Part shown: positions 1 through 64,000 of the stretch, in pieces | How the letters are laid out: every line of letters starts with the position of its first letter | Numbering within the stretch: position 1 is the stretch's first letter | Position numbers and translations under genes: made by a program | Assembly: GCA_964016885.1 (NCBI GenBank) | Contig: OZ024741.1 | Span: 267,406,001 to 267,470,000 of the forward strand | DNA length: 64,000 bases | Origin: Eledone cirrhosa | Lineage: Eukaryota | Reading direction: 5' to 3' | The notes under the pieces: model-generated | What the model was told of the DNA's origin: nothing | Database searches by the model: none | The model's input: the letters and a program-made list of their open reading frames with translations, nothing else

Positions 1-260
1 GATTGACCCCCAGTACTTATTTTACTGGTTTCAGCCATTTGACTGCAGCCATGCTGTGGCACTAATTTGACTTAGTTGATCAAATCAACCCTAGTACTTA
101 TTTTACTGGTTTCAGCCATTTGACCTTGGCTATGCTGGAGCACTGCTTTGAAGGGATATAGTTGATTACATCAGCACCTGTACTTATTTCTTTCAAGTCT
201 TGTACTTATTCAATCAATCCCTGTTTGTCAAACTGCTAAGTTACAAGACATAAACAAACA
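1..260. mobile_element. Degenerate SINE-like repeat fragments
   Basis: Repeated motif ccagtacttattttactggtttcagccatttgac...gccatgctg occurs twice in tandem; related motifs at 14030-14087 and 62460-62570. Confidence 0.5.
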
Positions 261-630
261 GTAAACACAAACATAGACACTTGTTGTTTATTGAAGTCAC
301 TGATAACATTCCTCTTCATGGCAGCCAGTGGTGGGTACACACACGCACACTTAACACACGTATATATATCTCTATTTATCTGTCTGTCTACACACACACA
401 CACAACAGTTTCATCATCATTGTTTTACATCCGCTTTTCTTTGCTTACATGAGTTTGCTGAGTTTCTTCCAGCACAGCATCCCTCCACTACCAACTGTTA
501 CTCACAAAGCATTTGATTAATTCAAAGAGGATGTGGTGGCATTGATGATGTTGAGAGTGATCTTGAATTTCCATTCATGTATAAATTGACACTCTTGGAA
601 TTTTGTTTTTCTTTCTTTCTTTCATCTCAG

Positions 631-843
631 ATATTTTCACTAGAAACCGAACTGTCCACTACAGTGACTCAATGTGCCATTCAAATTGAAGAAGAGAAAG
701 CTCGGTTCCAGTTAATTGAAGACCAATTTAAACGTGATGCAGAATCCTTTGAAAAAAGACTGCAAGAAGAAATTGAGAAACTAAAAAGGCAGCAGAAAGT
801 TGAAATTGACAAATTCCTTTTGGTTCACCAAAAAGATATGCAG
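631..843 (+). CDS. Internal exon of a host coiled-coil protein gene (IFSLETELSTT...VHQKDMQ), possibly FAM184-like
   Basis: Polypyrimidine tract + ctcag acceptor ending at 630, CAG|gtatat donor at 843/844, 213 bp open frame (phase 0-0), E/K/Q-rich heptad sequence unlike surrounding repeats. Confidence 0.8.
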
Positions 844-1219
844 GTATATTACTTTATTTAATGTTAATCTATTATATTCCTTTTTTTTTTTTTTGTTAGG
901 TCTGGAGGAAGGGGCTGGCCCCATCACCTCTGTAACTCCTCAGAAACCAATGAGGTAGATACTGTTGATGTTTATCTTAAATTGTTGCTGATCAACTTCT
1001 CCAGCAAAAACATGTGCAAGGAGAGGAATTGTGGGTTCAATTCCCACTTGTACTAATGACCATTTTTTTCCATTATGGGAGTTCATATGCCCCAATATTA
1101 GACTATATCCTGTAGTCAATATACAGTGAAAGATTCTAATTCTATGTCTAAAATTTTCAATTGCCACTGTTCTAATTCACATGTGGTTATATATGTATAT
1201 ATATGTATTCACACGTGGT

Positions 1220-1631
1220 TCATCATCATCATCACCGTTTTACATCCCTTCTTCCACGCTAGCATGGGTTAGACGGGTTGTCCTGTTGTGGGCAGTGGCC
1301 GGTCGGCTGACCATGCCTTGCTCATACGGGAACTGATTCTGGCTTGATTTCTACAGCTGGATGCCCTTCCTAACACCAACCTCATTTACAGTGAGTGCTG
1401 GGTGCTTTTTCCGTGGTGCCTACACATCCACTTTACAGTGTGGGCTGGGTGCTTTTTTTTTTTTTTGCCGTGGCACCTCCACAACCACTTTACATCTCAT
1501 TTCTACAGCTGAGTAAACTGAAGCAATGGGAAATAAAGTGTTTTGTTCAAGGAAACAACACATCACCCGGTCCGAGAATTGAACTCAAAACCTTTCGATT
1601 GCAAGGCCAATGCTCTAACCACTAAGCCATG
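1220..1631 (-). mobile_element. tRNA-head SINE with RTE-derived body and tail
   Basis: Reverse complement of TGGCTTAGTGGTTAGAGCATTGGCCTTGCAATCG...GAGTTCAATTC head, ggaagggcatccagctgtag core, (GAT)n tail. Confidence 0.8.
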
Positions 1632-1641
1632 TATATGTATG

Positions 1642-1692
<51 letters not shown>

Positions 1693-1896
1693 ATATATAT
1701 GTATGTATATGTGTATATATATGTATGTATATATGTGTATATATATGTATTCACATGTGGTTATATATATATATGTGTGTGTATATATATATATATATAT
1801 GTGTTTATATATGTATATATATGTGTATATATATGTGTATATATATATATATATGTGTATAGATATATATATGTATATATATATATATATATATAT

Positions 1897-2422
1897 GATA
1901 AATTGAAACAAAATGAAAACGAAATTTCATTTCTCACTCTTAGTATGGCACTTACTTAAATGTAAGTATGCATGTATACGTACATACATATATGTATACA
2001 GACGTACAGTAGCATGCACATATATATATATATATACATATATACATACATATGCATACAGGTACACATACATATATGCACGTATCAGTTTAGCAGCGCT
2101 TATTATAACGTCGCTTTGTTCGTTTGTAAACAAACTGAACAGCCTGAATTTATGCCATACGGTGTTAAGGCAACCACGTCACCTTTTTGTTCAACACTGA
2201 CACAGGAACGATGTACTAGTTTCAAGCTTGTTAGCTATCATCAGCACCGTTTACCCATCTGCCAGATAGTTGAACGTTCGAAAGTATATACTTTCCTTAT
2301 GAAAATTAACGGCTGAGCAGCCTAATTTGCATATTGAGTGAGTTAAATCGGTCAGGCATACCGAAAACGATAAATTGAAACAAAATGAAAACGAAATTTC
2401 ATTTCTCACTCTTAGTATGGCA
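1897..2422 (-). mobile_element. Retrozyme-like element, 1.1-mer of a 472-bp unit, diverged relative of the 468-bp array
   Basis: 54-bp direct repeat 1897-1950 / 2369-2422; one HHR; segments alignable by eye with the 468-bp unit (ctatgaaaatta..., acgaaatt...ctcact...gtatg). Confidence 0.75.
2207..2251 (-). ncRNA. Type I minimal hammerhead ribozyme
   Basis: Minus strand reads AACGGTG CTGATGA TAGCT-AACA-AGCTT GAA ACTAGT A CATCGTT: stem I, canonical core, palindromic stem III, GUA cleavage triplet. Confidence 0.85.
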
Positions 2423-2520
2423 TCATCGCTGCCATATCCTGCATCTCTAACAGACCAGTGTCTGTCCTTAGGGCATCAACATATGTTAACCTTGGTCTTC
2501 CTCTTCTAGTGTGTCCATGT
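2420..2520 (-). mobile_element. Fragment of LINE family D (RTE-like) 3' coding region
   Basis: Encodes HGHTRRGRPRLTYVDALRTDTGLLEMQDMAA, matching 21665-22225 and 37830-38249. Confidence 0.8.
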
Positions 2521-2597
2521 ATTTGTATATATATATGTATATATGTGTATGTATATATATATATGAATATATATATGTATGTATATATATGTATATA

Positions 2598-2843
2598 TAT
2601 CATCATCATCATCATCGTTTAACGTCCATGTTCCACGCTTGCATGGGTTTGGACGGGAGTTTTCCCACTTGAGGCAAGAGTGGTTGTTTTGCTCGCATAG
2701 GACTGTCGGGCGGGTTTTCTACAGCTGGATGCCCTTCCTAACACCAACCACATTTACAGTGTGGGACTGGGAGGTTTTTACCGTGTTGACTACACTGCCA
2801 CATTACAGCGTGGACTGTGTTTTTTTGTTGTGACGCCTACACG
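2598..2843 (-). mobile_element. 3' UTR/tail fragment of RTE family B
   Basis: Near-identical to 3285-3590; (CAT)n tail. Confidence 0.8.
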
Positions 2844-2859
2844 TATATGTATATATATA

Positions 2860-2890
<31 letters not shown>

Positions 2891-3020
2891 ATATATATAT
2901 ACATATATATACATATATATACACATATATATATATACATATATATACATATATATATATACATATATATACATATATATATATACATATATATACATAT
3001 ATATATATACATATATATAC

Positions 3021-3052
<32 letters not shown>

Positions 3053-3058
3053 TTACAC

Positions 3059-3089
<31 letters not shown>

Positions 3090-3092
3090 CAC

Positions 3093-3125
<33 letters not shown>

Positions 3126-3142
3126 CATATATACATATATAC

Positions 3143-3203
<61 letters not shown>

Positions 3204-3284
3204 TGTATATACATATATATATATATACATATATATATATATGTGTATATATATGTATATATAGATGTATATATATGTATATAT

Positions 3285-5938
3285 CATCATCATCATCATC
3301 AATGTTTAACGTCTGTGTTCCACGCTTGCATGGGTTTGGACGGGGCTTTTCCCACTTGAGGCAAGAGTGATTGTCTTGCTCGCATAGGACTGTCTGGCGG
3401 GTTTTCTACAGCTGGATGCCCTTCCTAACACCAACCACATTTACAGCGTGGACTGTTTGGCGGGTTTTCTACAGCTGGATGCCCTTCCTAACACCAACCA
3501 CATTTACAGTGTGGGGCTGGGAGGTTTTTACTGTGTTGCCTACACGGCCACATTACAGCGTGGACTGTGTGTTTTTTTGTCGTGACACCTACACAATCTC
3601 ATTTGTTTCGGCCTGGATGTTGTGGCACCAACATAACTTTACATTGAAAGGGACGGTGTGGATGGGGTGGGGGTGGTGGGACAGGGGTGTATTTTGTTAG
3701 AGATGCCTACTGACTGTAGTAGGTTTTACTTTGTATTTAGGTAAGGCGGGTCTTCTCTATTACTGAGTACCGCCAAAGGTCTCGGTCCAGTGACATTGTC
3801 TTGGAGAGGTGTAAGTGTGTGAGGTCGGAATTTATCAGCTCGTCCCAGGTTTTTCTGGGTCTGCCTACTCCGTAGCTACCGTCTATCTTTATTGCCCTGC
3901 ACTTTGTTATACAGCTGTCGTCTTTCATGCGCATCACATGACCATACCAACGTAGCCTTCTCTCGAGTAAACAACATCTGATCCCTCTTATTTCTAATTT
4001 TTTCCTTAGTTCACTTATGCTTTGCCGTTCACGTATGTTACTATTACACATCCAGCGGAGCATGCAAGCTTCGTTCCTCTCTAGTCTGCGTATATCCTCT
4101 GCACACAATGCCCAGGTCTCACTGCCATGCAACATTGCTGTTCGTATGCAGGCATCATACAACCTGCCTTTCATTTTTAGGGAGAACCCTTCAGTGGCTA
4201 ATAGTGGTATAAGCTCTCTGAACTTTTTCCATCCAGTTCTGACTCTAGCTACTGTACTTTCAGAGCACCCTCCCCCACTGCTGATTTTGTCACCCAGGTA
4301 ACGGAAGCTGTCCACTATTTCTATAGAACCCTTTGTGCAATTGAAAGAGCTAGTATTTAGTGGGCACTTGCTGCTACTTATTGCACCAGAGCACCGGCCA
4401 CATGTAAAATCTATGTTCTTAGTTAGCTTACCTGTGATCCCACTACATCTTTTATGCACCCATACTTTGCATTTGGGACATAAAATGGAGTTTCTACCTA
4501 CGCCTTTCCTACACACTGAGCATGGCCATTTCCCGGAAGGGACCGGCGCCTTATTTTCTTTCTTACAAACTAGAACTTTAGTCTTAGCCAGGTTAATTTT
4601 AAGTCCTTTTGATTCTAGGCCGTGCTTCGATGTTTGGAATTTCTTCTCTAGCTCGGCCATTGATTCAGCTATGAGCGTTAGATCATCTGCGTATAGGAGT
4701 TCCCATGGGCAGCCGGTCTTGAACTCCACTGTTATAACCTGAAGGGCAATAATAAATAGTAGGGGGTTAAGAACAGAGCCCTGATGAACACCAACTTTTA
4801 CACTAAACTCTTCACTATATTCGTTGTTAATTCTAACCTTGCTGACTGTTTCTTTATACATGGCTTGTATAGCTCTCACAAGCCATTCGTCAACACCTAG
4901 TTTTCTAAGAGCCCACCAGATAATGGAACGGGGGACTCTGTCGAAGGCTTTCTCCAAGTCAACAAAAGCTAAGTATAGGGGTTTACTTTTAGCTAGGTAC
5001 TTCTCCTGTAGTTGTCGTACAATGAAAAGAGCGTCTGTGGTACTTTTGCCTGAGACAAACCCGAACTGCATTTCATCTAGGTCAATTCTCTCTCTGATTA
5101 GTTGCGCTATTACTTTTTCCGTGACCTTCATGACCTGGTCGATTAATCAGTGATGGCAAGTACGCCATCATCATTAAGTACACACTTCTCCCCGACAATA
5201 TCACGATTTTTCTTGACACATTGCCTAGCAATCCTGAACACCTCACGTTTTTGGTCCTCACGTTGTAGAACATGCTTGAACTTTCTTTCCTCTGCTTCCC
5301 TTCTTGCGAAGTACACTTGTCTCCTAACTTCCCTCCTGGCCACTTGATAGTCTTCTCTACTTCCCCCATCCCGCCATACTTTCCAAGCCTGCTTTTTGGC
5401 CTTAATTGACTCCTCCACCTTACTGTTCCACCACCATGTTACTCTCCTCCTACCTACAGGCCTGCTCCAGCCACAGACCTCGTCTGCCGCCGTCAGCAGG
5501 TTTGCTTTCAGGAATTCCCACTGTTCCTCTATATTATCTGACTCTAATTGCTCTTTCTTACTGTCGAAAGCATCAAGTAACATGCTTTGAAATTTATTTC
5601 TGGCTGTGGGGTCCTTTAGCTTCCATAATTTTCTCCTGAGGATAGTCCTCTTCTGTTGTCTAGTACGTCTCGTTCTGACTATGAGGTCGCTAATTAGCAG
5701 TCTGTGTTGGGAGGTGCATTCTTCATGGGGGAGGGATTTAGTATTTACAACAGACACTCTGTCACGTCTTCTGGTAAGGATATAATCTACCTGGCTGGTA
5801 TGTTCCCCCTATCTGTAGGTGATCAAGTGATTGTCTCGTTTTTTGAAGTTAGTGTTACAGATAGTTAGGTTATTTGCATCACAGAATTCCAGGATTCTGG
5901 AGCCTTCCTCATTTCTAGTACCAAACCCATAGCCTCCG
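3285..5938 (-). mobile_element. RTE-clade LINE family B, 5'-truncated with internal deletion
   Basis: ORFs 5143-5757 (APE C-terminus/linker) and 3737-5131 (RT: FVDLEKAFD, GVHQGS, YADD, FRYLG); linker and RT N-terminus deleted near 5145; long 3' UTR ending in (GAT)n. Confidence 0.93.
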
Positions 5939-6066
5939 TGTATGTATGTATGTATATATATCTATATATGTATGTGTATATATGTATATATATATATATA
6001 AGTATGTATGTATGTATATATATGTATGTATGTGTTTATATGTATATATATATGTATATATATATG

Positions 6067-6430
6067 TCTAACAAAATACACCCCGTCCCACCACCACCAC
6101 CCCCACCCGATCCACACCACCCCGTTCTATGTAAAGTTATGTTGGTGCCGCGCTATCGAGGCCGAAACAAATGAGATCGTGTAGGTGTCACGACAAAAAA
6201 ACACACAGTCCACGCTGTAATGTGGCCGTGTAGGCAACACGGTAAAAACCTCCCAGACCCACACTGTAAATGTGGTTGGTGTTAGGAAGGGCATCCAACT
6301 GTAGAAAACCTGCCAGACAGTCCTATGCGAGCAAGACAATCACTCTTGCCTCAAGTGGGACTACCCCCGTCCAAACCCATGCAAGCGTGGAACACGGACG
6401 TTAAACGTTGATGATGATGATGATGATGAT
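6067..6430 (+). mobile_element. 3' UTR fragment of RTE family B
   Basis: Matches 45230-45580; (GAT)n tail. Confidence 0.85.
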
Positions 6431-6447
6431 ATATGTATGTATATATG

Positions 6448-6479
<32 letters not shown>

Positions 6480-6672
6480 TGTATATATATGTATGTATTT
6501 ATATACGTATGTATATATGTTTATATATGTATGTATGTATATATATGTATGTATGTATATATATGTTTATATATGTATGTATGTATATATATGTATGTAT
6601 GTATATATATGTATATATATGTATGTATTTATATATGTATGTATATATATATATGTATATATATGTATATAT

Positions 6673-6713
<41 letters not shown>

Positions 6714-6756
6714 TGTATATATATGTATGTATATACATATATTTGCTTATATATAT

Positions 6757-7577
6757 AAAGAGAAGTGTGTTACGCAGTGAGATGTGTGTAAAGAATTATT
6801 ACAAGTGAGTTTTACCGTTACTGTATGGAGAACAATATCTACAGGTTTAGCAATTAAATAGAAAAAAGCTAAGTCAGAATCAAATCTCTGAAGTAGAGTT
6901 TTAAATTACCAACCTTATAACTATAAGTTTGCTGATACGAATCTCGCTTCGTTTCACCACTGATATGTGTAGTATAACAGTCCACAGGATCCTCAGTCAG
7001 CAAATGTGGACACTGTTCACGACACATCTAACCTCATGGATAGAGAGAAAGCTAATATACACGCTGCCCAGAGTAGGGCAAAATCACGTGTTATTTGCAT
7101 CAAATAACGGCTCATGGATTGGGGGAAACGCTAGAGAAGGCAGCCCAACCATTCAAATCTATTAGCTCAACAATTTGGAGCTCGTTAAGTATACAAAGAT
7201 CGGAATTAAGAGTATTCCGCAGTTCACAGTAATAATAATAATAGTATTAGCTCAAAGAAGAATAGAGAATTTCCTTCTGAGCTCAAATGCAAATATATTA
7301 CACAAAGAGAAGTGTGTTACACAGTGAGATGTTTGTAAAGAATTATCACAAGTGAGTTTTACCGTTACTGTATAGAGAACAATATCTACAGGTTTAGCAA
7401 TTAAATAGAAAAAAACTAAGTCAGAATCAAATCTCTGAATTAGACTGTGTAACACACTTCTCTTTGTGTAATATATTTGCATTTGAGCTCAGAAGGAAAT
7501 TCTCTATTCTTCTTTGAGCTAATACTATTATTATTATTACAGTGAACTGCGGAATACTCTTAATTCCGATCTTTGTA

Positions 7578-7579
<2 letters not shown>
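6757..7579 (-). mobile_element. HHR-bearing partial tandem element (547-bp unit, 1.25-mer) with inverted terminal segment
   Basis: Direct repeat 6757-6897 / 7304-7444; 7445-7579 is the reverse complement of 7190-7324; flanked by (TA)n. Confidence 0.8.
6928..7004 (-). ncRNA. Type I hammerhead ribozyme
   Basis: Minus strand: TTTGCTGA CTGAGGA [stem II] GAA ACGAA-GCGAGA-TTCGT A TCAGCAAA; 8-bp stem I, 5-bp stem III, GUA triplet. Confidence 0.85.
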
Positions 7580-7608
<29 letters not shown>

Positions 7609-7840
7609 ATATATATATATATATAAAATTGAAAAAGTGAAGAATAACATGGTCAACAGTACAAAAAAAAAGGAATTTATTCACAGTCTAACAATTGTTT
7701 CACTGATTAAGTTGTCTAAAAATTGCTGAACACTAGAAGCAGTGCCACTCAATTTTAAATACAATGCTAGTCAATCATATCATCAAAGACTATTAGAAAA
7801 AATATATATAACTGGAATACTCTTAATTCCGATCTTTGTA

Positions 7841-7871
<31 letters not shown>

Positions 7872-8078
7872 ATATATATATATATATAAAATTGAAAAAG
7901 TGAAGAATAACATGGTCAACAGTACAAAAAAAAAGGAATTTATTCACAGTCTAACAATTGTTTCACTGATTAAGTTGTCTAAAAATTGCTGAACACTAGA
8001 AGCAGTGCCACTCAATTTTAAATACAATGCTAGTCAATCATATCATCAGAGACTATTAGAAAAAATATATATAACTGG
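7551..8078. repeat. 263-bp local tandem duplication spanning a junction between two elements
   Basis: 7551-7813 and 7814-8078 are near-identical, including the same interrupted (TA)n tract. Confidence 0.85.
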
Positions 8079-9990
8079 CAAATCTACAAATTCAAATTAC
8101 AGCATCAATAATAATATTAGTAATAAAGATAGAGAGAGAAAAAAAGAAAGAAAGAGAGATAAAGGAAAGAAAGGAAAAAGAAAAAGGAGAAATGAAAACA
8201 GAGAAAGATATAGAGAAAAAATGATGTAGAGAAAGGAGGCGAGAAAAGGATAGAGGAGAAATGATGTAAGAGAAAAAGAAAAATAGAAAAATAGAGGGAA
8301 AATAATGATATCAACAATAAATGAATAAATGTTAATACATGAATAAATGTAAATGAATAAATAAACAGATTACATCGAGTATGATACAAAATGATACAAA
8401 ATATGAAAATATGAAAATAAATAAGTAAAAATGTGTGAAGAAATTTAAACATTAAGATTATTGAATGTGGTTAAAATATAGAGAGATGCGAAGGTATAAA
8501 TATGATAATGTTAAATATATTTATGTGTGTATTGGTTATTTTAATAAATTAATTATATAATTAATTAATTATTTGATTAATTAGTTGTATGTTATATTAG
8601 AAGTGGAAATGATATAAGATAAAATAAAATGCCAGAGATGAAATAAACTTAGGGAGAGAAATAGAGAGATAGAAAGTGAAAGATAGAGATACATAAAATA
8701 TGAATGTAAATATAAGAGGTTTTGATGTTGGTTCATTGATAGATGATGACAATTATAACAATAATGATGATGATGTGATATTATAATAGATCTAAGTGGT
8801 ACAATTTGGGTTATGGAATAGATAAGATGAATTAAGCTGGTCTAAAGTTCTCAAATCTGGTCGCCGTTTTATGCCTACAATAAATAGTTCTTTCAATTTT
8901 ACTGTTAAGTAGCATTTTGTTGTAATTTAAAATTTGGAAAAGTTCCATATTACAAAGACCACAGTGGGACATGCCAATTCGATAGGCTGTTGCTGTTGAT
9001 AGCTTCGTCCAGCTGATTTTATATTCCATGTTTGCATCTCTGAGTTGCCAGATTTTATTGGCGAGAGTTGTTGTATTTATGAGCTTCCTGTTATTCATAG
9101 AGTGTCTATGGACATACCACCTCTTCTTAAATTCTCCAGCTGTAGATCCTATGTACTGCCATGCTAAGCTGCCTGAATTTATAGTACATAGGTATACTAT
9201 ATTTGACTCTAGGCATCTATTTTGTAATGGGCATTTGTCAGGTAGATGACAATTAGATTTTGATGTCTTCCTATGTGCCGGTTCTTCTATATGGTTTTAT
9301 AACTTGTTATGTATGGGCTGAGAATTGGGTTTGTTGATGTATTGTGGTGATGTGTTCTGACGTGTGTTTGGTTGTGATGATGTTATATGCTTATATTTTG
9401 TATTTGGTGTTATGGTACTTATTTGCGGGCTACGTGTATTATAAATTCTTTTTTAGTTAATTTTATGTATGTGCGATTCTATGTTGTTGGCAGTGGAGTA
9501 TGATAGTTTGATAGTTTTTCTATTAAAGATTTTATGATATTTATGAATTTTAGGGAAGTGTTTGTCAACTAATTTGAAGAAATTATAAGGTAGTTTTGTT
9601 TTTATAGAGGAGTTAAACACTGGATTGAACCATAAGTACTTTCTATCTCTACATCTTCTATAGTTATTAGTGGTCTTTATATTAGTATTCTGTTCAATTA
9701 ATTCACGTGCTTGTTGCCAATTTCTATGTTTAGTCCTAGATTTGTTGCTTATATAGGTGTGGATAGTGTTATTTCTATTAAGTGTGTTGTTATTTTTTGT
9801 ATCTCGTATGTAGTTGAATCTCTCTTTATGGTCTGCCTTAAGTAAAGCTATGTTGTAGTAGTTAGCGTGTTCGTTAAAAATCTCTAGATTAGAAGATAGG
9901 CATGAGATTCTAACGGATATACTATGTGTTATGGAATTAATTATGGATCGGGGGTGATTAGAGTTATAATTAATGTAAGCTAAATGTTCA
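7625..9990 (-). mobile_element. Penelope-like element, 5'-truncated: RT thumb/linker + GIY-YIG endonuclease, long 3' UTR, terminal HHR
   Basis: One minus frame with two TAA stops: LWFNPVF...DKHFPKIHKYHKIFNRKTIKLSYS...CPLQNRCLESNIVYLC...QYIGSTAGEFKKRWYVH...CGLCNME...CRH. Confidence 0.88.
7948..8054 (-). ncRNA. Hammerhead ribozyme at the Penelope 3' end (duplicate at 7685-7791 has C3U)
   Basis: Minus: AGTCT CTGATGA [~75-nt stem II, TGATTGA/TTAATCA] GAA ACAATTGT T AGACT; palindromic stem III, GUU. Confidence 0.75.
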
Positions 9991-10004
9991 TATATATATA
10001 TATA

Positions 10005-10126
10005 GGAGGTCATATAACTGTCCATGCATTAATAAATTGCTCCAAAGAATCCAAACCTCGGTTTGGAGGAAACAGCTGTAAGCACAATAATGTTTTGAAC
10101 AGTTCTTTGATTCTTATATTTCATAT
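10005..10126 (+). mobile_element. Solo 3'-terminal fragment of the 19.1-21.6 kb Penelope family, with mutated HHR
   Basis: Near-identical to 21320-21441; core CCAAAGA versus CCGAAGA in the other copy. Confidence 0.8.
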
Positions 10127-10145
10127 ATATATATATATATATCTA

Positions 10146-11037
10146 CAGGGTGCGGACGATATTTGTTCGCAATTTTCAACTGCTAATTTTATGCAAATTC
10201 TTTTTACTTCCGTTGTCACTCTTGTCTTCATAAAAACAGTGACTATATTTTCATTATTTATTTTCAGAATAATTGATTATGAATAATTTTGCACCTCCAA
10301 ATTTGTGGAAGAGACACGGAGTTCTTCTTGTAATCCGCGCCGGGAGGACAAATAAGACCAGAAGATCAACTCCCAGAACAACAGGTGGCTCGCTGTCTCA
10401 TCCAAAGACGTGCCAAGAGTCATGCAGACAAAGTTTCCAGCGACAACATTGGTCTTAGGTGTCGTCAGCAGTCAAGGTGATGTCATGTCACCTCACTTCT
10501 TCCCTGAGGGCCTCAAGCTGAACACCGATGGCTACATCCGCGTTCTGAGTGAGGTAGTTAAGTCCTGGATCGACCAGGTAGCTGCAGGTAGGGCGTACGT
10601 GTGGCAGCAAGACTCAGCGCCCTGCCATACCAGCTGAAAGACCCAAGCCTGGCTGTCAGAGAATTTCGTCGACCACAATTGACCTGACATCTGGCCTCCC
10701 AGCACGCCTGCCTGCAACCCTCTCGACTTCTTTGTGTGGGGCGCAGTGGAATGAGACACCAACAGATCTAGCTGCAATTCGAAAGACGATCTGAAGGCCA
10801 GGATCGCAAGTGCTTTTAGGGGCCTAATTGGGGGGACGGTGACGAAGGCCTGTAGCCGGTTCCGAGGCCGCTTTGAGGCCGTCATCAAAGCCAATGGCGG
10901 GTTTATCGAGGGAGATCGAAAGAAGAAGTCATGAAGATAAACTGACCCCAGTTTGATAAATATATCTTAAAAAATAAAACTACTGTGTTACCTTTTCTTA
11001 GACAGTAATCTTGCGAACAAATGTCGTCCGCACCCTG
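10146..11037 (+). mobile_element. Tc1/mariner DD37D (maT/Bmmar1-type) transposon, internally deleted, pseudogenised transposase
   Basis: 27-bp TIR CAGGGTGCGGACGATATTTGTTCGCAA (one mismatch) with TA on both sides; WQQDSAPCH...WPPSTPACNPLDFFVWG with 37 residues between the last two Asp; two in-frame TGA stops. Confidence 0.9.
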
Positions 11038-11039
11038 TA

Positions 11040-11070
<31 letters not shown>

Positions 11071-11071
<1 letters not shown>

Positions 11072-23536: not shown

Positions 23537-26500
23537 TACCTATCTTCCGGCCTCTCTAGAGAATCGTAAAAGCACATATCGCTATATGCTTTTTCTATGA
23601 AAATTAGTAGTGGGCAGACCAACTTGCATAGAGTGTGAGTAAGTACCGGTTCAACGGAGACGATAAAAACAAATAACGAAACGAAATTAAATTTCGTTTC
23701 GTTTGTAACTCACTTTTGTATGACTGACGCTCAAACAATTAAGTCAAAGATGTACATCCATATATGTATACTGAAATACTAGTATGTATATGAATACACA
23801 CACGTATACATATGTAGATGTACCAAGTTTTTTTCACTGATCACTTTACTGTGAGTGGCCAGCTATTCTGTATGTAAACACACAGACAAACCGGTTTTTA
23901 GAGTCATACTGGTTTTTGAGGAAACACCTTTCCTCTATTCTCCAGAAAGCCAGACAAGGAATATTGAACTAGTTTCGTTGTTGTTACAACTCATCAGCAA
24001 TATTTACCTATCTTCCGGCCTCTCTAGAGAATCGTAAAAGCACATATCGCTATATGCTTTTTCTATGAAAATTAGTAGTGGGCAGACCAACTTGCATAGA
24101 GTGTGAGTAAGTACCGGTTCAACGGAGACGATAAAAACAAATAACGAAACGAAATTAAATTTCGTTTCGTTTGTAACTCACTTTTGTATGACTGACGCTC
24201 AAACAATTAAGTCAAAGATGTACATCCATATATGTATACTGAAATACTAGTATGTATATGAATACACACACGTATACATATGTAGATGTACCAAGTTTTT
24301 TTCACTGATCACTTTACTGTGAGTGGCCAGCTATTCTGTATGTAAACACACAGACAAACCGGTTTTTAGAGTCATACTGGTTTTTGAGGAAACACCTTTC
24401 CTCTATTCTCCAGAAAGCCAGACAAGGAATATTGAACTAGTTTCGTTGTTGTTACAACTCATCAGCAATATTTACCTATCTTCCGGCCTCTCTAGAGAAT
24501 CGTAAAAGCACATATCGCTATATGCTTTTTCTATGAAAATTAGTAGTGGGCAGACCAACTTGCATAGAGTGTGAGTAAGTACCGGTTCAACGGAGACGAT
24601 AAAAACAAATAACGAAACGAAATTAAATTTCGTTTCGTTTGTAACTCACTTTTGTATGACTGACGCTCAAACAATTAAGTCAAAGATGTACATCCATATA
24701 TGTATACTGAAATACTAGTATGTATATGAATACACACACGTATACATATGTAGATGTACCAAGTTTTTTTCACTGATCACTTTACTGTGAGTGGCCAGCT
24801 ATTCTGTATGTAAACACACAGACAAACCGGTTTTTAGAGTCATACTGGTTTTTGAGGAAACACCTTTCCTCTATTCTCCAGAAAGCCAGACAAGGAATAT
24901 TGAACTAGTTTCGTTGTTGTTACAACTCATCAGCAATATTTACCTATCTTCCGGCCTCTCTAGAGAATCGTAAAAGCACATATCGCTATATGCTTTTTCT
25001 ATGAAAATTAGTAGTGGGCAGACCAACTTGCATAGAGTGTGAGTAAGTACCGGTTCAACGGAGACGATAAAAACAAATAACGAAACGAAATTAAATTTCG
25101 TTTCGTTTGTAACTCACTTTTGTATGACTGACGCTCAAACAATTAAGTCAAAGATGTACATCCATATATGTATACTGAAATACTAGTATGTATATGAATA
25201 CACACACGTATACATATGTAGATGTACCAAGTTTTTTTCACTGATCACTTTACTGTGAGTGGCCAGCTATTCTGTATGTAAACACACAGACAAACCGGTT
25301 TTTAGAGTCATACTGGTTTTTGAGGAAACACCTTTCCTCTATTCTCCAGAAAGCCAGACAAGGAATATTGAACTAGTTTCGTTGTTGTTACAACTCATCA
25401 GCAATATTTACCTATCTTCCGGCCTCTCTAGAGAATCGTAAAAGCACATATCGCTATATGCTTTTTCTATGAAAATTAGTAGTGGGCAGACCAACTTGCA
25501 TAGAGTGTGAGTAAGTACCGGTTCAACGGAGACGATAAAAACAAATAACGAAACGAAATTAAATTTCGTTTCGTTTGTAACTCACTTTTGTATGACTGAC
25601 GCTCAAACAATTAAGTCAAAGATGTACATCCATATATGTATACTGAAATACTAGTATGTATATGAATACACACACGTATACATATGTAGATGTACCAAGT
25701 TTTTTTCACTGATCACTTTACTGTGAGTGGCCAGCTATTCTGTATGTAAACACACAGACAAACCGGTTTTTAGAGTCATACTGGTTTTTGAGGAAACACC
25801 TTTCCTCTATTCTCCAGAAAGCCAGACAAGGAATATTGAACTAGTTTCGTTGTTGTTACAACTCATCAGCAATATTTACCTATCTTCCGGCCTCTCTAGA
25901 GAATCGTAAAAGCACATATCGCTATATGCTTTTTCTATGAAAATTAGTAGTGGGCAGACCAACTTGCATAGAGTGTGAGTAAGTACCGGTTCAACGGAGA
26001 CGATAAAAACAAATAACGAAACGAAATTAAATTTCGTTTCGTTTGTAACTCACTTTTGTATGACTGACGCTCAAACAATTAAGTCAAAGATGTACATCCA
26101 TATATGTATACTGAAATACTAGTATGTATATGAATACACACACGTATACATATGTAGATGTACCAAGTTTTTTTCACTGATCACTTTACTGTGAGTGGCC
26201 AGCTATTCTGTATGTAAACACACAGACAAACCGGTTTTTAGAGTCATACTGGTTTTTGAGGAAACACCTTTCCTCTATTCTCCAGAAAGCCAGACAAGGA
26301 ATATTGAACTAGTTTCGTTGTTGTTACAACTCATCAGCAATATTTACCTATCTTCCGGCCTCTCTAGAGAATCGTAAAAGCACATATCGCTATATGCTTT
26401 TTCTATGAAAATTAGTAGTGGGCAGACCAACTTGCATAGAGTGTGAGTAAGTACCGGTTCAACGGAGACGATAAAAACAAATAACGAAACGAAATTAAAT

Positions 26501-27913
26501 TTCGTTTCGTTTGTAACTCACTTTTGTATGACTGACGCTCAAACAATTAAGTCAAAGATGTACATCCATATATGTATACTGAAATACTAGTATGTATATG
26601 AATACACACACGTATACATATGTAGATGTACCAAGTTTTTTTCACTGATCACTTTACTGTGAGTGGCCAGCTATTCTGTATGTAAACACACAGACAAACC
26701 GGTTTTTAGAGTCATACTGGTTTTTGAGGAAACACCTTTCCTCTATTCTCCAGAAAGCCAGACAAGGAATATTGAACTAGTTTCGTTGTTGTTACAACTC
26801 ATCAGCAATATTTACCTATCTTCCGGCCTCTCTAGAGAATCGTAAAAGCACATATCGCTATATGCTTTTTCTATGAAAATTAGTAGTGGGCAGACCAACT
26901 TGCATAGAGTGTGAGTAAGTACCGGTTCAACGGAGACGATAAAAACAAATAACGAAACGAAATTAAATTTCGTTTCGTTTGTAACTCACTTTTGTATGAC
27001 TGACGCTCAAACAATTAAGTCAAAGATGTACATCCATATATGTATACTGAAATACTAGTATGTATATGAATACACACACGTATACATATGTAGATGTACC
27101 AAGTTTTTTTTTCACTGATCACTTTACTGTGAGTGGCCAGCTATTCTGTATGTAAACACACAGACAAACCGGTTTTTAGAGTCATACTGGTTTTTGAGGA
27201 AACACCTTTCCTCTATTCTCCAGAAAGCCAGACAAGGAATATTGAACTAGTTTCGTTGTTGTTACAACTCATCAGCAATATTTACCTATCTTCCGGCCTC
27301 TCTAGAGAATCGTAAAAGCACATATCGCTATATGCTTTTTCTATGAAAATTAGTAGTGGGCAGACCAACTTGCATAGAGTGTGAGTAAGTACCGGTTCAA
27401 CGGAGACGATAAAAACAAATAACGAAACGAAATTAAATTTCGTTTCGTTTGTAACTCACTTTTGTATGACTGACGCTCAAACAATTAAGTCAAAGATGTA
27501 CATCCATATATGTATACTGAAATACTAGTATGTATATGAATACACACACGTATACATATGTAGATGTACCAAGTTTTTTTCACTGATCACTTTACTGTGA
27601 GTGGCCAGCTATTCTGTATGTAAACACACAGACAAACCGGTTTTTAGAGTCATACTGGTTTTTGAGGAAACACCTTTCCTCTATTCTCCAGAAAGCCAGA
27701 CAAGGAATATTGAACTAGTTTCGTTGTTGTTACAACTCATCAGCAATATTTACCTATCTTCCGGCCTCTCTAGAGAATCGTAAAAGCACATATCGCTATA
27801 TGCTTTTTCTATGAAAATTAGTAGTGGGCAGACCAACTTGCATAGAGTGTGAGTAAGTACCGGTTCAACGGAGACGATAAAAACGATTCTCTAGAGAGGC
27901 CGGAAGATAGGTA

Positions 27914-27958
27914 AATATTGCTGATGAGTTGTAACAACAACGAAACTAGTTCAATATT
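27914..27958 (+). ncRNA. Minimal type I HHR, first of 3 plus-strand copies (also 28382-28426, 28850-28894)
   Basis: Same motif read directly on the plus strand; predicted cleavage between 27951 and 27952. Confidence 0.92.
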
Positions 27959-29215
27959 CCTTGTCTGGCTTTCTGGAGAATAGAGGAAAGGTGTTTCCTC
28001 AAAAACCAGTATGACTCTAAAAACCGGTTTGTCTGTGTGTTTACATACAGAATAGCTGGCCACTCACAGTAAAGTGATCAGTGAAAAAAACTTGGTACAT
28101 CTACATATGTATACGTGTGTGTATTCATATACATACTAGTATTTCAGTATACATATATGGATGTACATCTTTGACTTAATTGTTTGAGCGTCAGTCATAC
28201 AAAAGTGAGTTACAAACGAAACGAAATTTAATTTCGTTTCGTTATTTGTTTTTATCGTCTCCGTTGAACCGGTACTTACTCACACTCTATGCAAGTTGGT
28301 CTGCCCACTACTAATTTTCATAGAAAAAGCATATAGCGATATGTGCTTTTACGATTCTCTAGAGAGGCCGGAAGATAGGTAAATATTGCTGATGAGTTGT
28401 AACAACAACGAAACTAGTTCAATATTCCTTGTCTGGCTTTCTGGAGAATAGAGGAAAGGTGTTTCCTCAAAAACCAGTATGACTCTAAAAACCGGTTTGT
28501 CTGTGTGTTTACATACAGAATAGCTGGCCACTCACAGTAAAGTGATCAGTGAAAAAAACTTGGTACATCTACATATGTATACGTGTGTGTATTCATATAC
28601 ATACTAGTATTTCAGTATACATATATGGATGTACATCTTTGACTTAATTGTTTGAGCGTCAGTCATACAAAAGTGAGTTACAAACGAAACGAAATTTAAT
28701 TTCGTTTCGTTATTTGTTTTTATCGTCTCCGTTGAACCGGTACTTACTCACACTCTATGCAAGTTGGTCTGCCCACTACTAATTTTCATAGAAAAAGCAT
28801 ATAGCGATATGTGCTTTTACGATTCTCTAGAGAGGCCGGAAGATAGGTAAATATTGCTGATGAGTTGTAACAACAACGAAACTAGTTCAATATTCCTTGT
28901 CTGGCTTTCTGGAGAATAGAGGAAAGGTGTTTCCTCAAAAACCAGTATGACTCTAAAAACCGGTTTGTCTGTGTGTTTACATACAGAATAGCTGGCCACT
29001 CACAGTAAAGTGATCAGTGAAAAAAACTTGGTACATCTACATATGTATACGTGTGTGTATTCATATACATACTAGTATTTCAGTATACATATATGGATGT
29101 ACATCTTTGACTTAATTGTTTGAGCGTCAGTCATACAAAAGTGAGTTACAAACGAAACGAAATTTAATTTCGTTTCGTTATTTGTTTTTATATATTATAT
29201 ATATATATATATATT

Positions 29216-29274
<59 letters not shown>

Positions 29275-29499
29275 AGCAGCATCTGTTAGGGCAAGACGTG
29301 TTTTCTTGGGCTCTGCTAGAGTCAGCAGCAACACACAACCACGTGTTGCTACACACACACAAGAGGAAAGAGGAAAATTTAAAATTTATGAGACCAATAG
29401 AGATATGTACATTTATATATTTATATCTAGATATTGCTATTATCATTTACAGTCCCTCTGTGTTTAATGTATGTTCATTAGTATATGTGTTGTTATTTC

Positions 29500-29785
29500 T
29501 GCTTGCATTTTGCATATATCTATATATATGCTTGCGTGGACCCCTCTCAAAAATTCGTTGGATTTTCTAATTGGATACCCTAACACTGGATACCAACACT
29601 GAATACACCTGAACTTCTACCAGGAAATCTTTCGTTGTCATTTCTGCTTGCATTTTACATATATAGATATATATATCAATGGTTGCGTGGACCCCTCTTA
29701 AAGATTCGTTGGATTTTCTAATTGGATACCCCGAAACTGGATACCAATTACTGAATACACCTGAACTTCTACCAGGAAATCTTTC
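29500..29785. repeat. Two-copy ~142-150 bp tandem repeat in an unclassified insert
   Basis: tttctgcttgcatttt...gcgtggacccctct...ctaccaggaaatctttc occurs twice. Confidence 0.75.
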
Positions 29786-29837
29786 ATATCAGTGAAAATT
29801 TTCTTTTCTTTGCTTCATATATATATATTATATATAC

Positions 29838-32800
29838 TTGTCCGCCATTGCAAAAGGCCATCAATTCAAAATTTTGAAGAGAGAGGAAAAGAGAGAAGTG
29901 ATCTATGAACTTGTAACATCTCACTGACCCCCCCCCCCCCGTCACCACACTAACAATAACGCCTACACTCGCTCTCCACCATCACCACATTACTCTAAGG
30001 TCGCTGTCCTGTCCCCTGTTGACATACTGCTGACTCTCTTTTGATGTATGTATGTGTATATACATATGTGTATGTGTGTGTATATGTATATCTCAGTGGA
30101 TGCGACCAGATTTCAACACAGCAACAACTACAACAACAACAGCAGCAACACCAACAACAACAACAACAGCAACAACACCATCGTCTGTGTTGAATGTGTG
30201 TGTATGTATTTGTATATATGCGACAGCAATAACAGCATCAACACCATTGTCTGCAGCAACAGCAGCAGTGAAATGAAGGACAACAACAACAGTAACAACT
30301 ACAATAACAACTACAGCACCAACAACTGCCACCACCATCACTGACCATCCACCACCACCACGCTGATACCATCCACCACCACCACACTGACACCATCCAC
30401 CACCGCCATTACCAGCGTAAACAAACAATTATTATTGTTATTGTTATTATATACAAGCCGAACTGGACTGGGAAAGGTCAACAGTTGACAAGATAGTGAT
30501 TTTGACGATTTTGATTTTGATTTTGATTTTGACTTTGATTTTGATTTTGTATCAGTACTGTCGGTAATATATGTATATATATATATGTTTGTGAGTGGTG
30601 TGCGTGATTGTATGCATGAATGAGTGTTGGTATGTGTGGTTGTGGTTTGTATGCATGAGTATTAGTGTGTGAGTCGTGTCAATAAGTTTCCTTTTTTTTT
30701 TTTTTTAATGACCATGCTGTAAAATGGAGGGGTAGAGAGGGCCCTTGAGTCTAGTAAGACATCCTCTCTAGTGCTGGTGGCACAAATAAAAGCACCCAGT
30801 CCATGCTGTAAAGTGGCGCTGGTGTTAGGAAGGGCATCCAACCAGTGTATCAATGCCAAAAAGCTTATCAGCACAGCAACAAAACAGCATAGAAAAATAT
30901 GAAGACGTCGCATCTCAGAGTTGCAACACTTAATGTTGGCACTCTCAGAGGTAGGTCTGCTGAAATAGCGGAGATGCTGGAGAGAAGGCAGGTGGATGTG
31001 TGCTGCGTGCAAGAGGTGAGATGGAGGGGTGCCTCTGCGAGACTAGTCGTAGGCAAGCGTCTTAGCTATAAGCTATTCTGGGTAGGTAAGGATGATGGGT
31101 TAGGGGGAGTAGGCATTTTCCTGGCTGAGAAATGGATCAATAAGACAATAGAGGTAGTTCGAGTTAGTAATCGAATAATTAAGCTTAGATTAGTTGTAGG
31201 TAGGAGACTACTGACAATCATCTCGGTCTATGCTCCCCAAGCAGGCCTAGGCAAAGATGAGAAAGACTGCTTTTATGAGCAACTTTTGCAAACAACCACA
31301 ATGACAGAGGACGGAGACATCGTTATGCTAGCAGGAGACTTCAATGGTCATGTTGGACAGCTCCAGGATGGTTACACTGGGGTACATGGTGGGCACGGTT
31401 ACGGTTCAAGAAATGAAGAAGGAGTGGGACTTCTTGAATTTTGTGATGCAAGTACATTGACTATTTGCAACACAAACTTCCAGAAACCTGCCAATCACCT
31501 AATAACCTACAAATCTGGTGAGCACATAAGCCAGATTGACTTCCTGCTAGTTAGGCAGCGGGACAGGCAGATAGTGTCTAATACCAAGGCATACCCTGGG
31601 GAAGAATGTACCCCACAGCATAGGTTAGTTGTTAGTGATATCTCAGTAAGCAAGAGATGGAATGAGACATATAGGAAGGTGTGGAGAAGAAAGGTCTGGA
31701 AGCTAAAAGACCTTTCACTAAAATTCAAATTTAGGAAAGCCCTTCAAGATGTATATGACGAAAAAGAAGACGATTTAGAGACGTATGACATAGATAATAA
31801 CTGGAAGTTCTTACGTGACAACTTGCTGAAGGCTACTGATGAAACCTGTGGCTGGAGCAGAGCTCCAACCAGACAGAGAGTGACCTGGTGGTGGAACAGC
31901 AGTGTAGATAAGGCTATTAGAGACAAAAGACTAGCATGGAAGGCTTGGAATAAGGGTGGGAGTAGGGAAGAATATACAGCCACTAAGAGAGAAGCTAGAC
32001 GTCAGGTGTACTTAGCACGCAGGGAGGCAGAGAGTAGGAGGTTTGCCAATGTTCTGCGACGGGAAGATCAGAGGCGTGCGGTGTTCCACATTGCAAGGCA
32101 GTGTGTCAATGCAAATCAGGATGTTGTTGGTGATAAATGTGTCCGGGATGATGCCGGTGTACTTAGTGTCACGAATGACCAGAAAAAGGAGGCCTGGAAA
32201 TGTCATTATGAGAGACTGATGAATGTGGAGAACGAATGGGAGAGAGAGAAATTACCCTTGGTAGATCCGACAGAGGGACCAGCTATTGAGATTGACGAAT
32301 ATAGGGTCCAAGAGGCGATTAGGGAAATGAAAAATGGTAAGGCGGCCGGACCATCGGGAATAGTTGCTGAGATGCTGAAGGCATCAGGGGACGTAGGCAC
32401 TAAACTGGTTGCACGCATAATCAATCAGGCTATATATGGTGGTGTCATACCCAAAGACTGGTGCAGCAGTATTCTCATAAATTGCTACAAAGGTAAAGGG
32501 GATGCTTTGGAGAGGAGCAATTATAGGGGTATAAAACTGATAGATCAGGTTATGAAAGTGGCAGAAAGGATTCTAGCACAACTAATTAGAGAAAGGGTCA
32601 AACTAGATGAGATGCAGTTTGGTTTTGTGCCTGGGAAGAGTACAACAGATGCCCTCTTCTTGGTGAGACAAATGCAAGAGAGGTTCTTAGAGAAGAATAA
32701 GCCACTATACTTAGCCTTTGTTGACCTAGAGAAGGCCTTTGATAGGGTACCCCGATCTGTCATCTGGTGGTCCCTAAGGAAGCTGGGTGTTGAGGAATGG

Positions 32801-33997
32801 CTTGTAAGGACAGTGCAAACTTTGTACAGAGGTACTCTCAGTAAAGTCAGGGTAGGAATGGAGTTTAGTGAGGAATTCCAGATACAAGTAGGAGTACATC
32901 AGGGTTCGGTCCTCAGCCCGCTCTTGTTCATTATAGTCCTCCAAGCCATAACAGAGGAGTTTAAGACTGGCTGTCCATGGGAACTTCTCTATGCTGACGA
33001 TCTGGCTCTTATGGCAGAATCAGTAGAGGAGCTAGAGAATAAATTCCGGCTATGGAAACAGCAGTTGGAAGCAAGAGGACTGAGAGTAAATCTAGCTAAG
33101 ACAAAAGTGTTGATGAGTAGAAAAGAGGACAAAACCCTGATTCCGTCAGGGAAATGGCCATGTTCGATATGCAGAAAAGGAACTGGCATAAATTCTATAA
33201 AATGCACACAATGTAGGTCCTGGGTACACAAGAGATGTAGCGGGATAGCAGGCAAACTAACAGGTAGGGAAAAATATGTATGCAGTAGATGTACAGGGAA
33301 ATTAGACAGTAGAAGTCGCACTGATAGACACATTTTTCAAATGCGAGAGGGCGCTATAGAAGTGGTGGATAGCTTCCGGTACCTAGGAGATCAGATTAGC
33401 ATGGGAGGAGGGTGTTCCGAGGCCATAGTATCTAGAATAAGGACGGGTTGGAAGAAGTTTAGGGAGCTGCTTCCTCTGTTGACGAAGAAGGGTTTCTCCC
33501 TGCGTACGAAAGGCCGGTTGTATGATGCCTGTGTGAGGAGCGCGATGCTGCATGGTAGTGAGACATGGGCAGCTACCGCAGAAGATATGCGACGGCTGGA
33601 GAGAAATGAGGCAAGCATGCTCCGTTGGATGTGCAGTGTAAATGTGCGTGAACGACCCAGCATAAATGTGTTGAGAGAGAAACTGTGTCTGAGAGGGATA
33701 GAATGTAGTGTACGGGAGAGGAGACTGAGGTGGTATGGACATGTGATGCGCATGGAGGATGACCGATGGGTGAAGAAGTGCCAGGAAATGCCAGTTGAAG
33801 GAAGACGTGGTAGAGGTAGACCACGAAAAACATGGGCGGAGGTGGTGAGAACAGACCTCAGATCATTGAAGCTCACGGTGGAGATGACGAGGGACCGTGA
33901 CGAGTGGAGAGATGCTGTGCTGAATAAGACCCGTCCCACCCTTGCAAGCAGGGAAAAGCGGACGTAAAATGATGATGATGATGATGATGATGATGAT
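29838..33997 (+). mobile_element. Full-length RTE-clade LINE family A, including a probable ~1 kb 5' UTR
   Basis: Intact ORF and (GAT)n tail; the upstream module 29838-30445 recurs upstream of the minus-strand copy (60600-61455). Confidence 0.9.
30899..33967 (+). CDS. RTE LINE polyprotein, 1022 aa: APE endonuclease + reverse transcriptase with PHD-like Cys/His insert
   Basis: ATLNVGTL, CVQEVRW, AGDFNGHVG, SQIDF, QHRLV (APE); FVDLEKAFD, GVHQGSVLSP, YADD, FRYLG (RT); RGRPRKTW C-terminus; no stops. Confidence 0.96.
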   Translation: MKTSHLRVATLNVGTLRGRSAEIAEMLERRQVDVCCVQEVRWRGASARLVVGKRLSYKLFWVGKDDGLGGVGIFLAEKWINKTIEVVRVSNRIIKLRLVVGRRLLTIISVYAPQAGLGKDEKDCFYEQLLQTTTMTEDGDIVMLAGDFNGHVGQLQDGYTGVHGGHGYGSRNEEGVGLLEFCDASTLTICNTNFQKPANHLITYKSGEHISQIDFLLVRQRDRQIVSNTKAYPGEECTPQHRLVVSDISVSKRWNETYRKVWRRKVWKLKDLSLKFKFRKALQDVYDEKEDDLETYDIDNNWKFLRDNLLKATDETCGWSRAPTRQRVTWWWNSSVDKAIRDKRLAWKAWNKGGSREEYTATKREARRQVYLARREAESRRFANVLRREDQRRAVFHIARQCVNANQDVVGDKCVRDDAGVLSVTNDQKKEAWKCHYERLMNVENEWEREKLPLVDPTEGPAIEIDEYRVQEAIREMKNGKAAGPSGIVAEMLKASGDVGTKLVARIINQAIYGGVIPKDWCSSILINCYKGKGDALERSNYRGIKLIDQVMKVAERILAQLIRERVKLDEMQFGFVPGKSTTDALFLVRQMQERFLEKNKPLYLAFVDLEKAFDRVPRSVIWWSLRKLGVEEWLVRTVQTLYRGTLSKVRVGMEFSEEFQIQVGVHQGSVLSPLLFIIVLQAITEEFKTGCPWELLYADDLALMAESVEELENKFRLWKQQLEARGLRVNLAKTKVLMSRKEDKTLIPSGKWPCSICRKGTGINSIKCTQCRSWVHKRCSGIAGKLTGREKYVCSRCTGKLDSRSRTDRHIFQMREGAIEVVDSFRYLGDQISMGGGCSEAIVSRIRTGWKKFRELLPLLTKKGFSLRTKGRLYDACVRSAMLHGSETWAATAEDMRRLERNEASMLRWMCSVNVRERPSINVLREKLCLRGIECSVRERRLRWYGHVMRMEDDRWVKKCQEMPVEGRRGRGRPRKTWAEVVRTDLRSLKLTVEMTRDRDEWRDAVLNKTRPTLASREKRT

Positions 33998-34050
33998 ATT
34001 ATATATATATATTATATATATATTATATATATATATATATATTATATATA

Positions 34051-34081
<31 letters not shown>

Positions 34082-34112
34082 AATATATATTATATATATA
34101 TATATATATAAA

Positions 34113-34151
<39 letters not shown>

Positions 34152-34197
34152 TATATATATATATATATTATATATATATTATATATATATATATATA

Positions 34198-35120
34198 TCA
34201 TCATCATCATCATCAACGTTTAACGTCCGTGTTCCACGCTTGCATGGGTTTGGACGGGGGTAGTCCCACTTGAGGCAAGAGTGATTGTCTTGCTCGCATA
34301 GGACTGTCTGACAGGTTTTCTACAGTTGGATGCCCTTCCTAACACCAACCACATTTACAGTGTGGGTCTGGGAGGTTTTTACCGTGTTGCCTACACGGCC
34401 ACATTACAGCGTGGACTGTGTGTTTTTGTTGTGACGCCTACACGATCTCATTTGTTTCGGCCTGGATGGCGCGGCACCAACATAACTTTACATAGAACGG
34501 GTGGTGTGGATGGGGTGGGGGTGGTGGCGGGACGGGGTGTATTTTGTTAGAGATGCCTACTGGCAAGGCGGGTCTTCTCTGTTACTGAGTACCGCCAAAG
34601 GTCTCGGTCCAGTGACATTGTCTTGGAGAGGTGTAAGTGTGTGAGGTCGGAGTTTATCAGCTCATCCCAGGTTTTTCTAGGTCTGCCTATTCCGTGGCTA
34701 CCGTCTCTCTTTATTGCCCTGCACTTTGTTATACAGCTATCGACTTTCGTGCGCATCACGTGTCCATACCAACGTAGCCTTCTCTCGAGTAAACAACATC
34801 TGATCCCTCTTATCTCTAATTTTTTCCTTAGTTCGTTTATGCTTTGCCGTTCACGTATATTACTGTTACACATCCAGCGGAGCATGCAAGCTTCGTTCCT
34901 CTCTAGTCTGCGTATATCCTCTGCACACAATGCCCAGGTCTCACTGCCATGCAACATTGCTGTTCGTATGCAGGCATCGTACAACCTGCCTTTCATTTTT
35001 AGGGAGAACCCTTTAGCAGCTAATAGTGGTATAAGCTCTCTGTACTTTTTCCAACCAGGTCTGACTCTAGCTACAGTACTTTCAGAGCACCCTCCCCCAC
35101 TGCTGATTTTATCGCCCAGA
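34198..35120 (-). mobile_element. RTE family B 3' fragment
   Basis: ORF 34547-34996 plus family-B 3' UTR. Confidence 0.9.
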
Positions 35121-35123
35121 TAT

Positions 35124-35178
<55 letters not shown>

Positions 35179-35208
35179 ATATTATATATATATATATTAT
35201 ATATATAT

Positions 35209-35239
<31 letters not shown>

Positions 35240-35253
35240 ATATATATATATAT

Positions 35254-35286
<33 letters not shown>

Positions 35287-35371
35287 CATAATATATATAT
35301 ATTATATATATATTATACATATATATATATTATATATATATATATTATATATATATATATTATATATATAT

Positions 35372-35423
<52 letters not shown>

Positions 35424-35488
35424 CATAATATATATATATTATATATATATTATACATATATATATATTATATATATATATATTATATA

Positions 35489-35805
35489 TTGGCCTTGCAA
35501 TCGAAAGGTTGTGAGTTCAATTCTCAGACCGGGTGATGTGTTGTTTCCTTGAGCAAGACACTTTATTTCACATTGCTCCAGTTTACTCAGCTGTAGAAAT
35601 GAGATGGTAGGGACTGGGGTCCCTATCATTCCACTGTAAAATGGTCGTGGAGGTGCCACGGCAAAAAAGCACCCAGCACTCACTGTAAATGAGGTTGGTG
35701 TTAGGAAGGGCATCCAGCTGTAGAAATCAAGCCAGAATCAGTTCCCGTCCCACCCTTGCAAGCAGGGAAAAAGCGGACGTATGATGAAATGAATGAAATG
35801 AATGA
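35489..35805 (+). mobile_element. tRNA-head SINE with RTE-A tail
   Basis: Matches 45872-46210. Confidence 0.88.
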
Positions 35806-36452
35806 ATATATTATATATATATATATAATATATATATATATTATATATATATATATACATATATATATATTATATATATATATTATATATATATATATAT
35901 TATATATATATTATATATTATATATATATATATTATATATATATATTATATATATTATATATATATATTATATATATATATTATATCTATTATATATATA
36001 TATTATATATATATATTATATATATATATATTATATATATATATTATATATATATATATTATATATATATATTATATATAGTATATATATTATATATATA
36101 TATTATATATGTATATAATATATATGTGTATTTATTATATATATCTATATATTATATATATCTATATTATATATATATATTATATATATATATTATATAT
36201 ATATATATATATTATATATATATATTATATGTATATATATATTATATATATATATATATAATATATATATATATATTATATATATATATTATATATATAA
36301 AATACGTAGTTTAGAAAGCCACAACAATGCAGATGGGAAATCTCGAGGTAGGAAGTGAATGATAGATAGGAGAAATAGGAGAAAGTGAAAATTGAGAGAG
36401 ACAAAGATGAAAACAAAACAAAGGTAGAAGGGTTACCATAGTGGAGATTTAA

Positions 36453-36488
36453 TCCCAATATTTCGGGCTCACGCCCATCAACGGGGGA
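36453..36488 (-). ncRNA. Ultra-minimal HHR-like motif, core CCGUUGA, within insert 36300-36560
   Basis: Minus: TCCC CCGTTGA T GGGC-GTGA-GCCC GAA ATAT T GGGA; GNRA loop on stem II, palindromic stem III. Confidence 0.55.
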
Positions 36489-36559
36489 AAGTTCCAAAAA
36501 GGGGGGGGGAACAGGCTAAGCCGGAGAAAGTTGTGATGTCGTTAAAACAGGAATGCCGT

Positions 36560-36560
36560 A

Positions 36561-36614
<54 letters not shown>

Positions 36615-36634
36615 ATATATATTATATATATATA

Positions 36635-36685
<51 letters not shown>

Positions 36686-36715
36686 ATATATTATATATAT
36701 ACATATATATATTAT

Positions 36716-36759
<44 letters not shown>

Positions 36760-36796
36760 ATATATATTATATATATATATATATATTATATATATA

Positions 36797-36879
<83 letters not shown>

Positions 36880-37512
36880 ATATTATATATATATATTATA
36901 TATATATATTATATATATATATATATTATATATATTATATATATAAATTATATATATATATATTATATATATATATATATTATATATATATATATTATAT
37001 ATATATTATATATATATATATTATATATATATATATTATATATATATATATTATATATATTATATATATATATATTATATATATTATATATATATATATT
37101 ATATATATATATATTATATATATATATATTATATATATATTATATATATATTATATATATATATATTATATATATATTATATATATATATTATATATATA
37201 TATTATATATATTATATATATATATATTATATATATATATATATATTATATATATATATATTATATATATATATTATATATATATATATATATTATATAT
37301 ATATATATATATTATATATATATATATTATATATTTATATATATTATATATATATATATATTATATATATATATATTATATATTTATATATATTATATAT
37401 ATATATATTATATATTTATATATATTATATATATATATATTATATATATATATATATATTATATATATATATATATTATATATATTATATATATATATAT
37501 ATTATATATATA
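36560..37512. repeat. Long interrupted (TA)n microsatellite, one of dozens in the window
   Basis: About 950 bp of almost pure A/T alternation with TT interruptions. Confidence 0.98.
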
Positions 37513-37765
37513 TCATTTCATTCATTTCATTTCACGTCCGCTTTTTCCGTACTTGCAAGGGTGGGACGGGAACTGATTCTGGCTTGAGATCTACAGCTGG
37601 GTGCCCTTCCTAACACCAACCTCATTTACAGTGAGTGCTGGGTGCTTTTTTGCCGCGACCACTTTGTAGTGGAATGATAGGGACTCCAGTCCTATCATCC
37701 CATTTCTACAGCTGAGTAAACTGGAGCAATGTGAAATAAAGTGTCTTGCTCAAGGAATCAACACA
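37513..37765 (-). mobile_element. SINE, 5'-truncated
   Basis: Reverse complement of the SINE body and RTE-A tail. Confidence 0.85.
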
Positions 37766-37817
37766 TATATATTATATATATATATTATATATATATATTA
37801 TATATATATTATAATAT

Positions 37818-38287
37818 CTATCTATCTATCTAAGGCGGGTAAAATTCCCGAGATCCATGGACGAGTTCTCTCCAGCGGTCTCTGTCCCTCATTATCGCTG
37901 CCATATCCTGCATCTCCAACAGACCAGTGTCTGTCCTTAGGGCATCAACATATGTTAACCTTGGTCTTCCTCTTCTAGTGTGTCCATGCAGGGGCTCCCA
38001 AAGGAGCACTGAGTGCAATGTCAACTCTGGATGTCGGTGAGCATGTCCAGCCAACCTCAGTCTTCTCTGTGTCACTTTTGAGCTGACTTTTGGGATGCTC
38101 CCATACAGCTCTGAGTTCTTCATCCTCAGTGTATACTGATTAATGTTCAGAGCGATCCTCAGCATTCTCGTGTAGCACCCATCCACCATCTGAGTGAGTC
38201 TCTTGGTCAGTGTCCAAGTCTCAGACCCACACAGCAGCACAGACTCCACTACAGCAATGAAGAGGCGGACCTTCAGGTCTCTACGAT
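37818..38287 (-). mobile_element. LINE family D 3' fragment
   Basis: ORF 37830-38249 near-identical to 21665-22100; (GATA)n tail. Confidence 0.9.
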
Positions 38288-38355
38288 ATATATTTTATAT
38301 ATATAATATATATATAATATATATATTATAATATATAATATATATAATATATATA

Positions 38356-41300
38356 TTTTGATTTTGTATCAGTACTGTCGGTAATATATGTATATATATG
38401 TGTTTGTGAGTGGTGTGTGTGATTGTATGCATGAATGAGTGTTGGTATGTGTGGTTGTGGTTTGTATGCATGAGTATTGGTGTGTGAGTGTTTGTGTGTG
38501 CGTCGTGTCAATAAGTTGTTTTTTTTTTTGTTTTTTTTTTAATGACCATGCTGTAAAATGGAGGGGTAGAGAGGGCCCTTGAGTCTAGTAAGACATCCTC
38601 TCTAGTGCTGGTGGCACAAATAAAAGCACCCAGTCCATGCTGTAAAGTGGCGCTGGTGTTAGGAAGGGCATCCAACCAGTGTATCAATGCCAAAAAGCTT
38701 ATCAGCACAGCAACAAAACAGCATAGGAACAACAACAAAAAAAATATGAAGACGTCGCATCTCAGAGTTGCAACACTTAATGTTGGCACTCTCAGAGGTA
38801 GATTTGCTGAAATAGCGGAGATGCTGGAGAGAAGGCAGGTGGATGTGTGCTGCGTGCAAGAGGTGAGATGGAGAGGTGCCTCTGCGAGACTAGTCGTAGG
38901 CAAGCGTCTTAGCTATAAGCTATTCTGGGTAGGTAAGGATGATGGGTTAGGGGGAGTAGGCATTTTCCTGGCTGAGAAATGGATCAATAAGACAATAGAG
39001 GTAGTTCGAGTTAGTAATCAAATAATTAAGCTTAGATTAGTTGTAGGTAGGAGACTACTGACAATCATCTCGGTCTATGCTCCCCAAGCAGGCCTAGGCA
39101 AAGATGAGAAAGACTGCTTTTATGAGCAACTTTTGCAAACAACCACAATGACAGAGGACGGAGACATCGTTATGCTAGCAGGAGACTTCAATGGTCATGT
39201 TGGACAGCTCCAGGATGGTTACACTGGGGTACATGGTGGGTACGGTTACGGTTCAAGAAATGAAGAAGGAGTGAGACTTCTTGAATTTTGTGATGCAAGT
39301 ACATTGACTATTTGCAACACAAACTTCCAGAAACCTGCCAATCACCTAATAACCTACAAATCTGGTGAGCACATAAGCCAGATTGACTTCCTGCTCGTTA
39401 GGCAGCGGGACAGGCAGATAGTGTCTAATACCAAGGCATACCCTGGGGAAGAATGTACCCCACAGCATAGGTTAGTTGTTAGTGATATCTCAGTAAGCAA
39501 GAGATGGAATGAGACATATAGGAAGGTGTGGAGAAGAAAGGTCTGGAAGCTAAAAGACCTTTCACTAAAATACAAATTTAGGAAAGCCCTTCAAGATGTA
39601 TATGACGAAAAAGAAGACGATTTAGAGACGTATGACATAGATAATAACTGGAAGTTCTTACGTGACAACTTGCTGCAGGCTACTGATGAAACCTGTGGCT
39701 GGAGCAGAGCTCCAACCAGACAGAGAGTGACCTGGTGGTGGAACAGCACAGTAGATAAGGCTATTAGAGACAAAAGACTAGCATGGAAGGCTTGGAAAAA
39801 AGGGTGGGAGTAGGGAAGAATATACAGCCACTAAGAGAGAAGCTAGACGTCAGGTGTACTTAGCACGCAGGGAGGCAGAGAGTAGGAGGTTTGCCAATGT
39901 TCTGCGACGGGAAGATCAGAGGCGTGCGGTGTTCCACATTGCAAGGCAGTGTGTCAATGCAAATCAGGATGTTGTTGGTGATAAATGTGTCCGGGATGAT
40001 GCCGGTGTACTTAGTGTCACGAATGACCAGAAAAAGGAGGCCTGGAAATGTCATTATGAGAGACTGATGAATGTGGAGAACGAATGGGAGAGAGAGAAAT
40101 TACCCTTGGTAGATCCGACAGAGGGACCAGCTATTGAGATTGACGAATATAGGGTCCAAGAGGCGATTAGGGAAATGAAAAATGGTAAGGCGGCCGGACC
40201 ATCGGGAATAGTTGCTGAGATGCTGAAGGCATCAGGGGACGTAGGCACTAAACTGGTTGCACGCATAATCAATCAGGCTATATATGGTGGTGTCATACCC
40301 AAAGACTGGTGCAGCAGTATTCTCATAAATTGCTACAAAGGTAAAGGGGATGCTTTGGAGAGGAGCAATTATAGGGGTATAAAACTGATAGATCAGGTTA
40401 TGAAAGTGGCAGAAAGGATTCTAGCACAACTAATTAGAGAAAGGGTCAAACTAGATGAGATGCAGTTTGGTTTTGTGCCTGGGAAGAGTACAACAGATGC
40501 CCTCTTCTTAGTGAGACAAATGCAAGAGAGGTTCTTAGAGAAGAATAAGCCACTATACTTAGCCTTTGTTGACCTAGAGAAGGCCTTTGATAGGGTACCC
40601 CGATCTGTCATCTGGTGGTCCCTAAGGAAGCTGGGTGTTGAGGAATGGCTTGTAAGGACAGTGCAAACTTTGTACAGAGGTACTCTCAGTAAAGTCAGGG
40701 TAGGAATGGAGTTTAGTGAGGAATTCCAGATACAAGTAGGAGTACATCAGGGTTCGGTCCTCAGCCCGCTCTTGTTCATTATAGTCCTCCAAGCCATAAC
40801 AGAGGAGTTTAAGACTGGCTGTCCATGGGAACTTCTCTATGCTGACGATCTGGCTCTTATAGCAGAATCAGTAGAGGAGCTAGAGAATAAATTCCGGCTA
40901 TGGAAACAGCAGTTGGAAGCAAGAGGACTGAGAGTAAATCTAGCTAAGACAAAAGTGTTGATGAGTAGAAAAGAGGACAAAACCCTGATTCCGTCAGGGA
41001 AATGGCCATGTTCGATATGCAGAAAAGGAACTGGCATAAATTCTATAAAATGCACACAATGCAGGTCCTGGGTACACAAGAGATGTAGCGGGATAGCAGG
41101 CAAACTAACAGGTAGGGAGAAATATGTATGCAGTAGATGTACAGGGAAATTAGACAGTAGAAGTCGCACTGATAGACACATTTTTCAAATGCGAGAGGGC
41201 GCTATAGAAGTGGTGGATAGCTTCCGGTACCTAGGAGATCAGATTAGCATGGGAGGAGGGTGTTCCGAGGCCATAGTATCTAGAATAAGGACGGGTTGGA

Positions 41301-41835
41301 AGAAGTTTAGGGAGCTGCTTCCTCTGTTGACGAAGAAGGGTTTCTCCCTGCGTACGAAAGGCCGGTTGTATGATGCCTGTGTGAGGAGCGCGATGCTGCA
41401 TGGTAGTGAGACATGGGCAGCAACCGCAGAGGATATGCGACGGCTGGAGAGAAATGAGGCAAGCATGCTCCGTTGGATGTGCAGTGTAAATGTGCGTGAA
41501 CGACCCAGCATAAATGTGTTGAGAGAGAAACTGTGTCTGAGAGGGATAGAATGTAGTGTACGGGAGAGGAGACTGAGGTGGTATGGACATGTGATGCGCA
41601 TGGAGGATGACCGATGGGTGAAGAAGTGCCAGGAAATGCCAGTTGAAGGAAGACGTGGTAGAGGTAGACCACGAAAAACATGGGCGGAGGTGGTGAGAAC
41701 AGACCTCAGATCATTGAAGCTCACGGTGGAGATGACGAGGGACCGTGACGAGTGGAGAGATGCTGTGCTGAATAAGACCCGTCCCACCCTTGCAAGCAAG
41801 GAAAAGCGGACGTAAAATGATGATGATGATGATGA
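38356..41835 (+). mobile_element. Second near-identical RTE family A copy with one +1 frameshift
   Basis: ATG 38746 to stop 41815 is 1 nt longer than copy 1; extra A in the run at 39796-39801. Confidence 0.95.
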
Positions 41836-41863
41836 TATATATATATATATTATATATATATAT

Positions 41864-41864
<1 letters not shown>

Positions 41865-41895
<31 letters not shown>

Positions 41896-42410
41896 TTTAC
41901 GTCCGCTTTTCTCTGCTTGCAAGGGTGGGACGGGAACTGATTCTGGCTTGATTTCTACAGCTGGATGCCCTTCCTAACACCAACCTATTTACAGTGAGTG
42001 CTGGGTGCTTTTTTCCGTGGCGCCTACACGTCCACTTTACAGTGTGGGCTGGATGCTTTTTTGCCGTGGCACCTCCAGGACCACTTTGCAGTGGGAGGGT
42101 GTGGGAGCATATTGTCTATATGCTTCAGCTTGTACCCATGGGAGGTCGGGTCCTCTGTATTACTGCGTTACGCCAGAGGTCACGGTCGTGTGTCATCACC
42201 TTTGAGAGGTGTAATTGGGTAAGGTCGAGTTTGATCACCTCATCCGAGGTCTTCTTCGGTCTCCCCACTTCGCGGTTTCCATTGACTTCTAGTGCTCTGC
42301 ACCTTTTTATGCAGCTGTCATCCTTCATACGCATCACATGTCCATACCAACGCAATCGCCTCTCCTGCACACAACATTTGATTCCTTTTATGCTCAGTCT
42401 CTCTCTCAAT
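41865..42410 (-). mobile_element. RTE family C 3' fragment with SINE-like 3' UTR
   Basis: [27 protein letters not shown]...GRPKK; diverged from A and B; ends in an RTE-A-type tail. Confidence 0.82.
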
Positions 42411-42412
42411 TC

Positions 42413-42452
<40 letters not shown>

Positions 42453-42514
42453 ACGGTAGATGTCTGTCTGTGTGGGTGTATGATTTTTATGCATGCATTT
42501 CCACATTTCTCTAC

Positions 42515-43250
42515 CGATATTGTTTTAATCTCCCCTCATCCTTAACAGCACTTTTCAACTGCATCTAACTCTTATTTATCACATCTATATGTATTAGTAT
42601 AATTTTATCAATATAAATATACCCATCAATTAAATTAATTTTATATCCTTTTCATAGATGTATTTTTTTCACTAACATCCTTATCTTAAAACTCTGGTCA
42701 CCCTAGATATTTGTATTGGCATTAATATACACTTTAGAAATTAATATATAAATTAATTTTAATTTAGTTAACCTATAATTAATATTCTACTACAGATGAA
42801 TTACAAATTTCTGCTTTAAATATTATAAACCTAATTAATATACACTTTAGAAATTAATATATAAACTATTTTTAATTTAGTTAACCAATAATTAATATTC
42901 TACTACTGATGAACTACATAATTTGGCTTTCCTTCTTACAAATATCATTTCCTAAAACTGATACCATTAAGTAAACATATGTAATTATTTTTAATTTAGT
43001 TAAGCTATAATTAATATTCTACTACTGATGAACTACATAATTCCGCTTTAAATATTATAAACCTAATTATTATACACCTTAGAAATTAATATATAAACTA
43101 TTTTTATTTTAGTTAACCTATAATTAATATTCTACTAATGATGAACTACATAATTTGACTTTCCTTCTTACAAGTATCATTTCCTAAAACTGATACCATT
43201 AAGTAAACATATATAATGCTTTAACTTCAGGTTATGACTCTATGTTCCTT
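42515..43250. repeat. AT-rich unclassified repeat with internal subrepeats; first ~200 bp recur at 46235-46431
   Basis: ttttaatctcccctcatcc...gtattggcat shared; aatattctactac.gatgaa repeated four times. Confidence 0.7.
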
Positions 43251-43476
43251 GAAACCTATATCATCATCATCAGGTTTAGCGTCCGTGTTCCACGCTTGCA
43301 TGGGTTTGGACGGGGGTTTTCCCACTTGAGGCAAGAGTGGTTGTCTTGCTATATTTACTATTTCCCACTAATAAATTTAATCCACCCCCCTCCCATAATT
43401 ATATGTATATGTAAGTGTGGATGTGTGTGTATATAAGTGTGTATGTATGTGTGTATGTAGGTGAGTGTAAAAATAT

Positions 43477-43510
<34 letters not shown>

Positions 43511-43578
43511 GTTGCTGAAAATATATATATATGTATATGTATATATATATATGTATATGTATATATGTATATGTATAT

Positions 43579-43607
<29 letters not shown>

Positions 43608-43609
<2 letters not shown>

Positions 43610-45583
43610 GTTGCTGAGATGCTGAAGGCATCTGGCTCGGTGGGACACACCTTGGTCACCCGGATAGTTAACCAAGTCGTACAGAATGGGGTTGTTCCGA
43701 AAGACTGGCATAGCAGCATCATCGTTAACTGTTATAAGGGTAAAGGAGATGCCCTAGATAGGAGTAACTATAGAGGCATTAAATTAATCGACCAGGTCAT
43801 GAAGGTCACGGAAAAAGTAATAGCGCAACTAATCAGAGAGAGAATTGACCTAGATGAAATGCAGTTCGGGTTTGTGTCAGGCAAAAGTACCACAGACGCT
43901 CTTTTCATTGTACGTCAACTACAGGAGAAGTACCTAGCTAAAGGTAAACCCCTCTACTTAGCTTTTGTCGACTTGGAGAAAGCCTTCGACAGAGTCCCCC
44001 GTTCCATTATCTGGTGGGCTCTTAGAAAACTAGGTGTTGACGAATGGCTTGTGAGAGCTATACAAGCCATGTATAAAGAAACAGTCAGCAAGGTTAGAAT
44101 TAACAACGAATATAGTGAAGAGTTTAGCGTAAAAGTTGGCGTCCATCAGGGCTCTGTTCTCAGCCCCCTACTATTTATTATTGCCCTTCAGGCTATAACA
44201 GGAGTTCAAGACCGGCTGCCCATGGGAACTCCTATACGCAGACGACCTGAGACTCATAGCTGAATCAATGGCCGAGCTAGAGAAGAAATTCCAAACATGG
44301 AAGCACGGCCTAGAATCAAAAGGCCTTAAAATTAACCTGGCTAAGACTAAAGTTCTAGTTTGTAGGAAAGAAAATAAGGCGGCGGTCCCTTCCGGGAAAT
44401 GGCCATGCTCAGTGTGTAGGAAAGGCATAGGTAGAAACTCCATTTTATGTCCCAAATGCAAAGTATGGGTGCATAAAAGATGTAGTGAGATCACAGGTAA
44501 GCTAACTAAGAACTTAGATTTTACATGTGGGCGGTGCTCTGGTGCAATAAGTAGCAGCGAGTGCCCACAAAATACTAACTCTTTCAATTGCGCAGAGGGC
44601 TCTATAGAAATAGTGGACAGCTTCCGTTACCTGGGTGACAAAATCAGCAGTGGGGGAGGGTGCTCCGAAAGTACAGTAGCTAGAGTCAGAACTGGATGGA
44701 AAAGGTTCAGAGAGCTTATACCACTATTAGCCGCTAAAGGGTTCTCCCTAAAAATGAAAGGCAGGTTGTATGATGCCTGCATACGAACAGCAATGTTGCA
44801 TGGCAGTGAGACCTGGGCATTGTGCGCAGAGGATATACGCAGACTAGAGAGGAACGAAGCTTGCATGCTCTGCTGGATGTGTAATAGTAATATACGTGAA
44901 CGGCAAAAGCATAAACGAACTAAGGAAAAAATTAGAAATAAGAGGGATCAGATGTTGTTTACTCGAGAGAAGGCTACGTTGGTACGGACACGTAATGCAC
45001 ATGAAAGTCGATAGCTGTATAACAAAGTGCAGGGCAATAAAGATAGACGGTAGCCACGGAATAGGCAAACCTAGAAAATCCTGGGACGAGCTGATAAACT
45101 CCGACCTCACACACTTACACCTCTCCAAGACAATGTCACTGGACCGAGACCTTTGGCGGTACTCAGTAATAGAGAAGACCCGCCTTACCTAAATACATAG
45201 TAAAACCTACTACAGCCAGTAGGCATCTCTAACAAAATACACCCCCGTCCCACCACCCACACCCCCATCCACACCACCCCTCCTATGTAAAGTTATGTTG
45301 GTGCCACAACATCCAGGCTGAAACAAATGAGATCGTGTAGGTGTCACGACAAAAAAACACACAGTCCACGCTGTAATGTGGCCGTGTAGGCAACACGGTA
45401 AAAACCTCCCAGTCCCACACTGTAAATGTGGTTGGTGTTAGGAAGGGCATCCAACTGTAGAAAACCTGCCAGACAGTCCTATGCGAGCAAGACAATCACT
45501 CTTGCCTCAAGTGGGAATACCCCCATCCAAACCCATGCAAGCGTGGAACACGGACGTTAAACGTTGATGATGATGCTGATGAT
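43608..45583 (+). mobile_element. RTE family B, 5'-truncated, frameshifted
   Basis: RT split across ORFs 43415-44263, 44268-45014 and 44896-45192; 3' UTR and (GAT)n tail. Confidence 0.93.
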
Positions 45584-45681
45584 GTGTATATGTGTGTGAG
45601 TGTGTGTTTATATATATATATATATATATGTCTGTGTGTGTGTATGTATATGTACATATGTATATGTACATATGTATATGC

Positions 45682-45739
<58 letters not shown>

Positions 45740-45765
45740 GTATATGTTTGTGTGTGTATGTGTAT

Positions 45766-45817
<52 letters not shown>

Positions 45818-45871
45818 ATGTGTGTGTGTATGTATGTGTATATATATGTAGGTATATATATGTATATATAT

Positions 45872-46210
45872 GGAGGCACATGGCTTAGTGGTTAGAGCAT
45901 TGGCCTTGCAATCGAAAGGTTGTGAGTTCAATTCTCAGACCGGGTGATGTGTTGTTTCCTTGAGCAAGACACTTTATTTCACATTGCTCCAGTTTACTCA
46001 GCTGTAGAAATGAGATGATAAGGACTGGGGTCCCTATCATTCCACTGTAAAGTGGACGTGGAGGTGTCACGGCAAAAAAGCACCCAGCACTCACTGTAAA
46101 TGAGGTTGGTGTTAGGAAGGGCATCCAGCTGTAGAAATCAAGCCAGAATCAGTTCCTGTCCCACCCTTGCAAGCAGGGAAAAGCGGACGTAAAATGAAAT
46201 GATGATGATA
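45872..46210 (+). mobile_element. Full-length tRNA-head SINE with RTE-A tail
   Basis: A and B boxes, core, tail matching the RTE-A 3' end. Confidence 0.9.
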
Positions 46211-46949
46211 TATATATATATATCATTTTTATATTCTTTTAATCTCCCCTCATCCTTAACAGCACTTTTCAACTGCATCTAACTCTTATCCATCTATATG
46301 TATTAGTATAATTTTATCAATATAAATATACCCATCAATTAAATTAATTTTATATCCTTTTCATAGATGTATTTTTTTCACTAACATCCTTAGCTTAAAA
46401 CTCTGGTCACCCTAGATATTTGTATTGGCATCACTATTTTATAACAGCAACTGCTTGTATACCTTCTACTGACCACCTGACCTAATTTCACCCCTAAAAT
46501 AAGTTCCAATTACTACTATTTTACCATTTGGCCAAATATTAACTTTCTATTGGTTAATTCTAAACCTGTTACCAAACAGACAGAATGTATTTGATCTTTG
46601 TTGGTTTTATTCAATGAACAAATAAAATTATTTCTGAGGTCAACATATGACCTACTTCTTCCCTAAAGTAATCCATTATTATATTGGATCTTTGTTGGTT
46701 TTATTCAATGAACAAATAAAATTATTTCTGAGGTCAACATATGACCTACTTCTTCCCTAAAGTAATCCTTCATTCATAATACTCTTTTCCATCCAAAACT
46801 GAAATCTACTTCCCCGACCCATAATTTAAGGTTCTCCTAATGCTATATCACTATCTTGACCCTCACTATCTCCTGATTGGTCAATTCAAAACCTGTTCCC
46901 AAACAGACCTATTGTATTGAATCTTTGTTCTTATCAATAAACAAGTATC

Positions 46950-47366
46950 ATTATTTCTGAAGACAAGGGCGGTGAATTGGCAGTATCGGTAGAGGGTCGG
47001 ACATGCTTTCCAGCATAGTTACGTCGCCTTACGATCTGAGTTCAAATCCTGCCGAGGTTAACTTTGCCTTTCATCCTTACGGGGTCGATAAAATAAAGTA
47101 CCAGTAACGTACTGGGTAATTGCTGGCCTTGTGCCAAATGTAGAAACAATTATTTCTGAAGACAAGGGTGGTGGATTGGCAGTATCGGTAGAGGGTCGGA
47201 CGCCATGCTTTCCAGCATAGTTACGTCCCTTTACGATCTGAGTTCAAATCCCGCCGAGGTTGACTTTGCCTTTCATCCTTACGGGGTCGATAAAATAAAG
47301 TACCAGTAATGCACTGGGTAATTGCTGGCCTTGTGCCTAAAGTAGAAACAATTATTTCTGAAGACA
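46950..47366 (+). mobile_element. Head-to-tail dimer of a second tRNA-derived SINE family
   Basis: Two ~200-bp units (tggcagtatcgg...gagttcaaatcc...ttcatccttacggggtcgataaaataaagtacc); ATTATTTCTGAAGACA at 46950, 47149 and 47351. Confidence 0.82.
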
Positions 47367-47576
47367 GCATATATATGTGAAGGTATGTATATTCCCTCTG
47401 ATAGTTTGTATAAATATTGTACATAGATCTATAGAATATGCATACCAATTCTAACACATATATATCCTAGAAACGATCGTAAAATAATGAATTTTTTTTT
47501 TGTTTAATATAAGGAACTGTTTCTTTGTTTATTCATTATTTTTTTAATAATTTATATATATATATATATGTATATG

Positions 47577-47905
47577 TATCATCATCATCATCATTTTATG
47601 TCCGCTTTTCCCTGCTTGCAAGGGTGGGACGGGTCTTATTCAGCACAGCATCTCTCCACTCGTCATGGTCCCTTGTAATCTCCACCGTGAGCTTCAATGA
47701 TCTGAGGTCTGTTCTCACCACCTCCGCCCATGTTTTTCGTGGTCTACCTCTACCACGTCTTCCTTCAACTGGCATTTCCTGGCACTTCTTCACCCATCGG
47801 TCATCCTCCATGCGCATCACATGTCCATACCACCTCAGTCTCCTCTCCCGTACACTACATTCTATCCCTCTCAGACACAGTTTCTCTCTCAACACATTTA
47901 AGCTG
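47577..47905 (-). mobile_element. RTE family A 3' fragment
   Basis: [26 protein letters not shown]...REKRT*. Confidence 0.92.
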
Positions 47906-47959
47906 GATCGTATATATATATATATATGTATATGTATATCTATGTATATGTATATATAT

Positions 47960-49328
47960 AAAATTAACCTGGCTAAGACTAAAGTTCTAGTTTGTAGGAA
48001 AGAAAATAAGGCGGCGGTCCCATCTGGGAAATGGCCATGCTCAGTGTGCAGGAAAGGCGTAGGTAGAAACTCCATTTTATGTCCCAAATGCAAAGTATGG
48101 GTGCATAAAAGATGTAGTGGGATCACAGGTAAGCTAACTAAGAACATAGATTTTATATGTGGCCGGTGCTCTGGTGCAATAAGTAGCAGCAAGTGCCCAC
48201 AAAATACTAGCTCCTTCAACTGCGCAGAGGGTTCTATAGAAATAGTGGACAGCTTCCGTTATCTGGGTGACAAAATCAGCAGTGGGGGAGGGTGCTCTGA
48301 AAGTACAGTAGCTAGAGTCAGAACTGGATAGAAAAAGTTCAGAGAGCTTATACCACTATTAGCCGCTAGAGGGTTCTCCCTAAAAATGAAAGGCAGGTTA
48401 TACGATGCCTGCATACGAACAGCAATGCTGCATGGCAGTGAGACCTGGGCATTGTGTGTAGAGGATATACGCAGACTAGAGAGGAACGAAGCTTGCATGC
48501 TCCGCTGGATGTGCAATAGTAATATACGTGAACGGCAAAGCATAAACGAACTAAGGAAAAAATTAGAAATAAGAGGGATCAGATGTTGTTTACTCGAGAG
48601 AAGGCTACGTTGGTACGGTCACGTGATGCGCATGAAAGACGACAGCTGTATAACAAAGTGCAGGGCAATAAAGATAGACGGTAGCCACGGAGTAGGCAGA
48701 CCCAGAAAAACATGGGACGAGCTGATAAATTCCGACCTCACACGCTTACACCTCTCCAAGACAATGTCACTGGACCGAGACCTTTGGCGGTACTCAGTAA
48801 TAGAGAAGACCCGCCTTACCTAAATAGAAAGTAAAAACCTACTACAGTCAGTAGGCATCTCTATCAAAACACACCCCCGTCCCACCACCTCCACCCCACC
48901 CACACCGCCCCTTTCAATGTAAAGTTATGTTGGTCCCACAACATCCAGGCCGAAACAAATGAGATCGTGTAGGTGTCACGACAAAAAACACACAGTCCAC
49001 GCTGTAAATGTGGCCGTGTAGGCAACACGGTAAAAACCTCCCAGCCCCACACTGTAAATGTGGTTGGTGTTAGGAAGGGCATCCAGCTGTAGAAAACCCG
49101 CCAGACAGTCCACGCTGTAATGTGGCCGTGTAGGCAACACGGTAAAAACCTCCCAGCCCCACACTGTAAATGTGGTTGGTGTTAGGAAGGGCATCCAACT
49201 GTAGAAAACCCGCCAGACAGTCCTATGCGAGCAAGACAACCACTCTTGCCTCAAGTGGGAAAACCCCCGTCCAAACCCATGCAAGCGTGGAACACGGACG
49301 CTAAACCTGATGATGATGATGATGATGA
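47960..49328 (+). mobile_element. RTE family B 3' portion
   Basis: KINLAKTK...PHD-like insert...EKTRLT*, premature TAG at 48329; 3' UTR with internal duplication. Confidence 0.92.
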
Positions 49329-49329
49329 T

Positions 49330-49393
<64 letters not shown>

Positions 49394-49854
49394 TGTTATA
49401 CTTTGGGATTTGCGTCTGTGTGAGTATGTGGGTTCGTACGTATGTAGGGTGTGTGTATATGTGTACTTTGTGTTTGGGTTGACGTACGTCTCCAAACATA
49501 TGTGTATTTACATGTAGGTATGTGTGTGTGCTTGTCATATACGTATTTACTTATTTATATACGCTTAATTATATGTATACATGCACACACACACACACAT
49601 ATATATATATTTTTTTTTATATATATATTTTTATGTGTATTTGGTGTATACATTTGTATGCATGCGGGTTCTTTTTTTTTTTTTGTGTGTACGTGCGTGT
49701 ATTTGTATACCTATGGCGAGTGTTTTCGCGTTTGCTTGTGTATGTACGTATATGGATGCGCGTATGTATTTATTTAATTTCATTTACCTCTGTATTTTAT
49801 TTACTTTATTCTTAACTCAGAAGCCGAGAATCATTCGATTTCCTCGTTAGAATT

Positions 49855-50355
49855 TAAGTCTACGACTTCAGCTATACCATTTACGTGGTTTTGTCTTTGC
49901 GTGCAATTGTGCTCCCCACTCCAGATATGATGTATTATCTTCATTTTTTCCGTTCATTGCCAGAGAACGTCTCTAAGAACCACCTAAGAGAACATTAGTC
50001 TACGACCTCTTTTATACCATAAACGTGGTTTTGTCTTTGCGTGTAATTGTTTTTCACCTCTCCTAATAATGATGTATTATATTCGTTTTTTTCCCGCTCT
50101 TTGCCAGGGAATGTTTCCACGAACCAATGTATCGTCTTCCTGTCTTCCTCCGGTTGAATTGTTTTTTGAAATATTCACTTCTGCGTTCCCAGATTGACTT
50201 TGTTAGTTTCAGAAGATCCCGTTAAGGGTGAAAGCAGCGATTCTTTGCTTAAACCTTAATCTGTTATTTAAATAAATATTTGCTCTACGGTTCTTATATA
50301 TTTGTCCTTATCGAGGCCTCATTGGATTTTAGTCTTCAAATTTATTATTATTACT
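49855..50355 (+). mobile_element. Non-coding HHR-bearing repeat with 140-bp internal subrepeats; minus copy at 63186-63690
   Basis: agtctacgac...cgtggttttgtctttgcgtg twice (49857, 49997); alignable to the reverse complement of 63186-63690. Confidence 0.8.
50205..50255 (+). ncRNA. HHR-like motif, U4A core variant (CAGAAGA), CUU triplet
   Basis: GTTT CAGAAGA T CCC-GTTAA-GGG T GAA AGCAG-CGATTCT-TTGCT T AAAC. Confidence 0.6.
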
Positions 50356-50869
50356 ATGTATATATATATGTATATATAATGAGTGTGTTGTTATTATATC
50401 TGGCAATATTACAACAATATGACCCTCCCCCAAGTATAACTATATATATATATAGGTATAATATATATGTATATTATATATATATATGTATATTGTATAT
50501 GTATATTGTATATATATATATATATATATATACAATATATTAACAAATGGAAACAATATTTATAAAACCATATTTATTTCATTATACATATTTCAAGGGC
50601 CACCAAGTTAGATTATGGTGCGCTTTCATCAAGTAAAATATAATACAGATTAGTTTTATGAATAAATATTGACATACCCTGAAAAAATGCAATCTTACTG
50701 ATTGGAGCTTCCTGGATAGTATATATATATATATTGTATATATATATATATGTATATTGTATTAATATATGTATATTATATATATATATGTTTATAAATA
50801 TATATTGTATATATATATATATATTGTATATATATATGTATATTATATATATATGTGTATATTATATAT

Positions 50870-52380
50870 ATCATCATCATCATCATCATTTTACGTCCGC
50901 TTTTCCCTGCTTGCAAGGGTGGGACGGGTCTTATTCAGCACAGCATCTCTCCACTCGTCACGGTCCTTCGTCATCTCCACCGTGAGCTTCAATGATCTGA
51001 GGTCTGTTCTCACCACCTCCGCCCATGTTTTTCGTGGTCTACCTCTACCACGTCTTCCTTCAACTGGCATTTCCTGGCACTTCTTCACCCATCGGTCATC
51101 CTCCATGCGCATCACATGTCCATACCACCTCAGTCTCCTCTCCCGTACACTACATTCTATCCCGCTCAGACACAGTTTCTCTCTCAACACATTTATGCTG
51201 GGTCGTTCACGCACATTTACACTGCACATCCAACGGAGCATGCTTGCCTCATTTCTCTCCAGCTGTCGCATATCCTCTGCAGTTGCTGCCCATGTCTCAC
51301 TACCATGCAGCATCGCGCTCCTCACACAGGCATCATATAACTGGCCTTTTGTAAGCAGGGAGAAACTCTTCTACGTCAGTAGAGGAAGCAGCTCCCTAAA
51401 CTTCTTCCAACCCGTCCTTATTCTAGATACTATGGCCTCGGAACACCCTCCTCCCATGCTAATCTGATCTCCTAGGTACCGGAAGCTATCCACCACTTCT
51501 ATAGCGCCCTCTTGCATTTGAAAAATGTGTCTATCAGTGCGACTTCTACTGTCTAAGTTCCCTGTACATCTACTGCATACATATTTCTCCCTAACTGTTA
51601 GTTTGCCTGCTATCCTGCTACATCTCTTGTGTACCCAGGATCTGCATTGTGTGCATTTTATAGAATGTATGCCAGTTCCTTTTCTGCATATCGAACATGG
51701 CCATTTCCCTGACGGAATCAGGGTTTTGTCCTCTTTTCTACTCATCAACACTTTTGTCTTAGCTAGGTTCACTCTCAGTCCTCTTGCTTCCAACTGCTGT
51801 TTCCATAGCCAGAATATATTCTCTAGCTCCTCTACTGATTCTGCTATAAGAACCACATCGTCAGCGTAGAGAAGTTCCCATGGACAGCCAGTCTTAAACT
51901 CCTCTGTTATGGCTTGGATGTCTATAATGAACAAGAGCGGGCTGAGGACCGAACCCTGATGTACTCCTACTTGTATCTGGAATTCCTCACTAAACTCCAT
52001 TCCTACCCTGACTTTACTGAGAGTACCTCTGTACAAAGTTTGCACTGTCCTCACAAGCCATTCCTCAACACCTAGCTTCCTTAGGGACCACCAGATGACA
52101 GATCGGGGTACCCTATCAAAGGCCTTCTCTAGGTCAACAAAGGCTAAGTATAGTGGCTTATTCTTCTCTAAGAACCTCTCTTGCAATTGTCTCACCAAGA
52201 AAAGGGCATCTGTTGTACTCTTCCCAGGCACAAAACCAAACTGCATCTCATCTAGTTTGACCCTTTCTCTAATTAGTTGTGCGAAAATACTTTCTGCCAC
52301 TTTCATAACCTGATCTATCAGTTTTATACCCCTATAATTGCTCCTCTCTAAAGCATCCCCTTTACCTTTGTAGCAATTTA
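50870..52380 (-). mobile_element. RTE family A, 5'-truncated, degraded
   Basis: ORFs 51371-52306 and 50891-51325. Confidence 0.93.
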
Positions 52381-52588
52381 AAACTAATCTGTCTCATATT
52401 GTATATATATATGTGTATATTGTATTAATATATGTATATTATATATATATATATGTTTATAAATATATATTGTATATATATATATTGTATATATATATGT
52501 ATATTATATATATATGTATACTATATATATATATATGTATATTATATATATATATATGTATATTATATATATATATGTATATTATATA

Positions 52589-52628
<40 letters not shown>

Positions 52629-52642
52629 GTATATATATATAT

Positions 52643-52696
<54 letters not shown>

Positions 52697-52892
52697 ATGT
52701 ATATATATATGTTTATATATATGTATCATCATCACCGTTTTATGTCCGTACTTCCACGCTAGCATGGGTTAGATGGGTTGTCCTGTCGGCTGATGATGCC
52801 TTGCTCATATGGGAACTGATTCTGGCTGGATGCCCTTCCTAACACCAACCTCATTTAATGTACATTCATATATAAGTATATGTATATATATA

Positions 52893-54235
52893 TCATCATC
52901 ATCATCATTGTTTAACGTCTATCTTCCACACTAGCATGGGTTAGACGAGAATGGTCCCATTTGAAGCAAGATTGGTCGGGTGACCATGTCTCGTTCGTTA
53001 GGACTATTTGGCAGGTTTTCTACTGCTGCCGTTCCTCACACCAACCACATTTACAGTATGGAGTGGGAGACTTTTTACCGTGTTACCTACACGACCACCT
53101 TAGAGCGTGAACTATTTTTTTTTTGTCGTGCCACCTACACGATCTCATTAGTTTGGACTGGATATTGTGGTACCAACATAACTTTATAGAGAAAGGGTGG
53201 TGTTGGTAGGAGTGGAAGGATGGAGTGGGGTAGTGGGTTGGGGTGTATGTTTGGTTTGGAGGGGCCTACTGACTGTAGGTTAACTTTGCACGTAGGGAAG
53301 GCGGGTCTTCTGTATTACTGCATGGCGCCAAAGATCTCAATACAGTGACATTGTCTTAGAGAGATTCAAGTGTGCAAGTTTGGAATTTATCAAGTCGTCC
53401 CAGGTTTTTCTGGGTCTACCTACTCCGTAACTTCCATCAATTTTGATCGCCCTGCACTTTTTTATACAGTTGTCATCTTTCATGTGCATCACATGACCAT
53501 ACCAACATAATCTTCTCTGAAGTAAACAGCATCTGATCCCTCTTATTCCTAATTTCTCACTTAGTTCATTTATATTTTGCCATTCATGTATATTACTATT
53601 ACACATCCAATGAAGCATGCATGCTTCGTTCCTTTCCAGTCTGCGCAGGTCTTCTGCACACAATGCCCATGTCCCACTGCCATGTAACATTGCTGTTCGT
53701 ATACAAGCATCATACAATCTGCCTTTCATTTTTAGAGAGAAACCTTTTGTGGCCAACAGCAGTATTAGCTCTCTGAACTTTTTCCATCCCGTTCTAACTC
53801 TGGCTACTGTACTTTCAGAGCATCCTTCACCACTGTTGATTTTGTCATCCAGGTAACAGAAAGTGTCCACAATTTCTATAGAACAATCTGGGCAGTAGAA
53901 GGAGCTAGTATCCTGTGGGCACTTGCTACTTATTGCACCTGAGCATCGGCCACATATAAAATCTACGTTCTTAGATAGTTTACCTGTGATCCCACTACAT
54001 CTTTTATGTACCCATAATTTGCATTTGAGGTATAAAATGGAGTTTCTACCTACTCCTTTCCTACACACTGAGCATGGCCATTTCCCAGAGGGCACCTGTG
54101 CCCTATTTTCCTTTCTACATACGTTAACTTTAAGGCATTTTGATTCTAGGCCATGCTTCCATGTTTGGAATTTCTTCTCTAGTTCAGCCATAGATTCAGC
54201 TATGAGAGTTAGATCATCTGCATATAGAAGTTCCT
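52893..54235 (-). mobile_element. Older RTE family B-like copy
   Basis: ORF 53337-54191 diverged from family B; ends ~37 bp upstream of the host splice acceptor. Confidence 0.88.
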
Positions 54236-54272
54236 ACAATAACCTCGGTTCTTTTTGTTTCTTTATTTGCAG

Positions 54273-54426
54273 AAACTTGAAACAAATTTGATGGGACAGC
54301 ATAATTTAGCTTTAAACGCATTGAGATTAGCTCATAAGAATGTTGAAGATAAAACAGCTGAAGAACACACGCAGTCTTTATTACAGCAAGAGAAAGATTT
54401 ACTAAAACAACATGCAAAGAATATAG
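54273..54426 (+). CDS. Next exon of the host coiled-coil gene (KLETNLMGQHNLALNALRLAH...KQHAKNI)
   Basis: tttgtttctttatttgcag acceptor, G|gtaggt donor, 154 bp; phase-0 start compatible with exon 631-843; same helical composition. Confidence 0.75.
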
Positions 54427-55419
54427 GTAGGTTTATCTCATCATTATCTTTGCCATCATTTTATGTCTGTTTTCCATGCTGGCATGGGTTGGATGGATTG
54501 TCGTTGCCCTGCTGGGGTTACACTTACTTTCCTCACCAAACCAGTATCTGGTGGAGGAACTAATTCAGTCGCTGCCCAATTGACGATGAAGCAGGTTGTA
54601 TAGGGGTACATGTGTGTGTGTGGATATATAATATAATACAGAGGAATGTAAAAATTGAAATGCGATGCATAGTAGTTTCGACTTTATATATAGAGTATAT
54701 ATATTTATGTATGTATGCATATGTATTTGTGTATGTTTATGTATATATATATGTGTGTATTTATGTGTATGTTTATGTATAATGTATATATATATATATA
54801 TGTAATATTTATATGTACGTTCATACATATATATATATGTAATCACATTTATACACGCACACACATATTCATTTGTATAATATGCATCTATATAACAACT
54901 CTTGTTAACAGGGAAAGTGGATGTTAGATGATGATGATGATGATCACCTACTTTTCTTTCAGTTATTATCTCTCTTCCCATCCTAACCCTTCCTAGTTTT
55001 ACAGGGGTTTGATGACAAAGGAGTAATTGACATGGGAAATTCTTATTGAATCTACTATGTAGGAGAAATGGAAATACCAGTGCAAATATTGTTTCCTTTG
55101 TTAGTTCTGACAAGCAGCATCTTTCCCTCCTCTTCCTTCTCTTCTTCATCATCATCATCATCATTTAATGTCTTTTGTTTCCTGTCAACATACATAGCCG
55201 TCATGTCACAGACCACGTCAGCACTCACTCAGGCAAGCATTAGGCCACATCTTATATGTGTGTATCTGTGTCTATGTTTATATATGTGTATGATAGGTAG
55301 AGTCTGTTCTGAACAGAGCAGGCTGTTCTCAACATTCTAGGCTTTTAACGAAGATATAAGTATGCATCCCCATAAGGGAATGCCTGTTGTGTGTAAGCTA
55401 CTCTTAGGATTTTATGTCA

Positions 55420-55600
55420 ACACTTGTGGCATCATTCGTCGACTACTGTCGAGATGACGGATCTCACTCTCATGCCCCAGAATTCCCTGTCCCCCATCGC
55501 TGCCCCCAGGTTTTGTCTACTGATTCCCGTATCCCTAGAGATAACGTCAGGGAATGACAGCTTCCTACTCCTAGTCAGGCTGGAGTCAAGGTTCCAGAGC
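55420..55600 (-). mobile_element. 3' end of another RTE-like LINE
   Basis: RKLSFPDVISRDTG...AMGDREFW resembles the C-terminus of family D. Confidence 0.55.
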
Positions 55601-56226
55601 AAGAGAGCGGATATGATTTCATATGATTTCATAGTTATCCTTATATGCGGATATGATTTCATAGTTATCCTTAAGTGGAGATAGGAACAATGAAGGGGAT
55701 TGTGGCTTAGTATATATATTCTTACAATTAAAATGACACAGGAACAAGGAAGTGGAGAGAGAGAGGGGAATCAATTTTGTTGTATTAGGATATAACCAAC
55801 CAATCTAAGTAGGGAAAAAAGATGAAGAGAAAATAATGATATGTTTCACTCTACTTTTGATTTTAGAATGTCTATATATGTGCATGCATGGTTGTGCGCT
55901 TAAGACAGTTGCTTTACAACTATGTATTTCTGGGTTCAATCCCACTGAGCAAGTGTATTCTACTATAGCCTCAAGTTGATCAATGCATTGTGAGTGGAAA
56001 CTAGGTAGATGGAAACTGCAGAAGCCCCCCTCTCTCTCTATATATATATGTGTGTTTGTGTATATATATGTATATATATAAATAATGTAAATATGTATCA
56101 TCATCATCATCATCATCGTTTAATGTTCATTTTCCATGCTAGCATGTATATGAATGAGCACTTGATGTTCTTGGTGAGCAGTGTATCAATAGTATTAATA
56201 TATAAGGGAACAAAGAAGCAGTGTTG

Positions 56227-56302
56227 CATATTACACATGTTTCACTGTCAATCAGCTCAAGGAACGATCTATTAATGATCGATCGGAAGCTCCTCAGATG
56301 TG
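56227..56302 (-). ncRNA. Decayed hammerhead ribozyme
   Basis: Minus: CACAT CTGAGGA [stem II] GAA ACATGTGT A ATATG; homologous to 11117-11208. Confidence 0.6.
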
Positions 56303-56371
56303 TGTTCACATGTAGACACACGCCTATATATAAATATATTTAATTATATAATAAACAACACAATACAATTA

Positions 56372-56445
56372 TTCCATTTACCCAAGGTTTCATGAAGGCA
56401 GACAACCTCACCAGGGGGTGTCCGAAGTCGTTCATCAGAAGGGAA
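56372..56445 (-). ncRNA. Type I hammerhead ribozyme
   Basis: Minus: TTCCCTT CTGATGA [stem II with GGACA/TGTCT] GAA ACC-TTG-GGT A AATGGAA. Confidence 0.72.
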
Positions 56446-56584
56446 AAATTTAATATGGATGTAAGATATGAAATTAAAAACAAAATCTATAATTGAAAGT
56501 GAGGCTGAAATAAAATAAAATAATGGGAAAAGATATATACACACAGATGCAGAACGTAAGGTTAGGGGATAAAGATATATATAT

Positions 56585-59500
56585 CATCATCATCATCATC
56601 ATTTCACATCCGCTTTTCCCTGCTTGCAAGGATGGGACGGGTCTTATTCAGCACAGCATGTCTCCACTTGTCACGGTCCTTCGTCATCTCCACCGTGAGC
56701 TTCAGCGATCTGAGGTCTGTTCTCACCACCTCCGCCCATGTTTTTCGTGGTCTACCTCTACCTCTACCACGTCTTCCTTCAACTGGCATTTCCTGGTACT
56801 TCTTCACCCATTGGTCATCCTCCATGCGCACCACATGTCCATACCACCTCAGTCTCCTCTCTCATACACTACATTCTATCCCTTTCAGACACAGTTTCTC
56901 TCTCAACACATCCATACTGGGTCGTTCTTGCACATTGACATTGCACATACAACGGAGCATGCTTGCCTCATTTCTCTCCAGCCGTCGCATATCCTCTGCA
57001 GTTGCTGCCCATGTCTCACTACCATGCAGCATCGCACTCCTCACACAGACATCATATAACCGGCCTTTCGTACGCAGGGAGAAAACCTTCTTCATCAGCA
57101 GAGGAAGCAGCTCCCTAAACTTCTTCCAACCTGTCCTTATTCTAGATACTATGGCCTCGGAACACCCTCCTACTATGCTAATCTGATCTCCTAGGTCCCA
57201 GAAGCTATCAACCACTTCTATAGCACCCGCCTGCATTTGAAAAATGTGTCTATCAATACGACTTCTACTGTCTAATTTCCCTGTACATCTACTGCATACA
57301 TATTTCTCCCTACCTGTTAGTTTGCCTGCTATCCCACTACATCTCTTGTGTACCCAGGATCTGCATTGTGTGCATTTTATAGAATTTATGCCAGTTCCTT
57401 TTCTGCATATCAAACATGGCCATTTCCCTGCCGGAATCAGAGTTTTGTCCTCTTTTCTACTCATCAACACTTTTGTCTTAGCTAGATTTACTCTCAGTCC
57501 TCTTGCTTCCAACTGTTGTTTCCATAGCCAGAATTTATTCTCTAGCTCCACTACTGATTCTGCTATAAGAACCAGATCATCAGCATAGAGAAGTTCCCAT
57601 GGACAGCCAGTCTTAAACTCCTCTGTTATGGCTTGGAGGACTATAATGAACAAGAGCGGGCTGAGGACCGAACCCTGATGTACTCCTACTTGTATCTGGA
57701 ATTCCTCACTAAACTCCATTCCTACCCCGACTTTACTGATAGCACCTCTGTATAAAGTTTGCACTGTCTTCACAAGCCATTCCTCAACACCTAGTTTCCT
57801 TAGGGACCACCAGATGACAGATCGGGGTACCCTATCAAAGGCCTTCTCTAGGTCAACAAAAGCTAAGTATAGTGGCTTATTTTTCTCTAAGAACCTCTCT
57901 TGCAATTGTCTCACCAAGAAGAGGGCATCTGTTGTACTTTTCCCAGGCACAAAACCAAACTGCATCTCATCTAGTTTGACCCTTTCTCTAATTAGTTTTG
58001 CTAATATCCTTTCTGCCACTTTCATAACCTGATCCATCAGTTTTATACCCCTATAATTGCTCCTCTCCAGAGCATCCCCTTTACCTTTGTAGCAATTTAT
58101 GAGAATACTGCTGCACCAGTCTTTGGGTTTGACACCACCATATATAGCCTGAGTGATGATGCGTGCAACCAGTTTAGTGCCTACGTCCCCTGATGCCTTC
58201 AGCATTTAAGCCAACTATCACCGATGGTCCAGCAGCCTTACCATTTTTCATTTCCTTAATCGCCTCTTGGACCCTATATTCGTCAATCTCAATAGCTGGT
58301 CCCTCTGTCGGGTCTACTGAGGGTAATTTCTCTCTCTCCCATTTGTTCTCCACATTCATCAGTCTCTCATAATGACATTTCCAGGCCTCCTTTTTCTGAT
58401 CATTCGTGACACTAAGTACACCGGCATCATTCCAGACACATTTATCTCCAACAACATCCTGATTAGCATTCACACACTGCCTTGCAATGTGGAACATTGC
58501 ACGTCTCTGACCTTCCTGCTGCAGAACATTGGCAAACCTCCTACTCTCAGCCTCCATGTGTGCTAAGTACACCTGATGTCTAGCTTCTCTCTTAGTGGCT
58601 GTATATCCTTCTCTACTCCCACCCTTTTTCCAAGCCTTCCATGCTAGTTTTTCGTCTCTAATGGCCCTATCTACCGTGCTGTTCCACCACCAGGTCATTC
58701 TCTGTCTGGTTGGAGCTCTGCTCCAGCCACAAGTTTCATTAGAAGCCTGCAGTAAGTTGTTACGTAAGAAATTCCAGTTATTATCTATGTCATACGACTC
58801 TGAATCGTCTTCTTTTTCGACATACACATCTTGAAGGGCTTTCTTAAATTTGTATTTTAGTGAAAGGTCTTTTAGCTTCCAGACCTTTCTTCTCCACACC
58901 TTCCTGTATGTCTCATTCCGTCTCTTGCTTACTGAGATATCACTAATGACTAACCTATGCTGTGGGGTACATTCTTCCCCAGGGTATGCCTTGGTATTTG
59001 ACACCATCTGCCTGTCCCGCTGCCTAACTAGTAAGAAGTCAATCTGGCTTATGTGCTCACCTAATTTGTAGGTTATTAGGTGGTTGGCAGGTTTCTGGAA
59101 GTTAGTGTTGCAAATGGTAAGTGTACTTGCATCAAACAATTCAAGAAGCCTCACTCCTTCTTCATTTCTTGAGCCGTAATCGTGCCCACCATGTACCCCA
59201 GTGTAACCATCCTGGAGCTGTCCAACATGACCATTGAAGTCCCCTGCTAGCATAACGATGTCTCCGTCCTCTGTCATTGCAGCTGTTTGTAAAACTTGCT
59301 CGTAAAAGCAGTCTTTCTCTTCTTTACCTAGGCCTGCTTGGGGAACATAGGCAGAGATGATTGTCAGTAGTCTCATGCCTACAACTAATCTAAGCTTAAT
59401 TATTCAATTATTAACTCAAACTACCTCTATTGTCTTATTGATCCATCTCTCAGCCAGGAAAATTCCTACTCCCCCTAACCCATCATCCTTACCTACCCAG

Positions 59501-60977
59501 AATAGCTTATAGCTAAGACGTTTGCCTGCGAATAGTCCTGCAGAGGCACCTCTCTCCATCTCACCTCTTGCACGCAACACACATCCACATGCCTTCTCTC
59601 CAGCATCTCCACTATTTCACCAGATCTACCTGTGAGAGTGCCAACATTAAGTGTTGCAACTCTGAGATGCGATGTCTTCATATTTTTGTTGTTCCTTTGC
59701 TTGAAGATGGTCGGGGGGTTCTCGCACATGACCGCACCAGCCACCCCACTACCGTACACAGCCCTAACATGGTTAGTGCTATTGCTGATTACGCAGTTAT
59801 TGCGATATATATTTGTTGTTGTGCTCATAATTGTTTTGTTTTTGATACACTGGTTGGATGCCCTTCCTAACACCAGTGCCACTTTACAGCATGGACTGTG
59901 TGCTTTAATTCGTGCCACCAGCACTAGAGAGGATGTCGTGCTGGATTCATGCGCCCTTTTACAGCATGGTCATAACAATAATATCAATAACAATAACACT
60001 TAATAGTTATTAATTAATGCAACCGTGCAATGCCTGTGCGTGAAGAATATTTTTAAAGTGAGGAAAGACTGTGCACTGAGCCAATCCCACTCTCTGAGCG
60101 ACAGTAGCTATAACCCGAAAAGAGGAAAAGATCAACATCATCGGTAACTACCGAACCACAGGTTTTATGTCGGAGTTAACCCAGTTTCCTGAGATGCCTT
60201 CTTCTAGAAGAATGCTCTGACAAGGTCTAGGGATCCTTCACTCCCAGTGGTTTAACTGCGCGATCGGGTATCCAGCCCAATTATTTCTATGTCCCCGTGC
60301 AAAAATAAAACAAAAAAAAACACTTATTGACACTCACGGTACACACACACACCAACACTCATGCATACAAACACACACACGCCACTCACACACACATACA
60401 TATATTACCGTCTGTACTGATACAAAATGATGTCAACTGACTTTAGGAGCTCATATAATTGAAGCCAAGTGTTACAGTTCAGTATTATTATAATAATTGT
60501 TTGCTTTACAGCATAGAGCAACGGCTCTCCACGTTCCGGGCCCAAAACAAGGCACCAGCAATGCGCTGGGACAATCGCTGCCCCGTGCCAAGAACAGAAT
60601 AATTATTACTATTATTATAGTTGTTGTTTTCTTCTTAAGGCCTGATCGCTGGTGATGGTGATGGTGATGGTGGTGGTGGATGGTGTCAGTGATGATGATG
60701 GCAGTTGTTGTTGTTGTTGTCGTTGTTGCTGCTGCTGCTGCTGCAGACAATGGTGTTGTTGCTGTTGTTGTAGTCGCTGGGTTGAAATTTTGAAATTTGA
60801 TCGCTTCGCGTGTGTGATATATACATATATATATACACATATATATATACATACACACACATTCAACACAGACAATGGTGTTGTTGCTGTTGTTGTTGTT
60901 ACAGTTGCTGTTGTTGTTGTAGTTGCTGTTGTTGCTGTGTTGAAATCTGGTCGCATCGACTGAGATATATATATATT

Positions 60978-61010
<33 letters not shown>

Positions 61011-61455
61011 ATATGAGGTTGGTGTTAGGAAGGGCATCCAGCTGTAGAAATCAAGCCAGAATCAGTTCCCGTCCCACCCTCGCAAGCAGGGAAAAGTGGA
61101 CGTAAAATGAAATGATGATGATGATGATGATGATATATACACACATACATACATATATATATATACACACACACATTCAATACAGAGAAAGGAGTTTAGC
61201 AACAGGTCAGTGATATATATATATACACACATACATACATATATACACACACACATTCAACACAGAGAAAAGAGTTTGGCAACATGTCAGACACCTTAGT
61301 GTAGATAGGGTAATGACTTGTAAATGTGGTGGTGGGGAGCGAGTGTAGACGTTATTGTGGTGGAAGGGGTCAGTGAGATATATCAAGTTCATAGTTCACT
61401 TTGCTTCACTTTTCAAAATTTGAATTTATGGCCATTTTGCAATGGGGTGCAAGTA
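56585..61455 (-). mobile_element. Older full-length RTE family A copy with frameshifts and nested inserts in the 5' UTR
   Basis: ORFs 59493-59924, 58174-59376, 56862-58205 and 56604-56834; 5' UTR homologous to 29838-30898. Confidence 0.9.
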
Positions 61456-61945
61456 AACGTAAAATGTAAAATCTAAATAGAGATTGCTCTGGAAAATGCG
61501 TAAGCATACATACACACATAGTCACACTTTTATAAGTATGTAAGTCGTCATAATAAGATGTTCATATACATAAATAAAGCCCAAAATAAGAACTATTCCA
61601 GAGCTAGGATGTTGAAATGATTACATGTATACATAGGACCAGACAGGCAAGAGTTAAAAAGTAAAAAAATAAAAAAATAAATTATAAATATATAAAAATA
61701 TACACATAATATGTGCACACACACACAAACCAGCAGACATGTGGCCAGACAGGCATAAGTTAAAAAGTAAAATATAAAAATAAAAGAATAAAAATTTCTT
61801 TTAAAATAAACATATAAATATATATACACACATAAATACATAGAAACATGTACTCACCGCACGCACAAAAAAGCATACGTACATATACCATACATATATA
61901 TATGTACATATATATACACACGGACACATACACACATATATATAA

Positions 61946-62004
<59 letters not shown>

Positions 62005-62674
62005 TATATACGTGTACATAGACGCATACATACAACACATGCACATACATACATATTGATTAGTCTATTTTAGACCACTCAAAAGAATATCAGAAAGGCA
62101 CTAAAAAATGTTCTTAGTGCATAACCGAGAAATATAGAATCCTGCAAAATGTGTAATCTCCTAATACTTGCCTCAATTCTAAAACTGAAATCTTCAGAAG
62201 TTGTCCACACATGAAATCACATCATGCCAGCTGTCAACCGTGATGTAATATTAGGAAAAGCACTCGATGTTATGCAAATCATCCATCTTCGTTTATGTTG
62301 AATCTTGCTGGTGGTGTGAGAATGGAGTTAGTTATTATTGAGTAAAATGACATGAGGCTGGACTTGTGAAATTCTTTCAAAGATTTATTATAGCAAACTC
62401 TATGCACATTTCAATGCACGGTACAAAGGTAACCTAAGGGCAGCAGCAACAAACTCCGTCTTGCACCAATGGCCAGCCAACATAGGCTAGAGATAGAATG
62501 TGTAGCAACAAGGGGGGGTGCCTCAGCATCGCCTCCGCCAGATGGCTGGAACAGGAAAAAGAGTAAAAGAGTATATATACATATATATATTGCTCTGTTT
62601 AATCAGCTCCCGATTATTACTGGAATTCTATAAGAATCCAGCCTCTATAATTCTCAGCAAAGGCAACTGAGTGT

Positions 62675-62724
62675 GTGGTCTTGATAAACGCTCACAAGCG
62701 AGAAACAGACTGTCTGTCAGCCGC
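62675..62724 (+). ncRNA. HHR-like motif with compensatory U3-A8 core (UUGAUAA)
   Basis: GTGGTC TTGATAA A CGCT-CACA-AGCG A GAA ACAGAC-T-GTCTGT C AGCCGC; flanks 62650-62667 and 62730-62747 pair and extend stem I. Confidence 0.6.
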
Positions 62725-63108
62725 TTTCTGTTGTTTTTGCTGAGAATAAGTAAGTAACATAGTCACTACTTTAAAACTAATAGCGAATGGTCTTCTAAAT
62801 GTTTTTAATTAAACATACGGTATATTGCCAAATATACTATACATAGATTCATGTATATATCGCTATTTCAGAGCACCAATACTAATACCATATATATATA
62901 GATACACACATATATATATATATGAAGGAGTGTATCTGAGTGGTTAGAGAATTGGATTCACAATCAATGCGTTGTGTCCTTGAGCAAGACACTTTATTTC
63001 ACGCTGCTCCTTCTACCTGGTGTTGCGACCAATAGATAGTATTAGCAATTGGAAAGACCAATGGAAACATTGTTTCCTTGGTCCGATTTGACGAAAGTCG
63101 ATCAAATT

Positions 63109-63160
<52 letters not shown>

Positions 63161-63294
63161 GATATATATATATATAGATATATAGTAATAATAATAAATT
63201 TGAAGACTAAAATCCAAAGAAGGCTCGATAAGGATAAATATATATCAAATATATAAGAACCGTAGAACAAATATTTATTAAAATAACAGATTAA

Positions 63295-63345
63295 AGTTTA
63301 AGCAAAGAATCGCTGCTTTCACCCTTAACGGGATCTTCTGAAACT
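63295..63345 (-). ncRNA. HHR-like motif, CAGAAGA family
   Basis: Minus: AGTTT CAGAAGA TCCCGTTAAGGGT GAA AGCAGCGATTCTTTGCT T AAACT. Confidence 0.6.
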
Positions 63346-63812
63346 AACAAAGTCAATCTGTGAACGCAGAAGTGAATATTTCAAAAAACGTTGCAACCGG
63401 AGGAAGACAGGAAGACGATACTTTTATTGGTGGAAACGTTCCCTGGCAAAGAACGGGAAAAAACGAATATAATACGTCATTATTTGGAGCGGTGAAAAAC
63501 AATTACACGCAAAGACAAAACCACGTATATAAAAGAAGTCGTAGACTAATATTCTCTTAGGTGGTTCATAGAGGCGTTCTCTGGCAATGAACGGAAAAAA
63601 TGAAGATAATACATCATATGTGGAACGTGGAGAATAATTGCACGCAAAGACAAAACCACGTAAATGGTATAACTGAAGTCATAGACTAATTCCGATAAAA
63701 CTGGCATCCTATATTAAGTGGAGCGCAGTACTTACCATCAACTACTACATAATGCTGTAACTAAGGATTACCGTAAAACTAATTAGTGCGTCATTAATGA
63801 AATCAACGATGC

Positions 63813-63955
63813 ATCTCATTTCTACAGCTGAGTAAACTGGAGCAATGTGAAATAAAGTGTCTTGTTCAAGGAAACAACACATCACCCGGTCTGAGAATTG
63901 AACTCACAACCTTTCGATTGCAAGGCCAATATTCTAACCACTAAGCCATGTGCCT
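63813..63955 (-). mobile_element. tRNA-head SINE, 5' half
   Basis: Reverse complement of 45872-46015. Confidence 0.85.
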
Positions 63956-64000
63956 ATATCTATATCTATATATATATATGTATATATCTATATATATATA

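Follow-up and report, generated by a model that had tools for sequence, protein, structure and literature searches.

The origin of the hammerhead 'satellite' arrays in animals has been debated since the newt repeats, with reverse transcription of RNA circles set against local amplification of DNA. Tandem cDNA made on circular templates by Penelope-like elements (PLEs) is a published hypothesis (PMC7229834, PMC4209133; also PMC7761336), and a preprint by Li et al. 2026 (bioRxiv 10.64898/2026.07.22.740005) connects retrozymes with the terminal repeats of PLEs and comes down on the side of local amplification. The 64,000-nucleotide stretch of the Eledone cirrhosa genome analysed here (the window) carries a 5.9 kb tandem array of a 468-bp unit, with 9.86 copies at 23269-27884 and 2.80 inverted copies at 27883-29191, and the question is how such an array, inverted at one end, was made. 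The original prediction held that the inversion has the exact geometry of twin priming during target-primed reverse transcription, and that a single reverse transcription run copied more than 12 units.

The array in the window and its repeat unit

The long block (23269-27884) is composed of nine full units plus 402 nt, eight of the units being identical and one having two extra T, and on the forward strand it terminates in ...GACGATAAAAAC at 27884. The reverse complement of 27883-29191 begins with ATAAAAAC and is an exact match to the unit concatemer over 1,309 nt. Flipping the short block gives the predicted 8-nt overlap with the long block; two of the eight nucleotides (AC, 27883-27884) are microhomology at the inner junction and two (AT, 29190-29191) are part of the target-site duplication (TSD). 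The hammerhead sense is the minus strand in the long block and the plus strand in the short block, with 13 copies in total. With phase 1 of the unit set to the first base after the predicted hammerhead cut, the long arm has its inner 5' end at phase 297 and its outer 3' end at phase 230 (the no-tail start site), and its ten hammerhead copies run from 23492-23536 to 27706-27750; the short arm has its inner 5' end at phase 400 and its outer 3' end at phase 304 (the tail start site). The junction in the window is known from the assembled sequence, no piece from four sequencing runs compared with it spans it, and the right flank of the array is itself a repeat. The features are as follows (from the sequence unless stated otherwise; a dot means no strand).

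22974-23268,., left (TA)n target tract
23258-23268, +, target-site duplication, left copy, 11 nt, ATATATTATAT
23269-27884, -, long arm, 9.86 units of 468 nt
27883-27884,., junction where the two inner 5' ends meet, microhomology of 2 nt (AC)
27883-29191, +, short arm, 2.80 units
27914-27958, +, type I hammerhead motif, read by eye (repeats at 28382-28426 and 28850-28894)
27952-28419, +, cut-to-cut monomer, predicted circular RNA, from folding
29118-29191, +, 'tail' of 74 nt, bounded by the two fixed start sites
29190-29200, +, target-site duplication, right copy, 11 nt, ATATATTATAT
29192-29271,., right (TA)n target tract

The 74-nt tail contains a 13-bp hairpin and is terminal on the short arm only. 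The first AT of the right TSD copy also corresponds to phases 303-304 and probably served as a 2-nt match between primer and template.

The hammerhead motif comprises stem I (AATATTG/CAATATT), CTGATGA, stem II (GTTG/CAAC), GAAA, a short palindromic stem III and a GTT site, with the cut predicted after 27951. Rfam at gathering thresholds did not call a hammerhead in the window. In support of the motif, stem II has undergone a compensatory change in 10 of 100 loci, and eight of 100 have a GUC cut site; the cut triplet is GUU in the other 92, and stem III is weak. The cut-to-cut monomer folds at -156 kcal/mol (z -10.6). The unit has 36% GC, lacks LTR structure and codes for no RT or GIY-YIG protein, the longest ATG open reading frame being 20 aa, so that it does not qualify as an autonomous PLE. 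As judged from its sequence the element is a non-LTR retrozyme, having one type I hammerhead per tandem unit, a short non-coding low-GC unit and dispersed copies with TSDs; self-cleavage and an RNA circle are predicted. One sequencing run of another organism contained a single contig of 503 letters that runs once round the unit.

Other elements were observed in the window. A LINE fragment beside the array (21665-22972), between TA tracts, has true twin-priming geometry: its RT frame lies on the plus strand at 22221-22973 (Pfam RVT_1) and continues on the minus strand from 22222 downward, with an overlap of 14 nt (22959-22972 is the reverse complement of 22209-22222). An uninterrupted LINE frame of 1,024 aa with endonuclease, RT and PHD-finger matches is present at 30893-33967, and a weak tRNA-like match at 1572-1629 is likely SINE-derived.

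Arms, outer ends and the twin-priming reading

Many near-identical arrays are present in the 3.0 Gb genome, with 6,242 matches to the hammerhead core and 2,293 exact ends of the type at 29191 (304 ends), each against 0 in the control; the family thus comprises over two thousand insertions in Eledone cirrhosa. We analysed 133 distinct loci, made up of three sets and four further loci. Set A consists of the 30 that were scored among 384 candidates, picked regardless of their ends; set B of 60 stretches covering the first 62 of the 2,293 end matches, one being a duplicate; and the fresh set C of 40 of the 47 additional loci among 70 young-subfamily matches. Sets B and C were selected for the 304 end, and only the opposite end is informative there. 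The duplicate (L098, a copy of L097) was dropped from later counts and is included in the 62 arm pairs and 57 complete loci of sets A and B given below. The L097 and L098 arrays are identical and lie 17.7 kb apart, as a segmental duplicate or an assembly duplicate.

Arm pairs of opposite orientation diverge in the hammerhead sense in 94 of 94 cases (62/62 in sets A and B, 32/32 in set C). This two-armed layout is far beyond chance, and the polarity of the inversion is tied to the hammerhead sense elsewhere in the genome, as had been anticipated. Moreover, one 304 end and one end near phase 230 (225-234 in most loci), 74 nt apart and one on each arm, were found in 52 of the 57 complete loci in sets A and B and in all 31 complete loci in set C. 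For set A on its own the count is 19 of 20; the twentieth locus is an insert in three pieces, and here too 230 and 304 are the outermost ends. Many seemingly one-armed inserts conceal a 230 arm too short for alignment. The permuted start points expected elsewhere were not found across the sampled loci, and the outer end at 29191, which twin priming would make an internal priming site set by where the first cDNA stopped, is instead one of two family-wide fixed start sites. That the ends do not coincide with the cleavage site was correct; the outer ends miss it because the RT start sites are fixed.

The 230 arm is the longer one in 33 of 83 loci and the 304 arm in 50, one arm exceeds the other by more than one unit in 18 and 27 loci, respectively, and arm lengths correlate weakly (rho 0.34). 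Since either arm may be the longer and the two are equivalent, the window array likely represents two RT runs (9.9 and 2.8 units) and not one run of more than 12 units. Inner ends are spread evenly over the unit (p=0.21 and 0.26), and two or more letters are shared at the inner join of 21 among 38 young loci, where 18% would be expected, a count that BLAST overlaps may inflate. In the fresh set, 4 of 31 inner ends of 304 arms lie near phase 231 (p=0.049, unplanned test); in some events one RT may stop on meeting the start site of the other.

In a pre-set test on fresh loci, the inner end of the partner arm was within 10 nt of the 304 site in one of 31 cases (expected 4.5%, p=0.76), and the same continuity as in the window was seen in six of 82 pooled loci (p=0.16). 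Roughly one locus in 20 looks continuous on flipping because the 304 end is fixed and the inner ends are scattered; such continuity is no commoner than chance predicts, so the 8-nt overlap carries no evidential weight. What stands of the twin-priming claim is insertion through RNA with priming at two ends, and what falls is the geometry as its proof. Inner ends showed no enrichment at the hammerhead cut in the 40 fresh loci (3/62). Post hoc enrichments of inner ends at the partner's start and at the cut had been noted and vanished on retesting in these 40 loci.

L1 twin priming (described in PMC2837659), i.e. priming on one continuous RNA with the second primer internal where the first cDNA stops, is very improbable here. 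Polarity, TSD, junction microhomology and the overlap in the window fit it, and tail-only 304 arms (L073, L106, L139 and L156) would suit a version with fixed sites, but as a general mechanism it is refuted by the fixed outer ends and the chance-level continuity, and no A tail separates the outer ends from the adjoining (TA)n. Even less probable is that one cDNA folded back and primed itself, endonuclease trimming of the tail then yielding the second arm, as proposed for PLE inverted repeats in PMC3846280. Palindromic junctions, with both inner ends at the same phase, do occur in 10 of 83 loci (p=0.004), several of them within hairpins of the unit, and the weak correlation of arm lengths points the same way; however, 73 of 83 junctions are not palindromic and either arm can exceed the other by over a unit. 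Fold-back is thus not the general route but may account for roughly one event in ten. Least probable of these is that the layout reflects an assembly artefact, or an inversion that a satellite underwent later at the DNA level. In favour of this it counts that the window junction is seen in the assembly only; against it, the polarity is shared by all 94 pairs, and fixed ends and TSDs occur on many chromosomes.

Target sites and the probable Penelope-like machinery

The 11-nt TSD that frames the array in the window supports a single insertion event, as had been proposed. Among the 27 of 83 loci that are informative in this respect (flank not pure AT), 23 have a duplication of 11-13 nt, compared with 1.3 in shuffled pairings (maximum 5). 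PLEs are described as having head-to-head arms, of which one bears a tail, and a short TSD of 8-10 bp (PMC3846280), a preference for (TA)n is reported for some PLE clades (PMC8557442), and work with a purified anole PLE showed that both strands are cut and extended at AT-rich DNA and that reverse transcription begins in vitro at two RNA sites bracketing the tail (PMC11167929). The retrozyme family combines head-to-head arms, only one of them tailed, with AT-rich or microsatellite targets and a short TSD; such arms, a one-arm tail and (TA)n targets are the signature of PLEs and not of L1 twin priming.

Sequences matching GIY-YIG are numerous in the genome (150 scored of 10,597 candidates), and we examined 28 such loci. 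Four PLE frames were scanned, of which two match both the RT and the GIY-YIG families and two match one of them. Four autonomous PLE copies belonging to four families (L189, L192, L193 and L194) have two arms with a tail on only one, the tails being about 38-64 nt as read by eye. In addition, a retrozyme arm stands opposite a PLE arm at L086 (1502-5240), and at L143 (6487-9750) a single (TA)n site contains a retrozyme fused with the terminal region of a PLE; two different PLE families are involved. These chimeras fit shared machinery, and nested insertion followed by deletion could also have produced them. L068 was considered as a third chimera and dropped, its PLE piece being decayed and the join lying at a TA run.

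A comparison of the unit with six PLE 3' regions gave no sense-strand similarity and one low-complexity antisense match in 12 comparisons, a search for a partner PLE in 20 short and eight long GIY-YIG loci (of the 10,597 candidates) gave no similarity, and a DNA search with the tail region returned retrozyme copies only. The insertions were likely made by a Penelope-like RT/GIY-YIG protein and not by an L1-type enzyme, and PLE-type insertion of RNA from two primers is very likely. Apart from this, a minimal hammerhead-like motif was noted in the terminal region of the PLE family of L190, L191 and L193, other hammerhead-like motifs in neighbouring repeats (loci L188, L189, L190, L191, L193 and L194), and a 459-bp tandem pair at L188:7510-8419.

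The template, the length of the arrays and known systems

None of 53 loci has fixed differences specific to one arm, the two arms being concordant in all 53. A private substitution present in every one of at least three copies was found in 15 of 74 young loci, in up to 19 copies and in both arms, e.g. in 11 copies across both arms in L046, in 14 copies in L128, and as three changes in 18-19 copies in L101; 'private' means private among the 74 sampled loci, and an unsampled homogeneous parent array would look alike. These data support the predicted repeated copying of one unit.

Array-fixed changes, read in hammerhead sense and determined for 116 loci against their three nearest loci each, include 48 A>G and 12 T>C. 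By locus the skew is modest (24 vs 12 of 116 loci, p=0.044), and minority changes within arrays are symmetric (48 A>G vs 44 T>C). The A>G changes cluster: in L161 all seven changes in one stem-loop region are A>G and are present in both arms, and in L106 there are 12 A>G among 14 changes, recurring in two or three successive units. The 5' neighbour of the A>G site is U or A in 27 of 34 cases (p=0.038), which is the preference of ADAR. From the clustering we infer A-to-I editing of the template RNA; alternatively, the skew may stem from biased RT errors that became fixed in an earlier generation. The A>G marks and the array-fixed changes together suggest a hammerhead-sense RNA of which one unit was copied more than once. 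Insertion through RNA in this sense, as predicted, is well supported, and a single-unit template copied as a rolling circle is moderately supported. A monomer RNA circle probably served as the template. A G25T change (unit phase 25) recurs in scattered units of L051, L091 and L125, which belong to different subfamilies, and is possibly an RT or sequencing hot spot; with only three loci it was rejected as a mark of damaged template.

With respect to array length, 29 of 57 arms of at least four units have no variant, 19 have singletons only and nine have repeated variants. Higher-order patterns with periods of about 7, 6 and 2 occur in the long arrays L071, L114, L125, L135 and L160 (period 7 in L071, an array of ~30 units; periods 6 and 2 in L114; period 2 in L160). 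A monomer circle alone does not give such repeated or periodic minority variants, and a minority of arrays has undergone later DNA duplication or stems from multimeric templates. Among young loci the 304 arms have a median length of 2.57 units, longer than the 1.31 units of the set of mixed age (p=0.009), and across 14 loci the oldest subfamily attains no more than 2.7 units. This is the reverse of slow growth, although subfamily activity could also explain it, and arrays are likely born full length.

Two readings of the template and of array length have to be weighed against copying of a circle. It is unlikely that the same two-primer insertion had as its template a long linear multimer transcribed from a homogeneous parent array. 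Homogeneous long arrays exist and would yield homogeneous transcripts, hammerhead cleavage is dispensable for insertion in vitro (PMC11167929), cleavage may be slow given the GUU site and the weakness of stem III, and the 304-arm ends near phase 231 fit one RT reaching the other's start on one RNA. On the other hand, many distinct haplotypes are fixed in every unit, hence each passed through a single unit somewhere, the edit cluster of L106 is repeated in successive units, inner ends are not enriched at the cut, and arrays made in this way could never outgrow their parents. Quite unlikely is that a short two-armed insertion of PLE type was lengthened later by unequal crossover or slippage (local amplification is proposed in the Discussion of bioRxiv 10.64898/2026.07.22.740005). 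The repeated or periodic variants in nine of 57 long arms, several of the longest and older arrays among them, agree with it; the lack of arm-specific fixed differences, the 48 of 57 long arms with no variant or singletons only, and the greater length of young arrays than of the oldest subfamily speak against it.

The reading that we favour, and consider probable, is a head-to-head retrozyme insertion made in one event by a PLE RT-endonuclease that cut (TA)n and copied a monomeric RNA circle from both ends. Hammerhead cleavage of tandem transcripts, followed by ligation, would give circles of 468 nt, as in other animal retrozymes (PMC7229834), and some circles would be A-to-I edited, given the clustered A>G changes. 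A PLE protein would then make a staggered cut with 11-nt 3' overhangs, corresponding to the observed TSD, after which one 3' end would prime at phase 304 and the other at about 230, where the outer ends are observed. Each RT would displace its own cDNA for 0.02 to over 15 rounds, the range of arm lengths observed, and the two cDNA ends would be joined, often via the microhomology seen at the junctions. A minority of long, mostly older arrays would later be enlarged through DNA-level duplication. The wider proposal, to which we give a little better than an even chance, is that PLE RT acts as a two-headed rolling-circle copier, with one ribozyme-made circle, two fixed starts at the two ends of a staggered cut and 15 or more rounds (>7 kb) through strand displacement, that arrays are full length at birth, and that A-to-I edits are carried in every repeat of both arms.

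The family supplies genomic tests that separate reverse transcription of circles from local amplification, and the exact start sites, tail and target are named for an in vitro PLE assay. It is also relevant to the still unexplained inverted repeats and tails of PLEs, and it points to an RT that is processive and displaces strands, as well as to germ-line fixation of RNA edits; if true, A-to-I edits on a single RNA would leave a heritable record of RNA editing in every repeat. Two-armed retrozyme arrays with fixed starts, array-fixed variants or editing marks were not found in the literature, i.e. mostly the main texts of open-access papers (figure S9 of PMC7229834 and the preprint supplements may bear on this).

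With the non-LTR retrozymes of metazoans (PMC7229834, by Cervera and de la Pena 2020; the review PMC7761336; the preprint by Li et al. 2026) the family has in common an AT-rich non-coding tandem unit with one type I hammerhead each, strong self-pairing, dispersed copies, and PLEs in the same genome; the unit described there is about 170-400 nt versus 468 nt here, and the accessible descriptions of retrozymes are without head-to-head arms, two fixed starts, a TSD constant at 11 nt, private variants fixed throughout an array, and A>G marks. With L1 twin or dual priming (PMC2837659) it shares two target-primed cDNAs and a microhomology join inside a TSD, and it differs in having no poly(A), two fixed starts, no inversion continuity and a likely circular template. 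Finally, in comparison with endonuclease PLEs (PMC3846280, PMC8557442, PMC11167929, PMC4209133), it has no ORF and arms with up to 15 or more identical units, no sequence relation to the sampled PLE ends was found, and its tail is 74 nt against a published 30-40 nt; alike are the inverted arms, the one-arm tail, the short TSD, the (TA)n target, the presumed cutting and extension of both strands, the two RT starts bracketing the tail, and the hammerhead upstream of both.
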